From the NCBI GenBank assembly GCA_963716985.1, contig OY970323.1, forward strand, positions 1,696,001 through 1,760,000: a DNA stretch of 64,000 nt, read 5' to 3'. The notes under the pieces were generated by a model that worked only from the letters and a program-made list of their open reading frames with translations, was not told where the DNA came from and searched no databases. Within the stretch, counting starts at the first letter, position 1. Each line of letters starts with the position of its first letter. Positions 1-64,000 of this stretch are shown piece by piece. Source of the stretch: an uncultured bacterium. Lineage in GTDB: Bacteria > Chlamydiota > Chlamydiia > Chlamydiales > SM23-39. A program made the position numbers and the translations under genes.

Positions 1-418
1 TGATCTCTTTCTTGAACTCTTGCAGAAAGCGATCCTCTTTATCTAAAAGTTGCCCATTTTTCAAATGCACCACAATTTCCAGCCGCTGCTTTTTTCTTCG
101 GAAGACTTCAATTGCGATCTTTTTCTCTGGATGCTTCTTCTCGCAAAAATGCAAAATAGCCTCTTGAATCAGAGAAAGGCTTACCTCATAAGAACTGATT
201 TTAAACGTCAAAGCAGAGCCAGAGACGAGAGAAAAATGACCCAAAACAAAAAATATTCCAAATACCATCAAGCCAAGTCCAAGAAGAGAAAAAAGAGGCA
301 GATGGGAAAAAAACAGGGAGGTCAATTGCTGAGAAAAAGGAAGGGAGAAAAAAAGAAGGCCTAATGTCAAAACAAAAAGGGAAAGAAAAAGATGAAATGC
401 ATGGGAAATGTTTCTCAT
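1..418 (-). CDS. Membrane protein downstream of the Asp23 gene (AmaP-like), truncated by window edge
   Basis: Read by hand: ATG at 418 overlaps the Asp23 stop (TGATG). Protein MRNISHAFHLFLSLFVLTLGLLFFSLP... has two hydrophobic segments; open to position 1. Confidence 0.6.
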   Translation of the reverse strand, partial: MRNISHAFHLFLSLFVLTLGLLFFSLPFSQQLTSLFFSHLPLFSLLGLGLMVFGIFFVLGHFSLVSGSALTFKISSYEVSLSLIQEAILHFCEKKHPEKKIAIEVFRRKKQRLEIVVHLKNGQLLDKEDRFLQEFKKEI

Positions 419-885
419 CAAAACCCATCGCCGTAAGGAATGGAGGGCGCCTCCGTTTTTTCCACCACCTCCGGAACCGGCTTCATTCCCGAGAGAAACA
501 AGCCTTTGAAAATCACGTGAACGCGAGATACGTGAAGGCCCGTCAAGCTGCTTATCTCTTCAACAATCTTATTTTGAATCTCCTCAGCCTTTTCGGGGAT
601 CGAAATCCCATAGAGAATATTCACTTCTACATCAATAGAAACCGAATGCTGTTTAAGATCCTGCTCAATCGAAATTCCCTTCATGCAATCCATCCCCTCC
701 CTTCCCAGGAGATTGTCGATCAGAGTGCCTCCCAATAGAGAAACGCCATCGATCTTTGCGATACATTGCAGGATAATCGACTGAAAGACCTTGCTTTCGA
801 TATCTCGGGAAAAAAGGGTCTCGGGAAGTTCTAGCTCCCTTTGATCCATTTCTTTTAAAGGATTTTTTCGCAGCTTGTTCATCAT
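418..885 (-). CDS. Asp23/Gls24 family envelope stress response protein
   Basis: V-x-I-D-V-E-V-N-I-L-Y-G-I-S-I-P-E-K-A-E-E-I-Q-N-K-I...LTGLHVSRVHV pattern. Confidence 0.85.
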   Translation of the reverse strand: MMNKLRKNPLKEMDQRELELPETLFSRDIESKVFQSIILQCIAKIDGVSLLGGTLIDNLLGREGMDCMKGISIEQDLKQHSVSIDVEVNILYGISIPEKAEEIQNKIVEEISSLTGLHVSRVHVIFKGLFLSGMKPVPEVVEKTEAPSIPYGDGF

Positions 886-1015
886 AAAAGGTCGATTCCG
901 CTTTTAACAAAATTATATCCGATTGGTGATTTTTTGCAAAATCTAGGAAAATCTTTTTTTTCTCTTTCAAGAATCTATCTAAGTTATTTAAAATACGAAT
1001 GAAAGGGAAATTTTT

Positions 1016-1453
1016 ATGAACTTTTTTCTCCAATTATTTATTGCTTCTGCTCTTTTTGGAGCTTCTTGCAGCTATTTAGCTTATAAAAAGCAAAAAAATC
1101 CGTACGTATGGTTCGCTGTCGGTTTTTGCTTAGGGATTTTTGGACTTATTTTTCTCTTTTTTCAAATATTGGCTCACCCCAAACAAAAAATTTCCATGAC
1201 AAGGCAGAGGGCGGAAAAGAAAAAAGAGGGGGAAAGCTCTCTCCATTCGCTCTCTTCCTATTCGGACATGACGTGGTATTACGTAGATGCAAAAAATCAA
1301 CAAATGGGACCCATCAGCCACAACTTGTTGAAGGAAAAAATACAAAATGGAACGATTTCCATTTCCTCTCTTGTTTGGAACGAAAACCTTCCTGAATGGA
1401 AAAAACTTCAAGAACTCTTAAACAAGAAAGAACCTTCTACCAACTCGCTTTAA
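1016..1453 (+). CDS. Membrane protein with GYF_2 (DUF4339) domain
   Basis: Two N-terminal TM helices; WYY..QQMGPIS...[12 protein letters not shown] motif. Confidence 0.8.
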
Positions 1454-1742
1454 CGATGCCCGGAATAAATCCTTGACGGGCAAGTTCTCTAAAACAAAGG
1501 CGAGAAAGTTTGAATTTTCGAAGATATCCTCGGCTTCTTCCTGTCATCAGACAACGATTTCTTCTTCTCACGGAGGAAGAATTTCTTGGCATTTTATTGA
1601 GCAGGTTCACAGCAGTCATGCGCTCTTCATCGCTCTTTCCCATGTCTAAAATGATCTTTTTAAGATCCTGTCGCTTTTCCCATTTGGCCTGAGACATGCG
1701 CGCTCTTTTCTTTTCTCTTGCAACGGATGATTTCTTTGCCAT
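1437..1742 (-). CDS. rpsN: 30S ribosomal protein S14 (long, Zn-free type)
   Basis: [10 protein letters not shown]...[39 protein letters not shown]. Confidence 0.98.
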
Positions 1743-1754
1743 AGCTCCTCAAAA

Positions 1755-1892
1755 TTATTTTTTTCGTCCGGGTCCCTTTTGTCTCTGCTTGCGGTTGGGA
1801 TCCTTTTTGTTAATTACGTAAATACGTCCTTTGCGTCGGACAATCTTATCGCCTTTGGAAAAATCGGCTCTCACGGAAGATTTGACTTTCAT
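1755..1892 (-). CDS. rpmJ: 50S ribosomal protein L36 (Zn-free type)
   Basis: MKVKSSV...[23 protein letters not shown]; start ATG at 1892. Confidence 0.95.
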
Positions 1893-2028
1893 TTCTATCC
1901 TCGGTAAATGTAAACCTAACTTTATACTGAAAAAAGCCATTTCTTTTCAACGATTTCCTTCTTGAAGAATTTATCCCCTATAGGTTATCTTTACTGCTAT
2001 CAAAAACATTTTAAAACGGGATGTAATC

Positions 2029-2163
2029 ATGAAGCGAACCTACCAACCGAGCAAAAGACGGCGCAAGAAAACACTTGGATTTAGAGTCAAAATGAGAACC
2101 GCAAATGGCCGAAAAGTCATTGCAAGGCGAAGAAGGGTAAAAAGAAAAAGACTCTGCGTGTGA
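2029..2163 (+). CDS. rpmH: 50S ribosomal protein L34 (not in the ORF track)
   Basis: Translated by hand: [44 protein letters not shown]; overlaps rnpA start. Confidence 0.97.
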
Positions 2164-2498
2164 AAAAGAGATTTTCTAAGAAAAGCCGCCTACTAAAATC
2201 CTATCAATTTCAACGGGTTATTCGGAAAGGAAGGTCCTTTTCAGGCAGATATATTGTGGCTCACCTTTTTTTTGGCAATTCTCTTCAACCCAAGCTTGGG
2301 CTGACCGTTTCGAAGCATTTTGGGAAAGCAGCGAAACGAAGCCGTTTCAAGCGTCTTGTTCGGGAAGCCTTTCGTACATCGCTCCCCCAGCTTCCTCCTT
2401 CTCTGGAAATGCACATTAAGCCAAGACAGAATCTTCTTGGAGTGAAGATGCAGGAAATTCAACAAGAACTTATTTCCTCACTGCAGCATGTCTCATAA
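2160..2498 (+). CDS. rnpA: Ribonuclease P protein component
   Basis: [36 protein letters not shown]; follows rpmH. Confidence 0.95.
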
Positions 2499-4461
2499 TT
2501 CGTCACTCAATCCCGAGCAGCTGCGCGCCGTTTTATCAAAAAAAGGGCGGATACTCGTGCTTGCCGGAGCGGGAAGCGGGAAAACGCGCGTCATCGCTCA
2601 TCGTATTGCGCATCTCATCCGTGAGGGAGTTTCCCCAAAAGCTATATTAGGATTAACCTTCACCAACAAAGCAGCCCTGGAAATGCAGGAGCGCATCGCG
2701 TCCATGGTGGGAAAAGAGAAAAGCAAAGAAATTACCCTCTCCACCTTTCATAGCTTTTGCATGAAAGTGCTGCGCAAGGAGATCCATCACTTAGGCTACT
2801 CCCCTCACTTCAGTCTTTACGATGAGCGCGATCTAGAGCGCTTGATACGAAGATCGGCCAAAGATCTCTTTGCACCGGAAGATCTGGCTTTAAGCAAAAT
2901 ATCAGCCGCCATTTTCTCAGCCAAAAGCAAAGGGTTAAACGCCGCCGCTCTTCCATCGATCGGAAGCCAAGAAGAGGACCTTCTTTTCCGAGAAATTTAT
3001 CTTCAGCTCACCACCGCTCTTCGCGCTTATAACGCCGTTGATTTCGACCATCTGCTGCTCTTAACGCTGCAACTTTTCGAAGAACACGCAGAAATTCTCG
3101 ACCTCTATCGCTTGCGATTGGAACACATCTTAATCGATGAATACCAGGACACAAATCCCGTCCAATTTCGCATCGCAGAGCTTTTGTCTTCCCACCACAA
3201 ACGTCTCTTCGTCGTTGGAGATGATGATCAATCCATTTATGGATGGAGAGGCGCAGAGGTGCGCCATATTCTGAACTACGATGCCGAAGAGATCATCAAA
3301 CTCGAACAAAATTATCGCTCCACCCCGACTATTTTAGACGCCGCCAACCAGGTCATTGCAAAAAACGAACATCGCCATAAAAAGAATCTTTGGACCTCCA
3401 AACCAAGGGGAGAAAAAATTACCCTCTTTCATGCACCGACAGAGGCCGAAGAAGCGGATGGAGTTGTTCAAAGAATTCTTGCTTTGAAAGAAAGCCACCG
3501 CCTCCGGTGGAAAGAGATCGCCATCCTCTATCGATCCCATGCGCAATCGAGAAATTTGGAAATTGCTCTGATGCAAAAAAATTGGCAAAACGAAGGAAAA
3601 TGGATGCGCGGCATTCCCTATGAGATCTGGGGAGGGGTGGAATTTGCAGAAAGGGGAGAGGTCAAAGATCTTCTCTCTTATCTTCGCTCAATCGTCAATC
3701 CTTATGATCAAGAAGCCCTCTTGCGCATACTCAACGTTCCAAGGCGCGGAATATCCACTCAAACGCTCGAGCAGCTGCAGGACATCTCTCATACGGAAAA
3801 AATCCCCCTTTGGCCTCTCTTAAAAAAAATCGCCAGCGGAGAGAAAGCCCTCTTACTGCAGCCAAGGACGCAAAAGGGAATTGTCTCCTTTGTGCAAACA
3901 ATCCAAGAAGCTCAAGAGCGATTTTCAAAAAAGCCCCTCTCCCCGTCGCTGGAGTGGTTTGTGGAAGCGATCCACTACCAAAAAGCCATCGAAGAAGAGG
4001 TGAAAAGCGAGCAGGCGCGTCTTTGGAAATGGGAAAACGTCCAAGAATGCATCAACGCTCTTGCCGTTTTTGAAGAAGAAGAAAAGGAGGCCTCTCTGCA
4101 GGATTTCATTGCGACCCTGCTCTTAAACAACGATGCTTTAGCCGGAAAAAAGGAAAGAAGGAGAGAAGCCGTCCAACTGATGACCTTCCATGGCGCCAAG
4201 GGGCTCGAATTTCGCGCCTGCTTTTTAGTGGGGCTTGAAGATCATATTCTTCCCCATGAGAAGAGCCTGAAAGAGGCGGGAGTGGAAGAAGAACGAAGGC
4301 TCTTCTACGTAGCCCTAACAAGAGCGATGGATTTTTTAACGCTCAGCATGTCGCGCTCTCGAAGGAGGGGGGAAAAGCAGATCCCCACCCATCCTTCGCG
4401 TTTTCTTTTAGATGTTCCCAAAGACCTGCTCCACATCATTTCCTGGAAAACTCTTGGTTAG
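2488..4461 (+). CDS. UvrD/PcrA/Rep superfamily 1 DNA helicase
   Basis: AGAGSGKT, TFTNKAA, DEYQDTN, VGDDDQSIYGWRGA, LEQNYRS, TFHGAKGLEF, EERRLFYVALTRA. Confidence 0.97.
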   Translation: MSHNSSLNPEQLRAVLSKKGRILVLAGAGSGKTRVIAHRIAHLIREGVSPKAILGLTFTNKAALEMQERIASMVGKEKSKEITLSTFHSFCMKVLRKEIHHLGYSPHFSLYDERDLERLIRRSAKDLFAPEDLALSKISAAIFSAKSKGLNAAALPSIGSQEEDLLFREIYLQLTTALRAYNAVDFDHLLLLTLQLFEEHAEILDLYRLRLEHILIDEYQDTNPVQFRIAELLSSHHKRLFVVGDDDQSIYGWRGAEVRHILNYDAEEIIKLEQNYRSTPTILDAANQVIAKNEHRHKKNLWTSKPRGEKITLFHAPTEAEEADGVVQRILALKESHRLRWKEIAILYRSHAQSRNLEIALMQKNWQNEGKWMRGIPYEIWGGVEFAERGEVKDLLSYLRSIVNPYDQEALLRILNVPRRGISTQTLEQLQDISHTEKIPLWPLLKKIASGEKALLLQPRTQKGIVSFVQTIQEAQERFSKKPLSPSLEWFVEAIHYQKAIEEEVKSEQARLWKWENVQECINALAVFEEEEKEASLQDFIATLLLNNDALAGKKERRREAVQLMTFHGAKGLEFRACFLVGLEDHILPHEKSLKEAGVEEERRLFYVALTRAMDFLTLSMSRSRRRGEKQIPTHPSRFLLDVPKDLLHIISWKTLG

Positions 4462-5428
4462 GCGATTTTTCTTTGAGATAGCGGATCGTCTGAGCCAACT
4501 CCTTTTTGATTGGAGAGGGCGCAAAGCGATAGGCATTTCTTGCATAAAAAAGAGCCATCTTCTCCTCTCCTCGCTGAGAGAGAAACTGTGAAATGGTCAT
4601 CTGGAGAAGCCAGAGATGTTGTTTCTCCCCTTTTCCAAAAAGATCCATATAACGAACCAAAGGGGCAATGGCCGTTTCGGGACCGGTTTTCTTGGAATTT
4701 TCATAAAAATCTAAAAAAGCCAACTGCAGATGCAGCCCTAAATGATTATGGGGGTCCAGGTTTTCGATTTCTCGTCGCTTTTCCAAAACGAGCGCCAAAT
4801 CCCTCTCCTCCTGCTGCAAAAGCAGAGCATAATGATCCAAAAGAGCGGAAAAAAAACGACCCGAATAAAAGAGTGGCCAATTTTTCTTCAAAGCACACTC
4901 CCGGGTGTTTTGAGAAAAAAGCTGATCCCCATTCTGCTTCTTCCTCTTTTTAAACGCCTCCCCCGTGTCCGCAGATTGAGTGAGAAGTTTCTTCATTTCC
5001 GAAGCATATTTCTTCCCGGAAAAAGGAAGGTAGCTGATTTGAGAAATCATCTCCTTTTGGAGGTCGAGAAGAACCACCATCGGCACTTTTTCCACGCGAA
5101 AAAAAGAGGATTCATTTTCGGACTTTTCGGCATCTAAACGAACAAAAACGAAGAGATCCTGCATCTCCTGCATAAATCCCCTATCTTCCAAAATTTCTCT
5201 TTGCATCTTCAAACACCAAGGAGAATTTTTTTTCTCAAAATAGAGAAAGATGTGCTTTTTCTCTTTTGCGGCCATGCCCAAAGCCTCCTCCAAACTTCTT
5301 CTCCAATCAATCGGCCTGTCTTGAGCAAGGACAGACGGCAACGCTGGAAACAGATGGAGAAAAGCTGCTGCCTTAAATTGAAGAAAAAGGACAAAAAGAA
5401 TTAAGATCAAGGGGATGATCTTTTTCAT
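4436..5428 (-). CDS. Exported thioredoxin-fold protein (DsbH-like) with helical C-terminus
   Basis: Signal peptide; IDWRRSLEEALGMAAKEKKHIFLYF...SPWCLKMQREIL; FRVEKVP. Confidence 0.7.
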   Translation of the reverse strand: MKKIIPLILILFVLFLQFKAAAFLHLFPALPSVLAQDRPIDWRRSLEEALGMAAKEKKHIFLYFEKKNSPWCLKMQREILEDRGFMQEMQDLFVFVRLDAEKSENESSFFRVEKVPMVVLLDLQKEMISQISYLPFSGKKYASEMKKLLTQSADTGEAFKKRKKQNGDQLFSQNTRECALKKNWPLFYSGRFFSALLDHYALLLQQEERDLALVLEKRREIENLDPHNHLGLHLQLAFLDFYENSKKTGPETAIAPLVRYMDLFGKGEKQHLWLLQMTISQFLSQRGEEKMALFYARNAYRFAPSPIKKELAQTIRYLKEKSPNQEFSRK

Positions 5429-5482
5429 CGATGAACCGGTTTTATTTTCTGTTTACTCTCTTTAACAATTTTTTCAAACAAA

Positions 5483-5953
5483 ATGGCACACCTCCCCACC
5501 CTGATCTTACGCCACCGGAAAGAAAACCGAAAAAAATGCTCCCTAACACCTCTGGAAAAACTTCCCCGCTTTATTTTCTTGACCTATCCTAAAGATCCTC
5601 TGATCGATCTCTCTTCCTATCTTCTTCTCTCTCTGGAGGGAGAGCCTCTCACAGAGCAAGACAAAGGGAAGGGAATTTGCCTCATCGATGCCACCTGGCG
5701 CTATGCAAGCCTGATGCAAGAATGGTTGCTTTCTCAACAAAAAATCCCTCTTCGCTCGCTGCCGAGTTGCGCAAGCAGCGCCTACCCCCGCAAACAAACC
5801 GCCTGTGCGGATCCTGATCGGGGCCTTGCCTCCATCGAAGCACTTTTTCTTGCCTTCCGGATCTTAAAAATGGAAAACAAAAATCTTCTCGACCGGTACT
5901 ATTGGCAAGAAGATTTTTTACAAAAAAATGCCGCACTCTTAAAGAACCTTTAA
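5483..5953 (+). CDS. DUF367/Tsr3-like aminocarboxypropyltransferase family protein
   Basis: KKCSL..L, LIDATWRYA, RSLP, LASIEAL motifs. Confidence 0.75.
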   Translation: MAHLPTLILRHRKENRKKCSLTPLEKLPRFIFLTYPKDPLIDLSSYLLLSLEGEPLTEQDKGKGICLIDATWRYASLMQEWLLSQQKIPLRSLPSCASSAYPRKQTACADPDRGLASIEALFLAFRILKMENKNLLDRYYWQEDFLQKNAALLKNL

Positions 5954-6549
5954 TGGCACAAACAGAGGCCTTTTTTCTCTTTTGCCTTTTGGAAAGCCTC
6001 GACATAGCAGCGATAACAGACGGGAAAGTAGAGCTCTTCCGCTCCCAGCTGGATACTTGGCCCCTCTCGGGTTGCAATGCCGTTGACATGCTTCAAATTG
6101 AAAATGGATTTTTTGTTGCAGAAATAACAGGTCGACTTGACCTCTTCGATCGAATCTGCGAGCTCCATGAGGCGCCTGGATCCTTCAAAAAGAAAGGATT
6201 TGAAATCCGTACGCAGCCCATAGCAAATGACGGGAATTTCCATTTCTAAAGAGATTTCTCGCAGCTGGTCGATGATCGAAGCGCTAACAAATTGTGCTTC
6301 ATCCACTAAAATGCAGCTAATGCCCTCCAGCTTTTCTCTGGGGATACTCGTCTCTTTCCCCACCAGAAGATCGGCATCCATCTCCAATCCCGCCCGCGAT
6401 CGCACCTTTTCTTTTCCAAAACGGACATCCATCTCCGGCTTGATCAAAAAAACTTCTTTTCCCTGCTGTCGATAATTATGACAAACTGCTAGTAGATTCA
6501 ACGTTTTTGCGCTTCCAACGGTTCCATAACGAAAATAGAGCTTGGCCAT
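5950..6549 (-). CDS. tdk: Thymidine kinase (type II)
   Basis: MAKLYFRYG..GSAKT, LVDEAQF, VICYGLRTDFK..LFEGS.RLMELAD, CYFC...VCYRCY Zn site. Confidence 0.95.
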   Translation of the reverse strand: MAKLYFRYGTVGSAKTLNLLAVCHNYRQQGKEVFLIKPEMDVRFGKEKVRSRAGLEMDADLLVGKETSIPREKLEGISCILVDEAQFVSASIIDQLREISLEMEIPVICYGLRTDFKSFLFEGSRRLMELADSIEEVKSTCYFCNKKSIFNLKHVNGIATREGPSIQLGAEELYFPVCYRCYVEAFQKAKEKKGLCLCH

Positions 6550-6735
6550 ACAACACCTCCTGCCTTTCAAAAGAGTAATACAGGAAGCTCTTTTTGAAAA
6601 TCTTCTTTTGAGAAAAAATCTTCTCTTCCGGCGCAGAAATTTTTAAAAAAAAGACTCCTTCGCCATTTTTTCCGCATTCATCTTCACCAGGTCGTTCAAA
6701 CGCTCAAAAGGAAAAGTTCTCTGATCGTTTTTTCT

Positions 6736-6993
6736 CTATTTTTTACACTTGTCGACACAGCGATTATAGAGATAACCCAGAAGCCATCCGAAAAGGGCGC
6801 CTTCAATAAAGCCCCAAAAAGCTCCAATCATACCGCCAATCAAAGAAGGCCCAAATCCCGGATAGAAAGAAGCAATGAGCTGCAGCCCCTCAAGGCCCCA
6901 TCCCCAAAAAAAGCCTAAAAGTGCATAGCTCAACATAAAAATTGCATTGGCAAGACCGAGCGAGACAGCCAAAGCTTTGACATGAAATTTCAT
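6736..6993 (-). CDS. Small two-TM Gly-rich membrane protein
   Basis: YPGFGPSLIGGMIGAFWGFIEGALFGWLLGYLYN; RBS AGGAGAGG upstream. Confidence 0.7.
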   Translation of the reverse strand: MKFHVKALAVSLGLANAIFMLSYALLGFFWGWGLEGLQLIASFYPGFGPSLIGGMIGAFWGFIEGALFGWLLGYLYNRCVDKCKK

Positions 6994-7357
6994 GACCCTC
7001 TCCTTTCAATTAGAATCAAACAATAACCGCAGACTATAAAAAATGATTTAATCATGCAATATTTTTTAAAAAACAAACTATACATATAAAAATCGACAAT
7101 AAATGTTGATCTGCATGGCTTTTAATTAATTTATGGCTGTTTTGAGTTAATTTTTACTCGTTTTAGCAAGTCGGTCGTTTTCCCGAACGCAGCTTCATGC
7201 AACCGGAAAGATGCAAAAAAATCATGGATTCTTATAAAAATTAAGAGAAAATAATCTGCATTGGACTATACTTAGTTTGATTTTCCATTTGTAGACAAAA
7301 CGCGCAAATGGGAAAAGAGGCCTTAATCACTTAAAAAACCGCGAACTTGTCGAATTT

Positions 7358-8572
7358 GTGCAGCCAAACATCTATTCCTTTCAAGAGCATTTGATCCCCC
7401 CCGAGAAGATCGACTCTCATGCCTTCTACGTGATCGAAAAACTGAGAAATGCAGGTTTTTTGGCCTATCTTGTCGGAGGAAGCGTTCGCGACCTTCTTCT
7501 AAACGTGCGTCCCAAAGATTTTGACATCTCTACCTCGGCCAAACCCGAAGAGATCAAGCACCTTTTTCGAGGAAACTGCATTTTGATCGGCAGAAGATTC
7601 CGACTCGCCCACGTGCGCTTCGGAAAAAAAGTCTTAGAAGTTTCTACTTTCCGAGCGGGAGATATCGAATCCGAAGCTCTCGTCCTTCGAGACAACATCT
7701 GGGGCTCCCCGCAAGAAGATGCTCTACGGCGCGACTTTACCATCAACGGACTCTTTTATGATCCACAAAGCCAGAACGTTATTGATTATGTCAATGGCTT
7801 TGATGATGCCAAAAAGAAAATATTGCGCACCATCGGCAACCCTCGGCTCCGTTTCATCCAAGACCCCGTACGCATGATCCGCCTGCTCAAATTTCATGCC
7901 CGATTTGGATTTGCAATCGATGCGGAAACGCAAGCTGCTTTAAGTGAATGCAGAGAGGAGATCAAAAAAAGCTCTCCTGCAAGAATTTTCGAAGAGCTTT
8001 TGCGGATGCTGGAATCGGGCCATTCAAAACAATTCTTCCATCTTTTGCAAAACCAAGGACTTTTATCCCTTCTTTTGCCCAAACTCTCTCTTGTTGTCGA
8101 AAGGGAAAAAACCATCTACGATTATTTACATCAAGCCGATCTTTTAACCAGCAAACATTTTCCCCGCCTTCCCGACAGATCCATTCTTCTCTCATGCCTG
8201 CTCTTCTCCTCTTTGGATAAGAAAATCCACCACCTCACGCAAAAAAGCCCAAAGCTTCATCTGGGCATCATCGCGGAGGAGGCGAAAGAAATGATCCATG
8301 ATTTTTTCCTCCCCCTTTTCCAACTCTCCCGCAACATGAAAGGAATGGTTGTCTCAATCCTCACCCACCAATTTCGTTTGACTCCCCCCTTCGAGATAAA
8401 AAACAGACGCGTGCGCATTCCCTCCGACCCTGCATTTTCTCTCGCACTTCAATTCTTCAATATCCGCTGCATGCTCAATGAACAGCTCCTCCCTACCTTC
8501 ACCCTCTGGAATGAACATCTCATGAGATTTCATAAAATGCACTCGCAAGAAAAAATCGTCCGGCGCCGATGA
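7358..8572 (+). CDS. pcnB: Poly(A) polymerase I
   Basis: LVGGSVRDLLL..PKDFDI; LIGRRFRLAHV (PAP signature); RRDFTING; QDPVRMIR. Confidence 0.93.
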   Translation: MQPNIYSFQEHLIPPEKIDSHAFYVIEKLRNAGFLAYLVGGSVRDLLLNVRPKDFDISTSAKPEEIKHLFRGNCILIGRRFRLAHVRFGKKVLEVSTFRAGDIESEALVLRDNIWGSPQEDALRRDFTINGLFYDPQSQNVIDYVNGFDDAKKKILRTIGNPRLRFIQDPVRMIRLLKFHARFGFAIDAETQAALSECREEIKKSSPARIFEELLRMLESGHSKQFFHLLQNQGLLSLLLPKLSLVVEREKTIYDYLHQADLLTSKHFPRLPDRSILLSCLLFSSLDKKIHHLTQKSPKLHLGIIAEEAKEMIHDFFLPLFQLSRNMKGMVVSILTHQFRLTPPFEIKNRRVRIPSDPAFSLALQFFNIRCMLNEQLLPTFTLWNEHLMRFHKMHSQEKIVRRR

Positions 8573-9342
8573 AAATCAAAGCGCTCAGCCTTCCCCTTCC
8601 GTCCCCTTTACATTTCTTCTATACGGGGCCCGACATCTCCGAAGGAGAGCTACCTGCATTTGTCTATTTTGGCGGCTCGGGAAAGGACTCCCTCTGTCTT
8701 GCCCCTTTCAACGGACCCACTCCTTTTTTAAAAGATCAAGCCCTTCGCGTCATCTCCTGCGATCTGCCCTTTCACTCATCTCCTCCCTATGACGCGGCCA
8801 TTTTGCTTTGGGCAGAAGAGATGAAAAAAGGCAACGATTGCATCTCTCCTTTTTTAGATCAAGTGGTGGAGAGCATCCATCTTTGCATCGATCGAAAGAT
8901 CATCAATCCAAAAAAATTGGCCGTGGGCGGACTTTCAAGAGGCGGCTGGATCGCCTCTCTTGTAGCAGCTAAAGAGCCTCTTTTCTCCCATATTTTATCC
9001 TTCGCTCCCCTGATCGATCCTCTCTATTTAGAAACGTTTCGGGGCCTTGAAAAAAGCCCCATACTCTCCTCTTTGAATCTTTTTTCCCACATCGAAAAAC
9101 TCTTCTTACGCCATATACGCTTTTACATCGGCAATCGCGATCACCGCGTGAGCACAAAAATCGCATTTTCCTTTTTGGAAGATCTGACCGATGCAGCTTT
9201 TGCACACAACATCCGCTCGCCTCCAATCGAAATGATCATGACCCCATCCATCGGAATGCTAGGACATGGGACGCCTCAGACCTCCTTTCAAGAAGGCGCC
9301 CTCTGGCTCGTCCAACAATTTCTACATCGAGAACACTCATGA
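8569..9342 (+). CDS. Alpha/beta hydrolase
   Basis: GGLSRGG nucleophile elbow; GNRDHRV Asp; LGHGT His. Confidence 0.8.
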   Translation: MKIKALSLPLPSPLHFFYTGPDISEGELPAFVYFGGSGKDSLCLAPFNGPTPFLKDQALRVISCDLPFHSSPPYDAAILLWAEEMKKGNDCISPFLDQVVESIHLCIDRKIINPKKLAVGGLSRGGWIASLVAAKEPLFSHILSFAPLIDPLYLETFRGLEKSPILSSLNLFSHIEKLFLRHIRFYIGNRDHRVSTKIAFSFLEDLTDAAFAHNIRSPPIEMIMTPSIGMLGHGTPQTSFQEGALWLVQQFLHREHS

Positions 9343-10523
9343 GCACATCTGATCTTTTTGTCTTTGCGGGAGAGGCAAGCGGAGATCTTTATGGAAAAGA
9401 GCTCGTTCGCTCCCTCAAAAAAGAAAATAAAACCCTTCGCATCTTTGGAGTTGCAGGTCCTTTGATGCGGCAAGAGGGGGTTGAGACGCTTCTTGAGATG
9501 GAAGAGTTTCAGGTGATTGGCTTTTTCGATGTGCTTATCTGTTTGCCAAAGCTCATCAAAAAGTTTTATTTTTTAAGAAGAGAAATACTCAAAAGAAACC
9601 CGTCAATCGCGCTCTTTATCGACTATCCCGGTTTTTGCCTTCGCCAAGAGCGCAGTTTACGAAAAAAAGGATATCAGGGCACCATCGTTCACGCGATTGC
9701 TCCCACCGTTTGGGCATGGGGGAAAAAACGGATCTCTTTAATAGAAAAAAACGTGGATATCCTCTTAACGCTCTTTCCTTTTGAAAAGGAGCTTTTCCCA
9801 ACAAGCTCTTTGCAAGTGGAATATGTGGGCCACCCCTTGGAAAAAAAAATTCCTCCTCAAGGACGCAAAAAAACGGGACAAAAAAAATTCATCGGGATAT
9901 TTCCGGGCAGCCGCAAAAAAGAGATCTTGAGAAACATTCCCTTTCAACTCGATGCAATACGCCATCTTTTTCAAAAAGATCCGTCTCTTTCCTTCTACAT
10001 TTCACTCGCACATCCGGAATGCTCCCCTCTCATTTTTTCACTCGCAGCAGATCTCAAAAAAGAGCTGAAAGAGCATCTGCTTTTTCTCTCTTTGGACGAG
10101 AAGGAACAGATGATGGGGAAAACCCTTTTTGCAATCGCCAAGTCGGGAACGATCACGCTAGAGCTCGCACTTCATGAGATCCCCTGCATTGTGATCTATG
10201 CCATTACGGCTTTAGATCTTTTTTTGGTCCGCTATCTATTGCGCATCAATCTTCCCCATTACTGCATCGTGAACATCCTCATGAAAAAAGAGATCTTTCC
10301 TGAGCTCTACGGACCCAATCTCACGCACAAAAATCTTCATTTTCAGGCCGAAGAATTTTTACAAAAAAAAGATCTTCTCCAAGAAAAAGTCAAAGAGTGC
10401 CGAACAATGCGGCTTCATCTAACAAAAGAAAACGAACCTCAAGATGCGGCTCAAGCGATTCTTTCTCTATCACGAAAATCCAAGCTCAGTCATTTTTCTT
10501 GTGATAAACAAACCCAGCGATAA
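9339..10523 (+). CDS. lpxB: Lipid-A-disaccharide synthase
   Basis: AGEASGDLYG, IDYPGF, PTVWAW, YVGHPL, PGSRKKEI, SGTITLE. Confidence 0.97.
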   Translation: MSTSDLFVFAGEASGDLYGKELVRSLKKENKTLRIFGVAGPLMRQEGVETLLEMEEFQVIGFFDVLICLPKLIKKFYFLRREILKRNPSIALFIDYPGFCLRQERSLRKKGYQGTIVHAIAPTVWAWGKKRISLIEKNVDILLTLFPFEKELFPTSSLQVEYVGHPLEKKIPPQGRKKTGQKKFIGIFPGSRKKEILRNIPFQLDAIRHLFQKDPSLSFYISLAHPECSPLIFSLAADLKKELKEHLLFLSLDEKEQMMGKTLFAIAKSGTITLELALHEIPCIVIYAITALDLFLVRYLLRINLPHYCIVNILMKKEIFPELYGPNLTHKNLHFQAEEFLQKKDLLQEKVKECRTMRLHLTKENEPQDAAQAILSLSRKSKLSHFSCDKQTQR

Positions 10524-10854
10524 TCGAAGAAAGAGGAAAAGAACATACCAACAACTTGATTCCCAAATCTCTTGAAATTGGGAAAAGAAAGGACAAAACT
10601 GCCAATATTGGCCAAACCAATACGCGTATCAATAAAGATAAAGAAGTTCTGTTGTTCTCCACCTCTATTTTTTTATCTACAATTGACTTTTCTCTCATAG
10701 CATATATAAATAATGAGAGAGTTACTAATCCTAAACATGCAATTGCAATTACATTCAGTTTTGAAATTTCTTTTTTAAATGGTTGCGCATCATCAGTAAA
10801 GATAGAAGGAGTATCAAAAATCGATCTTGCAACAGAGCTTAAGCTTGGCAACAT
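10486..10854 (-). CDS. Hypothetical membrane protein (Inc-like candidate)
   Basis: AT-rich ORF with AGAGG RBS and several hydrophobic segments. Confidence 0.55.
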   Translation of the reverse strand: MLPSLSSVARSIFDTPSIFTDDAQPFKKEISKLNVIAIACLGLVTLSLFIYAMREKSIVDKKIEVENNRTSLSLLIRVLVWPILAVLSFLFPISRDLGIKLLVCSFPLSSIIAGFVYHKKND

Positions 10855-10965
10855 ACAAATTCCTCTTTTTGTGTAATTTTTTTTGAAGCGTTTGCATAAA
10901 ACATAAAAAGCATCATCTCATGTTTAAGGCCTGAAGCCGCTTTTCACTTTGTTCAGCTGAATATC

Positions 10966-11361
10966 TCAATAAACTGCTGCATAAACTGCTAACGACAAAA
11001 AAGACAAACCAATCACGGCGCTAATTCTCTCTAACCAAAAATCTCGATAACATACAGATGAATATAAATCTTTTCCACAGGTGAAAGATCTGCTTATTCC
11101 AAAAGCAACAAATCCAATAACACCAAAAGCAGCAAAACCCAAATTGAGTAAAATTTTACCGACCTTTCCCATTGTTTCATTCGCTGCGTCCGAGCGGGCT
11201 GTCTCCCACCTCCAAGAGACATAAGTTTTACAACCCAAAACTCCCAAAACCGCTCCCCAAGGCCCCCCTGTCAAAAAACCAAATGTAGCCCCTCCAGCAA
11301 CACCTATGCATGTTTCAATTGTTTCTCCAAAAAATCCTAAAGTTGGTTGCGCAGCGCTCAT
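10966..11361 (-). CDS. Hypothetical membrane protein with Gly-zipper-like helices
   Basis: AGGAGG RBS; GVAGGATFGFLTGGPWGAVLGVLG plus further TM segments. Confidence 0.6.
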   Translation of the reverse strand: MSAAQPTLGFFGETIETCIGVAGGATFGFLTGGPWGAVLGVLGCKTYVSWRWETARSDAANETMGKVGKILLNLGFAAFGVIGFVAFGISRSFTCGKDLYSSVCYRDFWLERISAVIGLSFLSLAVYAAVY

Positions 11362-11501
11362 TTTTTACCCTCCTGATAAAAAATAAAAGGAATTTTAGGC
11401 ATACTAACTATTTTAATCAATCTCAGTTTTTTAGATGAAAAAGGCTTTTTCGTAAGTGTTCACGCGATGTTGTCAACTTCAGGGGGCCTTGTCCCTTATA
11501 C

Positions 11502-11671
11502 CTGATCGTTACCCATAAGTCCTATTTTCATCCGGGAAAACGTATTACGCACCCGGTTTTACGAGAAAAACAGGGGTGGCGGCTGATGTAAAAATATCGA
11601 TCGTTTTGACGTTTCATGTGTCTAGATCGAAGTCGTTGAACATAGGTCTCAAACTTATGGATAACGATTAG
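11502..11671. mobile_element. 170-bp MITE, IS4-family-like ends
   Basis: TIRs CTGATCGTTACCCATAAG / CTTATGGATAACGATTAG (2 mismatches); 9-bp flanking repeat CCCTTATAC / CCCTTATAT. Confidence 0.75.
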
Positions 11672-11689
11672 CCCTTATATACCAACAAA

Positions 11690-11868
11690 GGACGCAGTCT
11701 TTTGGAAATCTAACTTTGGGTTTCCAAAGGGAATACCTTTTGAGGATCGAGTAAGAGGGGGTTTTAAAGCCCTCGTCAGTCAGTCGAAAACTGACCGAAA
11801 AGGCGAACAAAGCCGAGCTTTCATCTACACCACAAGGCTGGTGATGTTCCGCTCATCTTGATAAAAAA
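11690..11868 (+). mobile_element. Possible IS200/IS605-type end remnant
   Basis: Several hairpins ending in GCTTTCATC...TTCCGCTCATCTTGATAAA, resembling IS605-group right ends; no ORF. Confidence 0.35.
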
Positions 11869-11944
11869 AGTCAAAGAAAACTTTCAGAGTGGATTAAAAT
11901 GAGATTTTATCATAAATTTAAACCACTTTTGCAATGAGTTTTCT

Positions 11945-12403
11945 ATGGCATCTGTTTTCAAAATTTCTCTAGACTCCCTCAAAGAGGGAGAGCAGCTGCT
12001 CATCAACGAAACACTCTCTTGCGATTTTTTGGATGTTCACGAAGAGGATCTTCGGTTCCGAGAGACGGTTTTGGTGCAAGGGAAAGCCTCCCGAGCAGAC
12101 AATCATATCTTGTTGGATATCAACGTTCAATGCATAGCCCTTCTCCCCTGTGCTATCTGTAATGAATGGACGGAGTTTCCGCTCTCCTTGGAGCATCTTC
12201 AGATCGTAGAAGAAATAAAAGAATCAAGGGATCGTTTTTTCGACTGCACGGAAAATCTACGCGAGCTCATTCTTCTGGATGTGCCCCAATTTACCGAATG
12301 CCACAGCGGCTCTTGCCCAGAAAGAAAAAATATGGAATGCTATTGCAAACAATCAACGGAAAAGAAAATTCCAGAGTATTTTCCTTTCGAACAGTTAAAA
12401 TAA
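11945..12403 (+). CDS. YceD/DUF177 family protein
   Basis: CAIC...LRELILLDVP...C.SGSC...YFPF; directly upstream of rpmF. Confidence 0.85.
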   Translation: MASVFKISLDSLKEGEQLLINETLSCDFLDVHEEDLRFRETVLVQGKASRADNHILLDINVQCIALLPCAICNEWTEFPLSLEHLQIVEEIKESRDRFFDCTENLRELILLDVPQFTECHSGSCPERKNMECYCKQSTEKKIPEYFPFEQLK

Positions 12404-12421
12404 ATTTTTAAGGAGTAAAAA

Positions 12422-12613
12422 ATGGCAGTCCCACGTAACCGCCACTCGAATGCGAGAAAGAATTCCAAACGATCGCATATGGCAAAAAAACCAAAAACTA
12501 CGACCAGATGTCCCAATTGCAAAAATCCGATCCTTCCCCATCGCCTCTGTCCCTCTTGCGGATATTATGCCAATCGCGCCATCCTCCCTTCTCATGAATC
12601 AAAAGAATCGTAA
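12422..12613 (+). CDS. rpmF: 50S ribosomal protein L32
   Basis: MAVPRNRHSNARKNSKRSH...CPNC...PHRLCPSCGYY. Confidence 0.97.
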   Translation: MAVPRNRHSNARKNSKRSHMAKKPKTTTRCPNCKNPILPHRLCPSCGYYANRAILPSHESKES

Positions 12614-13550
12614 GATCGGGATCGATCTTTTGGGAGGCGAAAAACCTCCCGACGAGCTTTTTTCTGCTTTTGTGGAATGGAACTGTCGGCTCAACAAAGA
12701 GATTTCCTTTCTTCTTTTGGCAAGAGAGGAGCAATGCGCGTCTTTTAAAAAATTTGCAACCCCTTCTCTTTCATTTTTCCCCGTAAAGGAAACCATCGGC
12801 CTGGAGGAAAACCCTCTGTTTGCCATCCGCAAAAAGAAAGAGTCTTCGATTGCCCTGGGGATGCGTCTTCTCAAGGAAAAGAAAATCGACGCACTTGTTT
12901 CCTTAGGGAATACGGGAGCTCTTGTCGCTTCTGCTTCCATGGAACTGCCCATGAAGCAAGCGCACCGGCCCGCCCTGATGGCCCTGCTGCCCACCAAAAA
13001 GTCTCCGTTTGCCCTGATTGACGTCGGGGCTAATGTGTCCGTGAAAGCGCGCGAGCTGAAAGAGTTCGCTCTCATGGGGTCTGCTCTTCAAAAATTCCAA
13101 GGAGTTGACCGTCCAAGGGTGGGCCTTCTCAACATCGGATCTGAAGCCGTCAAAGGAACCAAAGAGATCCAAGAAGCGTTTCGAGAAATCGAAAAGATTT
13201 CTCAAGAAAAGGAGTTTTCCTTTGCCGGGAACATAGAGGCAAAAGAAGTTTTTGAGGGAGGCGTAGATGTCCTTGTCGCGGATGGTTTTGCCGGGAACGT
13301 TCTTTTAAAAACCGCAGAAGGTTTTTCTTCCCTCGTGATGGATTTATTAAAAAAACACCCCGCGTTTTCAGAGGTCCAAAAATTTCTTTCCTACGCAGAA
13401 TATGGAGGAGCTCTTCTTCTGGGAGTGGAGGGACTGGTCATCAAGTGCCATAGCTACTCCTCTCCAAACGCTTTTCTTTCGGCAATCCAAATGGCCATAA
13501 AATGGAGTCAAAGGGACTTTCCCTCCTTTTTAAGAGAGTATTTATCTTAA
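12594..13550 (+). CDS. plsX: Phosphate acyltransferase PlsX
   Basis: IGIDLLGGE, GNTGA, RPAL, DVGAN, LLNIGSE..KG, DGFAGNVLLKTAEG, YGGALLLG; likely ATG at 12594. Confidence 0.95.
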   Translation: MNQKNRKIGIDLLGGEKPPDELFSAFVEWNCRLNKEISFLLLAREEQCASFKKFATPSLSFFPVKETIGLEENPLFAIRKKKESSIALGMRLLKEKKIDALVSLGNTGALVASASMELPMKQAHRPALMALLPTKKSPFALIDVGANVSVKARELKEFALMGSALQKFQGVDRPRVGLLNIGSEAVKGTKEIQEAFREIEKISQEKEFSFAGNIEAKEVFEGGVDVLVADGFAGNVLLKTAEGFSSLVMDLLKKHPAFSEVQKFLSYAEYGGALLLGVEGLVIKCHSYSSPNAFLSAIQMAIKWSQRDFPSFLREYLS

Positions 13551-13621
13551 AGAAAAGTTTTTTCCTAGAAAATGATTCTAAATTTGTTATGATAAAAGAT
13601 TGACAATTTACCGGTTTTTTT

Positions 13622-15166
13622 ATGCAAGAAATCCTTCTTAACATCGAGTCCAAAGAAATTCGCTACGCCTACCTCAAACACGGCAAGCTAGAGGATGTGA
13701 TCGTCGAAAGAAAAAAATCACGTCAGATCACTGGAAATATCTACCGTGGAAAGGTCACCAATATCCTGCACAATATCCAATCCGCCTTCATCGACATTAA
13801 CGAAGAAGAAAATGGATTCATCCATATCAGCGACATTCTGGAAAACACAAGAAAATTCGAAGAAATGTTTGACATGGACTTCGACCTCGACCAACGTCCG
13901 GAAAAAAAACAAAGCAGTGGCACGACAAGCGGAGATATCAATAAAATCTTAAAACCCAATCAACCCGTATTAGTGCAGGTGGTCAAAGAACCCATCGGCA
14001 CGAAAGGAGCCAGGCTGACTTCCAATATTTCTATTGCCGGCCGCTATCTCGTCTTTCTGCCCAATACTCCTCACCGGGGAGTTTCTCGAAAAATCGAAGA
14101 TCGAACAAGCCGCGAGCGTTTGAAAAAAATGATCCGTTCCTTCGAAATGCCGGGAGATATGGGGCTCATCTGCCGCACGTCGAGCGTGCATGCAACTCCC
14201 GAAATGCTCATCGCCGAAGCGACAGATCTCTTGCATACCTGGCAAACGGTGGTCGAAAAATTCCACGAGTCTACAGGGCCTACTTGCCTTTATGAAGAAT
14301 CCGATCTCATTAAAAGAGCCGTGCTCACATCGGTGGATAAAAAATATGAACGTCTTCTTGTGGATGATTACGCCGTCTTCCAACGCTGCAAACGGATCTA
14401 TCAAAAGTATGAACTAGAACATCCCTTAAAAATCGAATTCTATCGCGATAAGATTCCCATGTTCGAGCGTTTCAACGTTGAAAGAGAGATCGAAAAAGCC
14501 ATGAAGAGAAAAATCTGGCTTCCGAGCGGCGGATATCTATTTTTCGACAAAACAGAAGCCATGTACACGATTGACGTAAACTCCGGAAAGAGCGGTTCTT
14601 CTTCCTCAAGCGGAAACGTGGAAGAGTCGCTCGTTCGCATCAACCTGGAAGCGGCAGAAGAAATTGCAAGGCAGCTGCGTCTGCGCAACATTGGAGGGCT
14701 CATCATTTGCGACTTCATCGACATGCGCTATCGAAAAAATCAAAAACGCGTATTGGAAAGGCTCAGGGAAAACATGAAAGAAGACTCTGCCAAATGCACG
14801 ATTTTGGGGATGAGCGAATTTGGCCTGGTCGAAATGACAAGACAGAGAAACAGGGAATCTCTTATGCAGACCATTTTGACTGCCTGCCCCTATTGCAACG
14901 GTCTTGGATCGATCAAAAGCGCGGAGAGTATTTCCATCGAAATTGAGCGATCTTTGAAGAGGCTTCTTCATTCGCAAGAGGATTTAGAGGTCAAGGTCGT
15001 TGTCCACCCGGACATGCGGCGCTATCTGCAAATCGACGATCATGACTATTTGCAAACGCTTTTGAAAAAAAACCGCTGCCGTCTGGAATTTGAAACGAAC
15101 GATTCGATTCACTTAAATGATTTTACCCTCTTCTCCAAACAACTCAACCAAAAGATAGATGCCTAA
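13622..15166 (+). CDS. Ribonuclease E/G family
   Basis: GNIYRGKV..I S1 domain; VQVVKEPIGTKGARLT; IDVNSG; LRNIGGLIICDFIDM; CPYC.G.G. Confidence 0.96.
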   Translation: MQEILLNIESKEIRYAYLKHGKLEDVIVERKKSRQITGNIYRGKVTNILHNIQSAFIDINEEENGFIHISDILENTRKFEEMFDMDFDLDQRPEKKQSSGTTSGDINKILKPNQPVLVQVVKEPIGTKGARLTSNISIAGRYLVFLPNTPHRGVSRKIEDRTSRERLKKMIRSFEMPGDMGLICRTSSVHATPEMLIAEATDLLHTWQTVVEKFHESTGPTCLYEESDLIKRAVLTSVDKKYERLLVDDYAVFQRCKRIYQKYELEHPLKIEFYRDKIPMFERFNVEREIEKAMKRKIWLPSGGYLFFDKTEAMYTIDVNSGKSGSSSSSGNVEESLVRINLEAAEEIARQLRLRNIGGLIICDFIDMRYRKNQKRVLERLRENMKEDSAKCTILGMSEFGLVEMTRQRNRESLMQTILTACPYCNGLGSIKSAESISIEIERSLKRLLHSQEDLEVKVVVHPDMRRYLQIDDHDYLQTLLKKNRCRLEFETNDSIHLNDFTLFSKQLNQKIDA

Positions 15167-16196
15167 CATTCAAGAGAAAGAATTATTCGAATTGTTGGAC
15201 CGTTCCCTGAAAAAAGGAGTACTGCCGGGAAAAACCCATCGCATTCTTCTGGAATTTTATGACTGCTACAAAAAGGCTGCGCTCATGGCCGGCTCTAGCG
15301 AAAAAATTTTCATCCCTCTTTTTTTTACCTACGTCCAGCTCATCATCGAACAGTTCCACTCCCCTTTTTCCTTCTCCCCTTATCATGAAAAAATTCGCTC
15401 TCCGTTTGATTATTATCGCTTTGGGCTCGATTTCCTTCGGCCCATTGTGGACCTGCACCGCTCCACACTACTTGGAGACCGCTCTTTGAATGAGATCTCC
15501 TCCTATCTCAAGAAAGGGGAAAACGTCGTCTTTTTCGCCAACCACCAGGTAGAGCCCGATCCGCAAATCATGAGCCTTCTCTTGGAAAAAAAATATCCAA
15601 CGCTTGCCGAAGAGATTATTTTTGTTGCCGGAGAGCGCGTGCTGATCGATCCCTTGGCAATCCCCTTAAGCATGGGGCGCAACCTCTTATGCATCTATTC
15701 GAAAAAACATATCGACTACCCCCCCGAGTGCAAACTCCAAAAGCAGCTCCATAACAAGCGCACGATGAAAAAAATGAGCGCTCTTCTCTCCGAGGGAGGA
15801 AAGGCGATTTTCGTAGCACCGAGCGGAGGAAGAGACCGCCCCGATGAATCGGGCAAGATTGAAGTCGCTCCCTTTGACCCCAGCAGCATCGAGATGTTTT
15901 ATTTGATGGCAGAAAAAGCCAAAAAGCCGACGCATTTCTATCCTTTGGCGCTACTCACCTATGATATTTTACCGCCGCCCCCCTCTCTCGAAAGGGAAAC
16001 GGGAGAGAGAAGGATCACCCAATATGCCCCGGCCCATATGGCTGTGGGCAAAGAAATCGATATGGCCTCATTTCCCGGAAATGAGGGCCAAAATAAAGAG
16101 ATTAAAAGAAAAAACCGCGCCGATTATATTTATTCTCTTGTCGTAAAAGATTACAAAAAACTTTGTTCTAAAAATAAAAAAAGGGCCCCTTTATGA
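15159..16196 (+). CDS. plsB: Plant/chlamydial-type glycerol-3-phosphate O-acyltransferase
   Basis: NHQVEPDP (HxxxxD); VAGERV..DP...SMGRNLLCIYSKKH; APSGGRDRP; YDILPPP. Confidence 0.9.
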   Translation: MPNIQEKELFELLDRSLKKGVLPGKTHRILLEFYDCYKKAALMAGSSEKIFIPLFFTYVQLIIEQFHSPFSFSPYHEKIRSPFDYYRFGLDFLRPIVDLHRSTLLGDRSLNEISSYLKKGENVVFFANHQVEPDPQIMSLLLEKKYPTLAEEIIFVAGERVLIDPLAIPLSMGRNLLCIYSKKHIDYPPECKLQKQLHNKRTMKKMSALLSEGGKAIFVAPSGGRDRPDESGKIEVAPFDPSSIEMFYLMAEKAKKPTHFYPLALLTYDILPPPPSLERETGERRITQYAPAHMAVGKEIDMASFPGNEGQNKEIKRKNRADYIYSLVVKDYKKLCSKNKKRAPL

Positions 16197-19183
16197 AAAT
16201 CCCACTTTCCTTATTCTGCCTTCTTGCAAGTACTGCAACCTTTGCAGAAGAAACGCAAACAACAACAGATGCGAGAGAACAGGCGATTGTCCTGCAAGAA
16301 AAAAAAGAAGCTCTGAACTATCTTCCCATAAAGGACGAGTCCGACCTTTCCATTCTTTCTCCCTCTTTGCAAGATCGAAAAACAGCCAAGCTGAAGCTTC
16401 CAAACGGGCTTAGCGTCTATTTAATTTCCGATCCAGAGGCCACTCAAGACGCTGCAGCCCTTGGCGTTCGTGTCGGATCCTGGAATGATCCGAAAACCTA
16501 TCCCGGTATGGCCCATTTTTTGGAACACATGCTATTTCAAGGGACAAAAGCCTATCCCAATTCTTCCGAGTACATGCGTTTTATCTGGGATCACGGAGGC
16601 TGCCCCAATGCCTTTACCGCCAATGATCGGACCGTCTACATGTTCTCCATCAATCCCTCCTCTTTCCTCGAAGCACTGGACCGCTTCTCCCATTTTTTTA
16701 TCGATCCGCTCTTTCATCCGGCCCAAATTGAAAACGAGCTTTTTGCCGTCGATCAAGAATTTGGAAAGAACATCGAAAACGATAATTGGAGGCTCTATCA
16801 AATCTCCAAGGAAACGGGAAATCCCGCCCATCCCAACGCTCTTTTTTCGACAGGCAATTCGAAAACCTTGCGAGGGATTCCACAAGAAGAGATGAAAAAG
16901 TGGTATGAAACCTTCTATAGCTCCAATCTGATGGACCTCGTCGTCTATTCTTCGCTTCCATTAGAAACGCTGCAAGAGCAAGTGGTGGAAAAATTTCAAA
17001 GGATTCCGAATCGAAATGCTCTTGCTTTCTTTTCATCGGAGCCTCTAACCTCCGCGCAGCAAAGGGGCCACTTCATCTACGTATCGCCCATCCAAAAAAT
17101 CGAGCGCCTAACCCTTCAATGGGAACTTCCCCAATCTCTTGCCAAAGATGAGAGCAAATCTGCTGCGCTCATTGCCTATGCGATCACAAGAGGCTCTTCT
17201 AAAAGTCTTTTGGAATATCTAAAAAAAGAGGGCCTTGCAGAAAACCTTTCAGCCCAAAGCGAAGAGATCGGCTCTTTATACCATCTTTTTTCCATCGATA
17301 TCGACCTAACCGATAAGGGCGTCGAAAACCTTACGAAGGTCATCCAGACCACCTTTGAAACTCTCGCACTTCTGAAAGAATCGCCGCTTCCCTTTTATCT
17401 CTTCGATGAAATGAAGCTTATGCGGGAAATTAACTACCGGTATCAGGAGAGGGAAGACCCCTTTGTTTTTGTCAAAAACCACGCGTCCCAACTCTTAGAC
17501 GAAGAGCTCTCCACCTACCCTCGAAAAACGCTCTTTCCTTCGCATTATGACAAAGAGCGCATCGCGCAAGTGTTGACCTCTCTATCTCCACAAGAGTGCC
17601 AAGTTTACGTCTGCGCAGACCCCAAGCTAACCCATGTAGCGCCGCAAGAGAAAGAAGAGTGGCTTGGCGGTGAATATACCATTGCAGAAATCTCTCAAGA
17701 AACACTCTCTTCTTGGGAAAACGCCCATCCCAATCCTGAAATCCAGCTCCCATTGCCCAATGCTTTTATTCCTACCCACCTCAGTATCGTGAACCATTCT
17801 CAAGAAACAAAAGATCTGCCGCCCGCCAAGCTGATCGATTCGGAAATGGGAAAGGTTTTTTTCAACGAACGCGATCCTTTCCAAACGCCGACGGTCGCGT
17901 GGGATATCCATATGAAAAGTCCGCTCTTGGACGCAAGCGCATCATCTTTTGCCCATTCGGATCTTTTTTTAAACATGCTCGAAGACAAATTACAGCCTCT
18001 ACTGTCAAACGCAACGAGTGCCGGATTGGACCTTAGGCTTTGCCGCAACCATTATCGCATCGAACTTTCCCTCAATGGCTATAGCGAAAAAGCCCCTCTT
18101 TTTCTCAAAGAAGTTCTCCAATCTCTTAAAAATGCCTCCTTTTCCCAAGAAGATTTTGACAGATCCTTTGTCGCATTGAAAAGGTTCTATGAAAACTGCG
18201 CGCACGACATGCCCATGATGCAAGCAAAAGAGCTGCAAAACTCTTTTCTTTCCCCCTCTAACATCACGAGCGCGGAAAAAGCAAAGGCGCTGCAAGATCT
18301 GTCGCTGGAAAAACTCATTGAATTTCAAAAAAAGCTCACGGAGAGTCTCTACTTAGAAGTCTTCTTTGCCGGAAACATGACAAAAAGCGATGCCGCATCT
18401 GCCTGGAGCTCCATCACCGAGACCCTGCACTTTTCTCCTTTCCCTCCCTCTCAGCACTTGCAAAAACAGGTATTGCTGCTCCCCTCTGCAGGCAAACCCC
18501 TTGAGCTTGTGCAGACCACAGAAGCTCTGGGAAGCGGTGTGGTCCTAACGCTTGGGCAAGGAGACTTTTCCTTCTCCGCAAGATCTGCCCAGCAAATCCT
18601 CGCATCTGCCCTCAAGGAAGCCTTCTTTACAGCTCTCAGGTCCAAACAAAAAACGGCCTATATTGCCAAAAGCTGGGAAGAAGAAATCGAAAGACAACTA
18701 TTTCATTCCTTTGCCGTTCAATCCAGTTCTCATGACGTTTCCGATCTAATCCATCGGTTTGAATTTTTCATCGAAGATTTTGCTCAGAACGTCACGACTT
18801 ATATTCCTGAAGGTCGTTTTTCCGCGCTGAAACAGGATCTCATCACCCAGCTCTCCAATCCTCCGAAAAACCTCCAAGAGATGCTCCTGCGCAAGTCCAC
18901 TCTTGCCTTTGACTATCAAGAGGATTTTCAGTGGATCGAAAAACGCACGGAGGCTTTAAAAGAGCTGTCCTATAAGGATTTTCTCACCTTTGTCCAAACA
19001 ACCTTTTCCTATCGCAACAATGGAAGGCTCGCAGTCTTGTATCAAGGCAAGCTTCTTCAGGAAGAAAACGTTTCTTATGCTCCCATTTCCGTCGAAGATC
19101 TGCTGAAAAAAAGCCGCTACATTACGGCAAAAGGAGAAAAAGAGGATCTTCCTTTTGAAGAAGAGACAGCCACTGAGAAGTGA
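16193..19183 (+). CDS. Exported insulinase family (M16A) metalloprotease
   Basis: Signal peptide; GMAHFLEHMLFQGT (HxxEH); NAFT; F..LRSKQKTAY. Confidence 0.93.
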   Translation: MKIPLSLFCLLASTATFAEETQTTTDAREQAIVLQEKKEALNYLPIKDESDLSILSPSLQDRKTAKLKLPNGLSVYLISDPEATQDAAALGVRVGSWNDPKTYPGMAHFLEHMLFQGTKAYPNSSEYMRFIWDHGGCPNAFTANDRTVYMFSINPSSFLEALDRFSHFFIDPLFHPAQIENELFAVDQEFGKNIENDNWRLYQISKETGNPAHPNALFSTGNSKTLRGIPQEEMKKWYETFYSSNLMDLVVYSSLPLETLQEQVVEKFQRIPNRNALAFFSSEPLTSAQQRGHFIYVSPIQKIERLTLQWELPQSLAKDESKSAALIAYAITRGSSKSLLEYLKKEGLAENLSAQSEEIGSLYHLFSIDIDLTDKGVENLTKVIQTTFETLALLKESPLPFYLFDEMKLMREINYRYQEREDPFVFVKNHASQLLDEELSTYPRKTLFPSHYDKERIAQVLTSLSPQECQVYVCADPKLTHVAPQEKEEWLGGEYTIAEISQETLSSWENAHPNPEIQLPLPNAFIPTHLSIVNHSQETKDLPPAKLIDSEMGKVFFNERDPFQTPTVAWDIHMKSPLLDASASSFAHSDLFLNMLEDKLQPLLSNATSAGLDLRLCRNHYRIELSLNGYSEKAPLFLKEVLQSLKNASFSQEDFDRSFVALKRFYENCAHDMPMMQAKELQNSFLSPSNITSAEKAKALQDLSLEKLIEFQKKLTESLYLEVFFAGNMTKSDAASAWSSITETLHFSPFPPSQHLQKQVLLLPSAGKPLELVQTTEALGSGVVLTLGQGDFSFSARSAQQILASALKEAFFTALRSKQKTAYIAKSWEEEIERQLFHSFAVQSSSHDVSDLIHRFEFFIEDFAQNVTTYIPEGRFSALKQDLITQLSNPPKNLQEMLLRKSTLAFDYQEDFQWIEKRTEALKELSYKDFLTFVQTTFSYRNNGRLAVLYQGKLLQEENVSYAPISVEDLLKKSRYITAKGEKEDLPFEEETATEK

Positions 19184-19287
19184 GAGATAGCCTCTGATTT
19201 TTTTTGATTGGGTTGGATGTGCCGATTTTCTTTTCGATTTTTCCCAAAAGTCTTTCACGATCTAACCGATCTTTTTTTTCTCTCTTA

Positions 19288-19503
19288 ATGAAAAAGTTGT
19301 TCTCGTTTTTAGCAGTATTCATGAGTAGTTTTTTGTTTGCGCAGCAATTTCCTGCCCCAGGAGCATTTACCATTCAAGGAGAAGCAATTTATCTGCTTCC
19401 AAATGTAGGATCTACTTTCATTCAAAACGAAAATCCGTTTTGCTTTTGGGCGAGGGAGGTTCAATACAAGGTCAAAAGTCAGGCTTTACGTGTCAAACTC
19501 TAG
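19288..19503 (+). pseudogene. Truncated exported/outer-membrane protein N-terminus
   Basis: MKKLFSFLAVFMSSFLFA signal peptide then F.IQGEAIYLLP; ends a few bases before an insertion-site duplication. Confidence 0.45.
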
Positions 19504-19515
19504 AAAGACTATTCT

Positions 19516-22308
19516 GGTTCATCCGAGAACATAAGTCTACAGACTTATGGGTAACGATTAGCGCTAACACAGGTGGAAAAAAGGCCCCAAATAGCCGCTG
19601 TGATTAAGTAGCTCACCTTTTCCGAAAGGATAGGAACTCTCCATCCGGACCTGTGAAGAGACAAAGCGCCATGCTTGATGATATGTTTGCCCATCAGCAT
19701 GAAGTAGATCATTCCGGCCCTTCCGGCCCAGCCGGAGGGAATCATGAGACCTGCAAGTTTTTTCAGTCCGAACGTTGCCCCCGTATATGCGAGAGATGTC
19801 ATTCCGCCGACAATGCGCGGAGATAAAAAGTTGAGCGCAAGAAAAAGAAGCGCGGACAGAACCATTCGTTCCTCAGGCGTTCGGTCGGCAAAACGGGCGA
19901 GAAGTTTTTGTCGCAAGAAAGGAGCGCAAAGATTCGCGGTTATCAACGTTACAATCTGGAGAAAAGAGGAGGGCAATAGCACTTTGGTCGCGAATGGAAT
20001 CAAGGTTCCGGCTGCTTGAGGAATCAGGCGGCCGATTGCATAGGGGACAATGGCGCCGATCAAGGGGAGCGCGAGCCATTTAATTTTGTCCTGTAAGAGT
20101 GTACCTGCAATGGATTCTCCAATCAGGCTTTTTAGAAGATTAACTGTTTGCGGGTCTCGGGAATTGCGGGCGAGAGCGCCTCCGAAAATGCCCCCGAGAA
20201 CAGATGCACTCCAAACGATCGGAGCCATTCCGGAACAATAGGCGGCTGCCAGAGAGGCGATCCCGACTTTTATGAAAGTTGGATGATCCTCGATCCAGGG
20301 AATTGTTTGTAATACGGGATCGAGCTTATTTAATTGCTTGGGAGCGAAAGCGGCGATGGCAAGCGATAGGGCGACCGTTGTCGGGGCGAAGATCGAGGTG
20401 AGTCCTGCGGTGGCAAGGCCTGCGGCGGCGATCATCGCAATTTTTCTTATATTGGGCCTGATCCTATGAAGGAGGGAGGGATCTTCCGGCGTTGATGAAG
20501 AGAGAAGAGCGTGGTTGATCGCTTCAATATTTCTAGAGGCTAAATATCCTGCGCCAACAGCGGCCACAGCCGTAATGGGGGAGAAGAGGAGGGATGCTTC
20601 TGCGGTAAGCGATGCAGCAGCAATATTTTGGATGGTTAGATATTGTTTCCAGCGTCCCCAGCCGCTTTCCTCCTGCGGCAGGATTTCCGTTTTCCAGCGC
20701 TCATGGAGTTGATTCTTTAAAAGGTCATTTGCGAGCAACTCCTCGCAAAGGGGTTTGTCGCTCGGATGGCTTTCTAAGTGTTTTTGCACGATCGCATGGA
20801 CCTCGGCCTCCTCGAAAGCCGCCATTAGCGCGTCCTCGGTTTCGGGGTTTGCAAGAAATTGCGTTAAAGCAGCTACTTTGGGCCCTAGAAGAGGTTGCTT
20901 CGCAGGATCCTTGCGGATCTGCTGTTCTAGGTTGGCTTTTTTTGCTTGGAGAGTCTGGAGAAAGGGGGCCAGCTGTTTTTGCGCTGCGGCTTGCTGATAA
21001 TTTTGGGCGAACTTGAGAAAATCCTGTCGAAGACGTGCTTTGAAAGACTCAAAATCTCTCAAGGAAGATTGGGCCAGCGGCTTTTTAAGGCACCAATCTC
21101 TGACGAGGGGAAGAGAGATGTTTTGCGTGTCTAACTGTGCTGAAATTCCAAGAGAAGGAATGGAAAGGATGCAGGGTTTTTGAGCAGGTCTGTTTGGGAT
21201 TGCGGGCGCTTCTTGGAATGAGCCGAGCAGTTCCGGAATGAGGTCTTTTAATGTTTGATATTGCAAGACTCCATATTTTCTAGGGCTTACGCATTGGCCT
21301 GGGCGTTCAGGATCATAGCGCACAAGCGTTTCATCGGAGACATCCCATCTTTTCGCGGTATGTCTGTCTATGACCTCGACGCGGCCGCCGAGAGCGGAAA
21401 TTTCAAATTGACAGGGGCTGGCCAATAGTGTTTGCAATTCCGTGTCGTGGAGATATTTCCCTGTATGCTTGAGTGTGAAAACCACATCGTCCATAAAAGA
21501 GCGTAATTTCTCTCTGGGCACGGGATATTGATCGACGGTGCGGATCGGCATGCCATCTTCATCGACCGGTCTTACTTGAAGATCAAGCCATCGGCTCTGG
21601 CTCGGGGACCAGAAACGTCCGCAGGAGGCCGCAGATGCGAGCGGAAAACTACCCGTTGAAGAAGCTGCTCCGGTGGTCATAATAATTCCTTTTTTTTGTT
21701 ATATTGAGGGAGTTGCAAAACTCTGAGGAAGTCGGGATTTTTTTAAGCTAAGAACAAAAAAATTTTAAATAACCACGCCTTGCTCTATAGAGTAATCGCT
21801 AAAAAACAACAACGAGCAAGGCAACGACTAATTCTTTCCTAAACTTTATATCATGTGGCTTACATCAAATTCAACGAACTTTTTTTCCCGATCTAGAAGC
21901 AGTTATCATGCATCGGATGTTGATAGAGGAAAAAGAATTTATATGGGGAGAACCGCCCAGTAAAGCAGCGTAAACCGTTCTTCACTTGAGCAATATTGGT
22001 GGATCGCATTGGAGCGGTCGAGATAGAGAGCAAAAATTATGAGTCAACATACAGGAACACCGAAGAAGTGGGCAAATACGTTGCAAAGTTGGCACATAGA
22101 TGCCGTTCTCGACATTGTATTGTCCATTTCATTCGGATTTCATGGTGGGGCGAGGAGAGAAAATGTACTCCTCAAAAAAAGATCCCGGAGAGAACGGTGG
22201 ATTCTTCCTGTTGTTTAGACAAAAATGAAAACTTTTTATCCCGGCATCTGTGCTCGTTTTTTATCCGGTCCCCAAGACTTCGCTCACAAGTGAGGAACCG
22301 GATGAACC
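19516..22308. mobile_element. ISL3-like bounded element carrying a cargo gene
   Basis: Terminal IR GGTTCATCCG / CGGATGAACC flanked by an exact 8-bp direct repeat ACTATTCT (19508-19515, 22309-22316); decayed ORF remnants at ~21900-22200. Confidence 0.7.
19545..21680 (-). CDS. 711-aa hypothetical protein: soluble/coiled-coil N-half, multiple hydrophobic hairpins in C-half
   Basis: Long ORF with AAGGA RBS; Ser/Thr/Ala-rich N-terminus; stop codon lies within an IS4-like TIR copy. Confidence 0.8.
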   Translation of the reverse strand: MTTGAASSTGSFPLASAASCGRFWSPSQSRWLDLQVRPVDEDGMPIRTVDQYPVPREKLRSFMDDVVFTLKHTGKYLHDTELQTLLASPCQFEISALGGRVEVIDRHTAKRWDVSDETLVRYDPERPGQCVSPRKYGVLQYQTLKDLIPELLGSFQEAPAIPNRPAQKPCILSIPSLGISAQLDTQNISLPLVRDWCLKKPLAQSSLRDFESFKARLRQDFLKFAQNYQQAAAQKQLAPFLQTLQAKKANLEQQIRKDPAKQPLLGPKVAALTQFLANPETEDALMAAFEEAEVHAIVQKHLESHPSDKPLCEELLANDLLKNQLHERWKTEILPQEESGWGRWKQYLTIQNIAAASLTAEASLLFSPITAVAAVGAGYLASRNIEAINHALLSSSTPEDPSLLHRIRPNIRKIAMIAAAGLATAGLTSIFAPTTVALSLAIAAFAPKQLNKLDPVLQTIPWIEDHPTFIKVGIASLAAAYCSGMAPIVWSASVLGGIFGGALARNSRDPQTVNLLKSLIGESIAGTLLQDKIKWLALPLIGAIVPYAIGRLIPQAAGTLIPFATKVLLPSSFLQIVTLITANLCAPFLRQKLLARFADRTPEERMVLSALLFLALNFLSPRIVGGMTSLAYTGATFGLKKLAGLMIPSGWAGRAGMIYFMLMGKHIIKHGALSLHRSGWRVPILSEKVSYLITAAIWGLFSTCVSANRYP

Positions 22309-22309
22309 A

Positions 22310-23032
22310 CTATTCTTCCATCTTCATGTTGTGATAGACGGCATCGACATCCTCTAGCTTTTCGAGCCATTCGATGAGTTTGATGTTTGCCTCCTGATCT
22401 TCTTTGGAGCATTCCACCAAGTTTTTGGGGATCATCTCTAAAGAAGACCCGTCGCAAATGATTTCATTTTTTTCGATCGCTTCTTTGACTTTATAGAGAC
22501 TTTCTGGAGCTGTTGTAATCATGAAGCGGTCGTCGGTTACCTCGAAATCTTCAGCGCCTCCGTCGCTCACCAGAAGAAAAAGCTCATCTTCCCGCGCATG
22601 TTTTTTTAAGACCTCTAAAACTCCCTTGCGATCGAAATTGTAGCTCACGGAACCGGGAGTTGCAATCGTACCGCCGCATTTATTTGTCGCAATGCGGATC
22701 TCGGAGGCAATGCGATTTTTATTATCCGTCATCACATCGACGATGATCCCCACGCCTCCATACCCATAAAGCTCATAGGTCATTTCGCTAAAATCGCTCT
22801 GATCGGGGCTGGATGCTTTTTTGATATTGCGTTCGATATTTTCGTTTGGAAAGTTGGCCGTTTTTGCTTTTTGAATCACCCGCGCCAGCTTCACATTGGA
22901 CGTGCGATCTGCTCCCCCCTGTTTGACGGCGCTGATGATCTCTTTGGCCAAGCGGGAAAACTCTTTGCCCTTTTTCTGATCGGACTTTTCTTTTCGATGC
23001 TTGATGTTGGCCCATTTGCTATGACCTGACAT
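22310..23032 (-). CDS. yebC: YebC/PmpR family protein
   Basis: MSGHSKWANIKHRK; YELYGYGGVGIIV...TDNKNR; LEDVDAVYHN. Confidence 0.97.
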   Translation of the reverse strand: MSGHSKWANIKHRKEKSDQKKGKEFSRLAKEIISAVKQGGADRTSNVKLARVIQKAKTANFPNENIERNIKKASSPDQSDFSEMTYELYGYGGVGIIVDVMTDNKNRIASEIRIATNKCGGTIATPGSVSYNFDRKGVLEVLKKHAREDELFLLVSDGGAEDFEVTDDRFMITTAPESLYKVKEAIEKNEIICDGSSLEMIPKNLVECSKEDQEANIKLIEWLEKLEDVDAVYHNMKMEE

Positions 23033-23089
23033 AGAATTGCCCCTTTCATTTTTCCACTAAACATTTTGCACGAGAAGGGAAAATTATCC

Positions 23090-23584
23090 CTAGAGAATCT
23101 TTTGCATAAAGTATTTGCCTCGATACATACCGCCATCCTTCGTAAAATGTTTTTGAAAGCCGCACGTGACAAACCCCAATCTTTTATAGAGAGAAATCGC
23201 CGGATTGCCCTCGTAAACCTCAAGACATAACATTTCGAGAAAAAATCTCTCTTTTGCAAGCTTCATCAGCTCGGTTAAGAGCTCTGTTCCGACCCCTTTG
23301 CCGCGAAGCTCTCTTGAGACAATGATGGCAAAAAGAGCTTGATGGCCCAATTTTCGAAAGGGCTGCAAATAGAGGTTCGCAAGACCGCAGGGAACATCCT
23401 CATAGACGGCCGTTAACACCGCCTGAAACTTGGCATATCCCATACAGATCGTTGCCGCATCCTCTATTTCGCGCGCATCGCTCATGGGAAACCAGCGCAA
23501 AATTTCCGGATCCGCCATCCACTCGACGAGATATTTTTTATCTTCTTCAACGGCAAAACGAATCTTTAATTGTTCTTTTTCCAC
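23090..23584 (-). CDS. GNAT family N-acetyltransferase
   Basis: RGKGVG acetyl-CoA loop; EVYEGNPAISLYKRLGF. Confidence 0.92.
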   Translation of the reverse strand: MEKEQLKIRFAVEEDKKYLVEWMADPEILRWFPMSDAREIEDAATICMGYAKFQAVLTAVYEDVPCGLANLYLQPFRKLGHQALFAIIVSRELRGKGVGTELLTELMKLAKERFFLEMLCLEVYEGNPAISLYKRLGFVTCGFQKHFTKDGGMYRGKYFMQKIL

Positions 23585-23591
23585 AAGCCCT

Positions 23592-24089
23592 TCAAAATGT
23601 ATGTTCCATTAAAATTCTTGCCAGATACCGGCCCTCATCTTTCACAAATCGTTCTTGATAGACAATTTGTTCAAAAGAAGATTTGTTGAGAATGGAGAGA
23701 AGAGGGCACCCTTCATAAATCTCAGCATAAACACTTTCAAAACGAAAATAGTTTGCAGCAAGATTTAACAGATTTTTGACCATGGACGTGCCGATTCCCT
23801 TCCCTCTCATTTCGGGATCGACAACGAGATACATACTGCACTGATGAGCCACTTTTTTATAGGGCAAAAGAAAAAGCGTTCCTATTGCAACCGGCTTTGC
23901 TAAAACCGTTGCAGTCAAACTCGATCGGAAACGGGAAAATCCAATCCAATTCTTTGCAAAATCCTCGATTTCTTTAGCCGTCGACACGGGAAACCAGACA
24001 TGAGTTTCCGGATCGCTCAGCCACGAATGGAGAGCTGACCCGTCCTCCATTTGACTATAACGTATATCAAACGAAATCTCTTCTTGCAT
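23592..24089 (-). CDS. GNAT family N-acetyltransferase (tandem paralog)
   Basis: MRGKGIG; clearly similar to the adjacent GNAT. Confidence 0.9.
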   Translation of the reverse strand: MQEEISFDIRYSQMEDGSALHSWLSDPETHVWFPVSTAKEIEDFAKNWIGFSRFRSSLTATVLAKPVAIGTLFLLPYKKVAHQCSMYLVVDPEMRGKGIGTSMVKNLLNLAANYFRFESVYAEIYEGCPLLSILNKSSFEQIVYQERFVKDEGRYLARILMEHTF

Positions 24090-25175
24090 TATCCGAATTC
24101 CTTCAAGTAAGAGGCCACAAAATCTTCTATCTCTCCGTCCATCACTGCCTGGATATTACCCGATTCCCATTTCGTGCGGGTATCTTTGACCAAAGTATAG
24201 GGTTGAAAGACATAATTACGAATCTGCGAGCCCCAAGCAATCTCTTTTTTCTCTCCGCCCATTTGTTGCAGAGACTGTTCTCTCTCAAGGACCTCTTTCT
24301 CATAGAGCTTGGACTTGAGCATTTTCATGCAGGTTTCTTTGTTCTGCACCTGGCTTCTTTCGCTCTGCGAAGAGACCACCATTCCCGTCGGCAAATGGGT
24401 GATGCGAACGGCCGAGTCGGTCCGGTTGACATGTTGTCCGCCCGCTCCGGAAGCGCGGAAGGTGTCGATGCGCAGATCCTCCGGCTTTATCTCCACTACA
24501 ATTTCTTCATCGATAATTGGAGTCACGTCCACCGATGCAAAACTCGTATGCCGCCGCGCATTGCTGTCAAAAGGAGAAATGCGCACCAAGCGGTGCACCC
24601 CTTTTTCCGACTTGCAAAGGCCATAAGCATAATCTCCCTCAAAACGAAACGTGATGCTCTTCACACCCGCAATCTCTCCATCAAGCCGGTCGATGAGCTG
24701 CACCTTCCATCCCTTTCTTTGCGCATAGCGCTGATACATTCTTCCCAGCATTTCTGCCCAATCGCAAGCCTCCGTTCCTCCGGCTCCGGCATTGATGCTC
24801 AAATAGCAGCTATTGCGATCCATCTCCTTAGAAAGCATTTTGCGCAGTTCTAAATCGATCAGTTTTTCTTCGATGGCCAAAAATTCTTTTTTCAACTCTT
24901 CTAGAAACGCAAGATCCTTTGCAGCCTCAGCTTCCGGGTAAATTTCCTTTAATGCGTGAAAACGGGTAGACACTTCTTGAAAAGCCAGAGTCCAAGACTT
25001 TAGCTCATTGCACTCTTTTACGATCTTTTGAGCAGCAACGGAATCCTCCCAAAAATGGGGATCTTCCATCTTTTCTTCGAGACGTTTGACCTCCGCTTCT
25101 TTCGAAGCCAGGTCAAAGAAACCTCCACATTTGAGCAATTCTTTTTTCGATATCGGCTAATTTCTCTTGAGACAT
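24089..25175 (-). CDS. prfB: Peptide chain release factor 2, with programmed +1 frameshift
   Basis: ATG at 25175 (MSQEKLADIEKRIAQMWRFL), then GGAGGT TT CTT TGA C slippery site (25112-25118); SPF and GGQ motifs. Confidence 0.97.
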
Positions 25176-25350
25176 AATAATTCCTTTTCCACGAAAATAT
25201 GAAATTCTCATCTTTTTAGCAACAGAGATCTTCGCAAATTTCCTGACTCTTTCTTTCTTAAATTTTTCAGAAATCTCTCTACTTTGTCTTCTCTTTCTTC
25301 ACCAATGGTAACGTCTTGAATTGAATTTACAGAAACAATCTTACACCACC

Positions 25351-25393
25351 TCCGTGGGAGCCTAAAGGGGAAGTTCCTTTAGACTACCCGACT
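25351..25393 (+). mobile_element. Group II intron 3'-end fragment (domain VI)
   Basis: TCCGTGGGAGCCTAAAGGGGAAGTTCCTTTAGACTACCCGACT: stem-loop with bulged A near a CCCGACT end; no domain V or RT seen. Confidence 0.55.
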
Positions 25394-25476
25394 TTAAAAT
25401 CCCGCATTAGAAGCCCCATCGGCGATCGCATCATAAGACGGAAGGGCTATTCGTTTAATTTCGTCCAGTTGGTAGC

Positions 25477-25965
25477 TTAAGCCGCCTGCTTTTCCATGCC
25501 ATTTTTTGCCCGTCTCTTGTGATTTTTTCTGGGTCTCGGCAATTCCACCTTATCTAATAACCATGTGAACAGATCTCGAGGTTTTTGTTCGAAAAACCTT
25601 TCTGCCGCAGTAGTGCCATCCGCTCGTCGTATAAAAAAATTGTGCAACACTGTTAAGACCGTGAGTGTATGTGCAGTCAATCGCCGAAATGCATGGAATT
25701 TTAATGACAACTGGCCATTTCTACCCTCCACACATGAGCTCGATCGTTGAAAAATTTGGGCGCATTCCAAGGCTCTACGCCACCATTCTACCTGCATAGA
25801 GCAATTTATTCCGCCCCATAACAGATTCTGTTTGAGGCCTTCTTCCAATTTGCGTAAAGTTGTCTTTATCGCTTCTTTTCGGACCTTCTTTTTAGTTCTT
25901 TGCAAACAGAGCTTTAAGTACTCTATCGCAACAAGCTTCTCGAATAACTGCCCATGCCACTCATC
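25477..25965 (-). pseudogene. C-terminal fragment of a DUF6399-type transposase-like protein
   Basis: FQRSSSCVEGRNGQLSL; LTVLHNFFIRRADGTTAAERFF; cut at the IS630 end. Confidence 0.75.
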
Positions 25966-26174
25966 TAGTGCTCTGTCACCCTTTAATTTTAGGATAAATT
26001 GACTTGAGCTTATGCCGTGCATCACCAATAGTAAATTGCCATTCAACTCCTCGTTGCTTTGCATTTGTTTTGGTTGCCCATGCTTCGGTTTGTGTACGGT
26101 AAGCGTCTAATCTAGCCATCTTTTTTGTTTTCCTTCGTCATGGCACTCTGGTTTTTCTTAACCAAAGGAGTGTT

Positions 26175-26489
26175 ATGCCAAGACCGTTCCCAGAAGAAAA
26201 AAGACGCATCTGGCAAGAAAAAGTGCAAACGCAACGCATTAGCGGATTAAGCATGGCGCGTTGGTGTCGTGAGCAGCAGGTAAATTACAATTCTTTCCTG
26301 TATTGGGATAAGCGCTTCCCTGAAAAATCTCAGATAACACGCGACTCTTTTCAAGAGCTCTATGAAGAAACTAAGACGGACCCAGGCGTTGCTATCGAAT
26401 GTCAGGGAATGAAAGTTGTTCTATTAAAATCATTCGACCCAGTCGTTTTGGCTCAATGTCTACAAGTTCTCAAGGCACTGCCATGCTAA
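26175..26489 (+). CDS. tnpA: IS66 accessory protein TnpA
   Basis: W.EKVQTQRISGLSMARWCREQQVNYNSFLYW HTH; first ORF of the IS66. Confidence 0.85.
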   Translation: MPRPFPEEKRRIWQEKVQTQRISGLSMARWCREQQVNYNSFLYWDKRFPEKSQITRDSFQELYEETKTDPGVAIECQGMKVVLLKSFDPVVLAQCLQVLKALPC

Positions 26490-26799
26490 GTCTGCCTGCA
26501 AACGCCCGCCTGTTTTTGTGTCGCGCGCCTGTCAGTATGCGCAAGAGCTTTGAAGGTCTGAGCATTCTCGTCGAACAATTGTTCCCCGGAGAGCTCTTTT
26601 TATTTTTCTAAGCCGACGCAAGGATCATATGAAGGTTCTCTACTGGGATGGTGATGGGTTTGTCATTTTTTATAAGCGCTTGGAAAAAGGTTCTTTTATT
26701 CCTCGGGAAGGAATGACATCAACGCTGCCAAGACGTGAATTTTTGATGCTTTTGGAAGGAGTCGTTCCTAAACGATTACAATCTCGGTTTTCTCTATGA
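26483..26799 (+). pseudogene. tnpB: IS66 accessory protein TnpB, frameshifted
   Basis: PVSMRKSFEGL in one frame; RRKDHMKVLYWDGDGFVIFYKRLEKGSF in another; 317 nt. Confidence 0.85.
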
Positions 26800-26865
26800 A
26801 AATAATTCGACTTTTCGTGTATTTTTCTCTTCTTTTTTTAAGGGGGTTTTGCTATCATTTTCTCT

Positions 26866-28404
26866 ATGAAAACAACACAAATTCTAGATCCTGCACAACT
26901 TCAAAACCAGATCGAAATTCTGCGAGTTGAAAATCTCGATTTGTGCAATACAGTGGCTTATCTCACACAACAACTCGACTGGTTCAAGCGCCAAATCTTC
27001 GGTAAAAAATCAGAGCGCATTATCTCAGATCTCAATGGAGAACAGCTACTGCTTGAAGGTCTCGATGCAAAAGATCTGCAGAGCAAAGAAGAAACTCAAA
27101 CAGTCCCTGCTCATCAACGTCGTAAACCTAAGCGCAATGGCCAAGATGCGATCACTTTGGATCCCAACCTTCCCGTTAAAACCATTGTTCTCGATGTTCC
27201 CGAAGAGCAAAAAGTCTGTCAGGAAACAGGAACTCCTCTCGTCAAGATCGGTGAAGAGGTTACTCACAAATTAGCTCACGAGCCGGGGAGCTATTATATC
27301 AAAGAAACCATCCGTCCCAAATATGCCCACCCTCAAAAACCTGAAGACGGCGTTCTGACAGCCTTGTTACCCGACAGCATACTCTCTAAATGCCAAGCTG
27401 ATGACAGTCTTCTCGCAGAAATTGTTACCCAAAAATTCGTTGATCATCTCCCTCTGTATCGCATCACCGAAATACTGGGTCGTCAAGGGGTTGGCATCAG
27501 CCGTAAGCTTCTCTCCCAATGGGTGATTCGCTGCGGTATGGCTCTCAAACCCCTCTATGAAGTCATGGTTTGCCAGATTCTTGAGAGCGAAAATGTTTTC
27601 ATCGATGAAAGCCCAGTCAAATTACAAGCAAAAGACCAGTGCGATACAGCCTATATGTGGGTGATTGTCGGAGGAATCTCTTCAAATCCTGCCTACAGGG
27701 TCTATGATTTTCGAACGAACCGCCGTCATGAGAACGTCCTCGATATTCTTCAGGGATATCGCGGGTTTTTGCACTCAGATAAATATGGCGCCTACCAACG
27801 GTTGGCCGAGAAGAAGGTGATCACATGGTGTCCTTGTTGGAGCCATATTCGAAGAAAATTCTTCGATGCTGAATCGGGAGATTTACCATTTCGCGATTGG
27901 GTTCTTCGAAAAATCCGATATCTCTTCATGTTGGAGAAAGTCGCCTGGGCCCGGACACCTGAAGAGCGCCTGCAGATCCGCCAAGAAAAAGAAATTCCAA
28001 TTATCGATGAGTTGATCGAGAAGATCAAAACACGACTTATGGACGGGAAGCTCTTGCCCAAATCAAAATTTCGCGAGGCGCTTGGGTATTTTTGCGGCCT
28101 GATTCCCTATTTAAAAAATTACACCAAGCACGCTTTTGCTCGTCTTGATAATAATGTAGCCGAAAGGGCCGTTCGTCCTCTCGCTATTGGCCGAAAAAAC
28201 TGGCTCTTTTTCGGGAGTGAAGATGGCGGCGAAGCCGCTGCAATTTTACTCTCATTAGTACAAACTTGCCGAGGGTTGCAGATAAATCCAAGAGAATATC
28301 TAGAAGATGTGTTCCGGAGACAGATAGGGCACGCCGCTCAGAAGCTCGAGGAACTCTTGCCTGATCGATGGTTTGCCGCTCGTCAACAGTCGAAAAAGCA
28401 ATAG
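26866..28404 (+). CDS. tnpC: IS66 transposase TnpC
   Basis: FGKKSE; KFVDHLPLYR; IDES; CWSHIRRKF; LDNNVAERAVRPLAIGRKNWLFFGS. Confidence 0.97.
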   Translation: MKTTQILDPAQLQNQIEILRVENLDLCNTVAYLTQQLDWFKRQIFGKKSERIISDLNGEQLLLEGLDAKDLQSKEETQTVPAHQRRKPKRNGQDAITLDPNLPVKTIVLDVPEEQKVCQETGTPLVKIGEEVTHKLAHEPGSYYIKETIRPKYAHPQKPEDGVLTALLPDSILSKCQADDSLLAEIVTQKFVDHLPLYRITEILGRQGVGISRKLLSQWVIRCGMALKPLYEVMVCQILESENVFIDESPVKLQAKDQCDTAYMWVIVGGISSNPAYRVYDFRTNRRHENVLDILQGYRGFLHSDKYGAYQRLAEKKVITWCPCWSHIRRKFFDAESGDLPFRDWVLRKIRYLFMLEKVAWARTPEERLQIRQEKEIPIIDELIEKIKTRLMDGKLLPKSKFREALGYFCGLIPYLKNYTKHAFARLDNNVAERAVRPLAIGRKNWLFFGSEDGGEAAAILLSLVQTCRGLQINPREYLEDVFRRQIGHAAQKLEELLPDRWFAARQQSKKQ

Positions 28405-28466
28405 CTGATCTTCAATGATCAGCTATTGGCTCTATTCATCTTTTCAATCCTGGCTTTTCACAACTA

Positions 28467-28775
28467 CTAACATTGGGTTTTTCGCAGTGCTGATAAGCAA
28501 TTTTTCAAGATGGCAAGATCGAAGCATTCATCGAGATGAATGCGAACGCCCCGATATTCGATGGAGACTCCGGGTGTCGTAGGTGCATTAGGTTTCTTGC
28601 AAGACGATCGGCGTATCGAAGTTTTTGAGGAAAGGCAATCTTTCCAATAAACAAATGTACTATGAGCAATTTGATGTTTTCGACACCAGCTTGTAGCATT
28701 AAGACCGCTGTTTCTTTGTTGGCGAATGTTTTCTGTCCATTCGGCTAGTTTTTCTGATGAAATAGGTTCGAACAT
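28467..28775 (-). CDS. Second IS66 TnpA-like protein, inverted, inside the right end
   Basis: W.ENIRQQRNSGLNATSWCRKHQIAHSTFVYW...PGVSIEYRGV; aligns with 26175-26489. Confidence 0.8.
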   Translation of the reverse strand: MFEPISSEKLAEWTENIRQQRNSGLNATSWCRKHQIAHSTFVYWKDCLSSKTSIRRSSCKKPNAPTTPGVSIEYRGVRIHLDECFDLAILKNCLSALRKTQC

Positions 28776-29637
28776 AGAGACTCCTTGGTTTAAAAAGACA
28801 AAGAGTGCCATGACTCAGAAATAGGAAAAAGATGGGTAGATTAGACGGTTACGTGTACGTAACGTTTCAATATCCCCAAGACGCCTATTTTTTAAACATT
28901 GACGCGTCATTGAGCTAAGTTCATTCTCCGATATATTTAGCCAACTCCCATGTTTTGGCGTATAACGAAATTCAAGTCGCTTAACGATTTCACGCGCTTT
29001 TTCAACGGGAAATGCTTCATAAAATGCACCTCGTGTATGAGTGTTCAAATTATCACAAACAAGAATGACTTTTTTTGCATCGACGTACTTTGTTCGCAGT
29101 AGTTCGTCCATCTCAAACGCCCAATCAATTTTTGTGCGCTGAGGACGAATAGCGACTTTTCTCCATCCGGACAATGGTTCAACAAACATAAAAATACAAG
29201 CCGTTCCCGCCCGCTCATATTCATAGTCTGTGCGTTGAGAATGATTTTTGGTTGCTGCAATCGAAGGCCGTGTTTCCTTCAATAACTGAACGGGTTGTTC
29301 ATCCATACACACCACTGGTATAGATTCGTTATAAGGCATGGCATAAGTATCCAACACATCCTCCATGGCCGCAACGAATTCACTGTCAGATTCAGGTGGA
29401 ATTACCCAATACTGAATTTTGCGTTTGGTCATCCCGTTTTTTTTAATGTACGTCGCACTGTTTCATAACTAATTGCATCAACAATTTCAAGCTCTACCAA
29501 TTGCTCGGCCAAAAGTCGCAATGACCAACTTCCAAATCCATCCGGTGCTGAACCTAAGCGCATCGCAATCAGTTTGGCCTCTTGCTCTCCACTGAGCAGC
29601 TTCTTGCGTGGTGGGTCCTTTCGTTTCTTTCCATTAA

Positions 29638-29827
29638 CCTAAAAACGGCAGTTGAACCGCTCCGCATGACCTGAAAATTGTAAATTTCTCTCTCAGAAAT
29701 AAATTCTATCTTGAACTTTCACGCCCACCCAATAGGTGAGTGGATAAATTTGAGCAATAACATTGATTTTTAGAGGAGAATCGCGAAAGTTTTGATTGTG
29801 CGGAGCGGTTCAACTGCCGTTTTTAGG
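29638..29827. mobile_element. 190-bp MITE (IS1380-like CCT ends)
   Basis: Perfect 29-bp TIR CCTAAAAACGGCAGTTGAACCGCTCCGCA; 5-bp direct repeat ATTAA; removal restores the IS630 reading frame (ETALN|GKKRK). Confidence 0.9.
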
Positions 29828-30474
29828 ATTAAGGGCGGTCTCAAAACCCTCTGTTACTAAACATTCACGAGTGTTCTCAACCGTTTGTCTACGGCAACAA
29901 AATGCATCGGCAATTTTTTGATCAGTCCAATTTGGACCATCTATATCGGCCTTCAATAAAACTTGTGCTCGACGAACTCTTTGCGATGTTCCTTTGAATT
30001 TTTTGACCACCTCTTCGAGTATGTTTCGTTCTTCTACCGAAAGGCGTACGATGTATTTTTTCTTCATAATGACAACCTCTTATACCTGTAAAATTGCATA
30101 AGACGTTATCAAAATTTTCAATACTTATAATCCTAAATTTTAATTATGACAGAGCACTACCGTGTTTTTAAGATACCCACAGCAATTGGTGGCTTTTCCA
30201 CATAAATAGTCTTCGAGATAATCTAGCGATTTTTTTTCTGCTTTGCCCCAAGTAATCTCTCCTATTGTCATAAGAACTCCTTGCAAAGTGAAATTGATTT
30301 TTTTTGAAAAAGCATTTATCAATTTGAGAATATTTGCAATTCAAAATTTGGGAAAAAAGGCGACATTACAACTTTGCGCCTACACTTCTTAATTTTTTCT
30401 TTACATCAAGACATCGGCGCTTTAGTATTTTTTGCAGATTTTTATCAGAATAATTTTTTTTGGAGGTTTTTTTT

Positions 30475-30909
30475 ATGCTTTCACATATATCACCATCTCC
30501 CGCCTCTCAGCATCTCTTTGCGACGGGAAGCCTTTCCGAAGTGGGACACACTTTCATGAAAGTTGTCCAAAAAGCTGTAGAGATTTTTTCAATCATCGCA
30601 AAGGATATTTGGAGCGTTTCGTGCAGAGCCGTTTCTTTGTTCTTCCATTGGATTGCCGTTGGGTTTTCCTATGTTAGACAATGGTCTATGATCGGCTGGA
30701 AACACTCTTCTGCTTTTGCTGTAAAAGCTTTCTGGTCTTCCGTTCATGCCAGCCATATCGGCCTTACCTATCTGAAAGACTTTGTTCGCATCTACCGCAC
30801 CGAGATCACTTTTACGGGCATCGGAGTTGTTGCCACAATCATCCTGACAAATCTTTTCGGACTTTTGCCCGATGATGCGGCTCGCTTCAAAACCAAAAAA
30901 GCTACTTAA
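30475..30909 (+). CDS. Hypothetical protein with C-terminal TM helix
   Basis: GGAGG RBS; amphipathic repeats followed by a hydrophobic tail. Confidence 0.6.
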   Translation: MLSHISPSPASQHLFATGSLSEVGHTFMKVVQKAVEIFSIIAKDIWSVSCRAVSLFFHWIAVGFSYVRQWSMIGWKHSSAFAVKAFWSSVHASHIGLTYLKDFVRIYRTEITFTGIGVVATIILTNLFGLLPDDAARFKTKKAT

Positions 30910-31089
30910 GAGAAGTGGCGACTTTCAATAATTTTATATTCATAACTAGGCAACAAGGCCTTGAACGACCTTGTTGCTTTTTCAGAAAAACCCGTCTTTT
31001 CCAAACATTTGCTTTGACTATAATACCCTCCTAGCGATAAAAGTGAAATTTAGCGTATTATTTACTTTGACCTCAAAGGAGAATGAGTC

Positions 31090-31347
31090 ATGATAAAACA
31101 AAAACAATCCAAATTCATGCAGCCAATGAAAGTCAGCGAAGAGTTGGCAGCAATTGTTGGCAAAGGCCCTATGCCACGAACAGAAGTTACAAAAAAATTA
31201 TGGGCCTATATCAAATCCCACAACCTCCAAGACAAAAAAAATAAGAGAAACATCAATCCGGATGAAAAGCTCGCAAAAGTTTTTGGCGGAAAAAGTTCGA
31301 TTAACATGTTTGAAATGACAAAGAAAGTCAATAAACACCTTTCCTAA
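31090..31347 (+). CDS. Stand-alone SWIB/MDM2 domain protein
   Basis: FMQP..VSEELAAIVG.GPMPRTEVTKKLWAYIK.HNLQD..NKR.INPDEKL. Confidence 0.95.
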   Translation: MIKQKQSKFMQPMKVSEELAAIVGKGPMPRTEVTKKLWAYIKSHNLQDKKNKRNINPDEKLAKVFGGKSSINMFEMTKKVNKHLS

Positions 31348-31367
31348 GTTATCAAAAAAGTTTTTTA

Positions 31368-31405
31368 AAAAAACCCAAAACAAATCCTTGTTTTTGGGTT
31401 TTTTT
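31368..31405 (+). terminator. Intrinsic terminator after the SWIB gene
   Basis: AAAAACCCAAAA...TTTTGGGTTTTTTT hairpin with T-run. Confidence 0.6.
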
Positions 31406-31450
31406 ATTTGTTAAAATGTCCCATCTTTTAATCATTCTTAAAAAAAAATT

Positions 31451-32143
31451 ATGACGACCCAAATCCCATTCGTTTCGCTCATTCTTCTCGGCGGCGGGAA
31501 GGGAAGCCGCATGGGATCACTCTCCCCAAAGCAGTTTCTCCCTCTTAAGGGAAAACCCTTGTTTCTGCACAGTTTTGAGTCGTTTCAAAAACTATCTTTC
31601 CTCTCGGAAATCATCATCGTCTGCCCAAAGGAGCACCGCTCTCTCTTTTCCCCTGGAAAACAAGAGCTGCTATTCGCAGAGCCCGGCGAAAGAAGACAGG
31701 ACTCTCTTTTTCGCGGCGCGCACAAGCTCTCTCCTCTTTCCCAAATAACTTTCATCCATGATGCGGCACGCCCCTTTGTCGAAGAAAAAGCCCTTTTAGA
31801 CCTGTTGGCCGAGGCAGAGGAAAACGGAGCCGCAACACTCGCCCTGCCCGTCACCTATACAATCAAAGAGTGCACCCTTGAGAGAGACGTTGTAAAAACT
31901 CTGAAAAGGGAAAACCTTTGGGAAATCCAAACCCCGCAGGCCATCAAAACCGCTCTTTTAAAAGAGGCGATTGTTTCTGCTCAAAAAAACCAGTGGGACG
32001 TCACGGATGACGTGTCGCTCGTAGAATGCATGGGAAAGAGAGTAAAGGTCGTGCAGGGGTTTAGCGACAATATCAAAGTTACCTATCCAATTGACCTTCT
32101 TCTGGCAGAAAAAATTTATGAAAAAAGAGAGAAAAAGATATAA
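31451..32143 (+). CDS. ispD: 2-C-methyl-D-erythritol 4-phosphate cytidylyltransferase
   Basis: GG.GSRMG...PKQF; RRQDS; IHDAARP; QTPQ; TDD; NIKVTYPID. Confidence 0.96.
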   Translation: MTTQIPFVSLILLGGGKGSRMGSLSPKQFLPLKGKPLFLHSFESFQKLSFLSEIIIVCPKEHRSLFSPGKQELLFAEPGERRQDSLFRGAHKLSPLSQITFIHDAARPFVEEKALLDLLAEAEENGAATLALPVTYTIKECTLERDVVKTLKRENLWEIQTPQAIKTALLKEAIVSAQKNQWDVTDDVSLVECMGKRVKVVQGFSDNIKVTYPIDLLLAEKIYEKREKKI

Positions 32144-32882
32144 ACTCACCATCAGCTATGATGGCACCCATTATTCCGGATGGCAAAAACAAACGGAGCG
32201 GGTGGTTTCCATTCAATCGTTGATTCAAAAAGCGCTGGAAACTGTTTTAAGAGAAAAGATTTCCTTGCTTGGATCCGGAAGGACCGACGCGGGGGTTCAT
32301 GCGCTGGCGCAAATTGCCCATTTCTCCACTGACGCCACTTTCCAAGAGGTGAAGTTGCGCCACAGTTTGAATTCGCTGCTGCCGAAAGATATCCGCATAC
32401 ACAAAATCGAGAGCGTAGATGACCATTTTCATGCACGCTACTCTGCAATTGGAAAAACCTATCATTACCATTTGCAAACAAGTGCTGTGCAAAACCCCTT
32501 TCGCAGGCTCTACGCCCTTCACGTTCCCTATCCGCTCGACATCCCTCTTCTCAAAGAAGCCGCCAACCATTTCGTCGGAACCCATGATTTTTCCTCTTTT
32601 GCAAACGACGCCAAAAAAGGCGCGGCGGCAAAAAATGCCATTCGCACCATCAAAAAACTCGCTATCATCGAAGAAGAAAACAGCTTGCGGCTCGAATTTG
32701 AAGGAAGTGGGTTTCTCTATAAGATGGTAAGAAATATCGTCGGCACGCTTCTGGAGATTGCAACCCACAAAATGCAGCTTAAAGATCTTCCCGCTCTCTT
32801 TGCTGCCAAAGATCGAACACGCGCTCCCATGGCCGCTCCGGCCCACGGACTCTTCTTAGTAAAAGTCGATTATCCCAAGTGA
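32118..32882 (+). CDS. truA: tRNA pseudouridine(38-40) synthase
   Basis: YDGT.YSGWQ.Q; GRTDAGVHA..Q; FHARYSA; GFLYKMVRNIVG; APAHGLFL. Confidence 0.97.
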   Translation: MKKERKRYKLTISYDGTHYSGWQKQTERVVSIQSLIQKALETVLREKISLLGSGRTDAGVHALAQIAHFSTDATFQEVKLRHSLNSLLPKDIRIHKIESVDDHFHARYSAIGKTYHYHLQTSAVQNPFRRLYALHVPYPLDIPLLKEAANHFVGTHDFSSFANDAKKGAAAKNAIRTIKKLAIIEEENSLRLEFEGSGFLYKMVRNIVGTLLEIATHKMQLKDLPALFAAKDRTRAPMAAPAHGLFLVKVDYPK

Positions 32883-33553
32883 TCGTCGGGAATATCTTCT
32901 AAAGAGGCATAGAGGATCACCTCTTTAGAAAAAGATCCGAGAATTTCCGGCGGCAAGGAAGAGATCATGACAATGGTAGCGGGCGTCTGCTGAAGCGCGG
33001 CAATTCCTCTCGGTGCATCTTCAAAACCAATGATGCGGCCCCCCTTTTTTCCGTAAAGAGAAATGGCGCGCAGATACCCTTCAGGGCTTGGCTTGGATTC
33101 CAGAAAATCTTCTCTCGTAATCCAATGGGGAATCGTCTTGAGAGGGGGAAGGGTATGCTTGATGAGATCGGTCTGGATTTTCGTGGAGTTGGTCACAACA
33201 CAGCGGGCAATGTTTGCCTTTTGCAGCTCTCTCAAAAGTCTTTCCACTCCGGGCATCAGCTCGATTTTCGATAAAGACAAAAGCTCTTCATAACGCCTTT
33301 TCTTTTCTGCATAAAGAACAGACCAGAGAAGCTCTTTTTCTTGCAGGCCCGGAAAAGTGTCCCAAAGGGCATCGCGAAGTGCTTCGGTATTGGGAGAGTG
33401 GGCGTAAGAGCAATAGGTCGAAAAGGACCAGTTCAAATCATATCCCCAGCGGCTGCACATATCTTTATATGCCTGAAATTGAATATTTTCCGTATTGACC
33501 AAAAGTCCATCAAAATCAAACAAGAACAACTGGTATTCATGAATCCATTGCAT
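32870..33553 (-). CDS. HAD family phosphatase
   Basis: FDFDGLLVNTE; VTNS; KPSPEGY; FEDAPRGI. Confidence 0.93.
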   Translation of the reverse strand: MQWIHEYQLFLFDFDGLLVNTENIQFQAYKDMCSRWGYDLNWSFSTYCSYAHSPNTEALRDALWDTFPGLQEKELLWSVLYAEKKRRYEELLSLSKIELMPGVERLLRELQKANIARCVVTNSTKIQTDLIKHTLPPLKTIPHWITREDFLESKPSPEGYLRAISLYGKKGGRIIGFEDAPRGIAALQQTPATIVMISSLPPEILGSFSKEVILYASLEDIPDDHLG

Positions 33554-33652
33554 CGCTTTTCCTATCTGGAAAGAGTATAGGGCATTTGGTGAAATTGAAG
33601 AAGAGTTGACATGTTTTTCCTCGGAGGATAAACAAAAAAAGAAAGGGTCTTT

Positions 33653-35554
33653 GTGCAGCTCGATCGAAAAATTCACATCAATTATCCATTTTTTGCCACT
33701 TTTTTTGTTTTCCTTCTTTTTTCCAGTTTTTTAAACATCTCGCTCGTTGTCCATCCCTTTTCCGCATTAAAAGCCTTTTTTTTTATCAATTCTTTGGCTG
33801 AAGATGCCATCGAGATCGCCCTGCTGATCTTTCTCACCCACTTTCTTGAAAAACATCTCTTCCGCAAAGGATTCCTTTGCTATCTGGCGCTCCTCTTTTT
33901 CCTCTGGATCATTCACCTGGTGGATTTTTTGCTCGTCCGGATGATGGATCTGAGTTTTCCCGAAGCGCTCAATTTCATACTCGATGAAACGCTTACCTCA
34001 TTTTTAGAGCTTCTCAAAGCCGCCAACATTTCTCTCTCATTTTGGCTTCTCATAGGACTTGGCTCTCTCTTCCTTCCGTTTCTCGGCATACTTGTCTACC
34101 AGGGAACCGATTGGCTGGCGAAGAAAAAACCTCTTCTCGTGTCTCAGAGCTCTTTTTTTCTCGTCATTTTTCTTCTGCCCCTCTCTCTTTTCTTTTGGAA
34201 TTTTTCCCACTCCTGGGCCATCCATCCAAGTCTCTTTCAACCCCTGCAAAAAGCCATGCCCTGGAAAACCCCCCTCTTTCATTTTTCCTCCCCAACGTTT
34301 TCTTTCAAGGGAAGTTTGAAAAATCGTTTGAAAAACGATCTCCCAAGTCTTGCCACATCCTGCCCCTCCCTTCAGGAAAAGGCCAATATCTATCTCTTTA
34401 TCATAGAAAGTTTGAGAGAAGATTTTATTACCGAGCAGAACACTCCCCATATCTTCCAATTTAAAAAACAAGAGCTCTCCTTTGATCTGGCACTTTCAAG
34501 CTCTAACGCAACGCACAACTCCTGGTTTTCCATCTTGCATGGCAAATATCCCTTCTTCTGGGCAGAGTTCAAAAAAAACCCCGCAGAAAGGGGATCTTCT
34601 TTCCTGCGCATTCTGAAAAACGTTGGCTACAAAACCCATCTTTATGCAGCTGCCGAACTTGATTATTACGGAATGAAAGAGCTGCTTTTTGGCACGGACC
34701 TCTCCCTGCTCCACGCAGCAAATTTTTTCCCCCATCACCCCACCTCTTTCATCTATCAATGCGATCAAAGGGCGATCGATGGGCTGTGTAGGGATTTGGC
34801 GCAAAAAGAGAGGGCGGAAAAGAGCTGTTTTATCACTTTTCTCGACTCCACCCATTTTCCCTATAGCTGGCCTCATGAAAAGACCCATTTTTTTCCAATA
34901 GAGAGCGAGATGTCTTGTTTTTCCGCTTGTCCGTCTGCTTATCGATTAGAAATCATTAAAAATCGCTATCGAAATGCCCTGCATGGGGTCGATGAGCTCT
35001 TTGGAACATTCATCGAAACGCTCAAAGAAAAAAACCTCTACGAGGAGGCGATTATCGTAATTACGGCAGATCATGGAGAAGAGTTCTTTGAACAGGGCCA
35101 TCTTTTTCATGCCTCGCATCTTTCTAATGAACAAACCCATATCCCGCTCTACATGAAACTTGGAAAAGTGGAAAAGAAAGAGATTCCCCCCTCCAATCAA
35201 ACGATCATTTCCCATGTCGACATTCTTCCCACGCTCTACCACTATCTTTTTAAAGATCTTCCTCCAAAAAACTTATATGACGGCCAGTCCATCTTCGATC
35301 CTAACAAACACCACTTCGCGCTCTCTTCCAGATTCAACGCAAGTAGAGCTCCTTATGAATTTTTTCTTCACGACGGAGAGAAAAAGCTGCTCCTTCGATT
35401 CAAAGATCAAAAAGCAATCTTTGAGACGCCCAAGATCGAATTTCTTCTCCTCAAGGACCGCAAAGACGAAATCCAGCTTTCCACTCCGGAAGAGGTTAAG
35501 AGAGAGGTCAACGAAAGATTTCAAGAGGCCTTTCAAAAAATCTTCTCTCCTTAA
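33653..35554 (+). CDS. Membrane-anchored sulfatase-fold protein (YejM/LapC-like)
   Basis: N-terminal TM bundle; FIIESLR; SSNAT; DSTHFPY; RYRNALH; TADHGEEF; SHVDILPT. Confidence 0.85.
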   Translation: MQLDRKIHINYPFFATFFVFLLFSSFLNISLVVHPFSALKAFFFINSLAEDAIEIALLIFLTHFLEKHLFRKGFLCYLALLFFLWIIHLVDFLLVRMMDLSFPEALNFILDETLTSFLELLKAANISLSFWLLIGLGSLFLPFLGILVYQGTDWLAKKKPLLVSQSSFFLVIFLLPLSLFFWNFSHSWAIHPSLFQPLQKAMPWKTPLFHFSSPTFSFKGSLKNRLKNDLPSLATSCPSLQEKANIYLFIIESLREDFITEQNTPHIFQFKKQELSFDLALSSSNATHNSWFSILHGKYPFFWAEFKKNPAERGSSFLRILKNVGYKTHLYAAAELDYYGMKELLFGTDLSLLHAANFFPHHPTSFIYQCDQRAIDGLCRDLAQKERAEKSCFITFLDSTHFPYSWPHEKTHFFPIESEMSCFSACPSAYRLEIIKNRYRNALHGVDELFGTFIETLKEKNLYEEAIIVITADHGEEFFEQGHLFHASHLSNEQTHIPLYMKLGKVEKKEIPPSNQTIISHVDILPTLYHYLFKDLPPKNLYDGQSIFDPNKHHFALSSRFNASRAPYEFFLHDGEKKLLLRFKDQKAIFETPKIEFLLLKDRKDEIQLSTPEEVKREVNERFQEAFQKIFSP

Positions 35555-35656
35555 ATAGAGGCCTTATTAGCAGCGAACAGGAATAATTTCATAGAAAAAA
35601 ACCCCTCCGTTTGGCATAATTTTTTCCACTTTTTAAAAAAAAATAACAGGAGTTTT

Positions 35657-36073
35657 ATGTCGCAATTAGCCATCCCTGAACATAGATTTTTTCAAGGGGA
35701 AAATCCAAGAGAACCAACTTTTTTTTCCCGTTCAACTGGTTCTAGTCAAGTTCGAGTTCTCAAGGTCACACCTATTTCTCCCACTCCAGACTTTCCCATA
35801 CCCATGGATCCCCTTATGATTAAACCTATCGGAATCCTTATGTTCAGACTTTTGGATGCCGTTTTTAAAGGAAAAGCGCAACCATTCATCGAAAACAATG
35901 GACAACTCGTGTTCGTCAACACACCGCCTATGCCCAAATTGGTTCGTGATCTAGGGGGAGAAACAACTACTGTTGAGATCAATAATCCTAAAGTGCGTTC
36001 TATTGTCGATGAACTCTTTCGATTATATCCACCTCAGGTCAAACAAATTTGCATCGCATCGTCGTTAGAATAA
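35657..36073 (+). CDS. Hypothetical protein, tandem paralog A
   Basis: AGGAG RBS; near-identical termini to 36279-36704. Confidence 0.75.
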   Translation: MSQLAIPEHRFFQGENPREPTFFSRSTGSSQVRVLKVTPISPTPDFPIPMDPLMIKPIGILMFRLLDAVFKGKAQPFIENNGQLVFVNTPPMPKLVRDLGGETTTVEINNPKVRSIVDELFRLYPPQVKQICIASSLE

Positions 36074-36278
36074 CCCGCAAAAAACTGGGGACGATTTTTT
36101 ATCGTATCGTCCCTGGATTCTTTTCAGAGAAAGCGGATTTTGCATCTTCCAGTGAAGCAATGTTCTTCAAAATATCCTTGCGGCCCGTCTTTGCAGAAAA
36201 AAGAGATTATTTCATAGAAAAAAACTTCTCCTTTTGGCATAATCTTTTCAATTTTTAAAAAAAAATAACAGGAGTTTT

Positions 36279-36704
36279 ATGTCGCAATTAGCCGTCCGTA
36301 AATATAGATTTTTTCAAGAAGAAAACCCAAAAGATGCAAGTTTTTTTTCCCTTTCAACAGGTTCTGCTCAAGTGCGAGTCCTCAAGGTCACACCTCTACC
36401 CTCCCCTAAATACACGAATCCATCCGATCTTAGGCGCATCGGAATCCTTGCGAGCAGAATTTTGAGTTTCTCGCTTCAAGGAAAAGTGAAACTTTTCATC
36501 GAAAAAAATGAACGACTTGTGCTCATCAGATCAACGGATGGGCAGCCTTTTAACAATTGTATTCATATTCAAGGAAAAGTAAGAATTTATGCTGCGATCG
36601 AAGATCCAATCCTTGCGAATAGAGTAAATTCCATTATCGACGAACTCTTTCGATTATATCCAGATCAAGTCACACAAATTTGCATCGCATCGTCGTTAGA
36701 ATAA
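36279..36704 (+). CDS. Hypothetical protein, tandem paralog B
   Basis: MSQLA...STGS.QVRVLKVTP and SI.DELFRLYP.QV.QICIASSLE shared with paralog A. Confidence 0.75.
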   Translation: MSQLAVRKYRFFQEENPKDASFFSLSTGSAQVRVLKVTPLPSPKYTNPSDLRRIGILASRILSFSLQGKVKLFIEKNERLVLIRSTDGQPFNNCIHIQGKVRIYAAIEDPILANRVNSIIDELFRLYPDQVTQICIASSLE

Positions 36705-36730
36705 CCCGCAAAAAACTGGGGACGATCTTT

Positions 36731-38143
36731 TTACCTTATCGTCCCTGGATTCTTTTCAGAGAAAGCAGATTGTGAACCTTCCAATGAAGCAATGTTCTCC
36801 AAAATATCCATAAGGCCCGCCTTTCTTCCGATGATCTTTTTTTGCGAATCAAAAATGAGAAGCGTCGGCATCTCTCGAACGCCATATTTTTCGGCAAGGG
36901 CCAACTGATCATCAACATCGATTTTCAACAACTTGACCCTTCCTTGAAACTCTTTGATTTTTTGATCCAAAAGAGGGGCAAGTCTTTTGCAAGGAGGGCA
37001 CCACTTGGCATAAAAATCGACCAGGACAATGCCTGAAAATTCCTTGAGCTCGTTTTGGAACTGCAATGCATCTGTAATTTCTACGACGAAGGAGGATCTC
37101 TTTTTTTCTTCTTGCATTGCTTTCATCTGTTGTTTTGGAGGAGAAAAAGCGGCAATGTACTGCTCCGCTTGTATAGCGGCAATCGCTCCCCCTGCGGCAG
37201 AAGTGATGGCCTGCTTGTACAACGGATCGGCGATGTCTCCTACTGCAAAAATGCCGCTTTGCGAAGTTTCTTGCCCTTTTTTGAGAAGGATATATCCTTC
37301 CGCATCGAGCTCTAACTGCCCTTTAAAAAGCTCCGTGTTGGGATGAGACCCAATACCTAAGAACACACCATCCACCGGAAGAGTCGTTTTTTTCTGAGAG
37401 GCCGTTTGAATCAAAAGGCGAGACACCCTCTGGTTTCCACCCTCGATGGCTAAGACCGTCGTATCAAAAAGGACATGAACGTTTTTTTTCTTCAAAACCG
37501 CCTCTTTTCTTTTCTCGTCTTTTACCTGAAAGCCGTTTTTTCGAACGATGAGGGTGACCTTTTCACATAGAGAAGAGAGATATTCCGCTTCTAAAATAGC
37601 CGCATCGCCCCCTCCAACGACGGCCACTTTTTTCCCCCGATAAAAAGCTCCATCGCAAAGTGCGCAGTGGGAAACACCCCTTCCCCAATACTCCTTCTCT
37701 CCGGGAACGGAAAGACGGTTGGGGGAAGCTCCCATTGCAATGACGCAGGAGGAGGCGTAAATCTCCCGCGTCTTTTGGTCCAATAATCCTCTCGCCACAA
37801 TTTTGAAAGGCTTTTGGGTAAAATCGACTTGCACGACCTCTTCAGGAAACATGCGCGCGCCAAAACCCTCAGCCTGTTTTTTTATTTTTTCGATCAAAGA
37901 TGCGCCGGAAATGTTCGTCTCTCCCGGCCAGTTTTCCACACAGTGTGCTTGCAGAAGAGCGCCTCCGGCGTCTTTCCCCTCGATCACATAGGGAGTGATG
38001 CCTCCTCTGCTTAAATAAAGCGCCGATGAAAGGCCTCCGACCCCTCCTCCTAAAACCACAACAGGCAACACTTCTTTCTCGGCAAAAGAGAAGCTAGAGA
38101 AAGACAAAAAGAAAAGAAAGAAAATCCAGCGATGTGAGCGCAT
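36731..38143 (-). CDS. Thioredoxin reductase-thioredoxin fusion with N-terminal signal peptide
   Basis: GGGVGG FAD loop; GVSHCALCDG; GGGDAA.EA; FAVGD..D..YKQAITSA; C-terminal VDFYAKWCPPCK. Confidence 0.9.
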   Translation of the reverse strand: MRSHRWIFFLFFLSFSSFSFAEKEVLPVVVLGGGVGGLSSALYLSRGGITPYVIEGKDAGGALLQAHCVENWPGETNISGASLIEKIKKQAEGFGARMFPEEVVQVDFTQKPFKIVARGLLDQKTREIYASSCVIAMGASPNRLSVPGEKEYWGRGVSHCALCDGAFYRGKKVAVVGGGDAAILEAEYLSSLCEKVTLIVRKNGFQVKDEKRKEAVLKKKNVHVLFDTTVLAIEGGNQRVSRLLIQTASQKKTTLPVDGVFLGIGSHPNTELFKGQLELDAEGYILLKKGQETSQSGIFAVGDIADPLYKQAITSAAGGAIAAIQAEQYIAAFSPPKQQMKAMQEEKKRSSFVVEITDALQFQNELKEFSGIVLVDFYAKWCPPCKRLAPLLDQKIKEFQGRVKLLKIDVDDQLALAEKYGVREMPTLLIFDSQKKIIGRKAGLMDILENIASLEGSQSAFSEKNPGTIR

Positions 38144-38244
38144 CTAATTCCCAGGGGCTTTGATAACGGATCCATTTTACTAAAAAAACATTTAAGATTT
38201 TAACAAATCTTGAGAAAAAAAAGAAAACTGCTACACTTCTACTT

Positions 38245-40083
38245 ATGTTTCAAAAATTCTCTTTTAATTATCTATATTTTGGTTTTCTTTTCACTCTCTT
38301 CTCCCTGCTGCATTTTCTCTCTCTTCCCATGACAAAAGAAGGGCTTTTATTTCTGGGCGAATCTCTCTGTCAGACAACGCTTAGCATTTTCGCTTTGATC
38401 GCAGCCACGCTCTTGATCGAAAAGAAATGCTCTTTTTTTTACAAGCCCTGGATTGCCCTTCTTTTTTTCCTGCCGCTTCTCTATCTCATTGATTTCTTTC
38501 TTCTCTCCCTTATGGATGCTCCTCTGTCTCATGGAATCAACATCTTTCTCGGACAAGGAATCGGAAAACTTTTCGTCTCTCTTCGGGCCGCCAACATCAA
38601 TACGCCTCTTCTTGTCTTTATTTCCATCACCCTTCTCTCTCTGCCGCTATTGGCTCTTTGGATCGACTATCGGACCAAAAAATACACGCAAAAAAGGCCC
38701 CTCTATCTCTCTTGTTCGCATCTATTGAAATTCTTCGTTTTTTTTTCTGCCTTGCTGATGGTGTTCGACTATTCGATTTGTAAAACACTCTCTCTTTCCC
38801 ATCTGAGCCGCTTGGAGCGCCGGCTGCCTTGGGGAACGACCCTTTTTTCTCCGCCGCCTCTTTCTCTGATCTCCTTCGCCGATGCCCTCAACCGCCCTCT
38901 AGAGGAAAAGATCCCGTCCTTGCAATCGAAAGAGAATCTGCCAAACATCTACCTTTTTATTGTGGAATCGTTAAGAAACGATGCCATCACGGAAAAAACG
39001 GCCGCCCGTCTTTTTTCCTTTCAAAAGCAGAACATTTCTCTGCCCATGACCTTTGCTTCTGCCAATTTTTCCCCGATCTCATGGTTTTCGATTTTTCATG
39101 GACGCTTTCCGATCTATTGGAGAGAAAGGTTAGAAAAAAAAGGAAGCCTTCCTCTTTCTCTTCTCAAACAATTGGGTTATAAAATACACCTTTTTTCTTC
39201 TGCCGAACTCGAATATTTCCACATGGATGAATCGATTTTTGGGCCCGATCATCAACTGGCCGACGAATATTGCGCTCTTCCCCAAGAGATGGAGGTTTGC
39301 GCAAGAGATGCACAAGCGATCTCTCTTTTGCAAAACGCTCTTTGCCAAAAAGAAAATGGGAATGGCAACTGCTTCATTATTTTTCTAGACTCTACCCATT
39401 CGGAATATAGCTGGCCGAAAAACTTTCCGCCGCTTTTCGCCCCCTTCTCCTCCACCATCCCCTACCTTTTCTTAAGCCAAAGCCGCTCGTTTCTCCCCTG
39501 CGTCAAGAATCGCTATTACAATGCCATCCATTATATCGATCATCTTTTCGGATCTTTTTTAGACACGCTCAAGGAAAACCACTTAAGCGATTCTTCGATC
39601 ATCGTTTTCACAGCAGATCACGGAGAAGAGTTTTTTGAAGAGGGCGCTCTTTTTCACGGCACGCATCTCAACAATCCCCAAACGCGCATTCCGATCTATT
39701 ATCAATTTCCCAAGTGCGACTTAAAAGTCCAAACGGAAATGACCTCTCATATTGACATTTTTCCAACGCTGCTCCACTTCGTCTCGCAAGATCCCTCCCT
39801 CTCCTCTCTCTTCGACGGAGCTTCTCTCTTTGCTTCCGCTCGATGGCCCTATATCCTCACCGTGCATCAAAACGGAGGAAAGACTCCCTACATCATTTCC
39901 CTGCTCCACGAAAAGGGGCGTTTGATCGGAAAGCTGAAAAAAAATATTTTTGAGTCCAAGCAGTTTGAAATCATCTCCCTGAAAAACTTAAAAGATGAAG
40001 AGATAGAAAAAAACGACCCCTCGTTTCAAGAGCTGACGGGGGAGTTTTCCGATGTTTTCGCTCCCTTCTTCCGAAAAAGATGA
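38245..40083 (+). CDS. Membrane-anchored sulfatase-fold protein (YejM/LapC-like), paralog
   Basis: PNIYLFIVESLR; DSTHSEY; RYYNAIHYID; TADHGEEF; SHIDIFPT. Confidence 0.85.
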   Translation: MFQKFSFNYLYFGFLFTLFSLLHFLSLPMTKEGLLFLGESLCQTTLSIFALIAATLLIEKKCSFFYKPWIALLFFLPLLYLIDFFLLSLMDAPLSHGINIFLGQGIGKLFVSLRAANINTPLLVFISITLLSLPLLALWIDYRTKKYTQKRPLYLSCSHLLKFFVFFSALLMVFDYSICKTLSLSHLSRLERRLPWGTTLFSPPPLSLISFADALNRPLEEKIPSLQSKENLPNIYLFIVESLRNDAITEKTAARLFSFQKQNISLPMTFASANFSPISWFSIFHGRFPIYWRERLEKKGSLPLSLLKQLGYKIHLFSSAELEYFHMDESIFGPDHQLADEYCALPQEMEVCARDAQAISLLQNALCQKENGNGNCFIIFLDSTHSEYSWPKNFPPLFAPFSSTIPYLFLSQSRSFLPCVKNRYYNAIHYIDHLFGSFLDTLKENHLSDSSIIVFTADHGEEFFEEGALFHGTHLNNPQTRIPIYYQFPKCDLKVQTEMTSHIDIFPTLLHFVSQDPSLSSLFDGASLFASARWPYILTVHQNGGKTPYIISLLHEKGRLIGKLKKNIFESKQFEIISLKNLKDEEIEKNDPSFQELTGEFSDVFAPFFRKR

Positions 40084-40084
40084 C

Positions 40085-41146
40085 TCATTTTGACTTCGGA
40101 TTAAATTCCTTGAGAAGCCCATCCGCACTATCGGTAAAGGCCATCCATGTCTCCCTTGCTTCCGTGCCTTGCAAAGAATTGACATAACCCGCCAAATTTC
40201 TTGCCTCTTTCCAAAGAGTCACTTGAGGAGATTCTTGAAGAGGGAAAAAATAATCATAAATCTTCAGGTAGAGGGGAGATTCTCTATCAATGACAGGGCC
40301 GCAATCGTCGGGAATCTGTTCTAGTTCTCGCAGTAGGGAAAACCTTTCTTTTTCTCTTCGGGGAAGGTTGCGGAAATTTTTTTGCAGTCGTTGCATTTCT
40401 GCGATTTTCGGAAAAAAAATGCGAGGAAGATTTTTCCAGGTAGGTTTTGTGGAAGAGCGAAGAATACATTCGACCATCACCCGAAAGCATTCTTCTAGCG
40501 TAGCCGGTTCTGATCCGCTCACTTCTTGTAGATAACTTTGCTTCGTCACAATGGGTCTTTCCGTCTCTCGCGCAGGCGCAGGAGCTCTCCTTGAAAAAAA
40601 ATTCTTGAACACCGTCAAAAATTTCTCACCAGCTGTAGGAGGGGAAGGCTGAGAGGGCAAAGGACGGACGTGATTTCTTAGGACGGCTTGGCAGAAAAGC
40701 GCTCTCTGTTCGGCTGTTTCGATTCTTTTGCCCTCCGCCCAGCTATCAAACAGTGGAACGATTTTGTTATACACAAGGCACATTCCGCCCATCCCTAAGA
40801 GGATTTGCGCCCAAGTCTTCGATCCGATAGCAACACCTCCGAAAAGTCCGCAAAGAGGAAGGGCTACGTAGACTATTTTGCTGATTTTTTCCCCTCTCTT
40901 GCCCTCCGCCCATCTCCACAACCGCTGAACGATCTTAACACCAAGGTACATCCCGCCCATTCCTAAGGGGATATGCGCCCAACTCTTCGATCCGATACCG
41001 GCACCTCCAAATAGTCCAAAAAGAGGAATGACCATCCAGGCATAATTTCTGATTTTGTCAATCGTCGATGGACGTCTATTTTGTTCATAGAGTTGCATGG
41101 GATCTGCCACAACCGTTAATCCTCTGTCGACGACACTCTGAGCCAC
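40085..41146 (-). CDS. Inc-like hypothetical protein with duplicated hydrophobic hairpin
   Basis: GGAGG RBS + GTG start; two ~57-aa repeats PLxGLFGGxxIGSKxWAxIxLGMGGM...WAEGKR. Confidence 0.75.
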   Translation of the reverse strand: MAQSVVDRGLTVVADPMQLYEQNRRPSTIDKIRNYAWMVIPLFGLFGGAGIGSKSWAHIPLGMGGMYLGVKIVQRLWRWAEGKRGEKISKIVYVALPLCGLFGGVAIGSKTWAQILLGMGGMCLVYNKIVPLFDSWAEGKRIETAEQRALFCQAVLRNHVRPLPSQPSPPTAGEKFLTVFKNFFSRRAPAPARETERPIVTKQSYLQEVSGSEPATLEECFRVMVECILRSSTKPTWKNLPRIFFPKIAEMQRLQKNFRNLPRREKERFSLLRELEQIPDDCGPVIDRESPLYLKIYDYFFPLQESPQVTLWKEARNLAGYVNSLQGTEARETWMAFTDSADGLLKEFNPKSK

Positions 41147-41307
41147 ACCCCCCTCCTTTTTTCAAATCAATTTTAGCTAGATAGATTACCAGCTCTCAAA
41201 AGAAAAATACAAGATTTTGCGAACAGAGCGAAGAATCGAAGTTTCTTCCCCTTATTCGATCTTTTTTATATCCGCAAACTACTAACGATTACTCACATAT
41301 ATAAATC

Positions 41308-41360
41308 AATCGATAGCTCGATTAATTTTGCGGTTTTTTTAATCGACTGATCGATTAAAA
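41308..41360. promoter_or_regulatory. Twin palindromic operator-like sites
   Basis: AATCGA-N4-TCGATT at 41308-41323 and 41341-41356, just upstream of ATG 41368. Confidence 0.55.
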
Positions 41361-41367
41361 TAAGGTT

Positions 41368-42618
41368 ATGGCGACACGAGGTGAATTAAAAAAAGCTTTA
41401 CAGGACTGGCAGCAGTGGCTGAACAAAAACAGCCATTTGATCGTCCCCAGAAGCTCCCTTCTTAGTCAACAAAAGGATCTCTGCCTAGCGCTTACTGGGG
41501 TGAGGCGTTCCGGAAAATCCTCCATGACAGTCCAGTTGGCGCTGGGACGATTGGAGGAGACCTTTTTTTTTAATTTTGAGGATCCGATTTTTTTCCCAGG
41601 GGCCAGCGTTGAAGTACTTGATCAACTTCTCTCACTCTATGAAGAAGAAACAGGAAAGATGCCCAAGCTAGTAATTTTGGATGAAATCCAAAATGTCCAG
41701 GGATGGGAGCGGTGGGCGCGAAAAGCAATCGACTTAGGGCATTACCAAATCGTTATAACCGGCTCTTCTTCTCATTTATTGAGTTCCGAGATTGCGACAG
41801 CTCTTTCCGGACGGGTTATCGAACAAACTATCTGGCCCCTTTCCCTTTCCGAATATTTAACATTTTTGGGTAAAACGCCATCTACGAAGGGAGCTTGGTT
41901 ACGCGCATTAGAAAATTATCTGCGTTGGGGAGGCTTTCCAAAAGTCATCTTAACACCGGACGAAAATGATCGGATCATTTTATTAAAACAGTACCTTAGT
42001 GATATTGTGCTACGAGATGTTGTTGCAAGACACTCCATTAAAAACCAACAAGCCTTGCATCAAATAGTTAGTTTCTATTTAACAGGTGTGAGTTGTTTAC
42101 ATTCCTACAATTCCCTACGAAAAGCTTTTGAAATTTCGATTGAACTAGCCTCAACATTGACAGGTTATTTAACACAAGCTTTCCTTGTCTTTGAAATGAG
42201 CCGTTACCATCCCAATCTCAAAGTACAAGCCCGCGACCCTAAAAAAATTTACGTGATTGACACGGGCCTGCGCACAGTATCCCTGCAATCCAATCGAGAG
42301 GATTGGGGCCGTTTGGCGGAAAACGCTGTCTACTTAGAATTAAGGCGCAGGGGCAAACAAGCGTTCTATTATAAACAAGTGCAAGAAGTCGACTTTGTAA
42401 TCACAGAATTGGGAAAACCTGTAGATGCGATACAAGTGTGCTACTCCGATCTTGAGGATCAAGAAACGCGTAACCGCGAGATCAATGCTCTGCTAGAATG
42501 TTTGCGGGCCTTAGAACTCCCCTCGGGAAAAATATTAACACTTTCTTTGGAAGATGTGCTCTTAAAGGAGGAGAAAGCGATTCATCTCATCCCGCTCTAT
42601 CAATGGCTGTCTAAATGA
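41368..42618 (+). CDS. AAA_14 + DUF4143 ATP-binding protein
   Basis: GVRRSGKS; FNFED; LDEIQ; TGSSS.LLS.E..T.LSGR; WGGFP; PKKIYVIDTGL; EN.VY.EL; EVDF. Confidence 0.92.
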   Translation: MATRGELKKALQDWQQWLNKNSHLIVPRSSLLSQQKDLCLALTGVRRSGKSSMTVQLALGRLEETFFFNFEDPIFFPGASVEVLDQLLSLYEEETGKMPKLVILDEIQNVQGWERWARKAIDLGHYQIVITGSSSHLLSSEIATALSGRVIEQTIWPLSLSEYLTFLGKTPSTKGAWLRALENYLRWGGFPKVILTPDENDRIILLKQYLSDIVLRDVVARHSIKNQQALHQIVSFYLTGVSCLHSYNSLRKAFEISIELASTLTGYLTQAFLVFEMSRYHPNLKVQARDPKKIYVIDTGLRTVSLQSNREDWGRLAENAVYLELRRRGKQAFYYKQVQEVDFVITELGKPVDAIQVCYSDLEDQETRNREINALLECLRALELPSGKILTLSLEDVLLKEEKAIHLIPLYQWLSK

Positions 42619-42669
42619 GAGGACCTTTCAGCCAGACATGTTCTGATTTTGCGCCGGTTTCATCTGGTT

Positions 42670-42695
42670 TAGTGCGTAAAAACTGCGTAAATTGA
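42670..42695 (+). repeat. Integrase arm-type repeat (left); inverted partner at 44651-44676
   Basis: TAGTGCGTAAAAACTGCGTAAATTGA, containing tandem TGCGTAA. Confidence 0.6.
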
Positions 42696-42745
42696 TGTCG
42701 ACTTAGCAGATTTTATCTATGAAATTCAAGTTTGAATTCCCCAGT

Positions 42746-42766
42746 GTTCGATTCTCTCCACCTCCA
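42746..42766 (+). repeat. att-like core 1, tmRNA 3'-end-like
   Basis: GTTCGATTCTCTCCACCTCCA (T-loop plus acceptor 3' strand), followed by hairpin GGCCCGGG..CCCGGGTT + T-run. Confidence 0.75.
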
Positions 42767-42816
42767 AAAATACTAGGCCCGGGAAATACCCGGGTTTTTT
42801 ATTAGGAAAAGCTGCA

Positions 42817-43605
42817 ATGCCATTCTCACATTATGTTCCTCAATTTTACATAAGAAATTTTGGACTCAACGAAAAGCAAACCGCTAGATTTGATAAAAAA
42901 ACAGGTCAAAAAAAAGTAGTGCCTATTGAAAGCTTCTGCGGAGAGACTGACTACTTCGCATTCGATAAAGAAAGCCTAGACAATCTTCCCAAGCATCTCC
43001 AATGGATTCATCAAGACTCGATCGAAAATTTATTGGGCTCTGATATTGAAGGCCCTGTAAGCTCTATATTGAAAACTCTTATAGCTGAAAGAACGTTGCA
43101 AGCTATCTCAGAAAGCAATATCCGAATGCTTCTAGAATGGGGTGCATGGATGTTTATAGCCAACCCGCAATCCATAGCGCTAAGTTCAATTGAAACAATA
43201 ACGAATCACTACCTGGATATTGATCATACAAAACTCTCCAAAACAGAAAGACTGAAATTATTTATAGATCTTCATGAGCAGATAACTCCAATTTTCCAAA
43301 AACGAGGATGGATTCTCCAATTGATCGATCCAAATCATGGATATCTACTATCGAGTGATCGACCAGTCATGGTTGGAGGCAGGTCCCTGCAAGAGCTTCC
43401 ACAACTTTCAAATCAAACGATTATTTTCCCCCTATCTCCCCAATTAGTCCTCATAGGCAATAGCAATCCTATTTGGGGCTACGCCAGCAAACCCCTTGAA
43501 AGCACAAAAGAAGCTTCCCTCATGACAAATATTCTCACTCTAGCACAATCTTTTCGATTTATATTCGGGGCTGACATGAGTGACATAGACAATTTAGTGT
43601 CTTAA
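42817..43605 (+). CDS. DUF4238 domain protein
   Basis: HYVPQFYIRNF N-terminus; LSSDRPV; IIFPLSPQL. Confidence 0.85.
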   Translation: MPFSHYVPQFYIRNFGLNEKQTARFDKKTGQKKVVPIESFCGETDYFAFDKESLDNLPKHLQWIHQDSIENLLGSDIEGPVSSILKTLIAERTLQAISESNIRMLLEWGAWMFIANPQSIALSSIETITNHYLDIDHTKLSKTERLKLFIDLHEQITPIFQKRGWILQLIDPNHGYLLSSDRPVMVGGRSLQELPQLSNQTIIFPLSPQLVLIGNSNPIWGYASKPLESTKEASLMTNILTLAQSFRFIFGADMSDIDNLVS

Positions 43606-43634
43606 ACGACAAACCCAAGCTTTGAGAAATTTTA

Positions 43635-43654
43635 AATGCATTTATCCACCTCCA
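43635..43654 (+). repeat. att-like core 2 (degenerate)
   Basis: AATGCATTTATCCACCTCCA; matches cores 3 and 4 with 2 mismatches. Confidence 0.65.
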
Positions 43655-43755
43655 TTTCTCATTGACCTATGATTTTTCAAAAAGAGCTGGTAAACATTCT
43701 TCTGAACGTTGCCTAATTTTCTCTTTTTGAGTTATACAAAAATGTTAACGACAAC

Positions 43756-43827
43756 TATAATGTTTGTATTATCCCGCATGGAGACCCCATGCGAAAGCCA
43801 CGGGCTCCGGCCCGTGGTTTCTTTTTT
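43756..43827 (+). promoter_or_regulatory. -10 box plus two-hairpin leader ending in an intrinsic terminator
   Basis: TATAAT at 43756; CGCATGG/CCATGCG; CCACGGGC-TCCG-GCCCGTGG + TTTCTTTTTT. Confidence 0.6.
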
Positions 43828-43841
43828 CACTTGGATCGAAT

Positions 43842-44498
43842 ATGCAACCAAAACGGGTCGTATCTTTCGTAGATGGTTTCAATCTCTATCACGCTATAGA
43901 TAATCTTCGACGTCCAGAACTGAAATGGGTCAATTTGACAACTCTTTCTCAAGTATTTCTCAAACCTATTTCTGAAAAACTTGTCAGAGTATTTTACTTT
44001 TCTGCTTATGCCGATCATATGCCCGAACCAGTTCAAAAACGACAAAAGGCTTATGTGCAAGCTTTATCACTACAAGGTGTTCAACCAATTCTTGGAAATT
44101 TCAAAAGGAAAGATAGAAAATGCCCTGAATGCCATCATAAATGGATTGGACATGAAGAAAAAGAAACAGATGTCAATATCGCTTTGTATCTTCTCGATCT
44201 CGCTTATCAAGATGCTTTTGATCGCGCGCTGATCATTTCCAATGATTCTGATCTTTCCCCAGCTATTAGAATGGTCAGAAAACGTTTTCCTGAAAAATGC
44301 ATTACCACGGTAGTTCCTCCTAATTGCTTACACAGTAACGAATTGATTAGAGCCTCTTCCGATAAGACAAAAATCCGCGTAGAACATCTTGAACGTTGTC
44401 TTTTGCCAGAAGTTGTAACTGATGCTTCTCGCTTGATTTCAATATCACGCCCGAAGGAGTATGCTCCAGCTGTTTTAGCTGTTTCTTCAAAACCATGA
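43842..44498 (+). CDS. NYN-domain (PIN-like, LabA/DUF88) putative RNase
   Basis: FVDGFNLYH; EEKETDVNIA; ISNDSDLSPAI; CPEC insert. Confidence 0.92.
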   Translation: MQPKRVVSFVDGFNLYHAIDNLRRPELKWVNLTTLSQVFLKPISEKLVRVFYFSAYADHMPEPVQKRQKAYVQALSLQGVQPILGNFKRKDRKCPECHHKWIGHEEKETDVNIALYLLDLAYQDAFDRALIISNDSDLSPAIRMVRKRFPEKCITTVVPPNCLHSNELIRASSDKTKIRVEHLERCLLPEVVTDASRLISISRPKEYAPAVLAVSSKP

Positions 44499-44527
44499 TT
44501 ATTTTCATCGCCATTTGATCCCATCGG

Positions 44528-44556
44528 AAAGTTCTGAATGCATCTCTCCACCTCCA
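44528..44556 (+). repeat. att-like core 3
   Basis: AAAGTTCTGAATGCATCTCTCCACCTCCA, followed by terminator AAGGCTTCAGT..ACTGAAGCCTTTT. Confidence 0.8.
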
Positions 44557-44650
44557 ATCCAAATTAAGGCTTCAGTTTCGCGACTGAAGCCTTTTGTTTT
44601 TAGTGACATACAACTAGAAATTCACACCTAAAAATTCAGCTGCGCAAAGC

Positions 44651-44676
44651 TCAATTACGCAGTATTTACGCACTAG
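44651..44676 (-). repeat. Integrase arm-type repeat (right)
   Basis: TCAATTACGCAGTATTTACGCACTAG = near reverse complement of 42670-42695. Confidence 0.6.
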
Positions 44677-44845
44677 ACTGGATGAAATCAGAGCAAAACG
44701 ACCACTTCTTTTCACTTTTTTCGCTGTGGAGAAAAGTACTTCATCAAGAACTCTGCATACCAATTTTCAAGCTCCTGTCGGATTTTTTCCATCACTTCAG
44801 GAATAAGAACAATTTCCTGTTCAGATATGAATCCAGTTATCAATT

Positions 44846-46537
44846 GAGTGTGTTCGATTTGACTTCAAAAACCGAATTTATGATGCATTGATGGTTCGAT
44901 ATAATCTTTGCCGCTCCATCTCGATATAATATTCAAAATATTTATCCCAATCCCCGTTCTGATTAACCGCACGTAAATTTAGAATCGCCTGTACTCCTTC
45001 ATGCGTCCACTTCATGCCAGACCGATCGGTTCTGTTTTTTACGAGACTGCCACAAGCGCCCTCAACAACACCTGTGCCGATCGGATATCCCTTTTTTAAG
45101 TACTCGTCATATTTCATCATGTGCTTGTGATTGCTTAAATATGTGATCACTTTTTGCAGCATCGACTTCTGGCTCTCTTTCAGACCACGCTTGTTTTTCT
45201 TAAGAATTTGTCTCATGGCCCCTACGACATACCCAACTTTTCCCTCTAAAATCGCAAGCAGCTTGTCAGCAACCCATTGCTGTCTTCTTTGATCTTTCTC
45301 CCCATATAAGGCGGTTCCGCTTTCCCACAAATACTCAGTAGCATGAAAAATATCTAAAATATAAGCGTCAACGCGATGCTTCCATTTTCTTTTTGCCATC
45401 TCTTCTTTAAAGCGATTCTCAAGTGCCGAGGCTCCATCGATCAACACGATCATTTTTTTATCCTGCGCGGGATTTCTGTGTAATATCTGATCGGCAAGTC
45501 TTTCAAAGGCTTTTTCTTTGCCATCCATCGCAGCATGAACTTCTTTGTTAATAGGCTCTCTTGGTTCCAATTTTCCTGCTTCCCGTCTTTCTTTCTTGTG
45601 ATCGGCATACTCCGCTTGTTCTCGATCTGTATGCCAATGCATAAGGCTTTTTTGCATCTCCTGGGGCGTACGAGATTCGGGGTGAAATGTAAAATGAGAA
45701 GTCACCACTGCATCTCTTCGTAGCCCTTTCCTTTTATCGCCCTTTTCTCTGCGTACTTTTTTCTGTTTTGGTTCTTTATTAGGAGATCTTTCTTCCGGAA
45801 CCATGGGAATGCCTTTGCAATCCATTGTCACTGCTATAACCGAACCTTCTGTATCTTCAAATTTTTTGATTCCTTTATAGAAGCTATGAACATAAGCTGC
45901 TGCTCTCATAACCATAGACTGGATTGCTTCTGGCCATAGACAGATTCCGAAAATTTTGTCGATTGTGGATAAAGCTTCACGATACGGCTGAGAAGCGATC
46001 AGCTTAAGGGTCATGTCTTGTAAAGCGTAAGAAAACTTTCCTTCCGGCAGATTCAGCTGATGATCCAAAGGACACAGTCCTTCTCCAGATCCTTTTTTCC
46101 AATAATAAGCGCGTTTGATCTTAACAGGGCCAAAAATTGACAAATACTCTCTTTCTGATTCCGCTTTAAATGGAAGTTGTGCTCCTTGGGTGTTATACGC
46201 ACAGTCATTTGGTGTGTCCTGGAGGGAATCTAAATGCTCCTGTAAGATCTTTTTACCCATTTCTAATATTGTTGCATAAATGGTGTTCTCGGTCTTATGC
46301 AAGGAATCCTCTCTGATTGTGCTCAAATGTTTTTTCAAAACGCACAACAAGTTACCAGAAGATCCAATTTTGGTCTCAATATGATGCAGTTCCAGGAAAA
46401 AATCTCCATAACATATGCAAGTTACGCAAATGTTATGCAAAATTTTAGCTTTAAAGTAAAATATTTTTTATAAGAAAGGAGAAATTTTCCCTATGATGGA
46501 TAACGGAATGGGGATAGAAGTCAAATCGAACACACTC
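44846..46537 (-). mobile_element. ISKra4-family-like insertion sequence
   Basis: Perfect 21-bp TIR GAGTGTGTTCGATTTGACTTC; no flanking direct repeat. Confidence 0.85.
44878..46440 (-). CDS. ISKra4-family DDE transposase
   Basis: SIFG.V.I.RAYY; LIDGA; ILDIFHATEYLW; M.YDEYL.KGYPIGTGVVEGAC..LVK.R..SGMKW. Confidence 0.9.
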   Translation of the reverse strand: MHNICVTCICYGDFFLELHHIETKIGSSGNLLCVLKKHLSTIREDSLHKTENTIYATILEMGKKILQEHLDSLQDTPNDCAYNTQGAQLPFKAESEREYLSIFGPVKIKRAYYWKKGSGEGLCPLDHQLNLPEGKFSYALQDMTLKLIASQPYREALSTIDKIFGICLWPEAIQSMVMRAAAYVHSFYKGIKKFEDTEGSVIAVTMDCKGIPMVPEERSPNKEPKQKKVRREKGDKRKGLRRDAVVTSHFTFHPESRTPQEMQKSLMHWHTDREQAEYADHKKERREAGKLEPREPINKEVHAAMDGKEKAFERLADQILHRNPAQDKKMIVLIDGASALENRFKEEMAKRKWKHRVDAYILDIFHATEYLWESGTALYGEKDQRRQQWVADKLLAILEGKVGYVVGAMRQILKKNKRGLKESQKSMLQKVITYLSNHKHMMKYDEYLKKGYPIGTGVVEGACGSLVKNRTDRSGMKWTHEGVQAILNLRAVNQNGDWDKYFEYYIEMERQRLYRTINAS

Positions 46538-46827
46538 AAAAGAAGAGTACGCAAATAAGGAACAATCAACGGACCGAGCGCAATATTTTCATGCGTCTCA
46601 ATAAAAATCGTTCGGTAGCCTTCACTTTTTGCCAAATGCTCAATTTCATTGAGTAGTACGGTTTTGCCCACTCCGCGGAGCCCCGTCAACAACATACTCT
46701 TTTCAGACCGCTTTTGCTTGATCCGACCTAAAAGAATTCGGGCTTGCTCAAGAGCAGGGCCCCTCCCGACCAGTTCAGGCGGTGGAGAGCCAGCTCCAGG
46801 TGAAAAAGGATTTTTGATTGGATCCAT
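46538..46827 (-). pseudogene. AAA_16-type ATPase truncated by the IS
   Basis: NPFSPGAGSPPPELVGR; TGLRGVGKTVLLN; runs into the IS TIR. Confidence 0.85.
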
Positions 46828-46975
46828 GATGTCCTAGTTATATCAACTTATGCAAACTTATACCAGAAACCAGAAATAAGTAGGTATAAGAATGTATAGG
46901 TTTCTGCCAATGAAAGACTAAGATCCATGCGAAATTTTGAATAAATTGAATACTTTCATGATTTCAATCTGGTCA

Positions 46976-47004
46976 AAAGTTCTGAATGCATCTCTCCACC
47001 TCCA
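46976..47004 (+). repeat. att-like core 4
   Basis: 29-bp identity with core 3; followed by GGCCG..CGGCC + T-run. Confidence 0.8.
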
Positions 47005-47260
47005 TTTCGGCCGGGCTTACAAATTCGGCCTTTTTTCTTTTTAATGACATTGTATTCAAAATATTTGAGAGACAACCCTTCCGATGGAAAGAAAAATTTC
47101 CTTTTCTATGATCCAAGAACAGGAAAAAAAAATCTTTATCAAAACTTTTTTCTAAAATCAACAAACCCGATTTTTTCAATGACAAGATCTTTGGCATCCA
47201 GGTAAGATAAATGCAAAAGCAAAGGATTACGAGTGATTCTAATGCTGACTCAGGAGATCT

Positions 47261-48844
47261 ATGGCCATAGACGACACGGGATTCAGTAGAATTCGGTCGT
47301 TTTTTTGGCCCATCCATCGGCACGAGCTTTTCAAATTTGTGCCTATGCTGGCTCTTTTTTTTCTCATTTCTATCAACTATCACTTGCTTCGTATATTCAA
47401 AGATCCCCTCATCGTTACAGCTCCTAATTCAGGGGCCGAAGTCATCCCCTTTCTGAAAGTCTGGGCCATGCTTCCCACCGCTATCATCATGACCTTTATT
47501 TTTACTAAGATGACAGGCCTGTTGAATCGTGAAAAATTATTTTACTGGGTCCTTGGCTTCTTTCTGGTCTTTTTCCTGTTTTTTACCATTTTCTTATATC
47601 CTTATCGAGAAGCTCTTTTCTGCGACAAATTCGCAGACTTTCTGCAAGGCATCCTTCCCGCCGGTTTTAAAGGATTGATTGCCATGATCCGCTATTGGAT
47701 GTTTTCCCTCTTCTATGTCATGGCAGAATCCTGGAGCAACATCATTCTTTCCGTGCTCCTTTGGGGCTTTGCCAATTCCGTCACTTCCCTCACCGAAGCT
47801 AAGCGTTTTTATGCTCTTTTCGGCATCGGAGTGAATGCATCCGGCATGATTGCGGGAGAATTCGGAGAATCCCTGGCAACTCATATGGAATCGGCCGCCA
47901 ATTTCCCAAGTTTTCTCTCCTTTCTTGGAGCAAAGACCTCCTGGGATCAAACCTTTTTTTTCTTCATGGGAATCGTCATTGTCTGCGGTCTTTTGAGCCT
48001 CTTTTTGTTCCGGTGGATCCATCATAAAATTTTTACGGATCTTAGACCCCTCTCTCCCAATTTCTCTGCCCCAAAAAAACCAAAAATGTCCTTTCGAGAA
48101 ACCTTGCGCTACGTTGCCAAGTCCAACTATTTGCTCTATGTCGCCATCATTGTTTTAGCCTATAACCTGGTCATTAATTTGACAGAAGTTGTCTGGAAGT
48201 CGCAAATGAAAGAACTCTATCCGGATCCGGGAAAATATACGGCAAATATGAGCAAAGTTACTTTCTACACAGGCCTTTTAGCAACTCTCGGCTCCTATTT
48301 TCTCACCGGAAACATCATTCGACGATTAGGGTGGCGATGGGCAGCCCTCGCAACTCCTGTCATCATGGGGCTTACGGGTATTGGATTTTTCCTCTTTCTT
48401 TTCCTGCGTCATTTTGATTTTGCCACCCAGCTGACCTACTCTCTTTTAGGGGCATCCCCTCTTCTGATTTGCGTCTTTTTCGGCTCGCTGCAAAACGTTT
48501 TGAGCAGATCTGCAAAATATACCGTTTTCGACAGCACAAAAGAGATGGCTTTTATCCCCTTGGCTCCGGATTCAAGGCTGAAGGGCAAATCCGCGATAGA
48601 CGGCATTGGTTCGCGCTTGGGCAAATCGGGAAGTTCACTGATCCTGCAAATTCTTCTCATGTTCTTTTCCACGCCCATTGCCTGCTCTCCCTTGATCTTC
48701 ATTTTAATGCTCGTCACCATCGGCGGATGGATCTTCTCGATCAGAATCCTGGATAGAAAGTTTCAAGATCTAACACAGCCCAAAAAAGAAGAAGAAGATT
48801 CGGCCCCAAAGGAGGACCTTTCTCTTTCAGAAGAGCGTTCTTAA
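47261..48844 (+). CDS. Npt/TLC family nucleotide transporter
   Basis: WPIHRHEL.KFVPM; GAEVIPFLKVW; FYVMAESW; AKRFY; AKYTVFD.TKEMAFIPL; KGKSAIDGIGSRLGKSG. Confidence 0.95.
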   Translation: MAIDDTGFSRIRSFFWPIHRHELFKFVPMLALFFLISINYHLLRIFKDPLIVTAPNSGAEVIPFLKVWAMLPTAIIMTFIFTKMTGLLNREKLFYWVLGFFLVFFLFFTIFLYPYREALFCDKFADFLQGILPAGFKGLIAMIRYWMFSLFYVMAESWSNIILSVLLWGFANSVTSLTEAKRFYALFGIGVNASGMIAGEFGESLATHMESAANFPSFLSFLGAKTSWDQTFFFFMGIVIVCGLLSLFLFRWIHHKIFTDLRPLSPNFSAPKKPKMSFRETLRYVAKSNYLLYVAIIVLAYNLVINLTEVVWKSQMKELYPDPGKYTANMSKVTFYTGLLATLGSYFLTGNIIRRLGWRWAALATPVIMGLTGIGFFLFLFLRHFDFATQLTYSLLGASPLLICVFFGSLQNVLSRSAKYTVFDSTKEMAFIPLAPDSRLKGKSAIDGIGSRLGKSGSSLILQILLMFFSTPIACSPLIFILMLVTIGGWIFSIRILDRKFQDLTQPKKEEEDSAPKEDLSLSEERS

Positions 48845-48868
48845 CTAGCGCAAAAACATTGAAATAAT

Positions 48869-50116
48869 ATGACACAGGCTGTTGGCTTTTTCAAAATATC
48901 TCCTCCCCTCTTTTCGATCAATTCCAAGGCCATCTCTTTTTTCACCGATGCAAAAATAAAAATCGTTGTTGCCAACATTCTGTTTCTGCTAGGGATTTTG
49001 GCCATCGGAATTGCTACAGGAGGCTTCGGCTTTCTTCCCCATATCCTTCCCCTATCAGAGGTCTCGGTAAAAATCCTATCCCTACTTGGCCTCTTGAGCC
49101 CAATCGTGGGAATTTACTTGTTTCAATCGCTAGATTCTAGCTTTTCCACTTGCGTAAATGAGCCGCCGATCGGAATTGAAAATGTCTCGAACAACTGCTG
49201 GGCCAACTCTCTTCTTCAGTTTTGTCAAGCGGTGCCCGTGCTGAAAAATTTCTGCAAAAGCCAATGGTTTTGGCAAACTCTTCACCCAATCGGATCCTTC
49301 CTCGCCGAGTACGAGTCCGATCAAAACCGAAAGTCAGCCGTTTCTGCGGCAAACAGCCAAGCGGTCCGCGCATGTTTGAGCGCTCAATCAGTCTCCTATA
49401 TCGCAGCAAATGGCACGCGGGAGCGCTCCATCAGCTCTGACATGCACGTGCAATGCGATGCTTCCGAAGCTTTGTCCATTATCCTAAATCAAATGTCCTG
49501 CCCGGTAAAAATGCAAACCATCCACCGGTGCAAAAATCACGAAAGAGAATGGGTTTCCTCCCCTCAAGAATATCAGGACATGCCTAAAATTGAGCTCCCT
49601 CTGGGCCGGTCGCGCTCCTTTGTTCGACTCTTCGAGTCTTTCTTAAAAAGCACTCCTCAAGAGCCGATTGAAGGGATGGAAGATCCCATCACAAAGAAAA
49701 GAGACGGCCACGTAGTTTCCGAGGAGCGGCTTTTTCAAAGCGCGCCGCCCGATCTTTTCGTGAGCTTGGGCCGTTTTGCCAATCAAAGAACAAGCTGGCT
49801 TGGAGCAAGCTGGCTTGGTCGGCTCTTTGGCGGGGCCGATGTGGAACTTCTGAAAGTCGATGATGCAATCGACATTCCCGACGTCATTCCTCTCAAAGAT
49901 GAGTTCGTTCACACCCACAAGGGAGCGAACTATCAGGTTGACGCCTTTATCCAGCATAGAGGTAGCAGCCTCGGCCAAGGCCACTATGTAGCCTATGTCA
50001 AATCTCCCGAAGGCGTCTGGTTTGAATGTAATGATGCCCTTGTTCGCCGCATCTCCCTCTCGACTGCCGAAAGAGAGAGAGCTCGTGCCTACCTTCTGCA
50101 TTTTCACAAAGTCTAA
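48869..50116 (+). CDS. Eukaryote-like USP (peptidase C19) deubiquitinase with N-terminal hydrophobic hairpin
   Basis: Cys box GIENVSNNCWANSLLQ; QCDASEAL; His box IQHRG....GHYVAYVK....WFECND. Confidence 0.9.
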   Translation: MTQAVGFFKISPPLFSINSKAISFFTDAKIKIVVANILFLLGILAIGIATGGFGFLPHILPLSEVSVKILSLLGLLSPIVGIYLFQSLDSSFSTCVNEPPIGIENVSNNCWANSLLQFCQAVPVLKNFCKSQWFWQTLHPIGSFLAEYESDQNRKSAVSAANSQAVRACLSAQSVSYIAANGTRERSISSDMHVQCDASEALSIILNQMSCPVKMQTIHRCKNHEREWVSSPQEYQDMPKIELPLGRSRSFVRLFESFLKSTPQEPIEGMEDPITKKRDGHVVSEERLFQSAPPDLFVSLGRFANQRTSWLGASWLGRLFGGADVELLKVDDAIDIPDVIPLKDEFVHTHKGANYQVDAFIQHRGSSLGQGHYVAYVKSPEGVWFECNDALVRRISLSTAERERARAYLLHFHKV

Positions 50117-50183
50117 ATAGAAGAGCTTTCCATCCATTTTTCAAAAAAATTTTATATACCATTAAAAAAAAATTATATATCTA

Positions 50184-51705
50184 CTCGACTTTGCAACTTT
50201 TAGCGGCTTAGCTCAGGCCGCCTGAAGCACTCGCCTTACTATATCATCCATCCAATCCACCATTTCCGGAGTAATATTTTCCACGGAAGGTGTGATTTTA
50301 GTCTTCCCGGAAATTAAATTATCCCTCCATATTACCATGCGCACAGCCCTCAACATATCGGAAAATGTGACTTGTTCTTTTTGGTGCCAAGCAGTTGCCT
50401 CTACTTTCAGCAACTTTACCTGTCCCAATCGATTTGCCATTAGGCATACACAACTATATAGCCCCATCAGTATGGGAGTCGATCGGGCTATTGCTCGATC
50501 CGACCATTGCCGCTGGGTCTCTACGCCAAGATGTTCACGTGTTTCCTCGAATGTGACCTCAAGTCCCCAGCGATCGATAAATAATTCTATCATACGTTCT
50601 GCCGTCATGAGTGGATCTGTGCTCATAAGAGGTAGAGGATCAAGTTTTCCTGTAGGATCCACCACCAAAGTCCATCGGATGGGAATAGGAGTCACTCCAT
50701 CGGCTCCCCACATACATGTGTTAGACAGCACGCGAGCTACCCGTTTCTCTCCGCCGTAACCGACTACTTCCATTTCTTTCCAGGGCAATCCCTTCAGAGA
50801 TAGCATCTCTTTAAAATTTTGCAATTTGACGCCTTTCTGTGCAGTACGTCCCCTTTGGCCGGGACGCTTTTCGGCCGGGAAATCGAACAGGGCTGCATTC
50901 ATTTTCAGTCGCGAAACAAGAGTCACCCCAGAACAGATACAGTTCAGAGCCAACTGTCCCGCAGCATATCCTCCATCGCCAACAAGAATTAGTGATCGCG
51001 CCTTACCTACCCATCGACGCACCTGTAAGACCATCTGACTCGCCCATTTTAATGAGGTTTTGTGCCGACGTTTCTTCGCTTCATCACATTTTTTAGAAGG
51101 CTCCAGTGCACTCAAAAAAGGCAATGCAAGTGCTCTCGACATAAACGGCAATTTCACAGAGAGCGCCATAACCTGCCACTTCAAACCCATGGCTTTGACC
51201 ACTCGAGACTGTGACGATCGAACCGCATCTCGATAATAGCCCTTTGCTTTTATCTTCTTGCCACGCCTGCGCTCCAATGTCTCGTCAATGAGCAGAACCA
51301 AAGGATGCTGATCGGAGACAAAGATAAGCAACATAAAGAATAGGATTTTCGCTGCCTTGAGTGACGACCATTCCGCCCGGTTTAAAAGGTGATGGTACTT
51401 TGAAAAACCCGACTGATGCTCAAGACCCATTGCGCGCAGAGCCGCACACACGGTTCTCTTGCCAGTGCATAAAAGCGTGCCAAGTAATAAGGTCAGGGCT
51501 TTTTTCCAAGAAGGATTTGAAAAAAGTACTGAAAAAGGGATGAGTACTGCTAAAATGTTTGACGATAGAGAGTCCATGAGAGCCTGCCATTTTGTTTTAC
51601 TGAACCAAATAGTATGCGCGAAGCGGCACTCTCTATCAACTTTTTATTTTACAGATTGAAGCAAATGACTTTGGGCTATCAGATCGAAAAATGTACAAAG
51701 TCGAG
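50184..51705 (-). mobile_element. IS701-like insertion sequence, copy 1
   Basis: TIR CTCGACTTTG.A / T.CAAAGTCGAG; 5-bp direct repeat ATCTA. Confidence 0.88.
50213..51577 (-). CDS. IS701-like DDE transposase
   Basis: LIDETLERRRG; LVGDGGYA; RWGLEVTFEE.REHLGVETQRQWS. Confidence 0.9.
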   Translation of the reverse strand: MDSLSSNILAVLIPFSVLFSNPSWKKALTLLLGTLLCTGKRTVCAALRAMGLEHQSGFSKYHHLLNRAEWSSLKAAKILFFMLLIFVSDQHPLVLLIDETLERRRGKKIKAKGYYRDAVRSSQSRVVKAMGLKWQVMALSVKLPFMSRALALPFLSALEPSKKCDEAKKRRHKTSLKWASQMVLQVRRWVGKARSLILVGDGGYAAGQLALNCICSGVTLVSRLKMNAALFDFPAEKRPGQRGRTAQKGVKLQNFKEMLSLKGLPWKEMEVVGYGGEKRVARVLSNTCMWGADGVTPIPIRWTLVVDPTGKLDPLPLMSTDPLMTAERMIELFIDRWGLEVTFEETREHLGVETQRQWSDRAIARSTPILMGLYSCVCLMANRLGQVKLLKVEATAWHQKEQVTFSDMLRAVRMVIWRDNLISGKTKITPSVENITPEMVDWMDDIVRRVLQAA

Positions 51706-51733
51706 ATCTACGCTTATTTATTATATTTTTTAA

Positions 51734-53385
51734 TGTTAGCGTTTTATTGAAATGTCCTCTTTTTGCGTTTTATTGAAATGTCCGCATTTAGAGGAATAGC
51801 AACATTGTTACTTCTTTATAAGAATAATTTTAACATTTCTTTATTAAAAAATCCAGGTCTTTTCAAGGGGAGAGCGCGAGAGGGTTTCCCTCTCGCCTCC
51901 CTCTTTAAATGATTATCTAGAGCCCAACCGAAGGGCGGGAGCAAAGGTGCTCGGCAATTTCCCCTCCTCCCTTATTCAAACTGAGGGACTCTTTTAGCAA
52001 GCGAGCTTATGTTTATTTGAAAAGCCTCTGGGTCCTCGCTTCCAAGGATGTCGACGACTTGGGCGATAACGGCAGCGCTCTTTTCGTTCAGCCAACTTCA
52101 CTATCAATTCTTTTGCACTAACCACTTCTGTTTGTGCTTGCATTTTGTGGTGTGGTACTGCTGTGAGTTGTTTACCTCGATATTCGATGAAAACAACTCC
52201 GTCTTTTGTCTCCAAAACGGTAACCTCGGCATTTCTCAGAACGTATTCGTGACAAGGTGCTATCACTTGATAAATCACATTGTCGTATTGTAGAGTTAGA
52301 TTTTTGGACAATCTGCGATTGGCCTTGAGGCAAAATATCTTGTCTAGGTTGTATGAGGGTAATAAGGGTTTATGCGCGTTGCTCGGATCTTTCGGTGCTT
52401 TGGCGAATTTTTGATTAAACTTGAGTAGAAATGATGGTAAAAATGCATTTGCAGCCTCGATGTCGCAGATCTTGGCTATACGCATCGCTTTGATCAATCG
52501 ATTCTGAAAGTCCCGATTGCGCCTTTCAACGCGCCCTTTTGCCTGTGGTGAATTGGCGCAGATCAGTGTTATGTCCAGCTCTTCCATGGCTCTGCCGAAT
52601 TGAGTTCTTCCATCTCCAGTTAAAGCGCCTTCATGGTTCACTCGAAAAACACTATGTTTGTCCGGATAAAACGCCTCTGGTCTACCATGCTTTTCAATGT
52701 ATTCTCGGGTTGCCTGGAAGTAGTCAAATGTATTTTCAGATTTCACAAATTTCAAATGCATTGTCTTACTCGTTGCATCATCGATGAATACCAGGAGAGT
52801 GCATCGCGGTCCCCGGCCTTCGAACCAGTCGTGCTCCGAGCCGTCGAGCTGAATGAGCTCGCCCATTTTTGATCGTCTCTGTCTCAATGGATGTACTTTC
52901 AATTCCCGGATTTCATTTGGATGCCACAGGCCATTTTCGATCATCACTCTACGCACTGCGCTAACCGAAAATTTCGCCGCTCCGCTTTCAATCAAATACT
53001 CATGGGCCAGGGTGGGACCAAAATCGCGATGGTCTTCCTGCTTGAAGAACTCTAAAATTTGAGCCTTTTTTTCTTGAGAAAGCCGGCGATTGCCTGGAAC
53101 TCCCACTTTCCTGGAAACGATCCCTTTTGGGCCTTCAACCCTCAATCTCTTCAATAAACGCCTAAACTGCCTGGGACTTATTCCTAAACTCCGGGCGCCT
53201 TTTGATTGCTTTAACCGGCCTTCTTTGACAGCTGTAAAAACTTCTAATCTCGTTAATTCCCTGAAACTCATTGACATACGCTCCTCCATTTGATCGCCTC
53301 CTCATTGGTAATCAACAACTTGTGATTACCAGAAAGAGGACATTTCTAAAAAACGGAAAGCGGACATTTTAAAAAAACGCTAATA
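51734..53385 (-). mobile_element. IS1202-family (ISNCY) insertion sequence
   Basis: Ends TGTTAGCGTTTT / AAAACGCTAATA with repeated AAATGTCC subsites; 15-bp direct repeat TATTATATTTTTTAA. Confidence 0.88.
51994..53289 (-). CDS. IS1202/ISNCY transposase
   Basis: DFGPTLA.E; GELIQLDGSEHDWFEGRG; IDDATS; DKHSVF; SPQAKGRVER. Confidence 0.93.
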   Translation of the reverse strand: MEERMSMSFRELTRLEVFTAVKEGRLKQSKGARSLGISPRQFRRLLKRLRVEGPKGIVSRKVGVPGNRRLSQEKKAQILEFFKQEDHRDFGPTLAHEYLIESGAAKFSVSAVRRVMIENGLWHPNEIRELKVHPLRQRRSKMGELIQLDGSEHDWFEGRGPRCTLLVFIDDATSKTMHLKFVKSENTFDYFQATREYIEKHGRPEAFYPDKHSVFRVNHEGALTGDGRTQFGRAMEELDITLICANSPQAKGRVERRNRDFQNRLIKAMRIAKICDIEAANAFLPSFLLKFNQKFAKAPKDPSNAHKPLLPSYNLDKIFCLKANRRLSKNLTLQYDNVIYQVIAPCHEYVLRNAEVTVLETKDGVVFIEYRGKQLTAVPHHKMQAQTEVVSAKELIVKLAERKERCRYRPSRRHPWKRGPRGFSNKHKLAC

Positions 53386-53473
53386 TATTATATTTTTTAA
53401 TTGAACATATTAAACTATTATGTTATGATAATATCATATTAATCAAAATTTTATATAAAAGAGGTTGGATAAA

Positions 53474-54664
53474 ATGTCACAAATAACTGATTTGCGTGCA
53501 ACAACATCAAGCGCCCCCGGAACAAGCCGCGAAGCGGCTTCACTTGCTACAGAGAAAAAAACATCACATGCTACAGCCTATATGTTTACAGCACTTAGCA
53601 TTGTAGCCCTCGGGGCTCTCGTAACAGGAGGCCTTGGCATCATTCCCACGGCAGGCTTCTTGGCAAAAACAACTCTTTCAGTTGGCGGAGTCGCGAGTTT
53701 CATCGCAGGAATGTTTTCAGTTCGATCAAACGAGCCTTCTCGCCCCTCCATTCAGTTTCCCATCGGAATTCCGAATGCTCAAATGAACTGCTGGGCCAAC
53801 TCTTTGCTTCAAATGTGCAGAGCCGTTCCCATGCTACAAGAGTTCTTGATCGGACAGAAAGAGAGAGAACTCTCTCCCATAGGATTGGTCCTCGCTCAAT
53901 ATGAAAATGATCAAGAAAGAGGACGAACGATTTCTCGGGCAGATAGTCAACAAGTTCGCCTCTGTCTCAGCCGGTTTTCGGACGGCATCAGCCGAGATGG
54001 GGCTGTGCAGTGCGATGCTTCGGAGGGCCTGTCCCTCATCCTCGAAAGAATGAACTCCCCAAAACTGCCCAAAATGCAAGCCATCTACCGATGCAAAAAT
54101 AAAGCACACGAATGGGTGACTTCCTCCGGTGTTTTTGACCCTATGCCAAAACTCGAACTAATCCTGGACGGCTCGCGCTCTTTTTTGCAAATCTTTGAAT
54201 CCTTCTTAAAGAAAAAGCCCAAAGAATCAGAGCATAATTACCAAGACCCCTCCACAGACACAAGAGATGGACATGTCGTTTCTGAAGAGCTGCTTTTTGA
54301 AAAAACTCCAGACGAGCTTTTTATTAGTTTGAAGCGTTTCGTCAATCAAAAAAAGGGATTTTTTACACGCCTCTTTTCAGACGCCTCCCACGAACTTATG
54401 AAAATCACAGACCCAATCGATGTTCCCGAAACCTTTCATCTAAAAGAGGAGTTCGTTCGGACACGCGAGGGTGCAGACTATCAAGTAGACGCTTTTATAC
54501 AGCACAAAGGACCCACTTGTAATGGTGGTCACTATATTGCCTATATCAAAGCGCCGGACGGAACCTGGTTTGCATGCGATGATTCCGATACACGCGCCAT
54601 GACAGCGGAAGAGGTAAAAGCCGCTCTATCCGACGCTTACATCTACCACTTCCATCGACTCTAA
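53474..54664 (+). CDS. Eukaryote-like USP (C19) deubiquitinase with N-terminal hydrophobic hairpin, paralog
   Basis: GIPNAQMNCWANSLLQ; QCDASEGL; LKRF; IQHKG....GHYIAYIK....WFACDDS. Confidence 0.9.
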   Translation: MSQITDLRATTSSAPGTSREAASLATEKKTSHATAYMFTALSIVALGALVTGGLGIIPTAGFLAKTTLSVGGVASFIAGMFSVRSNEPSRPSIQFPIGIPNAQMNCWANSLLQMCRAVPMLQEFLIGQKERELSPIGLVLAQYENDQERGRTISRADSQQVRLCLSRFSDGISRDGAVQCDASEGLSLILERMNSPKLPKMQAIYRCKNKAHEWVTSSGVFDPMPKLELILDGSRSFLQIFESFLKKKPKESEHNYQDPSTDTRDGHVVSEELLFEKTPDELFISLKRFVNQKKGFFTRLFSDASHELMKITDPIDVPETFHLKEEFVRTREGADYQVDAFIQHKGPTCNGGHYIAYIKAPDGTWFACDDSDTRAMTAEEVKAALSDAYIYHFHRL

Positions 54665-57600
54665 AAAGAAGAGCTTTCCCGACTGAGCTTCTCAAAGAAC
54701 TCATACTTCTCTTTGAGATGGCTTTGCAGTTCGGTAAGCAGGCGTTTGGCCTCTTCCGGTTTTGTTTTTTGCAAATAGTTGTAGCGCACCTGTTCGGATA
54801 GAAAATCCTGCAAGGAAAGCGTGGGCTTTTTCGAGTCCATCTGGAAGGGATTTTTTCCTTCGCTCTTTCTTCTTGGATCGAATCGATAGTTGAACCAGTA
54901 GCCCGATTCTACCGCTTGCTTCATCTCATTTTGCGAGCGGCTCATTCCCCATTTATTTCCATGCGCAATGCAAGAAGCATAGGCAATGATGAGGGCAGGG
55001 CCCTTATAACTTTCTGCTTCTTGAAGGGCGCGAATGAGCTGCTGCTTATCTGCTCCCATCGAAACCGATGCTACGTAAATATATCCATAGCTCATCGCAA
55101 TCAGGCCGAGGTCCTTTTTGGCCGTCTTCTTTCCGGAAGCTGCAAATTTGGCCACGGCTCCCATCGGAGTTGCTTTCGAGGACTGCCCTCCCGTATTGGA
55201 ATAGACCTCCGTATCCAATACCAGAACTTTAACATCCTGATTCATCGCAAGCACATGATCAAGACCGCCATATCCGATATCATACGCCCAGCCATCTCCC
55301 CCGATCATCCAGATCGCAGGCTTGGTCAAAATATCTCTCCTCTCCCAGATTTTTTCTAAAAGAGCGCTTCTCTTCATTGGAGAGAGAAGAGCTTTGATCT
55401 TTTCTGCAACTTCCCGGCTTTTGTCTCCATCGTCTGTGAATTTCAGCCATTCTTCGAACAGCCGTTTTAAATCGGACGGAAGCGACGTTTTCATAGATTC
55501 TTGCACCAAATGGGCAAGTTCATTTCTTCGATAAGCAAACGCCATATACATGCCGAGTCCATATTCCGCATTATCCTCGAAGAGGGAGTTGGCCCAAGCA
55601 GGACCATATCCCTTCTCGTTGACAGCCCAAGGAACAGAAGGAGAAGAGCCGCCCCAGATCGAAGAACAGCCCGTTGCATTCGCCACTACCATGCGATCGC
55701 CGAAGAGCTGGGTCAACACCTTGACATAGGGAGTTTCTCCGCAACCCGCGCAGGCGCCGGAAAACTCAAACAGGGGTTTGAAGAATTGCGATCCCTTCAC
55801 AGTATATTTACTGATATCGACCTGAGGATTGATCTTTTTACCAAGGAAATCCCATTGCTCCTCATATTGGGGCCGCAAACTTTCTTGGGGTTTTAAAACA
55901 AGCGCTTTTCCCTTAGGAGCGGGACAGGTTTCCACACAGTTGCCGCAGCCCGTACAATCGTAAGGGGTGATTTGCACGCTGTATTGATATTTTTCAAGCC
56001 CCTTCCCGAGTGGCTTTAAGCTTTTATAACTCTTTGGAGCCTTCTTGGCCTCTTCTTCCGGAAGAAGGAAGGGGCGAATGCAAGCATGCGGACAAACAAG
56101 AGAGCACTGGTTGCACTGGATGCAGTTTCCCTCAATCCACTCGGGAAAATTCAGAGCGATGTTTCTCTTTTCAAATTGCGTGGTCGCAGGAGGCAAAACC
56201 CCGCCGGGCGTAAAAGCACTTACGGGAAGAGTGTCCCCTTTTTGGGCGATCATCACTTCGGCAACATTTTTGATAAACTCAGGCTTTTCTTCTTCTTTCT
56301 TCTTTTTTTGATCGACGGCATTTTTCCAAGAAGCGGGATAGTCGATTTTTTTCAAATTTTCTATCGCCAAATCGACAGCTTGTTGATTGCGTTTGATGAC
56401 GGCCTCCCCCTTTTTTAAATAGGTCTCTGCAATCGCCTCTTTTAATAAGCAAAGCGCCTGTTCGATCGGAAGGATGGAAGAGAGCTTGAAGAAGACGGCC
56501 TGCATCACCATATTGATTTTTTCTCCAAGTCCCGCAGCCTTGGCAATGGAGCTCGCATCGATAGTGAAAAACTGCACATGATTCAGTGCGATCGCTCGTT
56601 TTAAAGAAGCAGGTAAACGAGTCTCCATTTCTTGTAGCGTCCAGGGAGAATTCAGAACAAAGGTTCCTCCCTTTTTGATCCCTTCTAAAACATCATATTT
56701 CGAAACATAGGAAGGGTGATGGCAAGCAATATAATCAGCTACCTGAATCAGATAGGTAGACAAAATGGGGGCATCGCCAAATCGCAAGTGGGAAATGGTC
56801 ACACCGCTGGATTTTTTCGAATCATAAGCAAAATAGCCTTGCACATATTTATCGGTATGGTCTCCGATCATTTTGATGGCGTCCTTATTGGCTCCAATCG
56901 TCCCATCTCCGCCGATTCCCCAAAACTTGCAGCGAACAACTCCGGGATTTTCCGTATCGATGATTTCCGTGACGGGAAGGGAGGTGTGGGTCACATCATC
57001 GTTGATCCCAAGGGTAAAATGGTTTTTAAGGACAGGAAGCTTCATATGATCCAATAGCGCTTTGACCATGCTTGGAGTAAACTCTTTGCCTCCAAGTCCA
57101 TAGCGGCCGCCGATCACCTCTCTTTCGGGCAATATCCCTTTTAATGCAGCGCACACGTCTAAATACAGAGGCTCTGCGAAACTCGCAGACTCCTTCGTTC
57201 GATCTAAAACGGCCATTTTTTTCACACTTTGGGGAATTGCTTTTCTGAAATGTTCAACGGAGAAAGGTCGATATAAGCGAACTTTCAACACCCCGACCTT
57301 TTCGCCTCTTTTACTCATCCAATGGACGGTCTCTTCCGCCGCTTGCGCCCCGGATCCCATGAGAATGATGATCCGATCCGCTTCCGGGTGGCCGACGTAT
57401 TCAAAAAGGTGGTATCTTCGATGGGTGAGCTTGTAGAGTTTGTCCATCTCTTCTTCGACAACTTTTGCAACCGGTAAATAAAAAGGGTTCGCTCTCTCCG
57501 TTGCTTGAAAATAGACATCGGGATTCTGCGCGCTGCCGCGCAGATGGGGATGTTCCGGATTGAGCGCTCTTTGCCGATGAAGCCCAATTCCCTTCCAATC

Positions 57601-58185
57601 GACAAGCGGGCGAATCTCATCGTAATCGATCAGGTCCACTTTTTGGATCTCGTGCGACGTACGAAACCCATCAAAAAAATGCAAGAAAGGAAGCGACAAC
57701 CGAAGGGAAGAAAGGTGGGCCACTAAAGCCATGTCCTGCGCTTCCTGCACAGAGTGGGAAGAGAGCATGCAAAATCCTGTGCTGCGAGTGGCCATCACAT
57801 CTTGATGGTCCCCGAAAATCGAAAGTCCCTGTCCGGCAATGGCCCTTCCCGTTACGTGGAAAACGGTCGGCATGAGCTCGCCCGCAATCTTATACATATT
57901 CGGAATCATGAGCAAAAGTCCCTGCGATGCCGTGAAGGTCGTGGCAAAAGCTCCCGAAGACAAGACCCCGTGCAAAGCTCCGGCAGCGCCGGCTTCGGAT
58001 TGCATTTCAACAACCGAGACGACCTCTCCGAAAAGATTCTTTTTTCCATCAGAAGCCCATTCATCTACCAGTTCTCCCATTGCCGTTGAAGGAGTGATGG
58101 GGTAAAGAGCTACAACCTCAGAAAAAGCATACGCAATATGAGCAGCTGCACTATTGCCGTCCATCGACTTAACAGTTTTTTTCAT
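54661..58185 (-). CDS. nifJ: Pyruvate:ferredoxin (flavodoxin) oxidoreductase, single-chain type
   Basis: YPITPS; EMQSEAGAAG; FDGFRTSHE; CIQCNQC..CP and CTGC.NC..CP; FSGACAGCGE; GGDGWAYDIG. Confidence 0.98.
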   Translation of the reverse strand: MKKTVKSMDGNSAAAHIAYAFSEVVALYPITPSTAMGELVDEWASDGKKNLFGEVVSVVEMQSEAGAAGALHGVLSSGAFATTFTASQGLLLMIPNMYKIAGELMPTVFHVTGRAIAGQGLSIFGDHQDVMATRSTGFCMLSSHSVQEAQDMALVAHLSSLRLSLPFLHFFDGFRTSHEIQKVDLIDYDEIRPLVDWKGIGLHRQRALNPEHPHLRGSAQNPDVYFQATERANPFYLPVAKVVEEEMDKLYKLTHRRYHLFEYVGHPEADRIIILMGSGAQAAEETVHWMSKRGEKVGVLKVRLYRPFSVEHFRKAIPQSVKKMAVLDRTKESASFAEPLYLDVCAALKGILPEREVIGGRYGLGGKEFTPSMVKALLDHMKLPVLKNHFTLGINDDVTHTSLPVTEIIDTENPGVVRCKFWGIGGDGTIGANKDAIKMIGDHTDKYVQGYFAYDSKKSSGVTISHLRFGDAPILSTYLIQVADYIACHHPSYVSKYDVLEGIKKGGTFVLNSPWTLQEMETRLPASLKRAIALNHVQFFTIDASSIAKAAGLGEKINMVMQAVFFKLSSILPIEQALCLLKEAIAETYLKKGEAVIKRNQQAVDLAIENLKKIDYPASWKNAVDQKKKKEEEKPEFIKNVAEVMIAQKGDTLPVSAFTPGGVLPPATTQFEKRNIALNFPEWIEGNCIQCNQCSLVCPHACIRPFLLPEEEAKKAPKSYKSLKPLGKGLEKYQYSVQITPYDCTGCGNCVETCPAPKGKALVLKPQESLRPQYEEQWDFLGKKINPQVDISKYTVKGSQFFKPLFEFSGACAGCGETPYVKVLTQLFGDRMVVANATGCSSIWGGSSPSVPWAVNEKGYGPAWANSLFEDNAEYGLGMYMAFAYRRNELAHLVQESMKTSLPSDLKRLFEEWLKFTDDGDKSREVAEKIKALLSPMKRSALLEKIWERRDILTKPAIWMIGGDGWAYDIGYGGLDHVLAMNQDVKVLVLDTEVYSNTGGQSSKATPMGAVAKFAASGKKTAKKDLGLIAMSYGYIYVASVSMGADKQQLIRALQEAESYKGPALIIAYASCIAHGNKWGMSRSQNEMKQAVESGYWFNYRFDPRRKSEGKNPFQMDSKKPTLSLQDFLSEQVRYNYLQKTKPEEAKRLLTELQSHLKEKYEFFEKLSRESSSF

Positions 58186-58384
58186 GCATTCCTCAAAGTT
58201 TATCTTTTAAAAAAACTATATGAAAAAGGTTCCTTTTTTTCTATATAGCAACGCATCTCCTATCCAACAAACAAATTATTTTTTTCACAAAAAAAACAGA
58301 GGAAATAAAAAAATTTTTATCTGAAATTCACACTCCTGAAATTTCAGAGGAACGGGTATACTTAAGAAAAAAAAAGAGCATGCC

Positions 58385-59602
58385 GTGAAAGATTCTTTCT
58401 TTAAAAAGACTCGTTTCGCCATTTTTTGGACGGCTTTCTTCAGCGAATCTTTCCTCGCTTTTTACAACGGGCTTTTGCCCTTTATCCTCATCAAAGACCT
58501 CGCAGCTTCTGCCTTCTGCCTCTCTCTGCTTATGACCCTCAAACCCGCCGTTTCCGTCTTCTCCTTTTATTGGAGCTCTTCGACTCATCGAAACTCGCAA
58601 AGTCTTAAAAAAAGCCTTCTTTTTTCCGGTCTATTTTCCTATCTGCCCTTTCTCTTCTATCCGCTCTTAGATCGTGTTTGGTATCTCATCTTTGCCTCTA
58701 CCCTGTTCATGCTCTTTTCCAAAGCCAGCTTTCCCGCCTGGATGGAGATTCTCAAGATTAATTTAGAAAAAGAATCGAGAGAAAAACTTTTTTCTTTAGG
58801 CGCCATCATCGGATATATAGAGGGAGCTCTTTTAGGAGTCTTTATCGGACCCCTTCTCGACTCCCATCCCTCCTATTGGAAACTCCTTCTTCTCTTAAGC
58901 GCTCTCTTAGGAATGAGTAGCGTTTGGATTCAGTGGAGAACACCCTTGCGAAGATTACCGGTAAATGAAAAAACAGTTCCTCCCTTTACCCTTTTGCGGC
59001 CTTGGAAAGAAGGTCTTGCCCTTCTTCGATCGCGAAAGGATTTTGCCCAGTACCAGCTCGGCTCGATGTGCAACGGTTTTGGAATCATGCTTGCGCTGCC
59101 GGCGCTCACCATCTTCTTTTCGGACCATTTACAGCTCACCCATTCCGAAATGACCATGGGCCGCTATATCTTTATGGCCATTGGCTATGTTCTTTTTTCC
59201 CCCCTTTGGGCAAGGGCATTTAGCCGCTTTTCGATCCATTTTTTGACGGCCATTGCCTGCATTGGCTTTGGACTCTATCCCCTATTCAGCATGCTCGGCC
59301 ACTTTCACCATTCCTGGATCTTTTTTGCCCTATTTCTCTATGGAATTACGCAAGCCGGCTCCCATTTGATCTGGAATCTTTCCGGGACCATTTTTGCAAA
59401 GGAGAAAGAGAGCGCGCCATTTTCTGCAATGAACATCCTTACCATTGGAATTCGCGGACTTGTTGCCCCCTTAATGGGAGGACTTCTTTGCCAGTATTTT
59501 TCTCCGATTCCCGTCCTCATTTTATCCGCCCTGATCTGTTTTGTCGGCAGCTGGCAAATGTTCAAAAAGCCCATGGAAATTTCGGAAGCAGAAAAAATCT
59601 AG
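58385..59602 (+). CDS. MFS transporter
   Basis: 405 aa with ~12 hydrophobic segments in two halves. Confidence 0.85.
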   Translation: MKDSFFKKTRFAIFWTAFFSESFLAFYNGLLPFILIKDLAASAFCLSLLMTLKPAVSVFSFYWSSSTHRNSQSLKKSLLFSGLFSYLPFLFYPLLDRVWYLIFASTLFMLFSKASFPAWMEILKINLEKESREKLFSLGAIIGYIEGALLGVFIGPLLDSHPSYWKLLLLLSALLGMSSVWIQWRTPLRRLPVNEKTVPPFTLLRPWKEGLALLRSRKDFAQYQLGSMCNGFGIMLALPALTIFFSDHLQLTHSEMTMGRYIFMAIGYVLFSPLWARAFSRFSIHFLTAIACIGFGLYPLFSMLGHFHHSWIFFALFLYGITQAGSHLIWNLSGTIFAKEKESAPFSAMNILTIGIRGLVAPLMGGLLCQYFSPIPVLILSALICFVGSWQMFKKPMEISEAEKI

Positions 59603-59659
59603 GCGAAAAATTCCTTCTTCATATAATGTGAGGCCAAATAAAAATTTAGGAGGTTTGGC

Positions 59660-59821
59660 ATGAGAGGTGTTCCTCGTCAAAAGACAAAATTCTTAAAGGC
59701 TCCATCGAGAGACGATCTTCATGAAAAAGATCAAAAAGAGCTGATCGAAGTCGCGAAAGAAAAAGAAATGTCTGCTCCCAGCAGCCCAAAGCCCAAAGAA
59801 AAACCCAAATCCAAGTCATAA
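59660..59821 (+). CDS. 53-aa charged small protein (not in the ORF track)
   Basis: AGGAGG RBS; MRGVPRQKTKFLKAPSRDDLHEKDQKELIEVAKEKEMSAPSSPKPKEKPKSKS. Confidence 0.55.
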   Translation: MRGVPRQKTKFLKAPSRDDLHEKDQKELIEVAKEKEMSAPSSPKPKEKPKSKS

Positions 59822-60002
59822 CATCCTCGCAAAGCGAGGAGCTTGAATGTTTGTGAGCAGCCCAAGAGGCTGCCAGGTATCCAAACGCTTTCTTCTCCTC
59901 AGTCTATTGGCTTGACGGATTGGAGCGCCTCAAAGGTGCCGATTACTAAAACGATCCTTTTTCTTCACAATTTTCTCTATTGTCAAGTTGTTCTTGATTT
60001 CT

Positions 60003-60681
60003 GATGTAAACCCTGACCTGCTCCTCTTGAAAGCCAATCGTCGAAACTGCATATCCTCAAGCCCACAATCTTTCTCCATTCGGAAACGTCATTGAAAAAA
60101 AGAGCATTCCCTGTTCCACCTATGGCAAAAGCACAAACGCTCGTCTTGCCATTATCGGAGATGCCAGTAAAGAGATCGTAGAATATGCCCTTCAAAAAGA
60201 AAAACCCCTTGTTCTGGAAGATCTGAACTTCCAAAAGAAAAAACAAACCCTGAGAGAATCCAATAACAAATATAGCCGGCTCCTCTCCTCTTTTTCCTAC
60301 AGCCAAATACTCAGCCACATAGAATCTAAAGCTTTTAGAGAGGGAATCGAAATCTACCATGTAAATCCCGCCTATACAACAATCATAGGAGAGGTAAAAT
60401 TCACAAAAAGATAGGGGCTGTCGAAACATCACGCGGCAGCTTTCGTCATCGCAAGACGAAAAGATGGTTTTTCAGAAAAGCCTCCTCGATATCTAGAAAT
60501 AGATACAGAAAACTCCAAGTCCGCTTTTTCCCAACCCGTGTGGAAGATGGAAAAACACGTTTGGTGTTTTTATAGGGCGCTAAGTAAGAAGAAAAAAGCG
60601 GCACATACAGTGCATTTACCGACGAAAAGATCCTCAAAACAATTGAGAGACAGCCGGAAAGCTTTGGTAGATTATGGGTGA
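60003..60681 (+). pseudogene. TnpB-like RuvC nuclease remnant (Zn-finger-less type)
   Basis: Hand translation: DVNPD...PLVLEDLNF.KKK...LSSFSY...VNPAYTTIIGEVKF..R*GLS.H.AAAFVIARR...KHVW; premature TAG at 60412; N-terminus missing. Confidence 0.85.
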
Positions 60682-60871
60682 AAAACCATACGCGAATCGT
60701 CAACAAAACTGCTTGGTTGGCGTATCAATGCAAATTTTTAAAATACCCGTATTTGCATAGATTTTTAGTAGCGGCTAATCTTTCCTATGACGATGTTGTC
60801 ATAAATCAAAAAATGAGCCGATCCCAGAAATAGATGAGGCATTTTATCGCATGCTTACTTGAAGAAAATCC

Positions 60872-60902
60872 CCTTAACCACTAACGTTATTAGTAGTTAA
60901 GG
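60872..60902. promoter_or_regulatory. Inverted-repeat operator upstream of the AbiE operon
   Basis: CCTTAACCACTAA-N5-TTAGTAGTTAAGG (12/13 match). Confidence 0.65.
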
Positions 60903-60917
60903 AGAATATCTGCAAGT

Positions 60918-61724
60918 ATGGATATGGAAGCATTTCTGGCTAATAATCAGATCTTTACGATCGAAGAAGCGAGAACAGCTCTTGAAGTGGAAAAAAGCAG
61001 CAGTACTCTAGACAACTTGCTCTCCTACCATCTTCGACAAGGGCATATCATCCGGATTCGGAAGGGCCTTTATTATACAATTCCCAGAGGCGCTGATGCG
61101 AAAACTCACCCGATTGATCCTTATCTCATCGCCAGTAAAATGACCTCCGATGCTACTTTGGCATACCATACATCTTTGGGTTTTCATGGGAAGCTTCATT
61201 CTTTACGAACTGATTTTGTCTACGTTACGCAAAAAAAATTAAAGCCTCCTTTTATTTTTCGTAATACTTCCTTTAAAGGCATTTCTATTCCTAAAGGAAC
61301 TTTAGCTAATTCCGATTTCGGTATTGAAATAGTCGATTATCAGGGATGCAAGATTCGGGTTACAACTTTAGAACGTACTTTTGTGGATATTCTCGATAGG
61401 CCAACTCTGATCGACAACTGGGAGGAAATTTGGCGCTCCCTAGAATCTATTGAATATCTCAATCTTCAACAGGTATTGGCTTATGCAAGGCTTCTCAATA
61501 ACGCGACCACTTATGCTCGAGTAGCATTCTTTCTTGATCAACATCGTGAAACGCTCAGCCTTTCAGAAAAAGATCTAGTAGCTTTTGACGTTTTTAAATC
61601 TAAAAGCCCCCATTATTTAGATCGTCATAACAAAGAGCCAAACCAGCTTATTACCAGATGGAACCTTATCGTTCCAAAATCATTATTCCATAGAACTTGG
61701 GAAGAATCTCATGAAAATTTCTAA
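60918..61724 (+). CDS. Type IV TA / AbiEi-family antitoxin regulator
   Basis: wHTH G.I.RIRKGLY; LAYHTSL.FHG; RVTTLERTFVD.LDRP. Confidence 0.9.
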   Translation: MDMEAFLANNQIFTIEEARTALEVEKSSSTLDNLLSYHLRQGHIIRIRKGLYYTIPRGADAKTHPIDPYLIASKMTSDATLAYHTSLGFHGKLHSLRTDFVYVTQKKLKPPFIFRNTSFKGISIPKGTLANSDFGIEIVDYQGCKIRVTTLERTFVDILDRPTLIDNWEEIWRSLESIEYLNLQQVLAYARLLNNATTYARVAFFLDQHRETLSLSEKDLVAFDVFKSKSPHYLDRHNKEPNQLITRWNLIVPKSLFHRTWEESHENF

Positions 61725-62694
61725 AGAATTGCTCATTAGAGAATCAGGCTGCACGGGTTTTCGTGTGGAAATATTGGAAAAAGTTTGGCAGCTGATGAAT
61801 ATTCTTGAGGGAATTAATGCCCATCCTTTTTTGCAAGAGCGCCTAGTGTTAAAAGGTGGTACTGCTCTAAATCTTTTTGTCTTCGATCTTCCTCGGCTTT
61901 CAGTTGATATTGATTTAAATTATATAGGAATGCCGGATCGTGAAGGAATGATGAGCGAACGCCCCATAGTTGAGAAGGCCCTGGAAGCTGTTTTTCAACG
62001 AGAGAACCTTATGATACGTCGTATTCCTACCAAACATGCTGGCGGAAAATGGCAGCTGAGGTATCGAAGTGTCCTTGGTAATCAGAGTAATCTGGAAGTT
62101 GACCTGAATTTTATGTTCAGAATCCCACTTTGGGATGTTCAAAAATGCTCCTCTAAAGTCACTGGCCACCATCAAATACATGGAATTCGGATTCTTGATT
62201 TTCATGAGCTGGCAGCCGGAAAATTGACCGCTTTATTTGCTCGGAATGCATCACGCGATTTATTCGATGCTCATCACCTATTAACCAATACAAAGTTCAA
62301 CTTGCAGCGGTTACGATTAGCCTTTATTCTCTATATCGGCATGAGTTCAATTAAAAATCCCCAAGAAATCTCCCCTGAATCCCTTTTGTTCGATGAAGCC
62401 AATTTTCGACAACAGCTTCTGCCTGTTCTGCGTAATATCAAGAACGAGCAAGACCATCGATCTTGGAAAGAAATCAAACTTCAAGAATGCAAACAGGCTC
62501 TTGCAACACTGTTTCCTTTTACTGAACAAGAAAGAGAGTTTCTAAAAATCCTCATTGAAAAAGGAGAAATTCGCGCATCTCTGCTTACAAATGAACCTGC
62601 TATGCAATCCAAAATAGAAAAATTACCTTCCCTTCATTGGAGAGCATCGCTTGTTCAACCAGCAGCACTGCAAGGGACGAAAAACTTATCTTGA
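61711..62694 (+). CDS. AbiEii/AbiGii nucleotidyltransferase toxin
   Basis: LVLKGGTALNLF...PRLSVDIDL; ELAAGKLTAL..R..SRDLFD. Confidence 0.93.
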   Translation: MKISKELLIRESGCTGFRVEILEKVWQLMNILEGINAHPFLQERLVLKGGTALNLFVFDLPRLSVDIDLNYIGMPDREGMMSERPIVEKALEAVFQRENLMIRRIPTKHAGGKWQLRYRSVLGNQSNLEVDLNFMFRIPLWDVQKCSSKVTGHHQIHGIRILDFHELAAGKLTALFARNASRDLFDAHHLLTNTKFNLQRLRLAFILYIGMSSIKNPQEISPESLLFDEANFRQQLLPVLRNIKNEQDHRSWKEIKLQECKQALATLFPFTEQEREFLKILIEKGEIRASLLTNEPAMQSKIEKLPSLHWRASLVQPAALQGTKNLS

Positions 62695-62985
62695 CAAGCT
62701 CAATAACCAAGTCCCTGATTTGGAAATCACTGATACGGCCTTCCAGAAGTATACTCGATATGGAGTGATCCTTTTGAAAGACTTGACTTGGTATTTTTCA
62801 GGAGGCTGGGTTAGAGGCTAAAAGGAAACTACTTGGCTCGATCTTTCCGGCAAAATTGGTTTTTCAGGATGGAAAATATCGAACCGATAGGTTAAATCCA
62901 ACGTTAGCGATTATCTTGCAGAAAACCAAAACTTAGAAAAAAAAATGTGGAGACATTGTCATTTTCGAGAATGTCTCCGGGGATG

Positions 62986-63069
62986 TGCCGATGACTGGAA
63001 TCGAACCAGCACCTTGTTGCCAAGAACAGATTTTGAGTCTGCCGCGTCTACCAATTCCGCCACATCGGC
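62986..63069 (-). tRNA. tRNA-Leu (CAA)
   Basis: GCCGATGTGGCGGAATTGGTAGACGCGGCAGACTCAAAATCTG...GGTTCGATTCCAGTCATCGGCA; long variable arm; CCA not encoded. Confidence 0.97.
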
Positions 63070-63205
63070 CCTAAGAAATAAGAATCAATCCTGCCATAAA
63101 GAAGATTTTCTTTAAAGAAGTGTATGGCGCTTGTCTATCCAAAAGAATGTGGGTTCGCAGACAAGACAACGACAATCTCAGGGAAATTGCTTCAGTCAAA
63201 TCATT

Positions 63206-64000
63206 CTCGACTTTGTACATTTTTCGATCTGATAGCCCAAAGTCATTTGCTTCAATCCATAAAATAAAAAGTTGATAGAGAGTGCCGCTTCGCGCATACT
63301 ATTTGGTTCAGTAAAACAAAATGGCAGGCTCTCATGGACTCTCTATCGTCAAACATTTTAGCAGTACTCACCCCTTTTTCAGTACTTTTTTCAAATCCTT
63401 CTTGGAAAAAAGCCCTGACCTTATTACTTGGCACGCTTTTATGCACTGGCAAGAGAACCGTGTGTGCGGCTCTGCGCGCAATGGGTCTTGAGCATCAGGC
63501 GGGTTTTTCAAAGTACCATCACCTTTTAAACCGGGCGGAATGGTCGTCACTCAAGGCAGCGAAAATCCTATTCTTTATGTTGCTTATCTTTGTCTCCGAT
63601 CAGCATCCTTTGGTTCTGCTCATTGACGAGACATTGGAGCGCAGGCGTGGCAAGAAGATAAAAGCAAAGGGCTATTATCGAGATGCGGTTCGATCGTCAC
63701 AGTCTCGAGTGGTCAAGGCCATGGGTTTGAAGTGGCAGGTTATGGCGCTCTCTGTGAAATTGCCGTTTATGTCGAGAGCACTTGCATTGCCTTTTTTGAG
63801 TGCATTGGAGCCTTCTAAAAAATGTGATGAAGCGAAGAAACGTCGCCACAAGACCTCATTAAAATGGGCAAGTCAGATGGTCTTGCAGGTGCGTCGATGG
63901 GTAGGTAAGGCGCGATCATTAATTCTTGTTGGCGATGGAGGATATGCTGCGGGACAATTGTCTTTGGACTGTATCTGTGCCGGTGTTACGCTCGTTTCGC
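63206..64000 (+). mobile_element. IS701-like insertion sequence, copy 2 (partial; transposase from 63334)
   Basis: Near-identical reverse complement of copy 1, starting at its 51705 end. Confidence 0.93.

What the first reader, a model, noticed from the sequence alone, without database searches (positions are those of the whole stretch)
41368..47040. Cassette-like array of defence-type genes delimited by four tmRNA-3'-end att repeats, with no integrase
Seen: direct repeats ending TCCACCTCCA at 42766, 43654, 44556 and 47004. The first includes the T-loop GTTCGATTCTC, cores 3 and 4 share 29 identical bp, and three are followed by different terminators. The intervals of 888 and 902 bp each hold exactly one gene (DUF4238; NYN RNase); the outer modules carry AAA ATPases. 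Known: the core matches my recollection of the chlamydial tmRNA 3' end, a common integrase target, and tandem integration leaves such repeats. Unusual: the modules are minimal single-gene units, and neither ssrA nor an integrase is in the window. Inference: an integron-like system in which a trans-acting tyrosine integrase stacks small anti-phage/toxin cassettes at a tmRNA-derived site.
Basis: partly seen in the sequence, partly recalled or inferred. Interest (0 to 1): 0.85.

Follow-up and report, generated by a model that had tools for sequence, protein, structure and literature searches.

The report
Stranded tmRNA-island scars, recombinases gone
Four short repeats separating small foreign genes in this environmental chlamydia are scars left by mobile islands that normally stack up behind the tmRNA gene; this piece now lies far from that gene and has lost its enzymes, so it is an eroded form of a known way of collecting genes rather than a new integron.

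Summary
The four repeats are real and match the 3' end of ssrA, which lies about 1 Mb away and has its own array. They are of two kinds. Cores 2-4 carry an extra 5' piece that, on the other strand, encodes the displaced C-terminal tail (W-R-W-R-D-A-F-R-T-F-x-W) of a large serine recombinase whose gene is split on integration; relatives hold intact 7-13 kb primase-bearing islands of this kind at ssrA. Core 1 is a T-loop site with arm motifs, tyrosine-integrase-like. Neither enzyme is in this genome. Across Chlamydiota the modules are small and often single-gene, but randomly oriented and shared at one end only (1 of 246 pairs end to end); deletion series lead from intact islands to them. The window block sits between two genes that are adjacent in relatives and has no att site at either outer edge: a relocated, eroded piece of an ssrA array. 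Closest known: Dehalococcoides ssrA islands, CIME accretion, ccr-less SCC modules. It is not an integron. The scan reported the same system before at this genome's ssrA locus; the displaced copy, the second att type and the module statistics are what this window adds.

The parts
40085..41146 (-). 353-aa orphan ORF; inside the interval missing from relatives, membership in the block unclear
   Evidence: No Pfam hit; found in 0 of 102 family genomes; no usable Atlas hit
41263..42618 (+). AAA_14 + DUF4143 ATPase gene (41368-42618) with about 100 bp of upstream DNA
   Evidence: Pfam, PADLOC PDC-S01 E 2.8e-99; 94% DNA identity over 41263-42613 to L069 of another genus, where a T-loop core follows it too
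42647..42690 (+). Arm-type motif (direct TGCGTAA repeat) before core 1
   Evidence: 44-nt inverted repeat with 44655-44698, 84%; same motif at fixed spacing before T-loop cores in relatives
42746..42766 (+). Core 1: T-loop plus acceptor-stem copy of ssrA 3' end; tyrosine-type right junction
   Evidence: 21 of 21 nt equal to ssrA 3' end at G000 758382-758402
42775..42797 (+). Terminator-like hairpin after core 1
   Evidence: 42743-42887 is 78.5% identical to the DNA right behind G000 ssrA
42817..43605 (+). DUF4238 gene (262 aa)
   Evidence: Pfam E 7e-29; 66% protein identity to the first gene behind ssrA in L328, broken paralogue behind G000 ssrA
43626..43654 (+). Core 2: degenerate serine-recombinase tail plus core
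   Evidence: 23 of 29 to cores 3/4; profile score 15.7; reverse strand reads WRWINAFKI
43733..44498 (+). NYN RNase gene (43842-44498) with promoter-like site and a conserved upstream hairpin (43795-43820)
   Evidence: Pfam NYN, PADLOC HEC-09 E 6.7e-54
44528..44556 (+). Core 3: serine-recombinase C-terminal tail plus ssrA core (attR-type scar)
   Evidence: Reverse strand reads WRWRDAFRTFRW; same as the joined recombinase end in L148, L149, L363, L365
44557..44698 (+). Conserved left end of a tyrosine-type module: terminator (44566-44593) and inverted arm motif (44655-44698)
   Evidence: 85-94% identical over about 145 bp in many relatives, both behind ssrA itself and behind repeats
44844..46539 (-). 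ISKra4-family insertion sequence, 23-nt inverted repeats, no target duplication
   Evidence: NF033572 over cut-off; three 99% copies elsewhere in G000 carry target duplications, this one does not
46540..46827 (-). 5' fragment of an AAA_16 ATPase gene cut by the IS; the rest is absent
   Evidence: 94% identical to an intact 397-aa copy at G000 1996066-1997259
46976..47004 (+). Core 4: serine-recombinase tail plus ssrA core
   Evidence: Identical to core 3 over 29 bp; reads WRWRDAFRTFDQ
47005..47059 (+). Terminator and stub of a further, lost module; block ends without an att site
   Evidence: 85% identical over 85 bp to the G000 ssrA-array repeat at 748051; hairpin region 29 of 32 nt like that behind G001 ssrA; homology to the G001 npt upstream DNA resumes at 47138

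Best explanation
The block is a displaced, eroded piece of a tandem array of the kind that builds up behind ssrA in Chlamydiota. (1) Islands of 7-13 kb encoding a large serine recombinase (LSR) and a primase integrate at the last 14 nt of ssrA. Their attP lies inside the 3' end of the LSR gene, so integration leaves the gene body reading into ssrA and moves its last codons to the far end, next to the last cargo gene; that tail plus the duplicated core is the repeat at cores 2-4. (2) A second, tyrosine-integrase island family uses the T-loop of the same target and leaves arm-motif junctions (core 1; left end after core 3). (3) Each new island pushes the older ones away; deletions then remove recombinase and replication genes while a terminator at one end and a cargo gene at the other survive, giving small chimeric modules. 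(4) A stretch of such an array was moved to the sulfatase-npt gap by a route that left no att site at its outer edges, and was trimmed further by ISKra4. It is now inert unless an incoming island supplies a recombinase. Steps 1 and the existence of decay series are shown by sequence comparison; the tyrosine integrase's identity is by association; step 4's route and all enzymatic activity are inferred.
For: ssrA end equals core; G000 has a second array of the same repeats behind ssrA and a third with the same tail joined to tRNA-Tyr ends. Hybrid repeat in 47 of 102 family genomes, 0 in the reversed control. LSR in 20 of 102 family genomes; many end inside tRNA or tmRNA 3' ends, L122 inside tmRNA. 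Core followed by LSR body in 30 of 401 phylum genomes; of these 30 loci 25 follow ssrA, 3 a T-loop repeat, 2 the tail, giving the continuous reading frame ...CPTNW-RWRDAFRTFxW; L365 holds two LSR islands in tandem at ssrA followed by small modules. Tail codons vary synonymously over 253 sites (Asp GAC 178/GAT 58; later Asp GAT 106/GAC 37; Trp 179). LSR domains Resolvase+Recombinase+Zn ribbon, neighbour Toprim+AAA_25. Decay: 14 of 187 modules keep LSR sequence, from 490 down to 29 residues; a 2.3-kb module is a 93%-identical deletion form of an 11.8-kb island, and a 936-bp one-gene module matches that island's right end. Arm motif sits before a T-loop core in 15 and after a core in 33 of 90 contexts; one tyrosine integrase clade lies next to it in L340, L342, L347, L348, L338, L214. 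Sulfatase and npt are adjacent in G001 and G012.
Against: 88 of 187 modules hold one ORF and median size is about 1.6 kb: many independent deletions must stop close to a terminator, which I did not model. One module pair is shared end to end (80.6%) at different array positions (L014, L233). The two positions of the first Asp and Ala codons were left free in my search patterns, so part of the synonymous signal is built in. AAA_14 and NYN homologues often lie between other genes with no repeat nearby, so cargo may enter modules by another route. No donor array with the same gene order was found. Repeats too degenerate to detect merge modules and bias against end-to-end matches.
Confidence: 0.78

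Rival explanations
1. Trans-mobilised cassette system: modules are discrete non-autonomous units that a visiting LSR or tyrosine integrase excises core to core and re-inserts at ssrA or at any core.
For: Half the modules are single-gene; repeats stay close to consensus across families; attR and attP differ only beyond the 14-nt core; LSR bodies follow repeats as well as ssrA (23 of 255 tail sites), so repeats are used as targets; one end-to-end pair; ccr-less ACME is mobilised by CcrAB (passages of PMC7029739).
Against: 1 of 246 pairs end to end against 41 right-only and 80 left-only; 0 of 69 multiply fetched modules lie in different flanks; orientation 45:43; no cognate enzyme in G000; no joints in four low-depth runs, which is uninformative.
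Confidence: 0.15
2. The block grew in place: arm-core 1 ... core 3-arm is the attP of a tyrosine element that landed here by another route and then served as a decoy ssrA target for later insertions.
For: The two arms face the cores as in an attP; core 1 carries the whole T-loop; off-ssrA repeats occur in 3 of 7 single-contig genomes with hits.
Against: The same arm-core-terminator-arm order occurs inside ordinary ssrA arrays (L165); DUF4238 is typically the first gene behind ssrA (L098, L328, L329, G000); no further arm or integrase remnant at either edge.
Confidence: 0.12
3. A classical integron or CALIN (attC array without intI).
For: Single genes between short repeats; toxin/defence-like cargo.
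Against: No protein over the integron-integrase cut-off in G000 (best 85 bits of 265); no RYYYAAC...GTTRRRY boxes and no stable hairpin (-0.9 to -4.0 kcal/mol) at any of the four repeats; cargo has own promoter-like sites and mixed orientation.
Confidence: 0.01

Closest known systems
Dehalococcoides ssrA genomic islands with serine integrase DsiB (PMC3146451; passages read)
   Same: Tandem islands behind ssrA bounded by repeats of its 3' end; CcrB-like recombinase on the reverse strand overlapping attL with its stop codon unclear; 15 islands lack the integration module and are called cis-mobilizable.
   Different: Here modules shrink to one gene; the missing recombinase tail is identifiable at each far-end repeat; a tyrosine system shares the target; module genes are primase-type rather than DsiA/ParB/Mom; this copy is 1 Mb from ssrA.
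CIMEs and tandem accretion (review PMC5704250; passages read)
   Same: Integration, decay to an element that keeps att sites but loses its enzymes, then integration of a newcomer at the att site; tandems of elements with different integrases.
   Different: Left ends here are mostly core+terminator rather than the LSR island's own attL, so most modules are chimeras; no conjugation genes were seen in the intact islands examined.
SCC composite islands and ccr-less modules such as ACME (PMC7029739, PMC13739063; passages read)
   Same: Large serine recombinase, repeated att sites at the 3' end of one essential gene, modules without recombinase between them.
   Different: Target is ssrA or tRNA-Tyr, not rlmH; LSR scores far below the Ccr cut-offs; modules are much smaller.
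Tycheposons (bioRxiv 10.1101/2020.12.28.424599; passages read)
   Same: Integrase plus primase/helicase plus cargo at tRNA/tmRNA genes; newcomers push older elements outwards, leaving partial tRNAs and fragmented integrases.
   Different: Mostly tyrosine recombinases in cyanobacteria; relatedness not tested.

Membership tests
Integron / CALIN | IntI integron integrase | tested here: not met
   TIGR02249: 0 over cut-off in G000
Integron / CALIN | attC hairpin with RYYYAAC and GTTRRRY boxes | tested here: not met
   0 of 4 repeats; folds -0.9 to -4.0 kcal/mol; box motif recalled
Integron / CALIN | Discrete, co-oriented cassettes shuffled as units | tested here: not met
   Orientation 45:43; 1 of 246 pairs end to end
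ssrA-GI-type LSR islands | [quoted passage not shown] | tested here: met
ssrA-GI-type LSR islands | LSR on the reverse strand overlapping attL | tested here: met
   In relatives; absent from G000 apart from tails and a 24-residue remnant at tRNA-Tyr
ssrA-GI-type LSR islands | Six-gene DsiB/DsiA/RecF/ParB/Mom module; orthology to DsiB | tested here: inconclusive
   Neighbours scanned were Toprim/AAA_25, RepB primase, SpoVG, AlbA_2; no direct comparison with DsiB was run
ssrA-GI-type LSR islands | Located downstream of ssrA | tested here: not met
   Window block is about 980 kb from ssrA on the opposite strand
CIME | No integration or transfer genes, att sites on both sides | tested here: met
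   Inner modules 42767-43654 and 43655-44556
CIME | att sites functional; cis-mobilised with a neighbour | not testable with these tools
   Needs recombination or transfer assay
SCC | CcrA/B/C recombinase and rlmH target | tested here: not met
   LSR 93.8 bits against CcrB cut-off 900; target is ssrA
Anti-phage defence island | Cargo with shown defence activity | tested here: inconclusive
   PADLOC candidates PDC-S01 and HEC-09; HEC-09 gave no protection in 10.1101/2024.01.29.577857; DUF4238 no PADLOC hit

The most novel reading that the evidence does not exclude
Chlamydiota run a phylum-wide cassette exchange without integrons: because the LSR's attR differs from attP only beyond the 14-nt core, visiting serine (and tyrosine) islands can excise and re-insert recombinase-less one-gene modules at any core, on or off ssrA, so that arrays such as this one are live libraries and the split LSR tail acts as a switch that completes the enzyme only in circles or behind another island.
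Probability: 0.17. Interest if true: 0.72.

Novelty: new variant of a known kind. Interest (0 to 1): 0.38.

Why it matters
It names the mobile elements behind a large share of accessory-gene traffic in environmental chlamydiae, a group for which my searches found no description of ssrA islands. It gives a 29-nt marker that counts past integrations, locates the missing C-terminus that the Dehalococcoides paper left open, and supplies exact attB/attP/attL/attR sequences for an untested serine recombinase clade. For this window it mainly shows that such arrays can be cut loose from their target gene. The principle (accretion and decay) is known.

Tried and rejected
Rfam found nothing over a gathering score in 39000-49000. 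Tyrosine recombinases of G000 (11 matches) lie at XerC/D-like loci, tRNA-Met/Pro arrays or elsewhere, none at ssrA or here; the nearest is 49% identical to the arm-linked integrase. One resolvase in G000 at 1917018 was not followed up. Simple inversion out of the ssrA array was rejected because both flanks are syntenic in G001 and G012. No pseudo-attB in the G001 empty site and no further arm motif at the block's edges. Viral contigs: 0 repeat matches and one distant LSR at 33%, so no helper phage found. No RNA holder listed. Four runs laid as low-depth contigs showed no joints, which is no evidence either way. ESM Atlas gave no usable hit for the orphan ORF. Literature searches for a description in Chlamydiae or of the split LSR tail: searches found none; most subscription papers are not in the library, and supplements of the papers were not read (those of PMC3146451 may give sizes of module-less islands). 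G119 was not scored. No structure or complex prediction was run; it would not change the verdict.
Full report
Observation. The four repeats are at the stated places. ARAGORN finds one tmRNA in the closed 2.07-Mb genome, at 758382-758744 on the minus strand, about 980 kb from the window. Its last 21 nt equal core 1; cores 3 and 4 share its last 14 nt and carry a different 5' part; core 2 is a decayed copy of that form (23 of 29; profile score 15.7, with 0 control hits above 10). Cargo calls are confirmed. Module 4 is mostly an ISKra4 element that has lost its target duplication and removed the 3' three quarters of an AAA_16 gene whose intact 94% copy lies at 1996066. Contigs from public runs bridge cores 1, 2 and 4.

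The repeat is not private to this locus. G000 has more copies behind ssrA (751131, 750841, 748791, 748051, 739829) and three copies in which the same 5' part is joined to the tRNA-Tyr 3' end (665283, 667297, 669458). The 29-mer with up to 3 mismatches is in 47 of 102 other genomes of the family, 0 in the reversed control, and the named collection scan returned it from several chlamydial families (127 stretches, scan cut at its limit).

What the 5' part is. [quoted passage not shown] A pattern of core plus LSR-body codons hit 30 of 401 phylum genomes, control 0. Of the 30 loci read, 25 follow ssrA, 3 a T-loop repeat and 2 the hybrid repeat; in the last two the frame runs ...CPTNW-RWRDAFRTFxW, so the 5' part of the repeat is the recombinase's own C-terminal tail. 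Cores 3 and 4 read WRWRDAFRTF. Over 253 sites the tail varies mostly at silent positions and keeps a Trp codon outside my search pattern in 179 (two of the silent positions were free in the pattern). A distant, unsplit LSR on a viral contig has a similar W..WDVFRT motif near its end. So attP lies within the LSR gene, and cores 2-4 are far-end (attR-type) scars. Intact islands measure 6.8-12.6 kb (5 modules with 468-490 of 501 LSR residues) and carry LSR, a Toprim/AAA_25 or RepB primase and cargo, the last cargo gene abutting the tail. L365 shows ssrA, one intact island, a second with a frameshifted LSR reading through the first one's tail, then small modules. G000 keeps only a 24-residue LSR remnant at tRNA-Tyr.

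Core 1 is of a second type. It keeps the T-loop and is preceded by a TGCGTAA direct repeat; the same motif, inverted, follows core 3 and its terminator. In 90 distinct contexts from fetched loci the motif precedes a T-loop core in 15, follows a core and terminator in 33, precedes a GAGA-n-TCTC site in 6 and has no recognised partner in 36, at fixed spacings. This is the anatomy expected of tyrosine-integrase att sites (my knowledge). One integrase clade lies next to the motif in six loci; it is at 82-100% identity in 5 of 102 family genomes and not in G000, whose nearest relative is 49% identical and sits at tRNA-Met. The assignment is by association only.

Cassettes or eroded islands? From all array loci fetched I cut 187 modules with a strict finder and 223 with a profile finder. 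With the strict set: median 1.67 kb, 88 with one ORF of 100 aa or more, oriented 45 with and 43 against the array, 14 with LSR sequence (29 to 490 residues), 2 with the tyrosine integrase. With the profile set, 246 pairs share 300 bp or more: 123 internally, 80 at the left end only, 41 at the right end only, 1 at both separately, 1 end to end (80.6%, first behind ssrA in L014, internal in L233); none of 69 modules fetched more than once had different flanks. RhuM genes with the same right end sit in modules of 1.2 to 4.8 kb; a 2.3-kb module is a 93% deletion form of an 11.8-kb island; a 936-bp one-gene module matches that island's right end. Left and right ends therefore assort independently, as expected from deletion between neighbouring islands. 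Against a pure erosion view: so many one-gene modules with a terminator right after the core is a regularity I did not model, and the sample is one genome per species. The window's own genes are widely exchanged (AAA_14 at 78-94% DNA identity in 13 other genomes plus L069), but most AAA_14 and NYN homologues shown have no repeat within 1.5 kb.

Why here? In G001 (same genus) and G012 the sulfatase and npt genes are under 300 bp apart; the G001 gap has no core. Homology to relatives starts at 41263 and resumes with host DNA at 47138; no arm or att marks either edge, and core 4 is followed by the stub of another module shared with the G000 ssrA array. DUF4238 is the first gene behind ssrA in L098, L328, L329 and, broken, in G000. 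The block thus looks like an inner stretch of an ssrA array moved as a fragment; route unknown. Displacement is not rare: 3 of 7 single-contig genomes with hits (G222, G362, G429) have repeats over 100 kb from ssrA.

Known systems. The design matches Dehalococcoides ssrA islands (DsiB overlaps attL, stop codon unclear, 15 islands without integration module; passages), CIME accretion (passages), ccr-less SCC modules (passages) and tycheposon islands (passages). Integron tests fail. HEC-09, the best match of the NYN gene, showed no defence in its defining preprint (passages). Searches found no account of these arrays in Chlamydiae or of the displaced tail, within the library's limits. Two earlier follow-ups of this scan on the ssrA locus of the same genome reached the serine-recombinase reading; I saw them after searches had led there, and they are not independent support.

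Verdict. Real feature; a variant of known accretion arrays, marked by one-gene modules, two recombinase classes on one target and displacement from ssrA. Interest 0.38; a live cassette-exchange reading remains possible (about 0.17).

Noticed in passing
window 43795-43820 and loci L320, L323-L326, L330-L333, L335: A GC-rich hairpin followed by a T run lies just upstream of the NYN gene and is conserved in 10 of 10 homologous loci checked, most of which have no att repeat and differ in neighbours; possibly an attenuator or RNA antitoxin travelling with a solo mobile gene.
   Followed up: partly
window 41263-42618; loci L307-L319: The AAA_14/DUF4143 gene with about 100 bp of palindrome-rich upstream DNA is 78-94% identical across several chlamydial families in unrelated gene contexts.
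   Followed up: partly
G000:C1:654418-669490: tRNA-Tyr array: a duplicated tRNA-Tyr gene and three LSR-tail repeats with tRNA-Tyr cores; one is followed by an LSR remnant. L099 has hybrid Tyr/ssrA cores.
   Followed up: partly
G000:C1:1376195-1377868 and 1344323: The same arm motif flanks an XRE-HTH plus RelE-like pair (names from sequence look, not scanned) at a site with no ssrA core, with a GAGA-7-TCTC junction on one side; suggests the tyrosine system also uses secondary sites.
   Followed up: partly
G000:C1:858784-970107: A large tandem array at tRNA-Met with six 3'-end copies and five tyrosine integrases.
   Followed up: no
L336 (G429:C1:808001-824000): An off-ssrA pair of repeats lies between two copies of a 140-aa gene in what looks like a V-type ATPase operon (name recalled), hinting at entry by homologous recombination.
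   Followed up: no
window 40085-41146: Orphan 353-aa ORF with an internal 56-codon repeat and hydrophobic stretches, ending 1 bp from the sulfatase stop.
   Followed up: partly
window 48869-50116 and 53465-54664: Two UCH-family deubiquitinase-like genes with hydrophobic N-termini, separated by two IS transposases; look like host-directed effectors.
   Followed up: no
window 35657-36824: Tandem duplication of a 138/141-aa gene with its downstream DNA, period about 632 bp.
   Followed up: no
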